A stretch of 63,607 nt of DNA, counting the filler, from Pelomyxa schiedti (lineage: Eukaryota > Protista > Evosea): assembly GCA_020536535.1 (NCBI GenBank). It is 10 parts of 10 records of this genome, joined end to end, with 100 filler letters (N's around TTAATTAATTAA, not from the genome) between each part and the next. Parts side by side here need not be neighbours in the genome. Positions count along the whole stretch, not along the records: positions 15,680 to 35,465 come from JAHLWZ010000160.1; 9 more parts are not named here. The stretch is one strand, 5' to 3'. The translations under genes were made by a program, and so were the position numbers. This document shows positions 1 through 63,607 of the stretch, piece by piece (the stretch's first letter is position 1; each line of letters begins with the position of its first letter). The notes below the pieces were generated by a model. It searched no databases, was not told the DNA's origin, and saw nothing but the letters and a program-made list of their open reading frames with translations.

Positions 1-1530
1 CCTCAGTGTCACTTCCTCCATGCCACTGGTGGCAAAGGTTGAAGGAGTGAGCAGTGGCAACCTCATGCATTTGCCGTCTGTCGTCCAGCCATGGATGTCC
101 CTGTAGTTTGGTGCTCTGTCATCAAGTGGCCCCATGCACGGAATCACCCCGTAGGCTACAAGCTGGTCCACTGTCATAAGGTGGGTGATAGATAGGTGCC
201 ACTCATACACGCGATCACCAATGAGCTGTGTGGTGGCTATCACTGTTGACTCCCCGGATGGTCCTGGCCTTGGTTTGGTGACTGTTGACTTGTCATTTGC
301 TGGTATCACGAGGCTATTCCCACAGCAAGCTGTGTCCCACTCCCATGTTTCAGAATTCACACCATAACACAAAGTGGAAGAAGCCTTTTGGCCGGCAACT
401 GTGATCGTCAACGTGTGAACTGCGTTGTTGACTGCAGGTGGTACCGTGCATGTGATTTCAGTGTGTGGGCATGTAAGTTCGACACTGCTACACATCACAC
501 CTGTTCCATTTGGGAATTAAACAACTAAATAGTCCTTGAGATACCATTGACTGAGGCAGTGATTTCACTTGATGAGGAACCAAATCTGCGTCCTCTGATT
601 TTAACCTCCTTGCTATTACAGGAAGCCTTAGATACACTGTGAATGCATGGTCCTGGATTTGATGTGAACTTCGTTGTAGGGGAAAAAAGAACATAGTAAC
701 CTGGAAAAGAGAACCTCGTGTCGTTCGGACTGTCAGCAGTGACACCAAACACAGAGAGGGACACTGGTAGGTCACGGCCCATGCCATCATCCGGCACAGT
801 GAAAGTGAGAACAGAACCAGGAGTGACAATTTTCACGTTTGTGCACTCTGATTCACCAACTCGCATTATAATGTCTTTGCTTGTTGCTGTTGCCGCCCAC
901 AACCCAGTTGCAGTTACACAGTCTTCTGCCACCGCGGTATCTTTGATGCATTCAAGCACTGGCCCTTTGTGTATTGTGTGTTTGTCATATGCAAAAGAGC
1001 AACACATACCAGGGGAAACGAAGCACAGGTGAGGAATCTTTTCCTTTACCAGTTCGATGTCATATGCAGAAATCCAAATTTTAGTTGTGCACGGTGATAG
1101 GTGTTCTGCCTTGCATTCAAGTTGCTATGAATTGACTGTTAAGCGCTCAAATCAAAAACAATAAAGACCTTGAGGATTCCAGGTAACGCCTCACACAAGT
1201 CAGTGATCTTATGGCCATTCCCACTTTTCAAGATTGCAGCACACTTCGACTTGTATTTCTCAATGTGCCCAAGCCCCGTATCAATGACATCCAATTGCTG
1301 TGACAAGGCACCAACTGCGTGTGGTTAGTGAAAGAAGGAAAAAAAACTAAGAATCATTGGGAAACACGCCTTTCCAGGATGCAATTGCCTCAGAAGTTGA
1401 AATCAATTCCTCTTGCCTCCTTTGCAATCTTGAAATAATGTCTGAGAATTCCTGTACAACTTTTTCTGCAAATTGGCTCTGATCCTTTGGTGTTTATTGT
1501 TTGGGTGTGGGTGGAAAACATAAACCAGCT
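1..1530 (-). CDS. Partial multi-exon gene: coiled coil + IPT/TIG repeats + SPRY/B30.2-like domain; 5' end cut by TIR element, 3' end outside window
   Basis: Spliced reading: EKVVQEFSDIISRLQRRQEEL/ALSQQLDVID (coiled coil); VGESECTNVKIVTPGSVLTFTVP and VKIRGRRFGSSSSEITASVNG (IPT-like); YEWHLSITHL...VAYGVIP (SPRY-like). Introns have CTAAC branch sites. Confidence 0.6.
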
Positions 1531-1944
1531 CATAACTGGCGCACGGTGGCGCACTTTGAACCACAGGAAAATTGCTCTGTAAAACACAAAGTGCGCCGGG
1601 CGCACTTTGTGTTTTTATTTTCCGAGAAATCGAAACCCAAAGTGCGCCGATTTTCGCACATCTGCGCCACTGTACCACTGGCGCACTTCGGGTCACGTGA
1701 AAAGTCCTCTTCCAAAACACAAAGTGCGCCGCGGCGCACTTGTCGACAAGTAATTTGGTGATTCGTGCCGATGAAAAGGGTTGTCGTTCTTGGCCCGACA
1801 GCAACCGTTTGGCACAAAAACCACCAGACTGGAGACCCCTTTGCACAACACACCCAACCACATCACTCACTGCGCGGTGTGACCACACAACAGCAATAAC
1901 CACATCGTTTTTTTTTGGATAAAAATAGATTTTTTGATGGGTCT

Positions 1945-2380
1945 TGTTCTCGGTCTGGTGTTGGTTCCCACTGTTGGCAGTGGTGTCATTGTACGCCCCA
2001 TAACAATGGGTACATATTCCCGTTGTCGGTGCGTTGTTCGGTTGCTGTGGGAGGGAGAACCAGCCCTCTTCCCAAATTCGGCTCAGTTCACATTCACAGA
2101 AAAGATATCTAATCTGATTGGCTTCGTTCTCCCTCTGGTGTTCGTTCCCATTGTTGCCAGTAGTACGGCTCTGTACCTCATAACAAGAGGTACATAGTTC
2201 CGTTGTTTTTGCAGTGTTTGGTTGATATTGTATGGAGAACCAGTCTTAGAAATGTTCCTCCAATTCACTGATCTGTGTGTTGATCTCTCCATTCGTTCTC
2301 CCTCTTGTTGCTTATAGTGCGGTTCTGTACCCCATAACAAGGGGGACATAGCACCGTTGTTGTTGCGGTGTTTGGTTGCT
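1945..2380. repeat. Three degenerate tandem units (periods 180 and 154 bp), each with a hairpin around an ATAACAA loop
   Basis: Loops at 2000, 2180 and 2334, e.g. TGTACCTC-ATAACAA-GAGGTACA at 2172-2194. Same array in the copy at about 41737-42175. Confidence 0.75.
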
Positions 2381-2595
2381 GTTGAGATTATGGGCCGACG
2401 GAATCAGGGAATCTTGGCTTTCTGGGTGAGTGCCAAGTTGGACAACTATTTCTGGCCATTCAGGAACCAGCAAGTTCATTCTAACAGATAACAGTGAACT
2501 CACCCTTTGTGTTCTCCACAAAGTATACGAACTTTGATTACTGAGGACTGAGTGGAATCTTATATTGTCAAAAAACAAACAAGGATGTTATCTTT

Positions 2596-2866
2596 GTGTG
2601 TGTTCGTTATCTCAGGCAGTTTAGGGGTAGATTCTGTGGTAATAATCTAAGGTCAAGGTCAGTGCTCTGCAGCAATAGGAACGTGGCACACAGTTTAACA
2701 TGTTTGATTACATCCACACTTGAGAATTGATTTGAACATCACAGCCTTTTAACCCAACCCCACAAACTCTTAATTCTCTCACTCCATTTGGTTTCTTCCT
2801 CTGTGGTACTTATTCTCAAGCCCACAGAATCTACCCTTAAACTGCCTGAGATAACGAATCACACAC
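2596..2866. repeat. ~45-bp inverted repeat pair
   Basis: GTGTGTGTTCGTTATCTCAGGCAGTTTAGGGGTAGATTCTGTGG (2596-2639) versus its near reverse complement at 2822-2866. Confidence 0.85.
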
Positions 2867-4598
2867 GAATCCTTAAACCACACATCTTGTGTTTCAACAG
2901 GTATTACACAACCTTGAGCTCAACCTTCAGGGACTCAGCAGTACACACAAGGATCTGAGGTGCACTTGAGGGAATTTCTGGAATAAGGGAGTGTCCAACT
3001 CAGGACACACTGGCAGAACTCATCAGGCTTGAAGTTGTTGTTTCCCTGTCTGCGTTCTCAACGTGGCCTCAAAGCTCACCACACCAACCAAATACTTATT
3101 TTTGTGCACCTTTACATTCATGATTTGCTCTCTGGGTGACTTCCATTCTGTTCCTGAGAACGTAAAACTTGATTACAGAGCCCAACTCCAATTGTGGGAA
3201 GTGTTGGTTCCCACTGAGACTCACAGTGGCCACCCTCAGCAGTTAGAATCCACCAACACAGCCTGGTTAACTTGTGGCGCACCTTGAACCACAGGGTTTT
3301 GACTGGAACACAAAGTGCGCCACTTGGGTTCCTAGTGGCGCACTTCGGACACTGTATTGTACAGCAGGATTTTCCATTCCTCGGCGCACTTTGTGTTGTA
3401 GTGGAAAAAAATTCACGCAAACTGTGTGTCTATTGCAGGGAACTGAAGGTTCTCTTGTGCTTTACCTCACAGGAACCCCAGCTTACACTGTCCACACTGA
3501 GCTCAGTGAAATCAGAAATCAAACAGATCCAGAGTATTAACAACCACCCTATTTCCTCCAGAAACACCCCAACAGCAGCAAACAGTGGGACATGTTACCC
3601 CTTTGTTCCAAGGCATGACGCACACATCATTGCCAACAGTTGAGAAAGACACACAATTGAGGGTGATGGGTGGTCTGTGTTGTGTCATGCCTGCAATTTC
3701 TGCTCCCTGCTGGGATACCTCCATGGCATAGATAGGGATGGATGGGATCTGGAATCAGTGGCATCACCCTCACCCACCACCCCCAACCAATTGTCTCCCC
3801 CCCGGCTCCCCCTCACCAAACACCCAACACAGAACCGAAATTGACACGGAGAGTGAGCGACAATCAGCAGCACACTCACAAGTTCACGTTTCCTGGCATC
3901 GGCATTGAGAAAACACAAAGTGTGCCCTCGGTGCACTTTGGGACCGACGGTTGACATGACACAAAGTGTGCCAAGTGGCACCATGGCGCACTTTGTGTCA
4001 TGTCATTGGCCCAGTCAAAAAACACAAAGTGCGCCGGTCGACCAGCGCACTTTGTGTTCGTGGTGGTAGAGTGTTGTGGTTCACTTGGGAGACATGTTGT
4101 TCAGTTGTTTGAGCCAGTGTACAACACGAAAAACATTGGGGGCACACGATTCCCACCATTTATTCATCCTTTTTACAAAATCGAAGAAATCCACATCAAA
4201 GTGACATGACACAAAGTGCGCCACGGTGCACTTTGTGTCACGTGGTTTTTCAGAGTTGGTTTGCCAAAGGGCGCATTTGGCTTTGTGTTCAATGTCCGCT
4301 CAGGCGCACTTTGAGACAATGAAACACAAAGTGTGCCAGCGTGAACCAGTTATGAGAAGCCAGCCTCTATGATTCCTTCTGCCTCACTTTCAGCAGACAA
4401 GTTGGGAGCAACACCAGCTTCAATCAATTTGATTGTTGCCACACCGTAGCTACAGCGGCAATATTTTCACCACCCCTCCTTGAGGTATCATGCAATAAAT
4501 GACTCCCCATGGATTTCTGCACCAACACAGACAAGCTTTCTTGTTCCACGTTGTGCACAGCTTTGATAATGTGCCCAACAGAAGTAGGAGATGGAGCA

Positions 4599-4653
4599 TT
4601 TTCGATGCTTGTCGTTTGATTTTCGATGCCTGTCGTTTGATTTTCGATGCCTG
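4599..4653. repeat. 21-bp tandem repeat, about 2.6 copies
   Basis: TTTTCGATGC(T/C)TGTCGTTTGA repeated. Confidence 0.85.
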
Positions 4654-7620
4654 TTGAAAGAAAGTTTGCCAGAAAATTTTTCGTTTTTCAGCCTCATAAA
4701 ACCAAATCAGGCCATCCCAAGCGGCTGTGCAAAGAGGGAACAACAGATGGCGGGTGGGGTTGTGCTGTGTGTGCAAAGGATGGTCAGGTGTGAGTGACAA
4801 GGCAACGTGGCTGTGCTACCTTGGTTTCTCAGACAGTCATCACCTGACTCATAACCAACTGTGTATCACATTTTATCTGAATTCTCTTTGTGTGGGTGCC
4901 TTGTATGCTTTTGTGTTACCTTCTCACAAAACTTTATTAAAAATGTGGTGCTGTGTTTGTTGTGTTTTTGTGCCCAAATAAGGTCAAGAGTCATTGAGAC
5001 ATTGTAAGAAAGCCAAAAGAGGTCTTACATCACTCCAATGCAATGTAGTTGGAACCCATTTGGGGGGAGCCCAGTTTCCCTTTCTGCTTTTATCTTAAGA
5101 ACCTCCTTTTTTTTTTCCCACCAGAATTATGGGATGTGACTTGGCCACGTTTAACAGAGGTACTTCTTCTTGCTGTCAAAGGGCTCCCTTGGGCCTTATC
5201 AGTGACACCATCTCACCCATATTAAACACTAACAACAACCACAGTAGAGGAGAGTGGAGGGGAGGTGGTTGTCAGTGCCCTGGGTGGGCCTGTGTACAGG
5301 AGTGGGGTGTGAGGTGTGAGAGGGTCTCAAGATTGGAGGGATGGGGGATGGGGGATGGGGGATGGGGGATGGGGGTAGCGTTGTCATATGATCCTGAGGT
5401 GGAAATCATTTTCCCTTGTGAGTTATCAGGGTTAAGAGTTACCTGCTTGAAGAAGACCAGCATCGCGGGACATAGAAATTGGAGATGAACCAGCAGGAAG
5501 AATGGCAGAGATGATGTAAGGGTTGTCTGTAAGAAGTCAAATTGCAGCACAATAGGAGATGGAAACCTGAGTGTTGACCAAGCAGTATGTGGAGGTAATG
5601 TACAATTGCCGGGATGATATGCTACGTGGAATCTGTGCACATTGAGATGACAATCTCAGCATAGCATGCCAGCAAAATGACAAGGATCAACATAAAGAGC
5701 AACTCACACAGGCAGGTAAAATATGGACAACCTGAATGCAATGAATCGGAGGCACAAACAGAGAAAGGCACTACATACACAGGTAAAGCATATTTAGGGA
5801 AATGTGAAAATGCCAGCAAGGTAGCAGCAATGCATCAAGACAAGAAGATACATAGCTTTGCATAAGTTCGCCAAGTAAGGAAATTGCAAAAGCGTTTTCA
5901 AATTGGACCTACTGCTGGAGTTAGAAGCAAACTATGAGGAAGTAAACAGACCTGCAGTTGCCAAGCATCTTCAGCTCAGCAATCAGAGCAATCCAACACT
6001 TGTGCTAGGACAGCCATAACCAAAGAATACTGAGAGGTGGACCAGGCATTATTTCCAATCATCTGCGCACACTCTCAACCCTGCAATGCACAAGTTAGAC
6101 TATAGCAAGAAGGGCAAGAGAGAATTTTTCAGGGAGTTTTCAGCATAACAAGCACTTTGTCCCATGATGCTGGGCCACTGGAGCCCAGGAAACGAATCCG
6201 AAATTAAAGGCACCAAGGGAGCTTAAGGCACAGGAATGAGAGGCAAACATAAGGAAATTGTGAGTTTGGAAATAATCACCTTTTCTACTCCCAAATGCCA
6301 AGTTGGCAGTTTCCAAAAGGTGAAGAGGAAGAGAGGAGGGGAAATGCCCAAGTGGAAGGAACAGTGAACCACTAGTAGTATGCACATGAAAGCATCCCCT
6401 TCCAGAGCCAAATTTTTCGTTTTTGGATCTCTGGCGGTTTTGGTAGCCCCCACCACAAGTCACTTCCCCCACACTTTTCTTCTCTGTTATAATAATATTT
6501 ATTATAATAACATATATAAATATATTAATTTTTTTTTTTTTTTAGGGTGAGTAATATTATTAGATCGATCATACATTGCTGGTGGCCAAAGTAGGCAATG
6601 TGCAGACAATTATGCAAAGTCTGCAGATTGCTTCCCCTGTCACCGGCTCAACTCCCTACTGACATTGCCGTCTTCCTTCCAACCTCGCTCGGTTCCATAC
6701 GTGACCGCCTCTTGACATCGATCCTCACTTCCGACATCGTTGTCTGACTAACAGTTTACGGCCACCGAAGACAGTGCGGACAAACCCTCGTTGGAACGCA
6801 TTTTGTGCACACGGGGAAAAAAAAAAGATTTGGCAACTGAAAGGACAAGGGGGTATGTGGGTGCTGCACGCGGGCTTGTGGATCGCACACTCTGCTCCTT
6901 CCTCCGAGATCATAGAACAGAGAAAACGAAAAGTAGTGTCGTTGCATGGTCAACGAAGTGGATGTCAAACAAGCGTGTGTCCGACGGACGAGTCCTCCAC
7001 AATTTCTTCACAGCGCACGTGCCGTGCTCCTTCATGTCGGTGTTGTAACATTAATTTTGAGCGATCAGGTTTGTTGTCTTGGCGGCGTGTTTGTGCGTCT
7101 TGTCCACTGCCGAGAGTATCCACTTGACGATATGCCAGCTGACAAGGCGACTTCACAGCAAAATATGCTTGGCTTGTGCGAGGTTCACTAATGTTGGATT
7201 GAGTACAATTAACTGGTTGGAATCCCCTTCATGCATCTTTGCACTTAATCACCAACAGGCTCGAGTCTCTTCTACTACGTTCCTGAATATGAAGTAGAGG
7301 AAGTGCCCAACAGAACTAGTTATCGTTGGATTGCTGCGTGTATCTTTCTCCGTTTTTCTTTTTTGAGTACTTACAACATTATAGCCCGGTGTTGCACGGT
7401 TATCCAGCCAGCATTGGGCTGGCCTTTTGATTTACAGCAGCTTTCTCCACTGGTATGTTCCTGATTTCTTCTTTTTCCCATTTTCACCCTGAATACTAGG
7501 GTATTATGGAATAATTGTCCCATTTGCATAACGACTGGCCCCTTGTGTCTGTTCTACCTGGCCCTGGATGTGGGAATGACAATCAGGGCACTTGTTCATG
7601 ACTGGGAGAGTCTTTGATGG

Positions 7621-7983
7621 GTGATTGTGAGCGCTCCTCATCAGCGGTGTGTTGAACATGATGGCATCACACAAGCCCAGAAGATAATTTCAATGGGTGA
7701 GTTCACCAAAGATTCTGTTGTGGGGTGCCTTGCAAACCCATTAGTATTGAGATCAAGCAAAGCAGTCAAGTGGTTGATCACACACTTCCAGCTTGACCAT
7801 GACAACATTACATCTGAACACAGCAGGATTCTGTTCAACCTAATTTCCAATGGAAAAGAGAGCTGTGCAGAGTGGGTCATCAACAAGTTCCACATCACCC
7901 TGGATGAGGTAATACAACAGCAACAAAAGAAATCAGCTGGGAATAATGTCCGACGGAGGACCTTAATGCCGAAGACCCTGTGA
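7621..7983 (+). pseudogene. Fragment of a helical (pseudo-ankyrin-like) repeat protein
   Basis: KAVKWLITHFQL and SCAEWVINKFHI repeats; no clear start or upstream exons. Confidence 0.35.
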
Positions 7984-8080
7984 AGCCAGCTGTCTCTCAT
8001 TCTTCATCTCCTTGTCATTGAACGCAGTCGGAATTTTTTTTTTTTTTGTTCGGGAAGAAAAACCATACAGTGTTTGTTGC

Positions 8081-10110
8081 TCAGAAGAGTGTTGTTGGGC
8101 TGGGTTGGTTGTCTATGGGGAATGAGGGGGGAATTTCTTCTTCGTCATCCGCTGCGTCGCTAGGCGGTACTGTATCATCATCATTGGCTGCATGTGCGGC
8201 AAGGGCCCTCTGTACCTCCGGCCTCATGGCACTGTTGGGTATTGGTGCCTGGTCGTCGTCGTCATAATCATTGCCATTGTCTTTGTAGTCCACTGCGGTG
8301 GCCGTGTGGTCAGTGTTGTCGTGGGTATGTACCATGTGATGGTGATGTGGGCAGACATTGTCGGCTGGTGAGGGTTTGAAATGCACACAGGGGCCTCCAC
8401 AAGGAGAATGGTGCGGGCCTGGGGAGTGGCATGCGTGAGTGTGCGGAGAAGTACACTGGTGAGGGCAAGCGTTCTGGTTGTGGGCGGCATGCTTGAACTC
8501 AACGGGGCGGTGGACGGGTGGCGGGACACTGGGGGGGTGTGTTGGTGTTGGGTGGTTCTGTGTAGGACTTTTCTTCACTACTCGGGAAGGGAGGTGGGCT
8601 GATGAAGGTGTGTCCGAGTATTGTGTAGTTGCCCTCATTGGGGTGTGTGGTGGAGAGACTGGCGCATCATAATGCGTTGGTGGGGACAGATCGCCCCTGT
8701 ACCTTTTTGGTGCTGGAGGCTCAGCTTGCATATCAGCTTGTATATCATCTTGCATAGCTGCATCCCCACTTGGTGAAGATGTGACAGAACGAGATGGAGC
8801 AACGTAACTGCCAGTGTCTGCAGAAAGTTGCTGGGCATTATTGAACATGCTCCCTTGAGATGGTGACTGTTTCATTGAATATGCTGTAAATGAGTGGGTA
8901 GGGGAAACTACTGGCTCCACAATTTAGCCTGTGGATTTAAAGAAAGCTAACCTGTTGAGTCCTTTGTCTCTGAGTGTATTGAAGCTTGAGAAGATGTCTG
9001 CAAAGACTTAAGAAAATTATTTTTTTAAAGAAAAGAACTACCGTAGTGGAACTTGGTTCATTGATAATAGTGGCAATGACGAAATTCGCCTCGAAGGCGG
9101 CTTGCTTGGCACTAATCACTATGGGTTGTTGGGCTTGGCCTGTGCAAGAAATTCCAAGTGAGACTTGTACTTGGATGCTATCGCAAAAAAGAAGAACAGA
9201 ACGTAAATCCTACGCTCAATGTGGGAAAACCAAGAGGGAAGAGAAGAGAGTACCTTGACAGAGACAATTGCAGAAATAGGCCCACACGTGGAATCTCGGA
9301 AAGATGCTTGTATTTGATTTTGAAGGTAATCCAATGTTTGGTCATAAGCAATAAGGTTTTGGACTTTTTCTATGGCCATATCACCCAGATAGCTGCCTTC
9401 ATAAGACCCAACAAAAATCTATAAATATATACCTTCTCACGCCCAGACTGTCAACTGCAGTTACAAGGATAGCTTCTTCCACTCGTTTGTCGAACCTCTG
9501 TAAACAATCCAAAAGAACTTGCGGACGAAACGAGAGCACGGCAAGGTAGTCGTCATCATGCTTGCATTCCAGAGGCTGAGAAGAACTCAGTTTGGAAAAT
9601 AAAGTGCTGTGTATACATCACAGTGCACTAAGTTGAGAGTTCTGATTTTCTTCAATCCATTTTTGGTTGTCACTTGAAGTTCCAAATTTTGCTTGCTGTC
9701 CAGAAATTTAAGAGATACTGTGTCGAGCTAAGTGATAGTTTTAGTTGGTCTTGCATCCAAATGGCAGGTATGATGAAAGGTCGCTACCTGATTCGGAGTT
9801 CTAAATCCTGCCATGAGTGGTTTTGTTTTTACAGTGTAACGAGGTTCCGAGAGTCGGGATGTCCTCGCGTAGTGATCAAACGCAGTGGATCGGATTTTCA
9901 CGTGGAAAAAACAGGTCCGTTCACCATTAAGCCCGCGAAGTGTAATGCCCTCATCACGTACGATAAACAACACGTCTTCGGAGATCTAAGGCAACATCGT
10001 AAACCAAAATGAACACTTTGTCTCCCATGCCAACAGTCCACCTTCCCCAATGACAAGAAGCACTTGGTTAAAAGCGATATCGACGCGGGGTCTGAGACAT
10101 AGAGCTCCAT
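8081..10110 (-). CDS. RAD9: Rad9 subunit of the 9-1-1 checkpoint clamp with long disordered C-tail (multi-exon)
   Basis: Spliced KCFLSLGKISEDVLFIVRDEGITLRGLNGERTCFFHVKIRSTAFDHY, YTVKTKPLMAGFR, QVTTKNGLKKIRTLNL, RPQVLLDCLQRFDKRVEEAIL and AFEANFVIATI follow Rad9 PCNA-fold motifs in order. Last exon is ORF 8081-8920. Confidence 0.8.
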
Positions 10111-10844
10111 CTTTACCGGTTTATTTTTTATTTTTTGTTTTTCTTTGAGGAAAAGGCAGATGGAGAATTCTGGAAGAGAAACAGTTTGCCTTCACACGAA
10201 ACTTGTTATTTCCCTGCGTGGGCATTGGTGATTTTGGCTCTGACCGACTCAACTGGTTCTCTGAGGTTTCGTTGAAATTGATCAAAAGGGCGATAAAGAC
10301 CAAGCCAGTATCCGTAAGGCTGCACCCCACTTGCGGTTCTGTGGGAGCGCGCAAGCACGGACTTGTGGGAAAGAAAGTCGGCCTCTGAGGGTTGAAATGT
10401 GGATTTGGACAAGTGGCCTTGGCAAAGAAGTAGCTGCTTCGACCAGCATAACAAATGGAGGAATTAGAAACACTAAATTAGGATAAAATAGTGGATACAG
10501 TACAGTAAGTATTGGAAAACAAAGCTCCCTAACTATAACCAAAACAACCAGTTAAAAAAAAATGTATGAAATTTTCTAGAAGGTCAGCTTCATTTGTGAA
10601 AGCTTCTTTAGTACAAAGCCAAGGTTTTAAGACAACGTATTATTAGAGAAAAGCACAGGAAACGTGACAAGCTCCGTAGCTTGTTGTCTGCGAAGATGAA
10701 ACTGTCGCGGCAAAAAACACTAGCGCCTGTGATTATGCGGAAACTTGTGGGATCGAAAAAGGGAAAAACAGAAGGAAATTTCCTTTTGTTTGTTGAAATG
10801 CTGGCTCTTGTTTTAACACTACACACAAAGGTGGGTTTTGTTTT

Positions 10845-13800
10845 TCACATTCCACGTGATACAAGTGCTTGTTGCAGTTCATTTGACAAAGCACGTACTC
10901 TCTTCTTTGTTTCTTCCGGTAAATTGCTTGATAGTAGGGCACTAATGTCCCCAATTGGCAGTGGCATGCAGCGCAATGTTTGATTGGCCTTAGTTTTCAG
11001 TTAGAAAAAGTTAAAAAGGGGTTAGGGGCTGTGGGTTACTTTGAGGGCACTGCACATGGCTGTGAATCCAAGAATACTGGTTGTGTTGTCATCCCAGTAG
11101 ACTGATGTGAGTCTTGTATTGACCTGGTAGCATAAATTAGGAATTTACTTCTTTCTGTGGGAGTGTATGGCAGTGCAGTACCTGTAGTACTTTGGCAAGT
11201 GCAACGGCTCCGGGATTGCCCATAGCGTGGCCAGAGACATCAATCTCTGTAATGGATTCGTTTGTTGCCAGGGAATGCAAGAAAGGCAGCATAAGTTTTG
11301 ACATTTGCTGCGTAGCTTTGGTGCCTCCCCCGATTTTTAGGGCTGAGTGTGTGTCAGAATGGAATGGTTTTAGACAAGGAGCAACATTCAAGGGGGCAAT
11401 CAGAGGCAATAAGTTTCTGCAGTGCCCGAATTACATCGGTTCTTGGTCGAGTGCCTTTTCCAAAACAGCCATTCATGTTCAAGGAAAGTAGTGTTGTGTT
11501 TAACATGATTCCTTCAACTACCAGGATGATCCCGTCATCTCCCTAAAAGCAGTGAGTAACGCATTCCTAAATTTGCCTACGCACAAGTTCTGTTCCGCAT
11601 AGGTCGAGCGTTGTTATACTGGTTAATTTTGGGGCTGTTCATAATAGTGAGAAGGGTAGTTGAATTATCCAAAGACCTATATCTCGAAGGATTTTGGCTG
11701 CAACTAGTCCCAAGTCACACCCTCGTAGCATAAGATTAATGGTTCCCTCACGTGGTGGTGATTGAAGGAGATCCTAGAACTTTTAGAAGAAGTTAACCAC
11801 AACAAGATTTACCAAGATTATTTTCTCGGAGGCAATAGATTCGGACAGATCCAAACTAGCCAACGCAGGTATTGAAATAATTTGTGCCAGATGGGCTGCC
11901 TCCTCTGGTTTGGAAATTTTTACTGTAGAGAGTTTGTTAATTTGGCTTTGTGAGGTTGAGAGCAACATCCACTGGCTATCAGTGTTTTAATGTGTCGGCA
12001 TCCCTGTGAAATTGCGCCAAACACAGAGGCTATTTTCGCAGGAGCTATGTTGGTGTTTCTTAGGTTCAGGTAAGTCAGTGGATTTCCTGTCATCCCCAGC
12101 CACTGAGCAAGCTGGGTTGTATTATCGCCTATCTTATTGCCAGATATATCCAAGTGTGTTAGTGTATTGACTCCACGTATCTGGTTGTTATTGTTTGTTA
12201 CTTCTCATTTTCTTATGAAGGAACGAAATACCTTCGGAACACTTATCAGCATGGCCCAAGCTGCCAAGACGGCTTTTGGATTGACAAGTGTATCTGCCAT
12301 TTCGAGGGTCACAACACCGTGAGGTGCTTTGGAAGTGTTGAGGAAGCTCGATAAAGAGCCAATAACTTTGTCATCAAAGACAGGATTAGAGCTCACATCT
12401 AAGTGTTGTATCCGACACTATTGTGTTTTGATTAATTGGTGCAAACATAAAGAAATTTCGAAAAAAAACCTGTGGATTGGACTCCATAGCGTCAAAAAGC
12501 CCTGCCCAGTTACTAGCCGAAAGACTTACATTTACAAGTGTAAGGGCAGTTAAGTGTGTGTTGAAGTGTAGCATGTCAGCTAGGGTAGTAAAGGTTTTTT
12601 CTAATTTTCTATCTTTGGTCAGCAGCCAAGTGAAATGAGTGTTGTGCCTGCAGTTATCTAAGAATTTCTGTAAAGACATGGTACAGCACAAACCAAAGAG
12701 CTTGAAAAACGGGAACGAGTTCCGAAGTAGCCATAGCAACAGTGTCACCACCAGATTCCTCTGCACAAAATTAATATTGGAAAATAGGGGACACAATGTA
12801 CCAGAGAAGAAGTGGTGGAGATTGAATTTGGTGTTATCGGTATAGAGATTCTCAACATCCCAACAGAGGGCCATATTACATGCAACATTGTGATAGTTAC
12901 ATAAAGATTTATATGCATCCACAAATCCACTACATTTTTTCTCGACTATAAGTTGGAGGTGAGCAATAATTAAAAAGAGGGGGAAAAAAGGGGAAGTTGC
13001 AGGCCTGCTTGAATAGGGCTTATCCTTGTAGCAGGAGAGATATTTAACCTAAACCTGAAAGCATCTGGAATCATTCCAAAATTCTGTTCAAAAGCTCTTC
13101 GGACACTGCCCAAAATATCATCGGCTTGATCACTTTCTCCAGCAATTTCACTCTCTGTGAAAATGAGTCGGACCTGACCATATTAGCGAGGAGAATTATG
13201 GCAAAGTGAAAAACCTCTCTTGGAGTGAGGCTGACAATCTCCTTAAGCTCTACAAAGTGACCTTCAGCCCCGACCTTGATAGAGGCATTAAATTGAAATG
13301 CAACAAATATACTCTGTGGTACCTTGCCGCCTTTTTTCACTGTGAAGATTCTGTTCAGGCCAACAACAAGTGTTAACTTATCGGGGCCCTTTTTGCCAGG
13401 CACATTCAAGTAGCCAATATATGAGGCCTCCTCTTTGCGTTGCATAAGAAGGTCTTTTACATGTTCTAGAAATGGTAAGAACAAGGGCGAGTGGGGAAGT
13501 AATAGCAAAACATACTCTGAGCAGAGGATCCTAACGCAAAGGCAAATGAAACCTTGTTCGAATACGACCCAAGGTCATCTAGTTTTTTCTCAAACACTAG
13601 GTGAAGTCAGTGTTTGTACACAAGGGAAAATGAATAAATACTTTTTCTATCCAAATCTACAGAAATCAAGCTACTGATATGCTCTTTATGCTGAAAGAGT
13701 AGTAGGTGCAATAAATGCAAATCTTTCAGGCTTACAGTACAAATATCGGAATCTGAGTTTATGAGACTGGTCTCCAGCAAGAAAAGACACACCAATTACA

Positions 13801-15554
13801 AGGTTGGTTGTGGTGGATGCTTGTGCCATTACTGCCTTAAAATAATCCCAAAGCCTAGTTGTGTTCTGTTCAATATATCTATTCATTGGGACCATGTATT
13901 GCTCCTTTGACGTGAACACTACTCCACTAGATATATTCTATTTTATATGAGAGGAAATATGTATCCCTGATTACAATACCTGTAGTATTTTACTAAGAAG
14001 AACGAGATTACGCCTAACCAAAGGGGATATTTTGCCTGATCGAATGAGGCCAAACTGCTCAGGGGAGAAGATTGCTGGATTGATGTATCTTGAATTGAGG
14101 TAAAATAAATGTTTGAATCGATACTTGTACCTCAATATGAGGAAATTTCCGACAATTGGGAGTGGATTTGCCTCAGCACAGTACTTTTGTGCCATCTCAA
14201 GGAAGTAGGATGCAACGAGCCTGTTTTCCAGTATAAACAGCTGGGCGCTTATAGAAAATGTACCTTATGCCAGGAGGGATTTTATCAATGTTCGTGGCGT
14301 CAGTTATTCTGCCCAAAATGATATCCATTTTATTTTGCAGGAGGATTTGCCTTTTCACAACTTCATCGTGGCTGTCCAACTTCCTGCAAAAAAGGGAGGT
14401 CAGATGAAAAGGGTCTAAGGCATTAGTGACAGACCCTGGATCAATTTCATAAGAGATCTTTTGTTCTGCAATGCATATTTTATGCATGATGTCACCAAGC
14501 ATATCACATAAATACTTACTGCCAACCTTCCCTTAAAACCAACAGTCGTTTGTGCATAATTTCTTAAAAACAAGACTTACTCAGGTAGGACTTTATGACT
14601 TTTGAGGCAATGCAATTATCCCGAAAACTTGGTTCATCTGGTGGGTGATTTTGAAATTCATCATTGACGAAATAGCGGATAAGACTATCAGGCGTTACTC
14701 TCAAGCTAGGGTTTGTGTAAATATAAAGATGCCTTAAAGTCGTAGATCTCGCAAAGGAAGCTGTGACAATTGAATCGGAATACAAATCCCATCTTTCTCT
14801 ATTTTCACACAGCATGAAAAAGTCCCAAAGAACTCTGTACATTTCTAAGTGAAAGGGGAAAAAGGTAGTTGTGTGGGAACTTGGGGTATTTTGTGATCAA
14901 AAAGTGGTAAATGTCTTGAATGAGGTTGCTTTCTCTGTCGCTGTACAACAAGTGTTGATGTTCCTCAATAGGGTCCTGATACTGTGGCTTTGCAGGTTCC
15001 GGTTCCTCAGAACCCACACCAGCAGAATCAATAGAAGTAGGTACTGTGGAAAGTGATGGTGATGGTGCAGGAACAAGTGCTGGTGACAAAGTGGGAGTTG
15101 ATGAAACCAGTGGTGGGGTGTCAGGCTTTCCACTACCAGGTGCCATCAACGGGAACTGCAGTGAAGAGGATGAAGTGGAGAGGGGCTTAGGAGCCCCGGG
15201 GATAGAAAGGGCCGGCGGGATAGCGAGAAGCGGCGGGGCTTCCAGCTTCGCAGCAGTACCCCCGCGGTTGCTCACAGACATGCTCCTTGGAATCGCACCC
15301 AGGCCCCCTTCCGCAGCAGGGGTCGTGCGTGGCACCTTGGCAGGAGACGAGTGCACGCTGAGCGGCGACTGGGGCGTGGGGGGCGCCGGGGCCGACGGCG
15401 GCGCCATCGAAGGGGGCAGCCCGCAGGGCAGGCCGGGAGGCGGGGGCGAGTTGGGGGGCAGCGGCGGCGGCGGGGCGAAGAGCGGCGGCAGCAGGGACGG
15501 CGGCGGGGGCGGGTTCCTGAGGGGAGCGGCATGGCCTTCGTTATTGTCCAGCAC
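10845..15554 (-). CDS. Proline-rich + RasGAP + CARMIL-type PH/linker + LRR protein (multi-exon, 5' truncated by contig end)
   Basis: RasGAP motifs FRDNCIASK, SYEIDP, GNFLILRYINPAIFSP, RRNLVLLSKILQ, KEQYMVPMNRYI. CARMIL-like AYKSLCNYHNV...LCWDVENLY. LRRs LDISGNKIGD and IDVSGHAMGNPGAVALAKVLQ. Stop TGA at 10845. Confidence 0.8.
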
Positions 15555-15579
15555 CTGGACCCAACTTATAAAGCGATGT

Positions 15580-15679
15580 NNNNNNNNNNNNNNNNNNNNN
15601 NNNNNNNNNNNNNNNNNNNNNNNTTAATTAATTAANNNNNNNNNNNNNNNNNNNNNNNNNNNNNNNNNNNNNNNNNNNN
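15580..15679. other. Artificial contig-join spacer; same at 35466-35565, 46284-46383, 47498-47597, 50200-50299, 56183-56282, 58470-58569, 60799-60898, 62505-62604
   Basis: Identical 100-bp structure of Ns around the six-frame stop linker TTAATTAATTAA, nine times. Confidence 0.98.
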
Positions 15680-16136
15680 CTTCTTCGCCGTCGTGGGGAT
15701 CTTGACTTGCTGCTGTGAATCGCAACGTCGGGCGGGGGTTGTTGTTGTTGGTTGATCGAGGCCGGCGATTCCTTCTCCGCCGTTTGGCAGTAGTTGTTGC
15801 GTTCTGTGCGCTCGTCGTCCCGTGCGTGTCCATCGCTCCTCGCGTACAAATTTGCGTATCTACAAGGGGCTCTACGGAATTTGGAGTAGACTGAAGATGT
15901 CTTCCAGATCTGAGGTGTTGTGCGCAACACGTTAAGGGGAGCAGTAGAGGGAGTGGCATGAGGGTCCCTCAGTTCTCCTCATTGATGTCACCCCCCTCAG
16001 TTGCACTCGAAATTCTTCTTCGGTCCGAAGCCGGTGCATTTCTTTTTCACCAAACAAGCTTTTTTGTAGCGTCGTGAGCGTTCGTAGTGTCGCAACAAAT
16101 CCGGGGTTTTAATACCACATCACACAGTCGACAGAG

Positions 16137-17835
16137 ATGGACAAGCAAAAACTAGCGAGGATGGCGGAGAGCGTGCGCATCGGAGGCAAGGGCATGGCCA
16201 GGAGGAAGACCAAGGTCCACCACAAGAACAACGAGAACGACGACAAGCGCATACAGCAGAGCCTCAAGTCGCTCAAGGTGAGCCCAATCACCGGCATCGA
16301 GGAGGTAGTCATCCAGAAGCAGGACGACACCATCATCAAGTTCGCCAACCCTAAAGGTGTGTGTGTGTGTGCGTTGCCACTTGCTATCTCTAGAAACATA
16401 GAAGTGTTGGTTTTTATGCGGTTTGCGGGCGAGTATTGGCATTTATCTACTGGGAATTATGTTTATCATCTTGTTTAATATGTTTTTTAATAATGATAAT
16501 AAAAAAAAAAAACTTTTTCACCTTATTTAACACGCTTTCGTTTTACAGTCCAAGCCTCGGTTGAAGCCAATACATACGTTGTTACCGGCAAAGCCGAAAC
16601 ACGCGGTACCTAGTCTCTTTGAAAGAAACCATCCCCGCTAATTTTATTTAAGCTATGACTCCCGAGGAAAAGACCAAGCAACTTCAAGAAATGATTGGTG
16701 GAATGATCAACAACCTCACACCCGAGCAATTCAAGCAAATGGCTGCTTCTCTTGCAAAGCCCAATGCAGCTGCTGAGGCCGCTGCCGCTGCAACTCCAGC
16801 TGCAACAACACCCGAAACTCCAGCTCCAGCAACCACCACACCCACCCCTGCACCTGCTGAAGAAGCAAAGCCCAAGAAAANNNNNNNNNNNNNNNNNNNN
16901 NNNNNNNNNNNNNNNNNNNNNNNNNNNNNNNNNNNNNNNNNNNNNNNNNNNNNNNNNNNNNNNNNNNNNNNNNNNNNNNNCCCAATGCAGCTGCTGAGGC
17001 CGCTGCCGCTGCAACTCCAGCTGCAACAACACCCGAAACTCCAGCTCCAGCAACCACCACACCCACCCCTGCACCTGCTGAAGAAGCAAAGCCCAAGAAA
17101 AAAGCAACCAGAGGCAAGAAGGGAAAGAAGGTAGCCGAGCCGGTTGCCGAAAAAACCGAGGAAGCAAAGCCCGAAGAAGGTAAACCCGCCACTGATAAGC
17201 CAGCCGAGGAAGCAAAGCCAAAAGCGGAACCCAAGAAAACACCCAAAAAAACCAAGGCCGAGAAGAAGCCCGCTCCCGAGAAAAAAGCTGAGAAACCAGC
17301 ACCCAAGAAGGGTGAGAAGAAACCAGCAGCCGAGAAGCCAGCCGCTGAGAAGAAGCCCGCAGCAAAGAAACCAGCCGCCGAGAAAAAGCCAGCTGCAGAG
17401 GGAAAGAAGAAGCCCGCGACCGAGAAGCCAGCAGCTAAGAAACCAGCAGCGGAGAAGCCCGCTGCAGAGAAGAAGCCCGCGACCGAGAAGCCAGCACCCA
17501 AGGCCGAGAAGCCCGCTGCAGAGAAAAAGCCAGCAGCCGAGAAGCCCGCTGCCAAGAAACCAGCAGCCGAGAAGAAGCCAGCCGCTGAGAAGCCAAAGGC
17601 CGAGAAGAAGCCCGCCGCTGAGAAGAAGCCAGCCGCAGAGAAGCCCAAGGCCGAGAAGCCCGCTGCAGAGAAAAAGCCCGCCACAGAGAAGCCCAAGGCC
17701 GAGAAGCCCGCTGCTGAGAAAAAGCCCGCTGCTGAGAAGAAGCCAGCCGCGGAGAAGCCAGCGGAAAAGAGCCCCGCTGCCGAGAAGCCCAAGGCCGAGA
17801 CCAAGGCTGCTGCTGAGCCTGCAAAGAAAGACTAA
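16137..17835 (+). CDS. BTF3: Nascent polypeptide-associated complex beta subunit with Lys/Pro/Ala/Glu-rich C-terminal extension
   Basis: [29 protein letters not shown]...GIEEV...KFANPK|[18 protein letters not shown]; two introns; KPAAEK repeats to TAA at 17835. The gap 16881-16980 is flanked by a duplicated overlap. Confidence 0.92.
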
Positions 17836-18144
17836 ACTTAATAAACAAGATCGCGTAACCCAAAACAAAGTGGTTTTCCACAACAACAACTGGCGCTAAA
17901 CGCTTGTGTTGTTTCATTCTACCTAATTGAGAAGGTTCTTTCCCGAATTCTCCTACGTCCCGATGCCATTCGAAATTCCCCCGATCGTTCAAATATCTAG
18001 ATCGGTTCCTGTTTGGCGCAGGCAAACAACCTCGCTTTTGCAAACAACCTCGCTTTTTCAGATCTTTTTTCATAAACATTTTTTGTTTCATAAAAACCCC
18101 AAAAGCTACTTGGGGCTTTCCACTCGGGAAGAGACACTGTCACA

Positions 18145-20424
18145 ATGTCTACGGAAACAGCAACGTGTCCGCCATCGGTCGAAGACGTCAAGCTCTGTCC
18201 CGCCTCGCCGCCGCCTGTTATGGGATCCCCTCCTTCCTCTGCCGAGACCGCCACCGACGCGAGGCCCCGTCCCATAACCAAGATTGCTATCGTGGCAGGC
18301 GCCGAGGAGGGCGAGAAGATTTTCGAACCCCCGAGGGCTCGGCACTACACGATCGACGGTAACGAAGCCACAATGCATTTTCTCAGAAGCTACGTGAAGC
18401 ATGAAAGGGTAATGTTTTTTAACTTAAAAAGCAGGAATATGTTCTGTTGTACACTAACAGTAGTAATGTTTTTGTTGAAATTAAGTCACACTCAATATTC
18501 AAACAGAACTCACAAGTGGCCAAAGATACTATGGAACCTGACAACACACCTTCTCTGGCAGGTGTTTATCTAAAACAGTTCTTGAAGAGAGAAAGGAACC
18601 TGCAGTGCGAAGTATTGCACCGTTTCGTTCCTAGTAAGCCCAAAGAGCTGGAAGACCTCGTGAGGGATGCGTCAATCCTTCTGATCAGCACGTCGATGAT
18701 GATCTCCTGGGAGTTTCCTGAAAAGATCGCAGCCACTGCAAGAGCCATGAACCCCTCGCTGACAATTATTGGAGGAGGAACCGGTGTTTACAAGTATCTC
18801 TCCCACTTCCATTGTCTTGCTCTAATTGTACTCAGGAAGTACCACACAAAACTATTGCTGGATTCTGGGTCTTCTGGGCTCACAGATTTCGAGGCGTCGG
18901 TGTTGAGGCACCACAATAAATTATTTGTGCACCCGAAAGTAGAATCGGCCTACGATTTTCTTGTCATTAGTCACTCAGGTGAAAATACATTGCTTAAGCT
19001 TCTTGATGCTTTGGCTGCTGTACGTCTCCGCACTTCCCCTTCGTTTTGAACTCTGATTCCTTGATAAGGGAACTGATGTATGGAAAACATTGCCAAACTT
19101 GTGCTGGTATGACAAAGTAATGCAGAATTTCCACATCAATGAAGGTTTTCTTTTCCACACTTCCTTATTTTTTTCTAAGGAAACATATAGTTGTTGACGA
19201 AATAGGGACCGATGTCTACGTTGACTGGTCACAGGAGAACCTACCGCCTGGGATACTTTACCCTGTTCAAGTCAGTCAGGGTTGCCCGTTCAGGTTAGAC
19301 CACATCCTGAATGCCAATTTGTGGGATAACGTTCAATAACAGATGCGGATTCTGTGACTTTGCCACTATTGCACCAAAAATAAAGCAAGCTCCACTTGAT
19401 GTGATATTTGACATGTTGGAACGAGTACCTCTTGAGGATGGCCGCCGTAACGTAAGGCTAATGCAAGTTCAATTGATTGTTGATCACCCTCAATAGGTCT
19501 ATTTCACAAATGAGAACTTGTTGTACAACAAGAAATTCACAATGGAGTTTCTCACTGAAATGATCAAGAGGGACCTTAAAATTAAGTGGCGTTCATTCCT
19601 GAGGTACCGGCCTTGTTCCGTACCCCAATCGCTGACACCATTTTCAGAATTGACAGTATACAAGAACCGGAAGTAGCCGACCTCGTGAAGCAAGCCGGCT
19701 GCGTTTCAGCCCTTCTGGGAGTAGAGAGTGCAGATCCAACAATTTTGGCAAATATGCACAAGCACTGTACCACAGAGGTGTGTTTCTCAAATAAGTTTAT
19801 GTGTCCTCACACCAACAAAGAAAATTGTGCGGTGTATCTCGCTTCTGGCTGAGCGCGGAATTACTGCGACGGTGTTCCTTCTGTTTGGGTATCCTGGTGA
19901 GACTGAGGAGACTGTAAGGAGAACTATTGAAGTGATGAATAACCTTCCCGATGTTGGAATTATTGTCCTCAGAGTACAGAACCCCAATCTCTTCTTACAC
20001 TCAATTCGCTGCAGCTGTTCAATTTATGTGTTCTTCCAATGTCCCCTCTTTCGTCCCCAGAAGAAAGAACCCGATTTGGACTGAAAGGCCTTGGTAACAT
20101 GTGGGAACACGCCACAATGAACAGTGATACTGCCTACAAAGTCACTCAGAATTCCTACGATAACCTGAGAATGACCCTGTTCGCGTCAAACATCGACGAA
20201 AGGATGGTTTCACATAAACTCACTGACGAACAGCTCAGGGACTTTTACCTCACAAGAAACATTGTGCGCAAAGAATCCCGTTCCAATTCAATTTTGACTA
20301 ACACATATGTATGTTCGAACAGCTCTATCACAGGCAAGCCAATGTACCAATGATTGGGGGTGATACATACCCACCTACTGAGCAGCTGTTTGAGCACTTG
20401 TTGCACCTTGTTTCTGTCTCTTAA
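18145..20424 (+). CDS. Cobalamin-binding-type radical SAM protein, PhpK/BchE-like (about 10 introns)
   Basis: CxxxCxxC (GCPFR|CGFC) split by intron 19294-19342. N-domain PSLAGVYL, LLISTSM, TIIGGG, SGENTL. Core KQAGCVSALLGVESAD, LFGYPGETEETVRRT, GLKGLGNMWEHATM. Confidence 0.85.
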
Positions 20425-20439
20425 TTATTATTATTTAAG

Positions 20440-21357
20440 TACTACCAGTAATTCCGTAACTGGTTTATTAAGACAAGTAGAATTTTTGCTCACAATATTT
20501 ATTGTACACATCTTCCCTACAAAGGGATTGATTTCACCACAGAGCTCTAGCACACAACATTTTTGCATTACCTTCTACAGCATTGAAGCATTTGGTGTGG
20601 ATGATAAAACCACAGTCTGCATTTTTGTGAGGTTTTGAGTATATATTTAAGAAGGCAGCAATACCATCACAACGGTAGGCTTGGCGGCCTAGGCTAGGAA
20701 CACTTTCATCTTTTTACGGAAGGGTCAGAACATACTGGAGATTATATAATACTTACGGCACCAAGCACATGTAGCGGAAGAAATTGATATTTTGGTAAAG
20801 TTGTGGCATGTTATCTGTCTCTCTTGAGTCTAGAAAAACCGGCAGTAAGCACTGGTAAAATGCGGAAATAAAGTACAGCCGCACCTTTTGGATAGCAAAG
20901 TTAATGGAAGATATCCACTCTTGCATCAGAGCCGGAGTGTCAGCCATCAGGAAATAGTCCCTGGAGTTAGTCTTCACCATGAAGACATAGCCTCTCATTT
21001 CTATGAAAGAAAGAGTACTGTTCAGTGACTGAGAGTAATTACATTAGCGAAGAGTGGAACCTGTGGTTGAAGCAGAACAACCCGGAAAATATTGCATGCA
21101 AGTCACACCTCCTCTAAATGATATCATTCCTTGTGGGTGTGCAGACTGCACAGTGTCATTAATTTACATATTTCATGCGTTAAAAAAAAAATAAGAGGGA
21201 AGTAGCAAAACCAAAAACAAAAAAAAACTGCCACCTTTTCATTCTTGGAGTAGTATAATGACATGGTAGTGAGAACGAACCACCTGCGTTTGTGTGTCCT
21301 TCTCAGACCCCCTTCTTTCACTAACCAACCATTCTTCACCACAATTCTAGCGTCCAT
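20440..21357 (-). CDS. Small PH + C1 domain protein (multi-exon; 3' end approximate)
   Basis: KNGWLVKEGGLRRTHKRRWFVL...EWISSI (PH). Spliced HNFTKISISSATCAWCHES...AYRCDDCGFIIHTKC...ELC (C1 zinc ligands). Confidence 0.8.
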
Positions 21358-21681
21358 ATGCACAAGCCAAATACAATTAAAAAATAGACACACTCTACAC
21401 TACTCCCCTGCGTGGCCCTTCGGCACCCAGATAGAATTAAATGTTTCTGATCATCACATCAATCAAACGATCAGGAAACAATCTAATCTCCTCACTTTCT
21501 CCAACATGGGAAAGAAAAACCCAGGTAATTGGTGGGCCCTCAACTTGGTTGGAGTTAACACAGGAAAATTTGGTGGACCCCCAACTTGGTGGCATTCAAA
21601 ACCACCGAAAACAAACCAAAACTACACCTAGTAAAAACAAACCAAGTAGGCAACAACAGGTCCACACCATCTAACACCACA

Positions 21682-22227
21682 ATGCACCCCACTTCTTCTC
21701 CACTTCATCCGGCACAACCTGGGTCAGGGCTCCCACCAGGGACTGTCCTCCCCTACGCGGGCATCAACACCCCACAGGGCTTCCTCCCCTGCGACGGCCG
21801 CCTGTTCCACGTCCTGGACTACCCCGCGCTGTTCTCGGCCATTGGGACCACCTACGGGAGCGGCGACCAGGGCCGCGAGTTCCGGCTGCCCGACATGCGG
21901 TGCCGCTTCCCCCTGGGCTGCCTGCCCACCCCCGCGGACCCCAGCTCCCCCGCCATCCCGCCAGGCAGCGGGGGCCTCACCCAGCGGGCGCTGGGGGCCA
22001 CCGGCGGGGAGGAGCAGCACCACCTCACGATGCAGGAGATGCCCGCGCACTCGCACACGCCGGTGGGGGCGGACCTGGGGTGCATCGGCGGAGGGGCCAG
22101 GGTGTGGCTGGTCGGGGGGCAGTACATTAACAATGGGGCCAAGTACGGGACAGGGACCAGCGGGGAGGACCACCCCCACAACACAATGCCCCCGTTCCTG
22201 GGCCTCAACTTCATCATCAAGGTGTAG
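21682..22227 (+). CDS. Phage tail-collar domain protein (MdpB-like), intronless
   Basis: PPGTVLPYAG...PQGFLPCDG...YPALFSAIGTTYG...FRLPDMRCRFPLG; GGEEQHHLTMQEMPAHSH; HNTMPPFLGLNFIIK. Confidence 0.92.
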   Translation: MHPTSSPLHPAQPGSGLPPGTVLPYAGINTPQGFLPCDGRLFHVLDYPALFSAIGTTYGSGDQGREFRLPDMRCRFPLGCLPTPADPSSPAIPPGSGGLTQRALGATGGEEQHHLTMQEMPAHSHTPVGADLGCIGGGARVWLVGGQYINNGAKYGTGTSGEDHPHNTMPPFLGLNFIIKV

Positions 22228-22301
22228 CAGGAGAGATAAGGTGCAGGAATTCGCCATTACAATTGTAATTGGGAAAAGAATAGTGAATAGGAAAATTTTT
22301 T

Positions 22302-24014
22302 TTAGTCTTTTTCGGAAGGGGTAAGGGGTGGCGCATTGTTGCCGGTCCTGTTTAATTTCTTTGTCCTTTTTGGTGTTGGCATACACGGCAGTTTTGTTCT
22401 GATGTGTTCTATTGGGTACTCATAAGAAATATATATGAAAAAGAAGTGCGGTTTTCTATAATCAGAATAGAATTGCACACCAACAATCATGTCCAGTGCT
22501 GGGTAGTGCTGTGTTTGCCACTCCCCTTTAGTCAAGTCAACACATACATTGTTCTTGCTGTACTCCCCCCATGGAATGATCACATCTGCCATTCGCTTTT
22601 GTGGTTCAACCCATTCCTCAAAGGCTAGAAGAAAGTTAGCAATAAAGGACAAAAGAAGTGGCACACCGGGTTTGACAAACTTCTCGTATTGGTATAAAAC
22701 ATTGTCAAGTTGCCTGCCTCTTTCCTGAATGTCACGGACAACACGCCGGGCCAGCCTGGTGTCATTATCAGTTTCGACAAATATGGCTAAATCCATCAAC
22801 GATCGCAGGTCAATAGAACCCTTGGAGCAATTTTTCAAACTTACAGCAAAATACTGGAACTTACTTCGTTGTGGAAAGCCAAAATACCTTTGAATTTTTT
22901 TGAGTGGGATAAATACATAATTACTCCTACCTTCAAATAATATAACATCTTGAGCAAATAAGGGGACAGTTTTGTCTGTTCTTCTTGAGTGTGTGACATA
23001 GTCGTAGATTGGAATCTCGGTTTTCTTTTTATGCCTTAACTTTGTCAAGACTTCCCTAGATTAAGAGTGAGTGCATTCGGTATCATTACGGGTGCATAGT
23101 AACCTCATGAGTTCCCAGTCAAAGGCAGCCGGCTCGTCAAAGTTGTGGGCAGCAACATGGTTATGCTGTTCTTCGGTTAGAGTTTTGTAAAAACTGTCTT
23201 GAGCCACAATAGCCACTCTAGTTTGATAGACTTCCAGCATGCTGCATAGCAACAGTCAAAACACGTGAGATATGTTCTCCTTTTTGATAAAACATGCAGG
23301 TACCAAGCATAATATGTTATAACATAAGATATAATAACATATAATAAACAAACACCTTAGAATCTGAGCACACAGCGAAGTCTTTCCCGAAGCCGTTCCA
23401 CCAGCAACTCCAATGATAAAAGCACGGTCCGCATAAGAATGTGGAATATGACCCATAATTGAACCCCCGCCGCCATGCACGTGCACAATAGACGACGCCG
23501 ACGACGGCGTGGGGGTGTGCGGGGGCAGCAAAGGCACCGGCGACAGCAGCGGCGAGTGCCCCGGCGACCGCGGCGGCGCGGCGGCGGCCGGCTGCGACGG
23601 CGGGGGCAGCAGGTCGCCCGGCGGCGGCGTGGTCGAGGGGTCCCTGTTGTGCAGCAGATCCGGGGAGCTCGGGGCCGAGATGGCCACGTGGGTGTGCGCC
23701 TTGTGCTTCCACTCGTCGTCTATGCTGGGCACCGTGAGGCCGTCCCTCGCCGCGGCGGCCGCGATGGCTGCGGCGGCCGCGGCCACCGACGTGGGGATCC
23801 CTTCCGAGGAGGAGGACGAGGACGCGGGGAGGGTGCCGGTGCCGTTGCAGCGGTCGCACACGACGATGGTGGAGCCGATCTGGGGCGCCGGGGTGACCGA
23901 GGGAGTGGGCGGGGGCGGGCTGGGCAGCGGGGGGGACAGCACGCCGTAGAGTCCGCCGCCGCCGCCGCGGGAGCAGCTGCAGTCGCTGGGGGGGAAAAAG
24001 TAAGCCTCGATCAT
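22302..24014 (-). CDS. udk: Uridine-cytidine kinase with low-complexity N-terminal extension (multi-exon)
   Basis: IIGVAGGTASGKT P-loop, QDSFY, NFDEPAAFD, IPIYDYVTHSR, DTRLARRVVRDIQERGR, YEKFVKP, ADVIIP. Confidence 0.93.
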
Positions 24015-24141
24015 GGGTGCTCGAGTTGCGGGGTTGTGTCGCGTGGTTGGTTTAGCGTGTGATTGAGAACGGAATTAAAATGTACTCTTCAATGCCCCAG
24101 AGGCCGTAACGCGGTACCGACGACATTCGCGATGACTATGA

Positions 24142-24170
24142 ATTAGTGATTAGTGATTAGTGATTAGTGA
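24142..24170. repeat. (ATTAGTG)4 tandem repeat between divergent genes
   Basis: Seen directly; lies between the starts at 24014 (-) and 24570 (+). Confidence 0.8.
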
Positions 24171-24569
24171 AAAACGAAAAACTCTTCGTAACTTCCACTT
24201 CCACTGAGCCAGAGCACAAGTTGCTTGGACAAGGTAGTGTTTGGGGTCATTCTTAGCGCACAACATGTTGTGGGGTGCCTGGGTGTTGGAGAAACTGATT
24301 TGAGCCAAGCGGAGATTGGTCGTTCACGAGAAACCTCGTTTTACGGTAAGAACTGACCTTTATTTTCTGTACAGAAATAAAAAAAAAAACCAAAGGTGAA
24401 GGGTCGTGAGACACCGACATACGACACCGAAAACGTATTAAAAAAAAAAAAAAACAAACTCACCTGCATTAATCTTCGACGTGTTGTTTTATTGGGGTGT
24501 TTCCCCAAGAATAATAATAATAATAATAATAATGAATGGGTGGGGTGACATAGCTGATGATACATATAG

Positions 24570-27500
24570 ATGGCTTGGAGCGCAGTTAAAGCGAAACCAC
24601 CCAATGGACTCACGTCGACAATGATAAACCACGGCTGCGTTTACGTAGCCACCAAGTTCTATACGTTTGGGGGTTTGTTGCCTGAAGGCCCGACAACAAA
24701 GATGTTCATGGCAGATCCGAGTGCGTTTTTTCTTTGTTTTATTATTATTACAATTCTCTTGACCCTCAGACCGGGACTGATTTGTAAATTTAAACGTTGA
24801 TATAATAATAACATAACTTTGGCACAGTATAAATGTGCAACTTCTAACGTCTCATGCAGCTGGGCTTGGACAATGGACAAATATCGCTGCATCGGGCATG
24901 ACGCCCTCTGCGAGGCACGGTCACTCCATGGAGAAGCTAGGTCCCGCTAAGGTGTGAAGTTTCATCATAGACTCCCACATTCCTCACATTATTTGGCAGA
25001 TTTTAGTAATTGGTGGGAGTTGTGATATAGATTGTAAGAATATTTCCAACGAAATCTGGCAGATGAATACAGGTTAACTATCTGTTGTTATTTATGTGCC
25101 TCACAACCGCAGGTTTAAAATCTTGGGCAAAACCTCGAGTAGTTGGGGAACAGATTCCTCCCCTCGCCTTTCATCGGTATGGCTTGCTGATCATTTACTC
25201 CAAAAATGTAATTTCTGGCAGGTCGGTCACAGTGGGAACAAACATTTGGATCTTTGGTGGTTTGACACCTGCAGGGCCTGTCAACGATCTGTATTGCATC
25301 AACACAAGTATGACAATAAAGGCAAAGCCATCTCACCCTCGTTTCAGATAAGATGTCTTGTGCTAAGGTCGCTGCTACTGGAGATCTCCCCTCCCCCCGT
25401 GCTCAGCATGCACTTGTTGGGGTCGGTGACAAATTGTTTGTGTTTGGTGGATACAATGGTTCTACTCTTTTCAACGATACTTACATGTTCAACACTGGTG
25501 GGTAGAACCAAAGTTCATTCCTGGTACTAACTATTTAAAGCCACAAGTGTGTGGACAAGATGCGCAGATGGAGGGTCCCCTCCATGCCCACGGGCAAACC
25601 ATGCATGTGACGCGGTAGGAAACGTACTGTATGTCAGTGGTGGGAGGAGTGATACTGGCATCCTTGGTGATTTGTACGGCTATGACACTGGTTCTCTCCT
25701 CATCCTGAAAGCCTTTATTCATTATTGTAGGAACAAACCAGTGGGCATTCTATCCTGAGGGACCTGGCCCTTCGCCAAGAGAAGGCCACGTGCTCGTTAA
25801 CAATGGTTCCGCGGCTCTTGTTTCTATTGGGGGTCCGGAGGCCTGGATTTTATGGCAACTGAGTGTTGGTATGGCGGTTGCCTTTGTTGTTTCTTTCTCA
25901 CCTTTTTTAGCCAAACTGCACCCAGGAACACCACCGCCATCGTCACATGTCTCAGTTCCAACAAGCTCTACATCGACCACTACTTCCACAAGTATGCTCT
26001 AATTGGCTTCATTCGGGCTTAATTTCTACAGGTACTACAACATCAGAAGCTACCAGAAGGATGCAAGCTGAAGCTGCCGCCGCAAAAATCAAAATTGAAG
26101 AAGCTGCGGCCGCCAAAAGAAAAGCTGATGAAGATGCTGCGGCCGCCAAAAGGAAGGCTGATGAAGAGGCTGCAGTTGCGGCCGCCAAAAGAAAAGCAGA
26201 TGAAGACGCTGCAGCAGCCAAAAGAAAAGCGGATGAAGACGCGGCAGCCAAAAGAAAAGCTGACGAAGAAGCAGCTGCAGCTACCAAAAAGAAAGCTGAT
26301 GAAGCTGCCTTGGCCAAAAGAAAGGCAGATGAAGAAGCTGCGGCTGCCAAAAGAAAGGCCGATGAAGAAGCTGCGGCTGCCAAAAGGAAAGCTGATGAAG
26401 ATGCTGCAGCGGCCAAAAGAAAAGCGGATGAAGCAGCTGCGGCTGCCAAAAGGAAAGCCGATGAAGAAGCTGCTGCTGCAGCCAAAAGAAAAGCTGACGA
26501 AGATTCTGCCGCAGCGGCCAAAAGGAAGGCCGATGAAGATACCGCAGCTGCCAAAAAGAAGGCGGACGACGATGCAGCCGCCAAAAGAAAGGCAGATGAA
26601 GACTCTGCTGCCAAAAGGAAAGCCGACGACGAGGCCGCAGCCGCCAAAAGAAAGGCCGATGAGGCCGCAACTGCCGCCAAAAAGAAAGCGGATGAAGAAG
26701 CTGCTGCTGCAAAGAAGAAAGCTGAAGATGACGCAGCTGCTAAGAGAAAAGCTGATGAAGAAGCTGCAACAAAAAGAAAAGCCGAGGAAGAAGCAAGAAG
26801 AAAATCAGAAGAGGATGCTCGTGCTGCTGCGAGAAAAAAAGCAGATGAGGAAGCTGCAGCCAAGAGAAAAGCTGAAGATGATGCACGCAAAAAAGCTTTG
26901 GAGGAAGCTGCAGTCAAAAAGCCTATTTCCATAATGGCTATGAAAATGCCTGGTCAACCCCTTGGGTAAGTATATTTTCAATTACTTTTATGTTAACTCC
27001 CAAAAGACAAAAATCAGCGGAAGACAGAGCAAGAGAAGCAGAAGCCAAAGTTGCTGCTTTAGAACAAGAGTAACTTCAACCGAATTGTTGTATTCTCTCT
27101 AATCTTTCCCAAGATTACGTGAAGCCAGAGAGAAAATTGCACAATTAGAAGAAAGAATAACAGAACTGACATCTGGCAACGTAGCGCCTCAGGTACCTAA
27201 GTTTTTCCTTCCTTGTTTGTACTTACTATGACATAGGATTCATCTGCACCTCCACCTCCACCACCGCCGCCGCCACCTCCAGGCCCAAAGTTGCATAAAG
27301 TCCCAATTACGATTGTTGCTGTCGACACCCCAAGTGAAGATACCTCCGGAGCACCACCTCCACCTCCAGGTAATGGTAGGACTCATTTCGCCTACTAACT
27401 AATTGTAGGTGGTCCACCTCCTCCTCCTCCGCCGCCACCTCCTCCCGGCCCAAAGGCACCAAAACCTGTTGGTGGAACAGATGCGCTTCTTGCATCCATC

Positions 27501-28332
27501 CGTGCTGGGAAAAAACTGAAGCACACAGCTGTATGGAATACAATGATCTTCCGTTTATAACAATTACTTTTTCAGCCAACTGCACCAAAGCCATTGGTAC
27601 CAGGAACTTCAACAAGTCCAGCACCCCCAGGCCCTGATGGCATTCCAGCTGCCCCTCCTCCACCAAGTTGCTTTTCTTTCGATTTCTCTTTATTAACTTT
27701 TCCACAGAAATGAAATCTGGTGGTATCTCGCTTGGCGATCTGTTACAACAGAAAAATAGATTGAAATCATCTTCCTCCAATCTTGCGGTCAAACAACCAT
27801 CGCCATCAGCCGAGCAGCCACCTGCGCAAGTATCTCTCTTTCCATCAATACCTTATTTGACATCACCCTAGGTGTTCCCAAAACTTCGGTCTTCGAACTT
27901 AGGCTCTGAGAAAGAGAAACCTATTCCCGAAGAATCTTCTTCCCCTGCCATTCCTACTACCGTACAAATTCTCAAACTCCACTTATTTTTCTCACTCTGT
28001 TTCAGAAACTCCGCAAAGTGAAGCCCGAAGAGACAGCCAAGCCTGAGCCGGAGAAAAAAGATTCCGATTTCCGTGCAATGCTCAAAGCAAGACCGGAAGA
28101 TGCCCAAACGCCGGAAAAACCAGTTACAATCATTAATATTCACTATCCTACTTTAACGCAGCTCCCTAGGTGGAAAAGAAGGACTCGGATTTCCGCGCTG
28201 TTCTCAAGCCACGGTCTGAAGACCCACAACCCGCAGCACCGGTTTGTAGCTTCTATTTATATTCCCCTCCAACAATTCTAACCAACGTCACCACAGACTC
28301 CCACCAAAGCAACAAACAAAAGCAATCCCTGA
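24570..28332 (+). CDS. Kelch repeats + A/K/R/E single-alpha-helix + polyproline + WH2 + DFRxxL protein (multi-exon)
   Basis: Kelch blades (KFYTFGG, NIWIFGG, PRAQHA...LFVFGG, PRANHA...LYVSGG); AAAKRKADEE repeats at about 26100-26910; polyproline exons; GTDALLASIRAGKKLKHT; DFRAML and DFRAVL. Confidence 0.8.
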
Positions 28333-28490
28333 CAAGCCCCTATCACCTGCCTTTGTTGCCTTTGTTACAAGAGACGCAACAAGGGCTTTTTGTTTCGTAA
28401 CAGTAAAAAAAAAAAACCGACCCATCACTCTTCCTCAAACAAACTCACTTCAGTGAAAACTTGAAGAGAAAAACGAAACGACGCGCAGGC

Positions 28491-29483
28491 ATGCAACAGG
28501 AAAGCAATTATGGGTTCGTCGGCAGTGACTCCATAAAGGTCAGCCAGGGCGGTACGGTTGCCGTGAAGACAGCGTGGCCCAGCCAATACTCGTATGACGT
28601 CACTCCAACTGCAACGCCACTGGCATTTTTTTCTAACTGGGCACTAAGGTACACGAGGAGTGGAGAGTTTTGTGTGACAGGGGGACTGGATTTGTCAGCA
28701 CAACAGCAGGACAATTCAAAGGGAAAAGCCTTTGTGTCAGACACAGAGGCACTGGAAGATACAGAGTGCGTGAGTGATTGTCAGCCACCTCACTGGGACT
28801 GTTGTGAGATAAATAAGTGGAGGCCTGTGGAGCAGTGGGGATCACTGACACTATGTCAGGGGCCAATTGGGGCAATCAGAAGGTATGGAAAGCAATCCTC
28901 CTGAACTATTTTGAGACCTCTGAGAATACTGGGCACTCACATAACCACAAGAAAGTACCAAACTGGCTGGGATGGAGGAGGTGTTCTTCTTGGGGTGATG
29001 GGATTCCCAGTGAGGTTGCCAGCTGCCTGGGATTTCAATGGAATGTACCAAGAAAAGCCAGAGGGATGCTTTTATGCACTTCTGAACACATTCGTGGGTG
29101 ACTTTGAGACCAACCATTTCCCATGTGGTGGGTTCTTTCCCCACATTGAGCAACCAGTTCAGAGGAACAACGCCGAGTTTGTGGTCGAAGTCGTTCCATC
29201 AACAGGAACAGTGGAATTCTTCTGTGGAAACATTTCCGTGAGGCCTGCAATCACTCTCCCCAGGTTGGTTGTGCGTTCATTTCTCTGGGCAACAACACAT
29301 TGATTGTGGTTGCTTTTTTCAGGTGCCCATAAAAATTAACAACCACACAGGGTGGATGAATCTGGGACGGTTCTGCACTGGTATTTTGTTGGTTCCATCT
29401 TCCAACTTGGTGTTGAACTGCGCCTTTTGCCTGTTCCTGATGATTGGGTTCCCTCCAGGTGGGTGTCAAACTCAAACCATTAA
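28491..29483 (+). CDS. Hypothetical protein with SPRY-like beta character, copy A of inverted pair
   Basis: Spliced ORF with exons conserved in copy B (GVLLGVMGFP, EVVPSTGTVEFFCGN, WYFVGSIF). Confidence 0.6.
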
Positions 29484-29735
29484 TTAGTGTACTTTCTGGC
29501 TTTCTCGTTCCCCCAGTTGGCAACAATGACTTGTACCCACGTTTTTGCAAACCACAGCTGCGACCAGTAATTGCTTTTTTTATTGGTGAAAAGCAAAAAA
29601 AAAAAAGGTTTTTTTGCTTCTATCGTCTCCTTGTTTTGTTTGGTTCAAAGACCACATAAAACGTGTTATTTGTGGTGTTTAAATCATAAGTGACAAGGAG
29701 CAATGCCGGGAATACAGAACTGATCATCATAGTTG

Positions 29736-30781
29736 CTAATGGTTTTGCGAAACCCACCTGGAGGGAACCCAATCATCAGGAACAGGCAAAAGGCGCAGTT
29801 CAACACCAAGTTGGAAGATGGAACCAACAAAATACCAGTGCAGAACTGTCCCAGATTCATCCACCCTGTGTGGTTGTTGGTTGTGAGCCGGAAGTAAATG
29901 CATGCAATCAATGTGAACTCGCAGAATTAGCACACAACCAACCTGGGGAGAGTGATTGCAGGCCTCACAGAAACATTTCCACAGAAGAATTCCACTGTTC
30001 CTGTTGATGGAACAACTTCGACCACAAACTCGGCGTTGTTCCTCTGAACTGGTTGCTCGATGTGGGGAAAGAACCCACCACATGGGCAATGGTTGGTCTC
30101 AAAGTCACCCACGAATGTGTTCAGAAGTGCATAAAAGCATCCTGGTGGCTTGGATTCGTAGGATCCATTGAAATCCCAACCATCTGGCAACCTCACTGGG
30201 AATCCCATCACCCCAAGAAGAACACCTCCTCCATCCCAGCCAGTTTGGTACTTTCTTGTGGTTATGTAAGTGGCAGAAAATATATATTTATTTTTTGGTT
30301 TTCAGGAACATTGGCTTTCCGCACCTTCTTATTGCACCCACTGGCCCCTGACACGGTGTCAGTTCTCCCCATTGCTCCATATGCCTATGCTTATTTATCT
30401 CACAACAGTCCCAGTGAGGTGGCCCACAGCCACAACTGCACACACATTGTGTCTGCGCCACTGCCTCTGCATCCCTTCTTTTGGAATTGTCCTGCTGTTG
30501 TGTTGACAAATCCAGTCCCCCTGGCACCTGAAACTCTCCACTCCTGACATACCTTTTTTTTAAACTGTCAGGAACAAATGAAAAACCCATGTGCCAGCCA
30601 CAATAAAGCGTGTTGCAGTTGCCATTACGTCATACGTGTACTGGGGGGAACCCCCGATCTTCAAGGCGATCGTGCCTCCCTGACTCACCTTCATAGAGCC
30701 ACTGCCCACGAACCCATCATCGCTTTCCTGTTGCGTGGTTGTGTCATTGGTGTGCGTGTTACTAAACAACCGTTTCCACAT
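29736..30781 (-). CDS. Hypothetical protein, copy B of inverted pair
   Basis: Reverse-complement paralog of 28491-29483; exons highly similar, introns diverged. Confidence 0.6.
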
Positions 30782-30887
30782 CACGTGGTTTTCGTTTTTT
30801 CGAATTGAATTTTTTTTGTTGCTTGCCCTCCTATGAAAAAAAAGACCTCTTTTTTTGATCGCAAGAAATATGTTGATTTTTCAGGGT

Positions 30888-33800
30888 CTATGTCACACAT
30901 GTAGCACGCTCTTCACCAATTGTGGAGTACTTGCTGCGACCTACTTTCTTGTATATAATGATGGCTACTCCAGCAGCAACTCCAGCGGCCGTGAAAAAAA
31001 GCACAAGAACAATGCCGGCAATTGCACCCCCGGATAGGGAATCATCTAGAATCCACGTAATCGCCGTCTCACTTCCGGAAGCAAAGTCAATAGAGAGGTC
31101 CTGTATGACCAACCCTGATAGGTCACATTCCACACCTTTAGTGTACTTGTTTCCGTTCACCTAAGGCCGGGGTTAGTTATTTCCGGAGAGGATATTCTCA
31201 TTATATTGAACCTTTACAGTGTCAGGACAATCGGGGAGCCCCAGGATTGTCACAGATACGATTTTATTACTGGGTGTGTACCCAATTGGGCTGCACGATA
31301 TGAATAGGGTGTCACTCTGGGCTGTGAACGTTGCGAGTGTGTATTTGTTCTGGGAATAGCTGTCCAATGAAAGGTGGTCATCAAGGAAAAGTTCGCCTTG
31401 CGCATTCTGATTTTTATCAAGAGCAACAATCAGTTCAATATCTTGAAGGTAAGGGTGAGAAAAGAGGCCAGAGAGAGGCTGGTAAACCTTTCAACTCCGT
31501 TTCCTCTGTTGTGTAACCTGAATCAACGTGACGCGGAATGATGTAGCCACCCCTACTCACAGTTAGAATTTAATTGATCACATTGGGAAAGAGGAACCTT
31601 AAGAATACTGGAATAACGTCGAGCGGTGCAGAATAAACCTGGACACCAACAGGCCTTAGGGTCCCTGCCCAGTAGTCGTACCTTTTGCAAATTAATAAAG
31701 GCAAGCCGGCAGTATGACAAATACCACAGAGAAGCACTTGGTAGGTAGCAGGAGACGGTTTCGGTACCTGCAGTCAGTACAGGACATACATTCAGAGCAG
31801 GCCCCACTAGAAACTGCTCATCAATACTGTGCGAAACACTATCACCAGGAAATTCAAAGAACAGAGGCCTCCACACAGTTTCACCTGGTTGACGTAAGAA
31901 ATTACAAGCCGGCAAGGAGAGATACCATCAAGGTGCGCTCGGACAAATAAAGTGTATAAGTAAGGCAGAAGCCGGTACCTAGCATGTAGCGAACTTTGGC
32001 TGATTGCTGTTGTTGTTGTGTCGAAACTGCGTTTTGTTTGTTTAGTTGTACCTTAAAAAAGGTGTTTGTTGTGGAAACCTATAAAGTTCTTGGTCTCTTG
32101 TGCCAAGCTCGTTGTGATTTCGTGCAAAAGGATAGAATGACCCAAGTTCAATCCATCTTGAACACAATTCGGCCGTTGCGTCACCTTGGAATCCACATAT
32201 ATCCGCGCCAACAAATTCCATTCCGGATAATGACAGACTATGCAAGTCACGGAAAAGGAAATAGTGAACGATTTTCACTTACCTCAGCAATGACTTAACA
32301 GAAGATGTCATGCTGGCAAAGGAACTGTCGTTTGTGTTAATAAATGTGAGGTACTTCAGAGAGAAACCTGTTATTATCCCCAGTCCATGCAGCAGCATAC
32401 ATAGAGCTTCCCAGGAAAGTACTCCTACTCAATACAAACGCACGTTCCCCAGTTAATTGCTCCAAAGCTGTTCTGGTGATTTGAGACTCAAGATACCTCC
32501 ACAGATTTAGTTGAACAGTCTGTGGAACGCAAATCAAACCCATAGATGTTATGCAGATTGTAGTGTATATCGAGGTCCATGTGGGCGGCCAGTGAAAAAG
32601 TTTCAGAGTACATGGGCTCTACACCTTCTGGTATCCCTGGCAAATTTCGTCTGTATTTCCGAAGGGATACTTTTACTTACAAGGGGGATTATTCCATTGA
32701 TCTGTGGGTGGCGATTCTGGGGGACATACCGCATCACAGAAATTAGTTGGTTCATTTTCATCAATCTAGGATATTTATTTTTCTTGGTTATGAAATATTT
32801 GCTTACCCATAGTCCGTCAAAAACGGTGTAGGACTGGAAGAAACTTTGAATATTATCTTTCCAATATGATGTTGCATTTTCTGATGACCAATCGATGAAA
32901 CAACATTCCCCAGGCATATTTTCTCCAATGAGAGGAGCAGTCCCGTTATCGTTCAGCACCAGTACTGACCAAGAAAGTCCAGACTCATAAGGGTAGTAGT
33001 CTGCTTTTGGCGCCACACAAGGATCTAGAATGATTACATAGTGCTGGTTGTTGCTATGCAAATCTGTCACGAAACTTGAAACAGAGGCAGCTGGGTAATT
33101 GACTGGATCGTTTCTATTATTGAAGTGGGTGCCATAAAATTGGGGCAGCAAGGCAACGTGAAGTCCATGTAATTGTTCATGTAGTCTACATCATTCCATA
33201 TAACTTCAAGAGGAATTTCCTGGTTTTCGTTGGTGACGGCGAGGGAGAAAACCTTACATTATCTCTGTAATTTTGCACCACAGTGGAAATCTCTTACACA
33301 TTTTATTACCAAGTAAAGTAAGACCACATAGAGTGTTACCTGTGATCGAAGAGTAACCCCATTTACTTTGGTGAAACCCGAGAGCCCAATAAGGTAGTAG
33401 GTGCCTGTAAGTGGTAAGCACTCTCCAGAAAAAATAAGGCTCGCATACTGGGTTCCGACTATCTTCCCGAGCTGCTTAACAACCTCAGATGGAGTAGGGC
33501 CCATGAGGACGGTAATATCTAATATTCCTCCACCGGTGGTGTATTGCATGTAGTCTTGCATCACAGTGAACATTTGTGCATTGCTATTGAGAAGTGCTAA
33601 TCCATAAGTTGTTCCATTTTCATTCACACTCATCAAGAAGGGATGACTCCCATAAGTAGTAGTTCGAGGTTCTGTTTGTGTTTGTGTTTGTGTTTGTGTT
33701 TGTGTTTGTGTTTGTGTTTGTGTATATATGTGTGCGTCGGTGTTGGGGCCAATTGTTTCGCCGGAATATTGTATTTTATAAGAAGGGGGTGAACTAATGT

Positions 33801-35032
33801 GAGACTCAAGGGTTCCCTACGTATACAAGATAAGCGAGNNNNNNNNNNNNNNNNNNNNNNNNNNNNNNNNNNNNNNNNNNNNNNNNNNNNNNNNNNNNNN
33901 NNNNNNNNNNNNNNNNNNNNNNNNNNNNNNNNNNNNNNACAATCTAGATTGCAAATCTCAATAAGCAATATGCAATAATGATAGCAATAACAATCGCAAA
34001 TTACTGCGGGCAATACTTAGCTATTGTATAGATTGAGGGGAGGAATGCAAATCTTTGTGTGTTTTGTTTTTAGATTGTGTTTTTGTTGTCGGTGTCTTGT
34101 TGCTTGTTGTTTTACTTTTATTTCTTGTTTCCCACTGTTTCCTCCTTCTGTTTGTCTAATAATATCATTATATCCAGTATTCACAGTGGCACTTACATTG
34201 GTGCCTGATTCCAGAGGGTGTAGTTTTTCCCGCGAGTAATAAGGACATTGTCAAACCTCTCAGGGAGTCCTTTTCAATTTACTGTTCACCAAAATTGCCA
34301 TGCCTTTAACGAACATACCATACAAAGAGGCAGAAGGATCGAGAGTTGTCGATATTGACAAATACTGGTCGCTATAGGACAGAATAGGCATTCCCTCATC
34401 GCTACTGCAAAACACGATCTCATCAGAGTCTTGCCGGCGGACAGTGAAACCAAACGGAGAGGATACCCACGTCACACTATATGTCTGGCCAGAATTTTTT
34501 TTGAGTCAGTAGGAGGAAGGAATGGCTGCACCCCAGCCAATCTCACCATATTAGCAGGCTTCGCCACGCACTCGCTTATCTTGTATACGTAGGGAACCCT
34601 TGAGTCTCACATTAGTTCACCCCCTTCTTATAAAATACAATATTCCGGCGAAACAATTGGCCCCAACACCGACGCACACATATATACACAACACAACACA
34701 ACACAACACAACACAACACAACACAACACAACACAACACACACGCAACTGGTAACGCGACTTGGAACTGTCAACCATCTTGACCCTCAGGATGTCGTCAC
34801 TGAGGTAGTAGAATTCCACGTCGACACCAGCCACCTCGGCGGCGGCACCCCCCCTCGCCCCCGCGCCCGCGCCCGCGCCCGCCCCGTCGTCGTGATACTC
34901 GAGAGACAGGACGAACCCGCATGGGGTGTCCACCGTCACCCCGTCCCACGACCACGACCCGGACGCCACTGTGACAAAGTGGAGCACCAGAACCACTACT
35001 ACTGCCACGAGAGGGAGAACAGTCACCATCAT
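30888..35032 (-). CDS. Glycoside hydrolase family 31 alpha-glucosidase with signal peptide and C-terminal TM helix (multi-exon, local misassembly)
   Basis: WNDVDYM, VIILDP, FDGLWIDENEPTNF, RSTFLGS...WTGDN, VGADICGF, WIELGSFYPFARNHN, RPLFFEFP; TM GAIAGIVLVLFFTAAGVAAGVAIIIYKK. Confidence 0.93.
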
Positions 35033-35319
35033 CACTGGGTTCTTCACGCCGGTTGACGGGGCTGTGTGTCAGTAATTTCAAGTGGCTGTGCGACGATAAC
35101 GAAAAGTACAGCGTTCCGGTCTGTTGATTATTTTACTTCAGCCAAATCAGTGAAAATCGCCTCGAACGGAAATAAAAGCATCAGGTGATGCAATTGGGGC
35201 CAAGTTGGGTGACTTGCGCTAATTGTTTTGGCGCGAAACAAAAGGAGGAAACAGTGGGAAACAAGAAATAAAAGTAAAACAACAAGCAACAAGACACCGA
35301 CAACAAAAACACAATATAA

Positions 35320-35465
<146 letters not shown>

Positions 35466-37422
35466 NNNNNNNNNNNNNNNNNNNNNNNNNNNNNNNNNNN
35501 NNNNNNNNNTTAATTAATTAANNNNNNNNNNNNNNNNNNNNNNNNNNNNNNNNNNNNNNNNNNNNCCAGCAATGGGAAAAAGCAATGCGTCATGAGAATC
35601 TTCAAGTGTGAGCAATGAAGAAGAACCGGGAAGGACTGCCTGATAGTAAAATAATCAGAGCTCTGAATAAAGGTGACAGCTGGTAAGAAAGAAAGGCACT
35701 GTTGTTGGAGCAACAGCCAGGACAGCTGTTCACGAGAAAGGCACTGTTGTTGGAGCAACAGCCAGGAAGACTGGTAACAAAGTCAGTCTCCTGGGCCACC
35801 ACCGAAGATTGGTGGTGGTTTGCAATGCTGGTAACGAAGTGACACCCAATGACTGGTACAGTCAATCAGAGCAGTCCATAATGCAACTGGTAAGGACAGT
35901 TGCAAAAACCTAAAACTTCATTAGCTCACATACCCACTAATTAAGATAAAAGTACGAAAGAAAAGACTGTTACAAGGAACAGCATAGACCTAGCAACGAG
36001 CGTATAGTTTGTACTGTGACAATGTCACACCAAAACCGCGGGAATTACAGCATACACTGCAGCAACTGGTGAAATGAGTCATTACAGCAAGACAGAAGGA
36101 GAAACAACCTGGAATGCCATGGGACTCAGAAAAAGCCACCAGAGTAAGTTCAACAGTGTTCAATTCGATGGCAATATGGCTTGAGAGATGTGGCTGGGAA
36201 AGAATGAGTGAGAGTTGCACAAATACAATCAACTCACAAGGCACCGTAAGCATGACCAAATGCAAGGCCAGTATTCAAAGAAGTTTGCTGGACAAGGAAG
36301 TTGCCAAAATCCCAGCGATTTCAAATCAGACCTGCAGCTAGAAGTAAAAGGCAAGACCTAGAAGGGAAATATACTATCGGGCTCTCACTGTTAACATTAG
36401 CACTTGCTCTCTGCTGTAAGAAGAAAGTACAAATTCAGTGGATATTTTCAGCAGTGACATTTTCGGCACACTGCCACCATAGATTTCGAAATGGGATTAG
36501 TGTGGAACTTATGAGAGTCCAACATATAACATCGAGTGGGAGTTTAGACAAGTCTGGAGTACTAGATACACAACCTTGAAGCTTTTTGTTTCAAAATAGA
36601 TTCCAACAGTGTGACAGCGGGCCTAAGAGCTAATCAGTAGATCTCTTTTGTGGAGGAAGGAACCTTGCTTCGAGGAGACTATGCATACTAACACTCAGTA
36701 AGTATTCAGTCGCAGAGGTGATCTTCCTTCAGAAGTAGAGACCTGGCAACTGTTGGGTATTTCCATGGCAAAATGAGAACCAGCAAGCTTGCAGGGAAGA
36801 TTTCTCAGTCTCATATTGTTGTTTACCAAAGCAAGCTACAATTGCCTGGGGACAGGCAATACAAAGAGGGGGAGGTCCCAGCCCAAAGGAATAACACAAG
36901 AGCGATGTGAACCAACAAGTACTACACAATGTAAAACGCACAACAAGAGAGAGGAAACAACAACAGACAGCGCACTGAGGCACGGAGCAGAGAGTGCGCA
37001 ACGTAGCGGAACGCGACCCGATGTCTCACAACTCGTTGCCATGGTGATGACACACGCGGTCAAGACGCAAACACGCCGCCAAGACGACGAACCGTATCGC
37101 TTCAAATGCGACAACGCACACCATGAAGAAATTGTGGACTTGTGCGAGGAGTAACGCGTGTGGGGACACACGCTCGTTTGAGGGGGAATGATGGGAAAGT
37201 GATGACTTCCCCTCAGGGGTAGGACAACTTCTGGGAATTCAATGACACGCACACATTCACCACACCTCCACCAGATCAACTAAAATAAATAAACACTTTG
37301 TTTCCTCTCACTTCAGTACGAACACGTCCGTCACTCCCTGTCAGTACACCCACAGTGCTCGTGCTCACAGAGAGTTTGCTTGTGTATTCTACTGAATCAC
37401 CACAGCATCATGTGCCATTGAA

Positions 37423-40400
37423 TTACCAGAAGTTGTCCGACTCTGTGATTCTCTTTTTTGGGAAGTCATCACTTTCACAGTTGCCTTCCGGTATGCTGAG
37501 TCTGGTGTTAGCATCAACATCTCCAAGTTCAGCAGCCCTCTGGAACAGTGCCACTGCCTTGTGAGTGTCCTTGTCAACACCATCACCATTTTCATAACAC
37601 AAACCAAGGAGCCACATTGCAGTGGCATCACCAGCATCAGCAGCCCTCTGGTACAGTGTCACTGCCTTGTGAATATCCTTGTCAGCACCAGAGCCATTTT
37701 CATTTTCAACACAGACCAAGGTTGCACATTGCGTTGGTGTCACCAGCATCAGCAGCCCTCTGCCACAGTGACACTGCCTTGTGGATGTCCTTTTCAACAC
37801 CATCACCTTTGTTATAACACACACCAAGGTTGCACATTGCCATGGCATCACCAGCATCAGCGGCCCTCTGATAAAGTGACACAGCCTTGTGGATGTCCTT
37901 TTCAACACCCTCACCATTTTCATAACACACACCAAGGTTGCACATTGCCTCAGCATCACCAGCATCAGCAGCCCTCTGGAACAGTGTCACTGACTTGTGA
38001 CTGTCCTTTTCAACACCTGTGCCATATTCATAACACAGACCAAGGTTGCACATTGCGTTGGTGTCACAAGCATCAGCAGCCCTCTGATACAGTGACATTG
38101 CCTTGTGAATGTCCTTCTCAACACCGTAGCCATTTTCATAACACACACCAAGGTTGTTAATTGCATGGGCATCTCTGGCATCAGCAGCCCTCTGAAAAAG
38201 TGTCACTGCCTTGTGAAAGTCCCTATCAACGCCATCACCATTTTGATAACATACACCAAGGTTGCACGTGGCAGTGGCATCACCAGTGTCAGCAGCCCTC
38301 TGATAAAGTGTCACTGCCTTGTGAATGTCCTTGTCAACACCTTCACCATTGTAATAACACACACCAAGGTTGAACATTGCCGGGGTGTGACCAGCATCAG
38401 CAGCCCTCTGCAACAGTGTAACTGCCTTGTGAAGGTCCTTCTCAACACCATCACCATTGTAATAACACACACCAAGGTAGTACGTTGCCCTGGCATCACC
38501 AGCATCAGCAGCCATCTGGTACAGCATCGCTGCCCTGTGAATGTCCTTGTCAACACCACCAACACCACAAAGATAGCAGAGGCCCAGAGATGTGACAGAG
38601 GAAGCACACCAGTGAATCTTACCAACAGGACTGTGAGTGATCATGTTGTTCCGTTCACTCAGGTCAACAAAAATATGTACTGATTCTGATGAACTTTGGC
38701 CATTTTGCTGGTTCTCTGAGCAATACAACCTCCACAGGGCAACAAAGAACATGCACGACAACAGTTCTGAACTTATGGTGGGGGATGTAGAGATTCTGGG
38801 ATCAATGTTTCCTCGATGAGATGTTGCCACTGAGACAAGGTCATTCCATTCAGCAATAACTTCAATTTTGTTGTGGAGAGTCTGCTTCTCTGATGTCACG
38901 TTAGTTTCAGTCAATACACGTGTGCAATGTGCTCTCATTAATTCCCCTGGTCTGGCAGAGAGGGCACGAGAGAAAGCCAGAGACAGGCACGTTGGAATGT
39001 GCTGATGAAGTGACTTGTGGTCATTTATGACAAGACAGAGACAGACAAGGAACAACAGTCCAGGCAGGTATTCACAGTCCTGATGTGCTTCACCTGATTT
39101 GGGTTGTTGGGTTGGGATGAAAACAATAATGAATAAAGACATCAGCACACCGATACTGACCATCTCAGATTGAAACAGAGAGAAGGCATTGGCAACAAGA
39201 GCAAGGGCAGAGTCGATGTCTCCCACTTGCAGCTGCACAAGTGCTTCCATCATCATCTCATTTCGTGTGTAGATCACACTCATAAAAATGGAGACTGGTG
39301 TGGTGACTTGGGCACATGAACCTGATTGATGAATTCTTACTGCTGTGGAGCTCTTTTTCAAAAGCAACAAGGTCTTGTTGAAACTTTCAGCATCACATGA
39401 AATGTGCCCTGTCCAGAGTGCTGTCAACACCAATTCAGGGAGTGTGTTTCTGTGTTTCTTGTTGATGATGGCTCTTGTGAATTCCACGTCTGTTGGTGTG
39501 AATGATGCTGTCTTGCCTCTCAGTGATGCTTGAACTGCATAGGAATTAAAACGGTGAGTCATTTGCTGTTGGCAAGGAGAGAGATAATGCAAAAGCAACA
39601 AAGCAGGTGAAAAAAAGGGGTCAACATTCAGGGCTTTTTGGAGGGTGTCAACACAGTCTTCTGTGGAAGCACCACAAAGAATCTGACATGTTGCTTTGCT
39701 TGTCAGTGTTCCTGCAAATGGAGGAGTGTCAGTGAAAAAAAAAAAACCCGCATTTGGGCGTTGTGACAACCTGCGTCATTTGTCAGAGGAACAACACAAG
39801 AGTAAAACGAGAGGAGTTCAGAAGGGCTTGGTGGCTCAATGTTCAACAGAAGCTCGAATGCATCCAAAAGTGGCATTCTCTTGTCAGGGTCACATTGCAA
39901 CAATGAACGAACGAGGTCACAGAACTGCTTTGGGAACTGTGGTGGTTTCATGGGGAACAGCTCCTCACTCTCAAATGAGAAGGTGACCTCTCCACATGGG
40001 CCATAACCACAAGGGTATCCTGGAAGTGGGTGCTTTCCACACATGGCGAGTTCAAACAGGATGCACCCAAGTTCAAATGATGGTTGCTGTGTTTTGGTTC
40101 ATGAGTAACTTGATTTAAATCAAAAAAATAAATACCTTGTCACAGTACAGCGTTGATGACTGATCAGGGTTCTGGCTGTATTTTGCCATTCCATTGATGA
40201 TCTCAGGTGCTCTGTGACTCTGGTTTCCCGTTGCTGAAATGACAGACTCAGTCTTAGCCTCAAATTTCTTGCTTGTAGTGGCACACCCAAAATCAATCAG
40301 AATCACTTGCTCTTTATTCTGTGTAAAAAAAAGAAATAGTGGTTGAGCAAAAGAGATGAATGGATGGGGGGGAACAACACACACCGAAGAAACAAGGATG

Positions 40401-41204
40401 TTGTCCAGTTTGATGTCAAAGTGAACTGTTTCATTCACGAAAAGATGCACAAGAGCAGCACAGATATCCCTTGAATACTTGTGAACAATTGGCCATGGTG
40501 TGGTTGTGCAGGGGCCAAGGTTTGAGGCTCCACAGTTGTTGGTGATGTGTGTCAGGAAGTGTCCCAATGTCTCAGAGTGATGCTCGAGGACAACCCACAC
40601 ACACAGACCCATCATGTCTTGCACTTGGTCAAAGGCAAGTTCCTGAACCACGGGTGGGAGGTGGTTGTAATACTCCACAGGGATGCGGTCAACAAAGTGA
40701 CAGAAATACCGGTTGATGTTTGGGTGTGGCTCCAATGTTGAGGCAACAACGTACTCACTCTGAGAAATGAAACAAGGCAGATGAGATGAAGAGATACTTG
40801 AAAAGCATTCTGAATACTAGTTTTTGTGACACCATAATTGAAGAGAGCCTTGAGGACATAAGACTGGTCCCTGAACAACACAGGGTGCCCCTCCCCAATG
40901 CACTTCACCTCATAAACAATCCCTGATTCCATCAATCAACTTTTCACTTGTTTGTTGTGTGTTTGGGGAAAGTTTAACCACTGCAGCCGTGTGAGATGCA
41001 TCCCACAAGCCTGAAGTTTGTGGACACAATGACGCTCTCCCCCGACGAGTTTTGTACGTCGTTGAATGTAGCCAACCGCCCCAGCCCCGCAAAGAATGCG
41101 TCGCGGTCTCGGATTGCCCTCTGGAACTCGTCGTAACCAACAACAACTCCAGGGAGCGTCTGGGTAGGGAGGGTCGTCGTGGTGGTTGTGGGTGTGTTGC
41201 CCAT
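37423..41204 (-). CDS. Ser/Thr kinase (PINK1-like motifs) fused to Sel1-like repeats; premature stop/frameshift at about 37706
   Basis: MGNTPT start; YVLKALFNY, PHPNIN...FVDRIP, HFDIKLDN, DFGC, GNQSHRAPE, ELGCILFEL, DPDKR; about 9 36-aa NLGVCYxNGxGVEKDxHKAVxLYQRAADAG repeats. Confidence 0.85.
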
Positions 41205-41308
41205 CACAAGAAAGTGATTATTAATAAAAACTGTTTCGTCGAACGGAAGGCGTGAGTGATGATGTTTGGAGGAGGCTCACATCATCTCTTTGTTCAAAGC
41301 AATGGCTC

Positions 41309-42546
41309 CATAACTGGCGCACGGTGGCGCACTTTGAACCACAGGAAAATTGCTCTGTAAAACACAAAGTACGCCGACCATTTTTTGGGTCGCACTTTGT
41401 GTTTTTTTTTTCCGAGAAATCGAAACCCAAAGTGCGCCGATTTTCGCACATCTGCGCCAGTGTACCACTGGCGCACTTCGGGTCACGTGAAAAGTCCTCT
41501 TCCAAAACACAAAGTGCGCCGCGGCGCACTTGTCGACAAGTAATTTGGTGATTTGTGCCGATGAAAAGGGTCATCGTTATTGGCCCCCCAGCAACCGTTT
41601 GGCACAAAAACCACCAGACTGGAGACCCCTTTGCACAACACACGCAACCACACCACTCACTGCGCGGTGTGACCACACAGCAGCAAGAACCACATCGATT
41701 TTTTTTTGGATACAAATCAATTTTTTGATGGGTCTTGTTCTCGGTCTGGTGTTGGTTCCCACTGTTGGCAGTGGTGTCATTGTACGCCCCATAACAATGG
41801 GTACATATTCCCGTTGTCGGTGTGTTGTTCGGTTGCTGTGGGAGGGAGAACCAGCCCTCTTCCCAAATTCGGCTCAGTTCACCTTCACAGAAAACAAATC
41901 TACTCTTGTTGGCTTCGTTCTCCCTCTGGTGTTGGTTCCCATTGTTGCCAGTAGTACGGCTCTGTACCTCATGACAAGAGGTACATAGTTCCGGTGTTTT
42001 TGCGGTGTTTGGTTGATATTGTATGGAGAACCAGCCTTAGAAATGTTCCTGCAATTCACGGATCTGCCTGTTGATCTCTCCATTCGTTCTCCTGGTTCCA
42101 ACTGTTGCTTATTGTGCGGTTCTGTACCCATAACAAGGGGGACATAGCACCGTTGTTGTTGCGTTGTTTGGTTGCAGTAGGATCGAGATTTTCAGACAGC
42201 TTCAGGGAATCTCGGCTTGATGACTGAGTGCTAAGTTGGACTATTTATGGCCATTCAGGAACCAGCGAGTTCAGTCTAACAGACTCCAGTGAATTGACCC
42301 TTTGTGTACTCCACAAAGTACACGAACTTGGATTGGAGACTTAGGACTGTGCGGAATCTTATATTGACCAAATACAAACAAGGATGTTGTCTTTGTGTGT
42401 GTTCGTTATCTCAGGCAGTCCTAAGTTTGGGGGTCGATTCTGTTCTAAGGTCAAGATCAGTGCCCTGCACAGCTGCACGAATACAGCAATTAGGAAGGTG
42501 GCACACAGTTTAACATGTTTGATTACATACACACTTGAGAATTGAT
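41309..42546. mobile_element. Second, right-truncated copy of the CATAACTGG TIR element
   Basis: Highly similar to 1531-2730. ATGGCTC lies on both sides (41302-41308 and 42545-42551), consistent with a target-site duplication remnant. Confidence 0.8.
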
Positions 42547-42608
42547 GGCTCACTATCTACATCGATGAAATTAAGAATCATGTTTCAATCAGCCAAATAC
42601 AATAGCTC

Positions 42609-43430
42609 TTAGATTTTCAACAGGAAATTTCTGAGTTGGGCAAGGGAATTTGCATGACCGAAGTCAGCAGCCCTCAGCCACAATCTATGTGCCTGGTGTA
42701 AGTCCTTGGCCAAGCCATCCACACCTTCACTGTGACGACGTGCGAGATTGTACAGTGCATTGGGGCTACCACCATCAGCAGCCCTCTTGTACAGGGTCAC
42801 TGCCTTATTGATGTCCTTTTCAACACCATCACCATTTTCATAACACACACCCACGTTGCACATTGCGTCTGCATCACCAGATTCAGAGGCCCTCTGCCAT
42901 AGTGTCAGCGCTTTGTGTATGTCCTTCTCAACGCCATTGCCACTGTAATAACACAGACCAAGGTTGCACATCGCGTCAGCACCACCAGCATCAGCAGCCC
43001 TCTGGAACAGTGTCACTGCCTNNNNNNNNNNNNNNNNNNNNNNNNNNNNNNNNNNNNNNNNNNNNNNNNNNNNNNNNNNNNNNNNNNNNNNNNNNNNNNN
43101 NNNNNNNNNNNNNNNNNNNNNACGTGGTCGTTGATGACACGACGGAGACAATAAAGGAACAGCAGTCCAGGCAGGTATTCACGCTGGCTAGTACACGATA
43201 CCCCTTGATTTGTGATGGTTGGCCCAAAACAAATGAAGAAAGGCACTTTCACCACAGACACAACACACACCAGGAGGATTGGCGCTGATCATCTCGGAAT
43301 CGAACAGGGAGGACGCGTTGGCAACAAGTGCGAGGGCAGAGTCAATGTTTCCCACTTGCAATTGCAAAAGTGCCTCCATCATCATCTCGTTTCTTGTGTT
43401 GTTGATCGCGCCGGGAACGAACGCCATCGT
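42609..43430 (-). CDS. Sel1-like repeat protein, partial copy spanning an assembly gap
   Basis: AVTLFQRAADAGGADAMCNLGLCYYSGNGVEKD...; near-identical to the end of 43766-45055. Confidence 0.7.
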
Positions 43431-43765
43431 GCTGGTTTGATCTTGAGAAACTCGCTTTTACACGAAAATGATCATTGATGATGACAGAAAGCGTTTGCGG
43501 GCATGATGATGAGCAGACTCTCGGCAGAATAGTTTTTGTCTTCAATACACCTGTCCCTTCATGAGCACATTCCACAGTGCCTGTTGTTGGTATCAGTCCT
43601 TGTGTTGTGGCCATTTGATTCGGAAAATGAAGAAATTCATTTACTTTTGATGAAGCGCAGTGATGGAAGGGGAGCAAAACACGGCCCCTGTACGTGAAGT
43701 GGTTGTCAAGAAAACCGGTGTGAAATTAAGAAATCTATGTTTCAATCAGCCAAATCCAATAGCTA

Positions 43766-45200
43766 TTAGCTTGTCAACAGGAGATTTTTGAGTTGGGCAA
43801 TGGAATTTGCATGACCGAAGTCAGCAGCCCTCAGCCACAATCTATGTGCCTGGTGTAAGTCCTTGGCCAAGCCATCCACACCTTCACTGTGACGGCGTGC
43901 GAGATTGTACAGTGCATTGGAGCTACCACCATCAGCAGCCCTCTGATACAGTGACACTGCCTTGTTGATGTCCTTTTCAACACCATCACCATTTTGATAA
44001 CACACACCCACGTTGCACATTGCGTCTGCATCACCAGCATCAGCAGCCCTCTGCCACAGTGTCAGCGCTTTGTGTATGTCCTTCTCAACGCCATTGCCAC
44101 TGTAATAACACAGACCAAGGTTGCACATCGCGTCAGCACCACCAGCATCAGCAGCCCTCTGGAACAGTGTCACTGCCTTGTGAACATCCTTTTCAACGCC
44201 ATCGCCATTGTGATGACACAGACCAAGGTTGAACATTGCCCTGGTATTACCCCCATAAACGGCCCTTTGGTACATCACCACTGCCTTGTGAATGTCCTGC
44301 TCAACACCAACACCATTGTCGTAACACACACCAAGGTGGCACATGGCAGTGGCATCACCAGCATCAGCAGCCCTCTGCCACAGTGTCACTGACTTGTGCA
44401 CATCCTTTTTGACACCACCAACACCGTACTTGTAGCAAACACCCAGGTACGTGGCAGAGGAGGGACACCAGTTAATTTGATCCACAGAACAAGCGGCTAA
44501 GATTACGGGATTGCTGCTGTGTTCATCACTTGATGATCCTGGTGCCAGCATAAACTTTCCGCTCATCTCGCCAAAGATTTGTGCTGATGATGAACCTTGA
44601 ACGTGTTGCTGGTTGTTGTCTGAACGGCAGTGCAACCTCCACAAAGCTACAAAGTACATGCAAGACCATGACTGTTCTGATGACGGTGATGAACTTCGTG
44701 TTGTTGTGGGTGATGTTGATGGTTGTTGCTGATGGTCGACGCCGCCTCTCATTGCTGCTGCTGACACAAGTTCAGCCCATTCTGAGGTTTGGCTGGTGTC
44801 ACTCAACACACGCATGCAATGTGCTCTAATTTCCTCTGGTGTGGAGGAGAGGGCAAGAGAGAAAACCCGAGACAGGCACGTGGGAATGCGCTGATGAAGT
44901 GACACGTGATCGTTGATGACAAGACGGAGGCAATAAAGGAACAACAGTCCAGGCAGGTACTGGTCACATTGCTTACGACATGGCTCCCCTGATTTGCAGT
45001 TGGTTGGATGAAAACAAGGGTACATCCACCACACACACACACACACACACACCACAACGATTTATGCTGTAGTTCATCTCGGAGTCGAACCCGGAGAATG
45101 CGTTGGCAACAAGTGCGATCGCAACGTCGATGTTTCCCACTTGCAACTCAAAAAGTGCATCCATCATCATCTCGTTTCTTGTGTTGTTGATCGCACCGAT
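43766..45200 (-). CDS. Sel1-like repeat protein (about 6 repeats) with N-terminal helical region shared with the kinase-Sel1 gene
   Basis: ORF 43766-45055 plus upstream exon NTRNEMMMDALFELQVGNID; shared YLPGLLFL motif. Confidence 0.8.
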
Positions 45201-45441
45201 ATCGCATGCCATTCCTCTTGTTCTTCGTTTGAGCTTTTCTGTAAGAACAAGGACAAAATACGTGATCGTAAAGTTCAGAAGGGAGGGCCTTGTGTCGTTC
45301 TGAACGTCGTGTTGTTTGTCGATAAAGGAGGGAGAAAACAGGTGTGTAGTATCGATAACGGTAGCTACCGTCGACGGTATTTGTTTGGGTGCCAGAACCC
45401 CAGTTATAACACCCCTCAGCCCTGAGCCCACGTGATGACTG

Positions 45442-46283
45442 TTGACTGTTTTAGGGGAAGTCCATTGGGGAGGCAAGTTCTTCATGCTGGGTCTCTGCAT
45501 CAACATCACCAAGTTCTTCAGCAGCCCTCTGGAACAGTGTAAGTGCCTTGTTGATGTCCTTGTCAACACCATCACCATTTTCGTAACACACTGCAAGGTT
45601 GTGCATTGCCATGGCGTCACCAGCATCAGCAGCCCTCTTGTACANNNNNNNNNNNNNNNNNNNNNNNNNNNNNNNNNNNNNNNNNNNNNNNNNNNNNNNN
45701 NNNNNNNNNNNNNNNNNNNNNNNNNNNNNNNNNNNNNNNNNNNNCACAAAGCTACAAAGTACATGCAAGACCATGACTGTTCTGATGACGGTGATGAACT
45801 TCGTGTTGTTGTGGGTGATGTTGATGGTTGTTGCTGATGGTCGACGCCGCCTCTCATTGCTGCTGTTGACACAAGTTCAGCCCATTCTGAGGTTTGGCTG
45901 GTGTCACTCAACACCCGCATGCAATGTGCTCTAATTTCCTCTGGTGTGGAGGAGAGGGCAAGAGAGAAAACCCGAGACAGGCACGCGGGAATGCGCTGAT
46001 GAAGTGACACGTGATCGTTGATGACAAGACGGAGACAATAAAGGAACAACAGTCCAGGCAGGTACTGGTCACATTGCTTACGACATGGCTCCCCTGATTT
46101 GCAGTTGGTTGGATGAAAACAAGGGTACATCCACCACACACACACACACACCACAACGATTGATGCTGTAGTTCATCTCGGAGTCGAACCCGGAGAATGC
46201 GTTGGCAACAAGTGCGATCGCAACGTCGATGTTTCCCACTTGCAACTCAAAAAGTGCATCCATCATCATCTCGTTTCTTGTGT
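45442..46283 (-). CDS. Sel1-like repeat protein, further partial tandem copy
   Basis: 45745-46283 nearly duplicates about 44640-45185; a Sel1 repeat lies beyond the gap. Confidence 0.65.
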
Positions 46284-46739
46284 NNNNNNNNNNNNNNNNN
46301 NNNNNNNNNNNNNNNNNNNNNNNNNNNTTAATTAATTAANNNNNNNNNNNNNNNNNNNNNNNNNNNNNNNNNNNNNNNNNNNNGGGTGTGGGCCAAGGGT
46401 GTGCCAGCCAGAGTGCAAGTGGATTGATGCCAGGATGCAGTGGAGCTGTGTGGGGTACATGGGGGAGGCGTCTGTGGTGGACAGTGTGACTGGGAGGAAG
46501 GTGGACGATCTGTTGGTGGTGCTTGAATCACAAGGAATGAGTCTAGAATGGTGATTGTTGACTTGGGGCCAGTGGGAACAGTGTGGATTGCTCGTCTGTG
46601 GTGAACAGAATATTTGCAAAAATTGGAAGTGTGGAGCTTCAAGGATTTGACAACCCCACACTGTGTGCTGGAAATACCAAGAGGGGCTGTGGTGACAAGC
46701 GCAGGTGATTTCCTTGCCATCGCAACTTCATCACCAAGT

Positions 46740-46810
46740 CATAACTGGTTCACGCTGGCGCACTTTGTGTTTCATTGTCTCAAAGTGCCCCCAACGTTTT
46801 TCGTGTTGTA
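46740..46810 (-). mobile_element. Internally deleted right end of the CATAACTGG element
   Basis: Reverse complement matches about 4305-4354 joined to about 4119-4144. Confidence 0.75.
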
Positions 46811-47140
46811 GGCCAGACCGCTGAGGTTCAAGTCCTTTGCGGTGTTGAATGAGCTTATCCTGTGGTACTGTATGTGCTTTCCCTTTCCAGGGAAGTAGTA
46901 GCTCTTGACACTCAACGCACGAGCACCGACCACGCAGTAGCCGTCCTCGTACATCGCCCCACCGCCGTCGCCGCCGCCACTCGGCGCCATCATCAACTTC
47001 GTCTCGCTCCCGTCATTCGATTTCGTCGACGCTGACGGGTGTTTGGCATCATCATCATCATCGCTACCGCCGTCGTCATCACTTGAAGGAGGGTGTTCAG
47101 ACATGGCCTCCTCGTATGTTGGTGGTGGTGCCGTTGACAT
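46811..47140 (-). pseudogene. 5' part of a hypothetical gene running into the transposon end
   Basis: MSTAPPPTYEEA...YEDGYCVVGARALSVKSYYFP...DLNLSGLA, then element-derived YNTKNVGGTLRQ*. Confidence 0.55.
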
Positions 47141-47597
47141 TTAAATTTCAGCAACAGGTAGCGATACCAGGCATCAGATAATCGATCGGAGGAGGGGCTA
47201 TCAGACTGAGGTGCCTTGAAGAGCTACTTCCTAACTGGTGGACGGAGAACCTAAGTATGAGCAGAAAAAGATGTTTCTTCCGGGGAACACTCCGTTGATT
47301 CTGCATAAAAGAGGTACCAGACGGGCAGATTCCTGAGTGAACCTGATGTACCTCGCTTCTGCGAAGGCATCTTTTGGAGTCTCCTGGTTGGTTCTTCTAT
47401 CGGATATTAATCTGTGTAATCATCAGCAATGACTGCCACGAGTAGTACCACCGAACCATCCAAGGAACTGGAATTATGTGTGGACACTGATGTGTTGNNN
47501 NNNNNNNNNNNNNNNNNNNNNNNNNNNNNNNNNNNNNNNNNTTAATTAATTAANNNNNNNNNNNNNNNNNNNNNNNNNNNNNNNNNNNNNNNNNNNN

Positions 47598-48461
47598 TCG
47601 GCTTCGTCGCACTCGTATTCCTCGTCCACCTCGTCATCCTCCATGTCGCTCTCATCGTCCGTGTCCAGTTCCCAATCGACTTCTTCCTCCAGCACCAGCA
47701 GCACATCCGAATCCGCGTCGCTGTCCAGCTCAGTGTTGGGATCCTCCTCGTACGGCGGACCAGTGTCCGAGCACTCGTTCTCCACTGTGTTATCAAACCC
47801 CGAGTCATCACACTCGGAATCACTCTCGTCTTCATCAGAATCGTCACACTCAGAGTCATCACACTCCAAGTCTGACTCGGTGTCCTCGTCACAGTCCGAG
47901 TCGGAATCGTCACACTCCACCTCGCCGTCCTCATCCACGTCAGTGTCCGAGTCCAGCACCACAGTCCAGTCGCAATCACACTCTCACTCACCATCAGAAT
48001 CACGGTCGACATCCACCACCACAACCTCCGATTCAACATCCACATCCACATCCACATCCACGTCCACTCCAGGTCCCACAAGCACTTCACAATCATCCAA
48101 CGCGGACCTGAGTTCGTCGTTGTCATCCTCACGCTCCACATCCTCCTCGACATCCACGTCAACCTCAAGATCCAGGTCCACATCCGAGTCAGAGTCTGAC
48201 TCTGAATCAGAGTCGGAGTCAGCACCAAAATCCTCCTCCTCCACATCGTCATCATCGTCAACTGAGGTGTCCACATCTACTTCGTCATCATCGACGGGGA
48301 AACACAACACACCAGCGTGGGCAGCCGTCGTGATTGCCTTTGGGGCGCTTGGCTGTGCCGTGTCTGGTCTCGCTGCTGCATTTGTTGTTTTCCGGTGGTG
48401 CCAAGCAAAGAAGATGTCTCAGACATTCTCTGATGACATGGAACTCAACGAACTCGAGTGA
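47598..48461 (+). CDS. C-terminus of a surface protein: Ser/Thr-rich stalk, TM helix, short tail
   Basis: About 230 aa S/T/E-rich, then WAAVVIAFGALGCAVSGLAAAFVVFRW. Confidence 0.8.
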   Translation, partial: SASSHSYSSSTSSSSMSLSSSVSSSQSTSSSSTSSTSESASLSSSVLGSSSYGGPVSEHSFSTVLSNPESSHSESLSSSSESSHSESSHSKSDSVSSSQSESESSHSTSPSSSTSVSESSTTVQSQSHSHSPSESRSTSTTTTSDSTSTSTSTSTSTPGPTSTSQSSNADLSSSLSSSRSTSSSTSTSTSRSRSTSESESDSESESESAPKSSSSTSSSSSTEVSTSTSSSSTGKHNTPAWAAVVIAFGALGCAVSGLAAAFVVFRWCQAKKMSQTFSDDMELNELE

Positions 48462-48767
48462 GTGTGCCGTGTGGGTCCACCATGTGGGGCATGGAAAAAA
48501 GACAGAGGGCAGATTTGGCACCAAAGGTTATTTATACATATTTCACAAGAGAAAAAAACCGGTTTCGCGTTAGTCCAAGGCGTTCTTCCCTGTGCACAAC
48601 TAGATCCAGTGGGGCGATGAGAACCAAGTTGTTTCGTTGTGATTGTTGACTTCTCGAACCTGCCTTTCCGGGCATGCGCCAGAAAATACCCAGAATTTGT
48701 TTCCTGCATGTTTCTTGTATACAAGCACATTCTCTGCGTGTGATTTTGCCTTTAAAAAGAGCCAACA

Positions 48768-50199
48768 ATGCCCAAGGTCTGGAGTGCCCTGGCCACCGTG
48801 TTCTGCTTGGCCAGCCTTACAGGTTGGAAATGGGTTCCTTTTTACTCATGCCAATGGTCACATCACAGGTGCTGAGGGAGGTACTTGCACCACATACAAT
48901 ATCACTGCCAAGCTGCCATTTACATTTCACGGCGACTGTGATGGCACTAACCAAACCTTTAGTTCACTTGTTACAAACCCATGTGTGTCCCCACCTCCGT
49001 CCAAGAAAATCGAATATTAACCCTTGAAAGGTCGGATTTTCACTTTCACACCCACCAATTCGTCCAAGCTCCTTGCCCACGCGTGCGATACCAACCGAAG
49101 CGCACAAATTTCGGTTCAAGACGGATGTCCCACCGGGACCAATGTGTCGAGTGACGGTGGAACCTGCAAGCTTTCACAAGCAGCGCAATGGAACGCCACT
49201 GCCGGAGTCACATATTACATCGCTGTTTCTGTGGACCCACCTTTCGAACTCGTAGTAACAGGTTCGTTTCTTTTTCGTAGCGACTTCTTAGACCAGTTTT
49301 CAGACAATTCCCTGCACTGCGATGAAGCTATTCCCACTTATGACGGTTTCCGATACCAGGGGGATACCTCAACCGCGGGGGGTGTGTTCCCTCCCTGCAA
49401 CGGTGGGGAATACAGCAAAGGTACAAATAGATAATATCAATTCACAACTAACTGAAGCACACCGCACTCTCCTGTACTTCCTGCTTGGCCACCTGTGTTG
49501 TTGCAGGCATCTTGTTTTCATGGACTCCAAAGAACACAGACATTGGCTCTGTGGCCACCATTTCCGCATGCGACGCCAATTTCAATACGAATATCCTTGC
49601 GTGGTCAACAACATCCACGACGTGCAGTGAGAACTCACCGGCATGTCTCTCCTACTTAAAGGGTTGCTATCCAATCTCTGGCAGCGTGGGTGAGTATTGG
49701 GGCGCGAGTGTTCAGTTTCAGGTTTCAGAAGTTACACATTATTGGTTCTTGGTCACTGGAAAGAGCACTCAGACTGTGAGAGAAGGGAGAGTGAATGTGA
49801 CTTTTTCAGGTTTGTTTTTTTTTTTGGTGGGAAAACGCCTTCATGCCTCTTTTTTTCTCCAGTGGTACCTATGTCATGTGATACAATCAACATCACATCA
49901 CTTCCATTCACCTTTGAAGTGAACACAACTCAGTTTGGTTATACAAATTCCATGGCTAAAGAATACGCTGTAAGAGGTTTCTTTTCCTCTCTTCCTTCTT
50001 CCTTTTTTTTCTCTAATTAGCACTATAATCCAGGAGCCATTTTCAGATGGCACAATCCATTCTCCACAATCTCCATTGTTGCCGACACGTGTTCTTCTGA
50101 CTCTGTGAACATCGACTCAGCTCTGTATTCTTATGAGGCTTCCTTGCTGGAGTGCTCCACAACATTGTCTGACACAGCAAGTTCTGATGCCAAATACAA
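48768..50199 (+). CDS. Secreted/surface protein with repeated Cys-containing beta domains (partial, multi-exon)
   Basis: Signal MPKVWSALATVFCLASLT; repeats NITAKLPFTF/NITSLPFTF and ATAGVTYYIAV/VSEVTHYWFLV; many NxS/T sites. Confidence 0.7.
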
Positions 50200-50299
50200 N
50201 NNNNNNNNNNNNNNNNNNNNNNNNNNNNNNNNNNNNNNNNNNNTTAATTAATTAANNNNNNNNNNNNNNNNNNNNNNNNNNNNNNNNNNNNNNNNNNNN

Positions 50300-50520
50300 T
50301 TAGGGAAATGACTATGGGCCTAACATCATCAGGCTGCTGTGGTTTGGCGAAAGGGAGGAGGTTCCCTCCAGACCATGTGGGTTGTATTGAGGCAGGGATT
50401 GGTATGGATCCACAGTGGACGCCCTTCATGAAGTCATGCAAACTAGCACCTGCCTTCAGTAGGGCCTGCCAATGCTCATACCTGTACCCCCATTGATCTT
50501 GTGAGGAGCTTCGTTTTTTT
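50300..50520 (-). mobile_element. Non-LTR retrotransposon RT N-terminal fragment, CRE/SLACS-like
   Basis: SSQDQWGYRYEHW...GGNLLPFAKPQQPDDVRPIVIS resembles RT domains 0-2 of that clade. Confidence 0.5.
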
Positions 50521-52231
50521 TTTTTTTTCGGCTCTCCTGGAAACACACTGCCCAGGGAGCCCCATTAACGGTCTGCCTGGGCTGCGCACTTCCCACCAAC
50601 TTGGAGGCCCCAGTGGGGTGATAATAAAAAGGGAATGTACCTTGGTAATAGATTGAGTAGGCAGGTTGGCCTACACCTAAATAATACCTTGAGCCTGGAG
50701 AAAAAGTACAAAGTGCTGGAAATGCAGAAAAGGGCAGAAATCGAAAAAGAAAAAAGGAGGAGTTGCACACCAGCACCACAAGGTGCCAGAAACAGAAGAC
50801 CCATTTCAACACAGGTTGAATGTGGGAAAAGAAAAAAACAAATCTGGGGATTGGAGGTCAGGGAATAGTGGGGTGGACAATGAAAAGGCGAAAACCTGAT
50901 GAGGAAAAGCAGAGCAGAGCTGCACACACAATTCCCCTGAGTGGTGTCAGTAGAGGATACCTATTATGTTTAAGTTTGGGGTGATGATGAAAAGGAGAGG
51001 GGGATTTACCATGGTGACCAGGCTGTCATGGCAAGTCCACCACCAACTGTAAAGGTGAAACGAGAAAAAGAAGAAATAACATACCAGTGGCTGAGCTGCT
51101 GAAAGTAACAGAGGGCCCCAACGCCAACACTCCCATGTGCATACAGTGTGAATGCAGAAAAAGGATCTAGAGAGTGGAGGTGAGTTATATACCAGTGGAA
51201 TGGAGCTGAGCTGCACACGCATTCTGCTGACATCCACAACACCACCTGGTTTTCAAATGTGAAAATCGAAAAAGAAAAACGGAGAAGAGAAATGGAAACA
51301 TACGCAGTGCCCCTTCTCCTCGTCATTGAATCTTCAATGACCTGTGTTGTTGTGAGAACAAGAACAAAAACAAAAACAAGACTAGCCAAACAAAATAAAA
51401 CAAACTTAAATCACACAAGACCAAGAAAAACAAAGTAACAAAGACTGGTGCAACCTCAACATAAAATAAAAAAATTAAAAACAAGCACATCGGGGAAAGA
51501 CCTGTGTCACCAAAATGCGACGTTCTGTCGCACCACCATCCACCGTTACACGCCACAGAAAGGCAAATTTATATTTTATTTATTCCTTCTTTACAATTGA
51601 AACAAAAGAGACAGAAACAACATGTTCCCCAAAACACCACACTAAGCACTAAGGCAGATCGGCTTGCTGCAGTCTGCACCAAATGAGAGGAGACAAGTGC
51701 ATAAACAAGGAACTCAGTTAATTAAGCCTGGGTGCCTTGGTCCCTTCCCGGTTGGAGCTAATCTACTTCTGCGTCTGACTTGGTGTTTCAGGGTGTAAGG
51801 GAGAAGACGTAACCACACAAAAGGGTGCAAAGCCACTTTTGTGTGGGCCCCAAGGAAGTACTGCAAGGAGGGCAAGGTGATGGACAGGGAGGGGCAGAAA
51901 CGAGTGGGGAATGCAGTGGTGGTGGTTTTGAGGCAGCAACGTGGTGCTGCAAGGGAGATACAAGCTCAGGCAAAATGAGGCTCAGTGACTGAACCACAGC
52001 TTCATCAAAGTGATCCATCTTTCACACCACCATTCCAGTTGCTGTGCGCTCTCACTGACACACTTGCACAGCTCAAAAGGTTCCAGTTTGATGAGCGCAC
52101 AAAGCTACAATGGTAGTTGGCCGCGATTCCCTTTTTCTTCCTTGTACTGCATGACGAGAAAAAGCTTCAGGGTGGAAACCACCCCAAAACTGGAAGCATG
52201 TCTTAAGACCAACCATTTTTTCCCATCAACC

Positions 52232-53665
52232 ATGGCCACAAACAAACTAGCCGGCAGTGTGGTGACAATGGTTGTTGACAACATTTTGGTAATGCCTGGC
52301 GCAACGTACACTGGTTGGGTGGTCGATGGCAACCCCGACGGCAGGGGCACCCTAAAATGGCCAGACGGCGGCACGTACGACGGTGTGTGGCTCAACGGAG
52401 CCAGGACGGGCTGAGGGGTGTACAAGGGGCCTGATGGCGACACCCACAAGGGAGAGTGGTCAACAACAAGAGGGATGGGTGGGGTGTGGAACACAGGGCC
52501 GATGGCAGCTGGTTTGAGGGGCTGTGGAGGGACAACCACTGGAAAAGGGGAATGTGGCACGACAGCAACAGTGTGGATGTGAGGGATGGTGAGTGGGTGT
52601 ATAACGCAACTGCAAATTATCATGAGATGCAGGGGTGGGGTGCCACAGTAAAAATGGTGGTCATGGTGTATGAGGGCGAGTGGGACAGGCACCAGTGGCA
52701 CGGTGTGGGAATGTGGAGGTCACCTGATGGCTCGGGTGACATCTACCATGGTCAGTTTGACCACGGCAAGAAATGTGGAACAGGGAGTATCCTGTTTGGT
52801 GCTGGAGGAGGGAGTTATGTTGGGGAGTGGAAGGATGATGTGTTCCATGGTCGGGGTGTGAGGCTGTGGGCAAACAGTGACAGGTATGATGGCCAGTGGG
52901 TCGGTGGCAAGGAGAATGGTGAAGGAACCAAGACATGGTGCAGGGATGGCTCGTCGTTCACTGGGTTGTGGGAGGGTGGTGTTCCAACAAAGGGGATGAG
53001 GAGGTGGCCAAATGGTGACATGTTTGAAGGCACATTCACACAAGTGCCCCAGGGTGGTGGTGGAAGCAATTGTGAGTTCCATGGGGAGGGTGCACTGACA
53101 CTATCCAAGCGGCCATCTGGGGGTGTTGGCATGCTGAAGGTAACTCTCCACAGCAACCTCTTTCAAGGTGTAAGTGTAGGAGTCCAACATCAAATGGGAT
53201 CATCACTTCCACAATTTGAACACCATGAACAGATCGAGGTGTGTAGTTCTTTTTGATGGGGTTGTGGCTGCTTGGCTCACAAATAAAAATACAGAAACTT
53301 AAAAAAGACCACAACAAAGAGAAAAGCGATCTTGAGGCAAAACTGAAAGAAGAAATGAGAGCAGCCAAAGAACACTGGGAAGTGTGTGCTGTGTCTCTTA
53401 CTCTCTCTCTCTCTTTACAATCCAATTCATTGCTTCTGACACATGTTCCTTTCCCACTTAAAGCAAGTCACAGAAAGAAATAATGAACAGCACAGTGAGC
53501 AAATCAACCAAGTGAAGAAAAACCTCCAACAACTGCAAGAGAAACTACAAAAAACCCAAGAAGAAGATGATGATGAAAGGAAGTCAGTTCTCGCCAGCCT
53601 TCCTGAACTGAGGGAAGCTTTCGAATCAGCGAAGTTGTTCCAGTCTCAGTTGGTGACTTTCAGCA
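52232..53665 (+). pseudogene. MORN-repeat + coiled-coil gene, disabled
   Basis: YxGxWxxxxxxGxG repeats; in-frame TGA at 52412, frameshift near 52455, 3' end cut by an LTR. Confidence 0.8.
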
Positions 53666-54720
53666 TGTAGGCTGTTTCAGAACCCACATCCAGCAGACCT
53701 AAATCACACTCACCCAAACCGGACCAGATCGGCTATAGTTCTATCAGCAGTCGTGGTGACATCACCACACACACTGTTTAGAACTATCCTAAAGGATTAG
53801 AAGTTATAGAAAATAAGAGAGAACACTTTTGTTCGCTTGCCGACTTTCGTTTCGGACATCTACAAGGGCTCGTCTTACACGTGGTGGAGTGCTTAAATCG
53901 ATCCCGTTATGCCTATTACACCCAAAAACTACAGTGGGAACACCCGCACTAACACAGCAGAGAGCAAAGCAGCGGCAAGAGTATCCACCAAGAAAAAGAA
54001 GAGTCACCACAATGCTCTTGATTCAGCTACACCACCAGGCAAGGCCGTAATGGAAACGGGTGCCAGGGCAGACGACACCGCACCGAGCAACCACACACCG
54101 AGTAGGGCCACACAAGAGAAAACACCCAGCACAAGCAGTGTTTCCAAGGAGGTGCAACATCCTACGGGGGCCCACCAACCACCCACAAGGAAGGGGACCG
54201 TACAGTCAAGGTTACAACGCGCGACGCAGCCGACTCGTCACTCATGCAACAGTTCAATGAGGCGGCCGAAGGAGATGATGACGTTGCGGAGGATGATGAG
54301 CGAACGGAAGAGGTAGAAGTAGAACGCGTGCACAACACAAGATGCGTGGAGGACTTGGCCAGCACCAAGTGTGTCGAGCCTTGGCAGCTGAAGGCTGTGG
54401 ACCCAGTGCTGATGCGGCCTGAGCACCTGCTCATATGGCTGGAGGACTTCCACAACCTCACCAGGAACCAGCGGCTGACGACTGAGTGGACCAACCAACT
54501 GTTTCGTAGCTTGATAAAAGGGGTGGCAGCACCATGGGCCCATGAAATACCCAATGATGCCTACCCTCCCAGCGTGCTGGAAAGCTGCCGCAACCACTTC
54601 ATTGGGGAGGCTGGCATGGAGAGACTGCGACGGGACGTGGCCGAAACTAGGCAATCACCGTCAGAGTCAGTGTCCACCTACATCAGGAAGATGGTGCAGC
54701 GCTGGCATTGTGCCGGGCCA
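53666..54720 (+). mobile_element. LTR retrotransposon 1: 5' LTR (53666-53879), PBS, degenerate gag
   Basis: TGTA...TACA ends; PBS TGGTGGAG at 53882; ATG 53909; gag motifs WLEDF, LIKGVAAPW, RQSPSESVSTYI. Confidence 0.75.
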
Positions 54721-56182
54721 TGTTGGGAATGCAAAATGGATCGCAAGATGGTTGTTCCCCCAAACACACAAACTGGAAGCAAACCCGGGTTGGGTATTGC
54801 AGTGCTAATATCTCTAACACACCTCCCTCTAATACACTGGTGGCCAGCGCACCCACCAGGAATAAACTGGCGAGAGAGGTTGGATTGTTGGGCCCTCCAC
54901 TCGAATATAAACCTACGTGTGAGGCTGGATTGTTGGGCCCACCACACAATCAGAATATTTATAGTCATGGAGAGATATTGGGGCACTACGTCACCCCTGG
55001 AACCGTGGTATTGGCAGTTGTTAACCCTACACTGGCCACAGTAAGTCAGTAAGTCCATCTGTGATATCTCTTAAGGGAGCTAAAGGGACACTCAGGGGGG
55101 ACCCTGAGGAAAATCTGTTAGACCACAATAGATATGACGTCACCATCACCCAAGCCTTAGGACCCTTAGAATAAAGTAGTTTACGAAGAAAATAGAACCC
55201 CCTTAAGTCCACTATCGCACGTTTTTAAGCTAGATAACACGTGGTGGAGGTACAGTACGATCCCTATGCCTAACAACAAGGGCGGAAGAATCGCTAAGAG
55301 CGATAATACCAAGCGAAAAGTAAACGAGGAGTCTGAGGATGGGGAGAGCACCTCCTCTGAGGAAGAGGGAGATAAGGGAGTGGAAACACACAAAGATACA
55401 AAAGCGAGTGTGGAGACACAAAAAGCGCTCACACAAGCCACAAAAGGGCCCGCAGCAGCCAAAGACACACCCAAAGGGAAGGCAACACCAAAAACACCAA
55501 AAACAGGGAAAACACAACAGCTAACACAGACTGAGCAAAAGAACACACAGAAAACCACCAACACAGGGGCAAATAAAACACCACAGAAGAGAAAGGAACA
55601 AGCAGGTGCAAGACTTAGTGCAAGCGCCATCAGACGAGGCAAACCAACACCAACACCTATGCCAAGCCGTAACGGGATCGCACCTGGTACAGGGACTCAA
55701 CAAGTGCCCCTAGGAAACGTTGCAACACAGCTCTTCCCAACAGACACAGAGACGATGTTAGCGAACAGGACCTTCACTCTGGCACACAGTCAGTCTAGTA
55801 TCTGTAGATGTATTTTGGACACCATCAACCCAACTCACATGTCGACTGGCAGGGTGTTGAAATGGATTGCCGAATTTGAGAATAATATTCGCAGTAGACA
55901 GCTCTTGGTCGTGAGCGACGCTGCTGGCTGTGTGCGCACCCGACCCACTTTGCACCTTTGCACTAATGCAACCCCACGAAAGCCCCCAGAGGAAACGTAG
56001 ACTCACTAGTCTGAGTGATGCAGAGGCGGTGAGTGAATTCCGTCTGGCAATGGACAGACCAGCCAATAGTTGGATGCAAGGACTACCTGCTGACCTGGGG
56101 TGTGCTGACATGATTTACAACTTCAGGGAGACTTATGTTGATGATGCAAAGAGGGAGAAGTACAAGCAGAAGCTATCCAAGA
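54721..56182 (+). mobile_element. LTR retrotransposon 2 nested in element 1: 5' LTR (54721-55239), PBS, gag
   Basis: TGTT...AACA ends; PBS TGGTGGAG at 55242; ATG 55266; WIAEFEN...AMDRPANSW aligns with gag 1. Confidence 0.75.
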
Positions 56183-56665
56183 NNNNNNNNNNNNNNNNNN
56201 NNNNNNNNNNNNNNNNNNNNNNNNNNTTAATTAATTAANNNNNNNNNNNNNNNNNNNNNNNNNNNNNNNNNNNNNNNNNNNNAACCATCAGCACACTGGA
56301 AGAGATCACTGTTGCCTTACCCAACACAGACCTTCACAATGACCTGGACCTCCACATTAGAATCTCCATCGTTCCCAACAACCTCAGCGAAACCGTGCAT
56401 CAAGTCCACGTTTGTTTCGTGGCCGTCATCCACCATCCTGACCATTCTGACAACCCAGTGTGCTGCGTTGATGGTGCCACTGAAATGCACACCCAGGGCC
56501 ATTCCTATGATGTGTCCCACATATTCAAAGCCACAATGCACAGCACACATCTACAACCTTCCCTCTCTGTGTCTGTTTACACAGTGTTCATCATTTTGCT
56601 CCCCTAGTTTTGGAAAACTTAAAAAATAAAAAAGTGTTTATTAACTTGAAGCTTCTACTACACAA

Positions 56666-58469
56666 CTACTGACAGTTATTAATGCATTCAGGAGTGTTGG
56701 AGCCTGTGGCTAGGGCATAGGCCATGCGTAGACCCACCCTTGCACCTTGAACCATTCCGGACAAGTCGGAGTTTTCCCGATAGGCATCACAGGGCTGATG
56801 GTAGCACGTGGATTCAAATGGTATCACAACATCTTCGAGGTAGTGCTCCGGTTTGTCAATGAAATTGGTCCCTAGAGGTCTGTTGGGTTGGCTCAAAAAT
56901 TGGTGCAGCCTAACCTTGGCGAGGCCAGATTGCGGGTATGCCTTGTTTTGACAGTGACCATTGGTCACCACGGAAGTACCCAGACCCAGAAACCCCAGTA
57001 ATGAAGGTTATGTCTTCTTTCTCAGCTGCCCATCTTTGTGTAATTAATTAACGAGAGGTGCTAGATACACTTACTCTTCTAGTGCGCCTAGGGTAGACTT
57101 GTCTGCTCCCTCACCCCCCATGTCATAGGTTGCACCCCAAGTGTTAGGGGAGTCGAAATTAAGTCCTGCTACGAGTTTTGTTCCTTGCTCAAGTGCAGTT
57201 GGCAGATGGTTGACAAAATAGTCAGAGCCAAAAAGACCAGCTTCTTCAGCAGTTGCCAGCAGGAAAATGATACTTCGTTCAAGTGGATCATCCAATCTTC
57301 TTGTTGTTAATCGCGTGTAACGGTTTTTGTGTGAGTGTTTTGACTTCCACCCCTCACCCTCTTCCTCCTCTCTTTTTTCACTCTGGGGATACTCCGTACG
57401 TCATTTGTGACCAAGCATAAGCTATTTCCATCACAACACTTGATCCGGCGGCATTATCAATGGCACCAGGATAAACAGTTCCATTTTTCATACCAACACC
57501 ATCAATGTGTCCAAGTATAACAACAGTTTCAGTTGTACTTCCCTTTTTCATGCCAAGGGTATTTGTTCCAGAGAAGTCCACACATGCTAGAAAATGTCTA
57601 TTAGCTAGCAGCCGAATTGCGATGGGACTTACTGAACGTCACACTAACAGATATGTCCAGAGGAATAGGTTGAGGAATAAACTCAGCAAGCTCTGCTTCA
57701 TTAAACCACTCCTCAAGAGTTGAATTACAAGAGGCTGCGATTTCCCCTCCATAATACTCGGTAACCTGGAAGGAGTCAAAACCATTAACCTCTGCAATAT
57801 GAAAGAAATCACCCAGCCAGTAAGCAGGGGCACAGCTGTACTTGTGGCTTCCTGCCTTGCCTTGGCATATCCCCAACCCGCCTGGACAACATTCCACTCA
57901 TACTCAGCTGAGGAGGGTGTGTGAACAAGAAAAATTGCTTTAGCTCCTTGTCGGGAAGCTTCTTCGTATCTGTTTTGATTTATTGATTGCGGAGAAGGGG
58001 TGGGGAGTTGTATGCATACTTGTACACCCAGCGAGAATACCACCTGTATGGTTGATCAGCCCATACACCACTCTTGGGCTGCCCAACAAAGCAAATGAGT
58101 ACTTTTCCGGTGACATTAACCTTGTAATCATTCCATCCAAGATCTGGAGCGTTGATACCATAACCAACAAAAACCAGTTCTAGACAAAGTAAGTGTGTTT
58201 CCCTGCATTTCTACAACATACCTTCATTTGCTAACTCTATGGTCTGGAGAGAAGAAAGAGGGTACGGAGAAGTTGCTACATAATCATAATACCACGAGAG
58301 GCTTAAAGTCCCTGAGGTACCTTGCAAAGTCATCACACTTTCATCGAGAGGAGTGACGTCCTGCATGCACATAAATTAAAATACTACACATACTTACCAA
58401 CCTGAAGGGGGACATATTGATAATATGTTCCGTTATCACCAGCTGGGTCCAGTCCCCAAAGTGTGAATT
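56666..58469 (-). CDS. M28 family metallopeptidase with PA domain (partial, multi-exon)
   Basis: LVFVGYGINAPDLGWNDY, YEEASRQGA, GHIDGVG...GAIDNAAG, TAEEAGLFGS, LNFD, YHQPCD. Confidence 0.88.
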
Positions 58470-58730
58470 NNNNNNNNNNNNNNNNNNNNNNNNNNNNNNN
58501 NNNNNNNNNNNNNTTAATTAATTAANNNNNNNNNNNNNNNNNNNNNNNNNNNNNNNNNNNNNNNNNNNNTCCCGATTTTGTGCGTCGTTGTGCTGGAAAC
58601 ATTAATGGCATGGGTGGGTGTGGTTGGTCGGTGTTGCGACAGCTTGAGAGGGCCCACACTTACTCCCACACAAAACAGTCGTTTTGGCATTTTACCCAAA
58701 GTACCTAAAAACACCAACATAACTCCCTCG

Positions 58731-60798
58731 CTACATCATTTGTGCACAGATGATGTCGAGTTGGTGCTGTGCCTCAGAGTGTGCTTCAGCAGCAGCAAGT
58801 CTGAAGAACTTTGCTGCTGTTCTCAGGTCCACACTCCCCACTCCATCACCCAGTTTGTAACACCTTCCCAGGCTGTACAGGGGATCAATTTCACCACATA
58901 GAGCACCCATGTAGAAAAGCCCAACAGCTTTCTTGGTGTCCTTGGCAACACCCTGACCATTGTAGTAACAGAGTCCAAGTGCCTGGGCAGAAAAAGTGTG
59001 CCCAGTGTCAAGGGCCCTCTGAAAGAGTGCAGCAGCCTTGTTGAAGTCCTGCACAACGCCTGAACCATGGCAGTAACAGGCAGCCAGGTTGTGGATGGCA
59101 CCAGGAATCCCAGCCTCAGCACCCCTCTCATTCAGCACAAATTCCTTCAGCGAGTCCTTGACTACTCCCTGGCCCATGTAGTAGAAGAATGCAAGTTTGG
59201 GTGCTGAATTGATGTTGCCAGCATCCAGGGCTTGCTGGTGGAGAACAGCCGCCTTGTGGAAGTCTTGTCCAACACCTGTGCCCCAGTAGTAACACTCGGC
59301 CATTTCGTACATGGCCTCAGGGTGCCCATCAGCAGCAGCAGTCTGATACAACCATGCTGCTCTGGTGATGTCTTTGTCAACACCTTGTCCTCTGGAGTAG
59401 CAGAGTCCAAGATTGAAGGAAGACCTGGTGTTTCCAGCGTCAAGGGCCTTCTGGAAGAGAAGGGCAGCCTCATGGAAGTCCTGGCAAACACCTGTGCCAT
59501 TGTAGTAACACTCACCCAGGTTGTGAATTGCACTGGGATTGCCTCCTGCCATGACGGCCGTCTGATACAACTCTGCTGCTCTGGTTGCGTCCTTGTCAAT
59601 GCCTTGCCCATAGAAGTAACACCATCCAAGGGAGAACGCTGCCTGAGAATAGCCAGCATCCAGGGCCTGTTGGTAGAGCCGTGCGGCCTTGTGGAGGTCT
59701 TGCTCAACACCCGTGCCACGGTAGTAGCAGTCAGCCAGGTTGAAGACGGCAGCGGTGTTTCCAGAGTTGGCAGCAATCTGATACAACTCTGCTGCTCTGG
59801 TTGTGTCCTTGTCAACACCCAGTCCATTGAGGAAGCAGTTTCCAAGCCCACATGCTGCATCAGTATCACCGCCATCAAGGGCTTTCTTGTACAGCATTGC
59901 GGCATTGCAGAACTCTTTCTTAACTCCTATCCCATCATAGTAACAGTCACCCAGGTTTTTCATTGCCCCAGTGTGCCCGTCGTTGGCTGCCCTCTGGTAC
60001 AATTCTGCTGCCCTGGTTGTGTCCTTGTCCACACCCTTCCCATTTAAATAACACCACCCAAGGAAGTACGCTTTCTGGGTATTGCCAGCATCCAGGGCCT
60101 GCTGGTAGAGTTCTGCAGCCTTGTGGAAGTCTTGCTCAACACCGGCGCCATATAAGTAGCAGTCAGCCAGCATGCAGATAGCGTTGGTGTTCCCAGAGTT
60201 GGCAGCAATCTGATACAACTCTGCTGCCCTGGCCGTGTCCTTGCCAACACCAAGTCCATGGAAGAAGCAGTTTCCAAGCCCACACGCTGCTGTTGTATCA
60301 CCAGCATCAAAGGCTTGCTGGAAGAGTCTGGAGGCCTTGCCGAAGTCCTGCTTGACACCGGTGCTGAAGTAGTAACAATCGGCCAGTCTGTTCATTGCAC
60401 CACTGTGCCCATCGTTGGCAGCCCTCTCATACAACTCTGCTGCTCTGGTTGCGTCCTTGTCAACACCCTGCCCAAAGAAGTAACACCATCCAAGGGAAAA
60501 CGCTGCCTGGGTATTGCCAGCGTCCAGGGCCTGTTGGTAGAGCCCTGCGGCCTTGTGGAAGTCTTGCTCAACACCTGTGCCACTGTAGTAGCAGTAAGCC
60601 AGGTTGCAGATGGAAGGGAGGTTCCCATAATTGGCACCCATCTGATACAACTCGGCTGCCCTGGTTGTGTCCTTGTCAACACCATGGCCATTCTCATAGC
60701 AGCTGCCAAGGTCTACGAGAACTTCGCAGTTGCCACAGTCAACTGCTTTCTGAAACAGTGAGGCTGCTTTCTTGTGGTCTTTTTCAATACCGCCGTCG
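58731..60798 (-). CDS. Long Sel1-like repeat protein (about 18 repeats, 5' truncated)
   Basis: 36-aa repeats alternating NLADCYYxGxGVxQDFHKAA and LGWCYFxGxGVDKDxTRAA. Confidence 0.92.
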
Positions 60799-60898
60799 NN
60801 NNNNNNNNNNNNNNNNNNNNNNNNNNNNNNNNNNNNNNNNNNTTAATTAATTAANNNNNNNNNNNNNNNNNNNNNNNNNNNNNNNNNNNNNNNNNNNN

Positions 60899-62504
60899 GG
60901 GAACTATGTTGAGGGTCTTCATTGGGTTCAGTTTCAGTTCTTGCCGGAGTTCCGAATTATGTTGGCACCTGTTTAGGATGTGTTTTACTGTCTCTGGTGA
61001 ATCACATTCATGCCGGCAAGTCGGAGCGACTTTGCATACATGGGCCATGCGATTGTTAAGAGGTTTCATGTTGGTAACGACCAAGAGGGCTTGGTTCCAG
61101 ATTGAGGGGGGGATGCCTGGGGTGTTGAGGTTCCTTACTCAGTTTTGCCAGTTGGTTGCCGATGGTGTTGTGGTCATGGTGGTGTTGAGTTTGTGGTGCA
61201 AAGGCTTAATTGGGTGCTTTTCTAGTATGCTCCTGTATATGTCTGTGGGAGAAGATAGGTGGCATTGGAGATGCTTATTCAGAGTTTCTATCTCCCAGAT
61301 CGGGGTTGTGTCATCTTTGATGAGAGGATTATGCCGGTTGGGGTTCTGATATCCTGAAATGGCCACTGCAACATTCCACCACTGCATATCCAGCAGGGGT
61401 GGGTGTTGCTAGGCCATCAAGTGTTCAAAAGATGTGCAGTTGGATGGGGTTATTAAGTGGAAAATTTTGGTCATGTATGGATGCCAGACTTGACTTGGAG
61501 AGAAAATTTCAAAACAGATTTGGTATTGAAGGATTGAGTGGATGTAAATGTTGGTGGCTACTATTTTCCTTTGTAGGCCAAGGACTTTGGGTATAATGTC
61601 CTGAGCCCTTCTCTGGGCCTTGTTGAGCATTGGTTCAACTCTTTCTAGAGCGGAGATGTGGCCAATAAGGACTCCAAGGTATTTGTACTTTGTTACTGTC
61701 TGTACTGGCCACTCAGTTGATGTTCTATCTTTGGCCAGCCCACCCACAACGATAGAACCTGGCCAGGACTTCTGTCTTCTTGTAGTTCAGAGCAGCTCCT
61801 GTAGCCTGACAATATAGATTGAAGATTGGAGCTCCTGTGTCCAGGTCCTCTAGATTCTTCCAAATAGTGCAGATGTCATCTGCATATGCTGATACCTTTG
61901 GTTTAGCTGAGTCATGGAGTTTCATGAGAAGAGTGTCTATCACGACGTTGAAAAGGAGTGGAGAGAGGGGGCATCCTTGCCGGACCCCTCTACCTAGTGG
62001 GAAGTGTATCCCTGAGGGTAGGTATGCTTCAGTGTTCTGCATTAGGTGCGCAATTACGCTGGTCCATGTTTGGGGCATTCCTATTTGCTCCAAAATGTGA
62101 ATAATGGTGTTCCGATCAAGGTTGTCATAGGCCTTGGAGAAGAGTTGTGCTGGAACTTTGTAGTGCTTAAGAACATAGTATTGTTTGATACTGCCATGAT
62201 ATTATCATTGATGAGTCTTCCTTCAAAGAACCCATTCTGGTTTGGCAGAGTTGTGCTATGAGGGGATTAAGGATATGGGACATTGCCTTGGTGATGATGC
62301 AGTTGTCTGTGTTAGGTGGAGATGGGCTGTGACTCAACAATTCTGGTGGTCCCTTCCACTTTGGGAAATGCAAAGAAAAGGGAATCATTGAAGTGATCTG
62401 GGGCAGGGTGTTCTGATAGCCAATAGAACATGTTGCACAGAATTGATGCTGAGAGTTTGGGGAGTGCTTTCCATGCTGCAAAGGTCACCCCATCTGGGCC
62501 AGGG
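60899..62504 (-). mobile_element. Degenerate L1/Tx1-like non-LTR retrotransposon ORF2
   Basis: PGPDG, RGVRQGCPLSPLLF, AYADD, YKYLGV, C-terminal ETVKHILNRC zinc knuckle; several frameshifts. Confidence 0.9.
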
Positions 62505-62604
62505 NNNNNNNNNNNNNNNNNNNNNNNNNNNNNNNNNNNNNNNNNNNNTTAATTAATTAANNNNNNNNNNNNNNNNNNNNNNNNNNNNNNNNNNNNNNNN
62601 NNNN

Positions 62605-63379
62605 CCATATAATTCCAAGGCACAACCTTTCCTTCCAAGTCGTCTTGGTCCCAGGTATCCCTCAAATCTTCCTTGATCACTTTGCCACCACCGCTGGTTC
62701 TATCTTTGATATTTACAACAGCAGCTTGGCCTCCGTCCCTCTTGCCCTCCGCACTTGCCGTTTCTCTCGCTTCTTCTGAGGCTCCTTCAGTCTCTTCTTT
62801 TCTCACATCACTATCTCCCGTTCCATGAGTAGATTCCCCTTTTCCGCCAGTATCGCCCTCAGGCCGGTCCCCCGTCCCACATTCCGGCTCATCCCCGCTC
62901 TGCTGGTTCCCGCCACCAGCGCCGCTGCCACCGCTAGTAGCGACACTCTTACCGGTCCCACAATTCGCCACATTAGTAGGAGCAGCAGAATCACCTCGTT
63001 CGACTGGCACGGCGTAGCACAGCAGCAGGTCGCCGGGGCCCACGCCAAAGTCGCCCAGCGTCACGCCGTCCACGTCGGGGAGCGCCCTCCCCTCGCTGTC
63101 CATCAACACCAGCGGCGGCCGACCCCCCCCGGTCGTCGCGGCCGCTCTGGGCGCCACGGCCCCCCGCCCCCCGCCGCTCCCCCCATCGCCATCACCATCA
63201 CCGCCAGGGGGCCGGCTGCTCTCGTGGGTGCCCTTGGGTGGCTCTGAAGAAGAGGGTATGGGGAGGAGGAGGTTGCAGGCTGCTGCGACATGGGAGGTCA
63301 CGTCGGAGACGGTGAGGGCTGGGTCGTAGACGAGAGGTATAATGGCGTCTGGCGCCACTCGCACGTAAAAGAGCCCCAT
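62605..63379 (-). CDS. Hypothetical protein with split ubiquitin-like N-terminal domain (partial)
   Basis: FYVRV...YDPALTVSDV and LVLMDSEGRALPD...TLGDFGVGPGDLL separated by a low-complexity loop. Confidence 0.5.
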
Positions 63380-63474
63380 CTCGCTCCGGTGTTTTGATTT
63401 TTCGGGAAAACTACACGGGTGAACAATAAAATGCGAAAAGAGGGATCTTGTACAGCGTACAGGGACGCGGGTTT

Positions 63475-63518
63475 GGTTGATGTCCAGGTTGATGTCCAGG
63501 TTGATGTCCTGGTTGATG
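63475..63518. repeat. 12-bp tandem repeat GGTTGATGTCCA, about 3.7 copies
   Basis: Seen directly. Confidence 0.85.
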
Positions 63519-63607
63519 TGTCTGCACCTACGTCTCTGATATCAGGCTCAGAAGGCCCCTTTCCCTGAAATCCGAAACAACAAAATAAAACAAAACACGA
63601 AGGCGAT

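Follow-up and report, generated by a model that had tools for sequence, protein, structure and literature searches.

The window analysed here, a stretch of 63,607 nucleotides from Pelomyxa schiedti with the filler between its joined parts included, contains on its forward strand a gene of 11 exons and 10 introns whose predicted product is a class-B-type radical SAM protein. The gene and the features used below are located as follows.

18145-20424, + strand: whole gene, 11 exons and 10 introns, 587-aa class-B-type radical SAM protein (predicted)
18145-18408, + strand: exon 1, first Rossmann strand KIAIVAG (residues 46-52)
18507-18793, + strand: exon 2, core of the B12-binding-like domain with PSLAGVYL, ISTSMM and IIGGGTG
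18794-18835, + strand: intron 2, 42 nt, in frame and free of stop codons
18836-19019, + strand: exon 3, remainder of the N-terminal domain
19069-19144, + strand: exon 4, linker from the N-terminal domain to the barrel
19191-19293, + strand: exon 5, with C302 at 19283-19285; its 3' end encodes GCPF and two bases of R305
19294-19342, + strand: intron 5, 49 nt, GT..AG, cutting CxxxCxxC between CPFR and CGFC
19343-19451, + strand: exon 6, [4Fe-4S] motif residues C306 (19344-19346) and C309 (19353-19355)
19497-19603, + strand: exon 7, VYFTNENL (residues 342-349)
19648-19777, + strand: exon 8, radical SAM core with GVESAD and NMHKHC
19821-19973, + strand: exon 9, radical SAM core with FGYPGET
20015-20263, + strand: exon 10, C-terminal family-specific domain with SPL..EERTRFGLKGLGNMWEHATM
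20323-20424, + strand: exon 11, C-terminal helix and TAA stop, where the C-termini of the paralogues align

The joined exons amount to 1764 nt and translate into 587 aa with no internal stop, in agreement with the original prediction that splicing would yield a continuous reading frame. The ten introns, all of the GT..AG type, measure 98, 42, 49, 46, 49, 45, 44, 43, 41 and 59 nt in order. All ten junctions are present as exact skips in single-cell RNA contigs (runs X1-X4) at 100% identity with 0 mismatches, as anticipated for an intron-rich eukaryotic gene with about ten spliceosomal introns. The junction 18408/18507 (intron 1) is skipped in run X2, and intron 2, whose read-through adds 14 aa to one stretch of the protein alignment, is spliced in X1. 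The skip of intron 5, which had been predicted to split the Fe-S motif, is present in X1, X2 and X3. RNA covers the gene from 18231 to 20431, and the start codon at 18145 is a predicted one because this cover begins only at 18231. The RNA data match a single study (PMC10579272), from which all of the support for splicing comes. The N-terminus encoded by exon 1 carries a low-complexity Pro/Ser-rich extension of ~45 aa that is unique to the copy at 18145-20424.

Pelomyxa schiedti is an anaerobic archamoeba with a methanogen as endosymbiont, and its genome has been reported to contain 7.43 introns per gene (PMC8887013). The neighbours on the 19.8-kb contig (NAC/BTF3, uridine kinase and GH31) are eukaryotic and all split by introns, and the GC content of the gene (0.44–0.49) resembles that of the remainder of the contig. 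The genome contains ~13 dispersed intron-split copies, counting the gene described here, and the spliced protein is 39–41% identical to its paralogues over nearly the full length (local BLAST). Each of the ten intron positions is common to at least three paralogues; the position of intron 5 (alignment column 327/328) is common to five of the five that were mapped, and several positions are also shared with a second eukaryote. Searches for further relatives differed in reach. An exhaustive search with the N-terminal piece returned 9 proteins and missed the bacterial sisters, and the word-based homologue search was lossy, with 3 of its own query rows not returned. Motif scans of IMG/VR and of JGI metagenomes, in which only intronless genes are detectable because the scanned motifs are intron-split in the eukaryotic copies, yielded no relative. 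One intronless homologue, on contig L009, may belong to a giant virus.

The assembly was derived from single cells full of prokaryotes (PMC10579272), and an ORF of 71% GC with a Phage Tail Collar Domain is found 1.2 kb downstream of the gene. Both observations would suit an endosymbiont- or prey-derived bacterial contaminant, or an assembly chimera, in place of an amoeba gene. Such an origin is refuted by the spliced transcripts, from which ten spliceosomal introns have been removed, and bacterial contamination is further ruled out by the eukaryotic, intron-bearing genes that flank it; the GC content that fits the contig and the twelve additional intron-split copies on other contigs also speak against it, so that we attach practically no weight to this explanation. 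With so many paralogues, the gene could instead be a decaying copy that is still transcribed and no longer encodes an enzyme. Its unique low-complexity extension would be in keeping with decay, as would its branch, the longest in the subclade (0.9). However, the reading frame is intact over 11 exons, and the protein keeps all 16 of the columns that are invariant in the family and 23 of the 27 that are nearly invariant, and most of the four substitutions are conservative, such as T to S and D to E. In the comparison with the closest paralogue pS is 0.82 and pN is 0.26; as synonymous sites are saturated and the HSPs extend across introns, the only usable signal is that pN lies far below pS, which likewise argues against decay. 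We consider a decaying paralogue very improbable.

The motifs PSLAGVYL, FTNENL and SPL..EERTRFGLKGLGNMWEHATM named in the original prediction could all be located in the 587-aa protein, at residues 103-110 and 344-349 for the first two and, for the C-terminal segment SPLSSPEERTRFGLKGLGNMWEHATM, at 481-506. The putative cluster-binding motif CxxxCxxC comprises C302, C306 and C309 in GCPFRCGFCDF. None of the three cysteine columns varies among 33 relatives, and the first C and the C, F and C that follow in the motif are invariant columns of the family. Invariance extends to the GG pair of exon 2 (IIGGGTG) and to a G and the W in the C-terminal region of exon 10, where H, T and M are nearly invariant. 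All eukaryotic copies carry FTN(D/E)NL, at a place where the bacterial sisters mostly have FTDDNL; since it is present in every eukaryotic copy, FTN(D/E)NL is, on the aligned sequences, a marker of the clade.

Profile searches place the gene nearest to the PhpK/BcpD family (TIGR04479). Its exons match this model in collinear order with an exon sum of ~115 bits: exon 2 at profile positions 62-153, exon 8 at 329-366 (37.8 bits), exon 9 at 370-408 (31.9 bits) and exon 10 at 425-473 (24.8 bits). TIGR04479 is the best curated family for the matching exons and for the paralogues, over about positions 32-468 of 504, and the PhpK/BcpD proteins have in common with the amoeba gene an arrangement in three domains and, at the C-terminus, the W.H.TM region. 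The cut-off of 600 bits applies to a whole protein, and the full-length scores, which come from the paralogues, are 166–203 bits, with the next-best family at 86 bits or less. Membership by score was therefore not obtained, and at 166–203 bits against a cut-off of 600 we class the gene, on its sequence, as a relative of the PhpK/BcpD family rather than a member. The proposed resemblance to PhpK/BcpD thus holds as far as the nearest curated family is concerned and fails as an assignment, given the sub-cut-off scores and the separate clade described below. The more general models matched the exons weakly. Pfam Radical_SAM (PF04055; gathering threshold 29.5) scored 16.9 bits on exon 8 and 21 bits on exon 9 as single exons, compared with 60–79 bits in the paralogues, and Pfam B12-binding (PF02310) matched the exon 2-3 piece with E 1.5e-3 and 18.8 bits, below its cut-off of 32.1.

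The standard eukaryotic families Elp3, CDKAL1/CDK5RAP1 (MiaB type) and TYW1 share the radical SAM barrel and CxxxCxxC with the amoeba protein and were rejected as its family, falling far below TIGR04479 in profile scores. The MiaB/RimO/MtaB models reached 12–55 bits compared with 166–203 bits for TIGR04479, and the Elp3 match was confined to a 70-residue stretch of the core (E ~4e-4). By these scores the Pelomyxa gene falls outside the ancestral eukaryotic radical SAM families, as the original prediction had supposed.

The fold was assessed with a structure model of a paralogue ~40% identical to the protein encoded at 18145-20424 (pLDDT 91). In Foldseek, TsrM, MgmA, CysS, TokK and OxsB matched this model at E 1e-17 to 1e-14, and VIA-align against class B structures gave Z 19–23 with the alignment extending from residue ~8 onward; MiaB and RimO gave Z 18–19. 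The model shares its whole-chain fold with TsrM (6WTE), TokK (7KDX), CysS (9N1B-D), MgmA (9CCB) and OxsB (5UL4), whereas identity to them is 13–19% and sequence search detects the core only. The known class B substrates (Trp, carbapenem, an aminobenzoate-type thioester and the MCR glutamine) give no clue for the amoeba enzyme. The exon 2-3 piece, folded alone without the first strand (exon 1) and with the in-frame intron 2, reached pLDDT 82 and had no PDB match below E 0.03. According to the paralogue model, the architecture is that of class B, in which a Rossmann-type B12-like domain at the N-terminus is followed by the radical SAM barrel and then by a C-terminal domain, the last of which is shared with the PhpK/BcpD lineage.

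The relationship to bacterial proteins was investigated by aligning the spliced 587-aa protein with MAFFT and inferring maximum-likelihood trees with IQ-TREE. The eukaryotic copies are monophyletic (100/100) and are nested, together with 17 bacterial rows, in a larger clade that also has 100/100 support, and quick trees agree with the careful maximum-likelihood tree. The enclosing clade includes Lentisphaerota, Kiritimatiellota, Verrucomicrobiota, Planctomycetota, Syntrophorhabdaceae and Elusimicrobia, and the exact bacterial sister position receives a support of only 60–77. The nearest relatives of the amoeba genes are P0012 and P0013, to which the spliced protein is ~33% identical over the full length, together with L017-L031 (Kiritimatiellia, Lentisphaerae/Victivallales, Verrucomicrobiota, Planctomycetaceae, Syntrophorhabdaceae and Elusimicrobia MAGs). 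These bacterial sisters share GCPFRC.FCDF, FT(D/N)(D/E)NL, GFPGET and W.H.TM with the amoeba proteins; unlike the amoeba genes, they are intronless and usually single-copy, and some of them lie in operons with polyprenyl synthase-DUF116 or terpene-cyclase-like genes. The amoeba clade differs in its long stem (length 1.13), in the Asn that replaces the first Asp of FTDDNL, and in its expansion. The nesting of the eukaryotic clade within bacteria, the intron positions common to the paralogues and the expression of the gene all support the earlier suggestion of an old, domesticated transfer. From the tree and the shared intron positions, the family descends from one old transfer from anaerobic bacteria, the present-day relatives of which belong mostly to the PVC group (Lentisphaerota, Kiritimatiellota, Verrucomicrobiota), followed by the gain of introns and then by multiplication to ~13 copies. 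For gene, fold and origin taken together, our confidence is high.

The neighbourhoods of the bacterial sisters offer a weak lead to the substrate. Isoprenoid genes adjoin 6 of 16 sister loci: 5 of the 16 have a polyprenyl_synt-DUF116 fusion nearby, 3 have a Prenyltrans toroid protein and 1 has a squalene-hopene cyclase, and none of the three was near any of 65 loci of other clades. At locus L030, for instance, the radical SAM gene is grouped with both the polyprenyl synthase-DUF116 gene and the toroid protein gene. The other neighbours (ParB, isochorismatase, DUF2400, M48 peptidase and ferredoxin) are mutually unrelated. A search of the Pelomyxa genome for the polyprenyl synthase-DUF116, the toroid protein and the squalene-hopene cyclase detected none of them. 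The frequent proximity of the bacterial sister genes to genes for a polyprenyl synthase and for terpene-cyclase-like proteins would point to a substrate among the isoprenoid lipids and away from a phosphinate, a suggestion that we regard as tentative and on balance doubtful.

A phosphinate substrate would follow if the protein were a true PhpK/BcpD P-methyltransferase, acting in the amoeba on a phosphinate formed on the way to a phosphonate natural product. TIGR04479 indeed tops every matching exon and all paralogues. The Pelomyxa gene nevertheless differs from PhpK/BcpD in being eukaryotic and intron-bearing and in scoring at most a third of the cut-off, and the PhpK-like proteins P0014 (575 bits) and P0015 (431 bits) are in a different clade of the tree. 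Nor was a phosphonate pathway found in Pelomyxa: PEP mutase was sought in the incomplete genome and not found, and the single exon that matches TIGR02320 (42.7 bits compared with a cut-off of 319.55) carries EDQ..KRCGH, which we take to be the isocitrate-lyase/PrpB-type lyase motif. No phosphonate genes were seen beside the bacterial sister loci. A P-methyltransferase of this kind is thus highly improbable. A more serious competitor is suggested by AprD4, a radical SAM 1,2-diol dehydratase with the same layout of N-terminal Rossmann domain and barrel, which is reported to need no cobalamin and performs no methylation. Of the solved structures, AprD4 (6FD2) comes first by sequence (E 2.4e-29, confined to the core) and shares first place by structure, fitting the paralogue model as well as true B12 enzymes do (Z 22.7). 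The amoeba protein could accordingly be a cobalamin-free class-B-like enzyme in which the Rossmann domain is structural or substrate-binding only and the radical reaction is a non-methylating one, for example dehydration, rearrangement, cyclisation or C-C bond formation. The sub-threshold Pfam B12-binding match and the absence of the canonical DxHxxG (as read from the alignment) would be compatible with it, but, as far as is known, most class B enzymes likewise lack DxHxxG. The nearest curated family, moreover, consists of methyltransferases, and the whole clade retains the ISTS/ISTT (SxL-like) and GG signatures typical of B12 domains. The host also uses cobalamin, a B12-dependent methionine synthase (MetH) having been reported in Pelomyxa schiedti (PMC8887013). 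We judge the AprD4-like alternative unlikely, and still worth serious consideration. Since an enzyme with the same fold is reported to dispense with cobalamin, the fold alone is no proof of B12 use, and because cobalamin-free AprD4 matches it equally well, B12 use and methylation are proposed by analogy; cobalamin-dependent methylation seems to us slightly favoured.

Class-B-like catalysis is, by analogy with the characterised enzymes, most likely for the amoeba protein. In the proposed mechanism, C302, C306 and C309 in a partial TIM barrel would hold a [4Fe-4S] cluster that cleaves SAM, the reduced cluster converting it to the 5'-deoxyadenosyl radical. The substrate would lose a hydrogen to this radical and become a radical itself, to which methyl-cob(III)alamin would pass its methyl group, and a second SAM would re-methylate the cobalamin. 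The cobamide would have to be supplied by prey or by the prokaryotic endosymbionts of the amoeba. Taken as a whole, the reading of an expressed nuclear gene of Pelomyxa schiedti, of single bacterial origin and subsequently expanded, whose class-B-type radical SAM enzyme would work by this chemistry, is one that we consider reasonably probable.

Class B radical SAM enzymes are regarded as performing prokaryotic, oxygen-sensitive chemistry, and to our knowledge none is included among the radical SAM enzymes recognised in eukaryotes, namely lipoyl synthase, MOCS1, viperin, Elp3, TYW1 and the MiaB type. Family sequences are labelled in GenBank as 'radical SAM protein' only, and our literature search found no publication discussing the Pelomyxa radical SAM family. 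Pelomyxa schiedti has acquired a class-B-type enzyme whose gene carries ten introns, retains every predicted catalytic residue, is expressed and has multiplied to ~13 copies. The retained residues, the expression and the number of copies argue for a real, diversified function in an anaerobic cell that would rely on prokaryotic partners for its corrinoids. The family provides a defined set of genes with which to ask what role radical methylation may play in a eukaryote. With intron positions conserved among paralogues and between two species, it is also a clean case of introns gained after a lateral transfer, and it draws attention to an uncharacterised clade of bacteria in which some operons are linked to isoprenoids.

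These results lead us to speculate, well beyond what we would call likely, that pelomyxids have made out of one bacterial gene a eukaryote-specific, 13-member family of cobamide-dependent radical SAM methylases which draw on the corrinoids of their endosymbionts (methanogenic and syntrophic) for the O2-independent C-methylation, or another tailoring, of isoprenoid lipids. If so, the family would replace oxygen-dependent lipid chemistry that is impossible for an anaerobe and would be the first diversified class B radical SAM toolkit in a eukaryotic cytosol, and the host would be metabolically dependent on its symbiont through vitamin B12.

Three-frame translation of positions 18100–20500 shows coding segments that change frame at GT..AG borders. 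Joining 11 exons yields a 1764-nt open reading frame (ORF) of 587 aa that ends in a TAA stop at 20422–20424 and is interrupted by 10 introns of 41–98 nt:

18145–18408 (+), exon 1, predicted start codon at 18145
18507–18793 (+), exon 2
18836–19019 (+), exon 3
19069–19144 (+), exon 4
19191–19293 (+), exon 5; the acceptor at 19190/19191 keeps the frame
19343–19451 (+), exon 6
19497–19603 (+), exon 7
19648–19777 (+), exon 8
19821–19973 (+), exon 9
20015–20263 (+), exon 10
20323–20424 (+), exon 11, TAA at end

The gene model was compared with four RNA runs from one study (single-cell RNA-seq, 'protist metagenome', 2023), which fit the single-cell transcriptomes that PMC10579272 describes for P. schiedti. 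In RNA contigs aligned to 18000–20600 precisely the 10 predicted introns are missing, all GT..AG and with no mismatches, and most of these skips are supported by two to four runs. Such joints cannot arise from genomic DNA carried into an RNA library, which shows that the radical SAM gene is transcribed and that its splicing follows the model. The original prediction of about ten spliceosomal introns in a continuous ORF, one of them inside the Fe-S motif, is thus confirmed in RNA: the intron at 19294–19342 separates C302-P-F-R from C306-G-F-C309 and is removed. The start codon at 18145 is a predicted one, since RNA cover of the gene extends from 18231 to 20431. Intron 2 (18794–18835) is 42 nt long, stop-free and in frame, so that its retention would add 14 residues and leave the ORF intact; it is spliced out in the single RNA contig spanning it.

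The gene lies on contig C160, present as the entire 19,786-bp contig of a 52.4-Mb assembly of 5337 contigs. Bacterial contamination is excluded: the flanking genes (NAC/BTF3, uridine kinase, GH31) are eukaryotic and interrupted by introns, and the GC content of the radical SAM gene (0.44–0.49) is that of the contig. On average a P. schiedti gene has 7.43 introns, of which 98% are GT-AG, and the genome encodes a B12-dependent methionine synthase (PMC8887013). The upstream gene (16137–17835, +) encodes a NAC/BTF3 domain and, after it, a long lysine-rich tail with KPAAEKK-type repeats, and is broken by an assembly gap (run of N) near 16.9 kb. On the downstream side, 1.2 kb from the radical SAM gene, an unbroken 213-aa ORF at 21586–22227 (+) matches the Phage Tail Collar Domain (74 bits) and occupies a sharp 71% GC island in a contig of otherwise ~42% GC; either a further gene of foreign origin or a local artefact of the assembly could explain it. 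Further on, a 340-aa ORF (25947–26969, +) consists almost wholly of AAAKRKADEE-type repeats, with low complexity and strong AT skew.

Domain searches of the gene were run one exon at a time, and whole-length family scores are those of its paralogues. Exons give hits to the expected domains: in Pfam, B12-binding weakly in exon 2 (18.8 bits) and Radical_SAM weakly in exons 8 and 9, and in NCBIfam, TIGR04479 (PhpK/BcpD radical SAM P-methyltransferases) collinearly in exons 2, 8, 9 and 10 (profile positions 62–153, 329–366, 370–408 and 425–473). Full-length paralogues score above threshold for Radical_SAM and slightly below it for B12-binding. The proposed kinship with PhpK/BcpD holds in part: TIGR04479 is the best family (166–203 bits over positions ~32–468 in paralogues, compared with ≤86 bits for any other), but these scores fall under its 600-bit cut-off. 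In local comparisons the joined protein shares 39–41% identity with paralogues along almost the entire sequence, 33% with the bacterial sister-clade proteins P0012 and P0013, and 27% with a PhpK-family protein near the TIGR04479 threshold. In a 33-sequence alignment it retains every one of the 16 invariant columns and 23 of the 27 that are nearly invariant. Its FTNENL site reads FTN(D/E)NL in every eukaryotic copy and mostly FTDDNL in bacterial sisters, and thus marks the eukaryotic clade.

An AlphaFold2 model of the paralogue P0002, built with a 33-row alignment (pLDDT 91, pTM 0.91), has as top Foldseek structures TsrM, MgmA, CysS, TokK, AprD4 and OxsB (E 1e-17 to 1e-14), with VIA-align Z scores of 22.8 for MgmA, 22.7 for AprD4, 22.2 for TsrM, 21.9 for OxsB, 21.8 for CysS and 18.8 for TokK. 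The match includes the N-terminal Rossmann domain, since alignments begin at model residue ~8; sequence matches to solved structures cover the core alone. The model supports the predicted class B architecture, a B12-binding-like domain plus a radical SAM barrel. Cobalamin binding itself is not supported by the fold, because AprD4, which shares it, is reported to work without cobalamin. The exon 2–3 piece of the window, folded alone without the first strand and with the 14 residues of intron 2, gave pLDDT 82 and no significant match.

Profile and protein searches located about 13 loci in the Pelomyxa genome, each matched exon by exon (contigs C160, with the gene itself, C252, C5118, C526, C966, C562, C475, C589, C423, C173, C694, C870 and C798). 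Four annotated paralogues were mapped to their loci and aligned with the gene. With positions within one residue counted as shared, each of its 10 intron positions recurs in three or more paralogues, the intron splitting CPF(R/K)/CGFC among them; two extra introns in paralogues are absent from the gene. In a homologue on a 283-kb metagenome contig (L010:6800–8760, ENA ERZ21831265), five or six of these positions are likewise exon borders. The contig comes from a second intron-rich eukaryote (GC 40%, introns ~31–37 nt), where the gene caller again kept the in-frame intron 2 as coding sequence. Between the gene and its nearest paralogue, C252, synonymous sites are saturated (pS 0.82, pN 0.26, a rough figure). 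From the shared positions and this saturation it follows that the introns are older than the duplications and that the gene has long resided in the Pelomyxa lineage. An intronless 588-aa homologue, P0007 (L009:6159–7925, on a 14.8-kb Logan contig from SRR22387900), nests within the Pelomyxa paralogues beside P0006 and P0011. That contig is gene-dense and intron-free; it encodes an AEP_C962R plus UL52-type primase, a cyclin and a metallophosphatase. No Pelomyxa homologue turned up for the two neighbours that were sought in that genome, the primase and a 598-aa ORF. The contig may come from a giant virus or from a distant eukaryote with few introns that swapped the gene with pelomyxids.

Among prokaryotes, sampled at one genome per species, a scan returned hundreds of relatives, the closest in metagenome-assembled genomes (MAGs) of Kiritimatiellia, Lentisphaerae/Victivallales, Verrucomicrobiota, Planctomycetaceae, Syntrophorhabdaceae and Elusimicrobia. 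In a maximum-likelihood tree (47 rows, 538 columns, LG+C20), with which quick trees agree, the eight eukaryote-type rows form a single clade (support 100/100). This clade has a long stem and is nested, together with 17 of the closest-relative bacterial rows, in a larger clade (100/100) that excludes PhpK-like proteins as well as other groups. Support for the candidate exact sister is just 60–77. An Elusimicrobia MAG carries two sister-clade copies within 3 kb on opposite strands (L031:7977–9596 and 10489–12069), so duplication of the gene is not confined to the amoeba.

The gene possesses a radical SAM cluster site, the class B architecture modelled for its paralogue, conservation and expression. 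By analogy with its family, the cluster would cleave SAM to a 5'-deoxyadenosyl radical that abstracts hydrogen, methylcobalamin would then give a methyl group, and a second SAM would re-methylate the cofactor. A PhpK-type phosphinate role is unlikely, because no PEP mutase was found in the Pelomyxa genome (one weak match bears a lyase-type KRCGH motif) and no phosphonate genes were seen beside the bacterial sisters. At sister-clade loci, a polyprenyl synthase-DUF116 fusion adjoins 5 of 16, a prenyltransferase-toroid (terpene-cyclase-like) protein occurs at 3 of 16 and a squalene-hopene cyclase at 1 of 16, compared with none of 65 loci of other clades. Apparent operons of the sister gene, the fusion and a small toroid protein (L030:4604–9497, also L017, L019, L020, L026 and L012; the cyclase once), in Victivallales, Verrucomicrobiota, Planctomycetaceae and Kiritimatiellia MAGs, look like an uncharacterised isoprenoid-modifying cassette. 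An isoprenoid substrate for the amoeba enzyme is nevertheless doubtful, because the remaining loci have unrelated neighbours and the partner genes were sought in Pelomyxa and not found.

The nearest public proteins carry the generic name 'radical SAM protein [Pelomyxa schiedti]', and one deposited homologue fragment (a 521-bp record) is contig C5118 of this genome. The family is not mentioned in PMC10579272 or PMC8887013, and literature searches for class B radical SAM enzymes from Archamoebae gave no result. The eukaryotic clade is rare among public sequences: an exhaustive N-terminal domain search recovered just 9 proteins among 1.84 billion representatives, which does not prove absence elsewhere because the search also missed the bacterial sisters. 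The simplest reading of the sequence comparisons is that the gene passed once from an anaerobic bacterium to the amoeba lineage, then gained introns and multiplied; the old, domesticated transfer originally proposed agrees with a eukaryotic clade nested in bacteria, introns older than the duplications, and an expressed gene.
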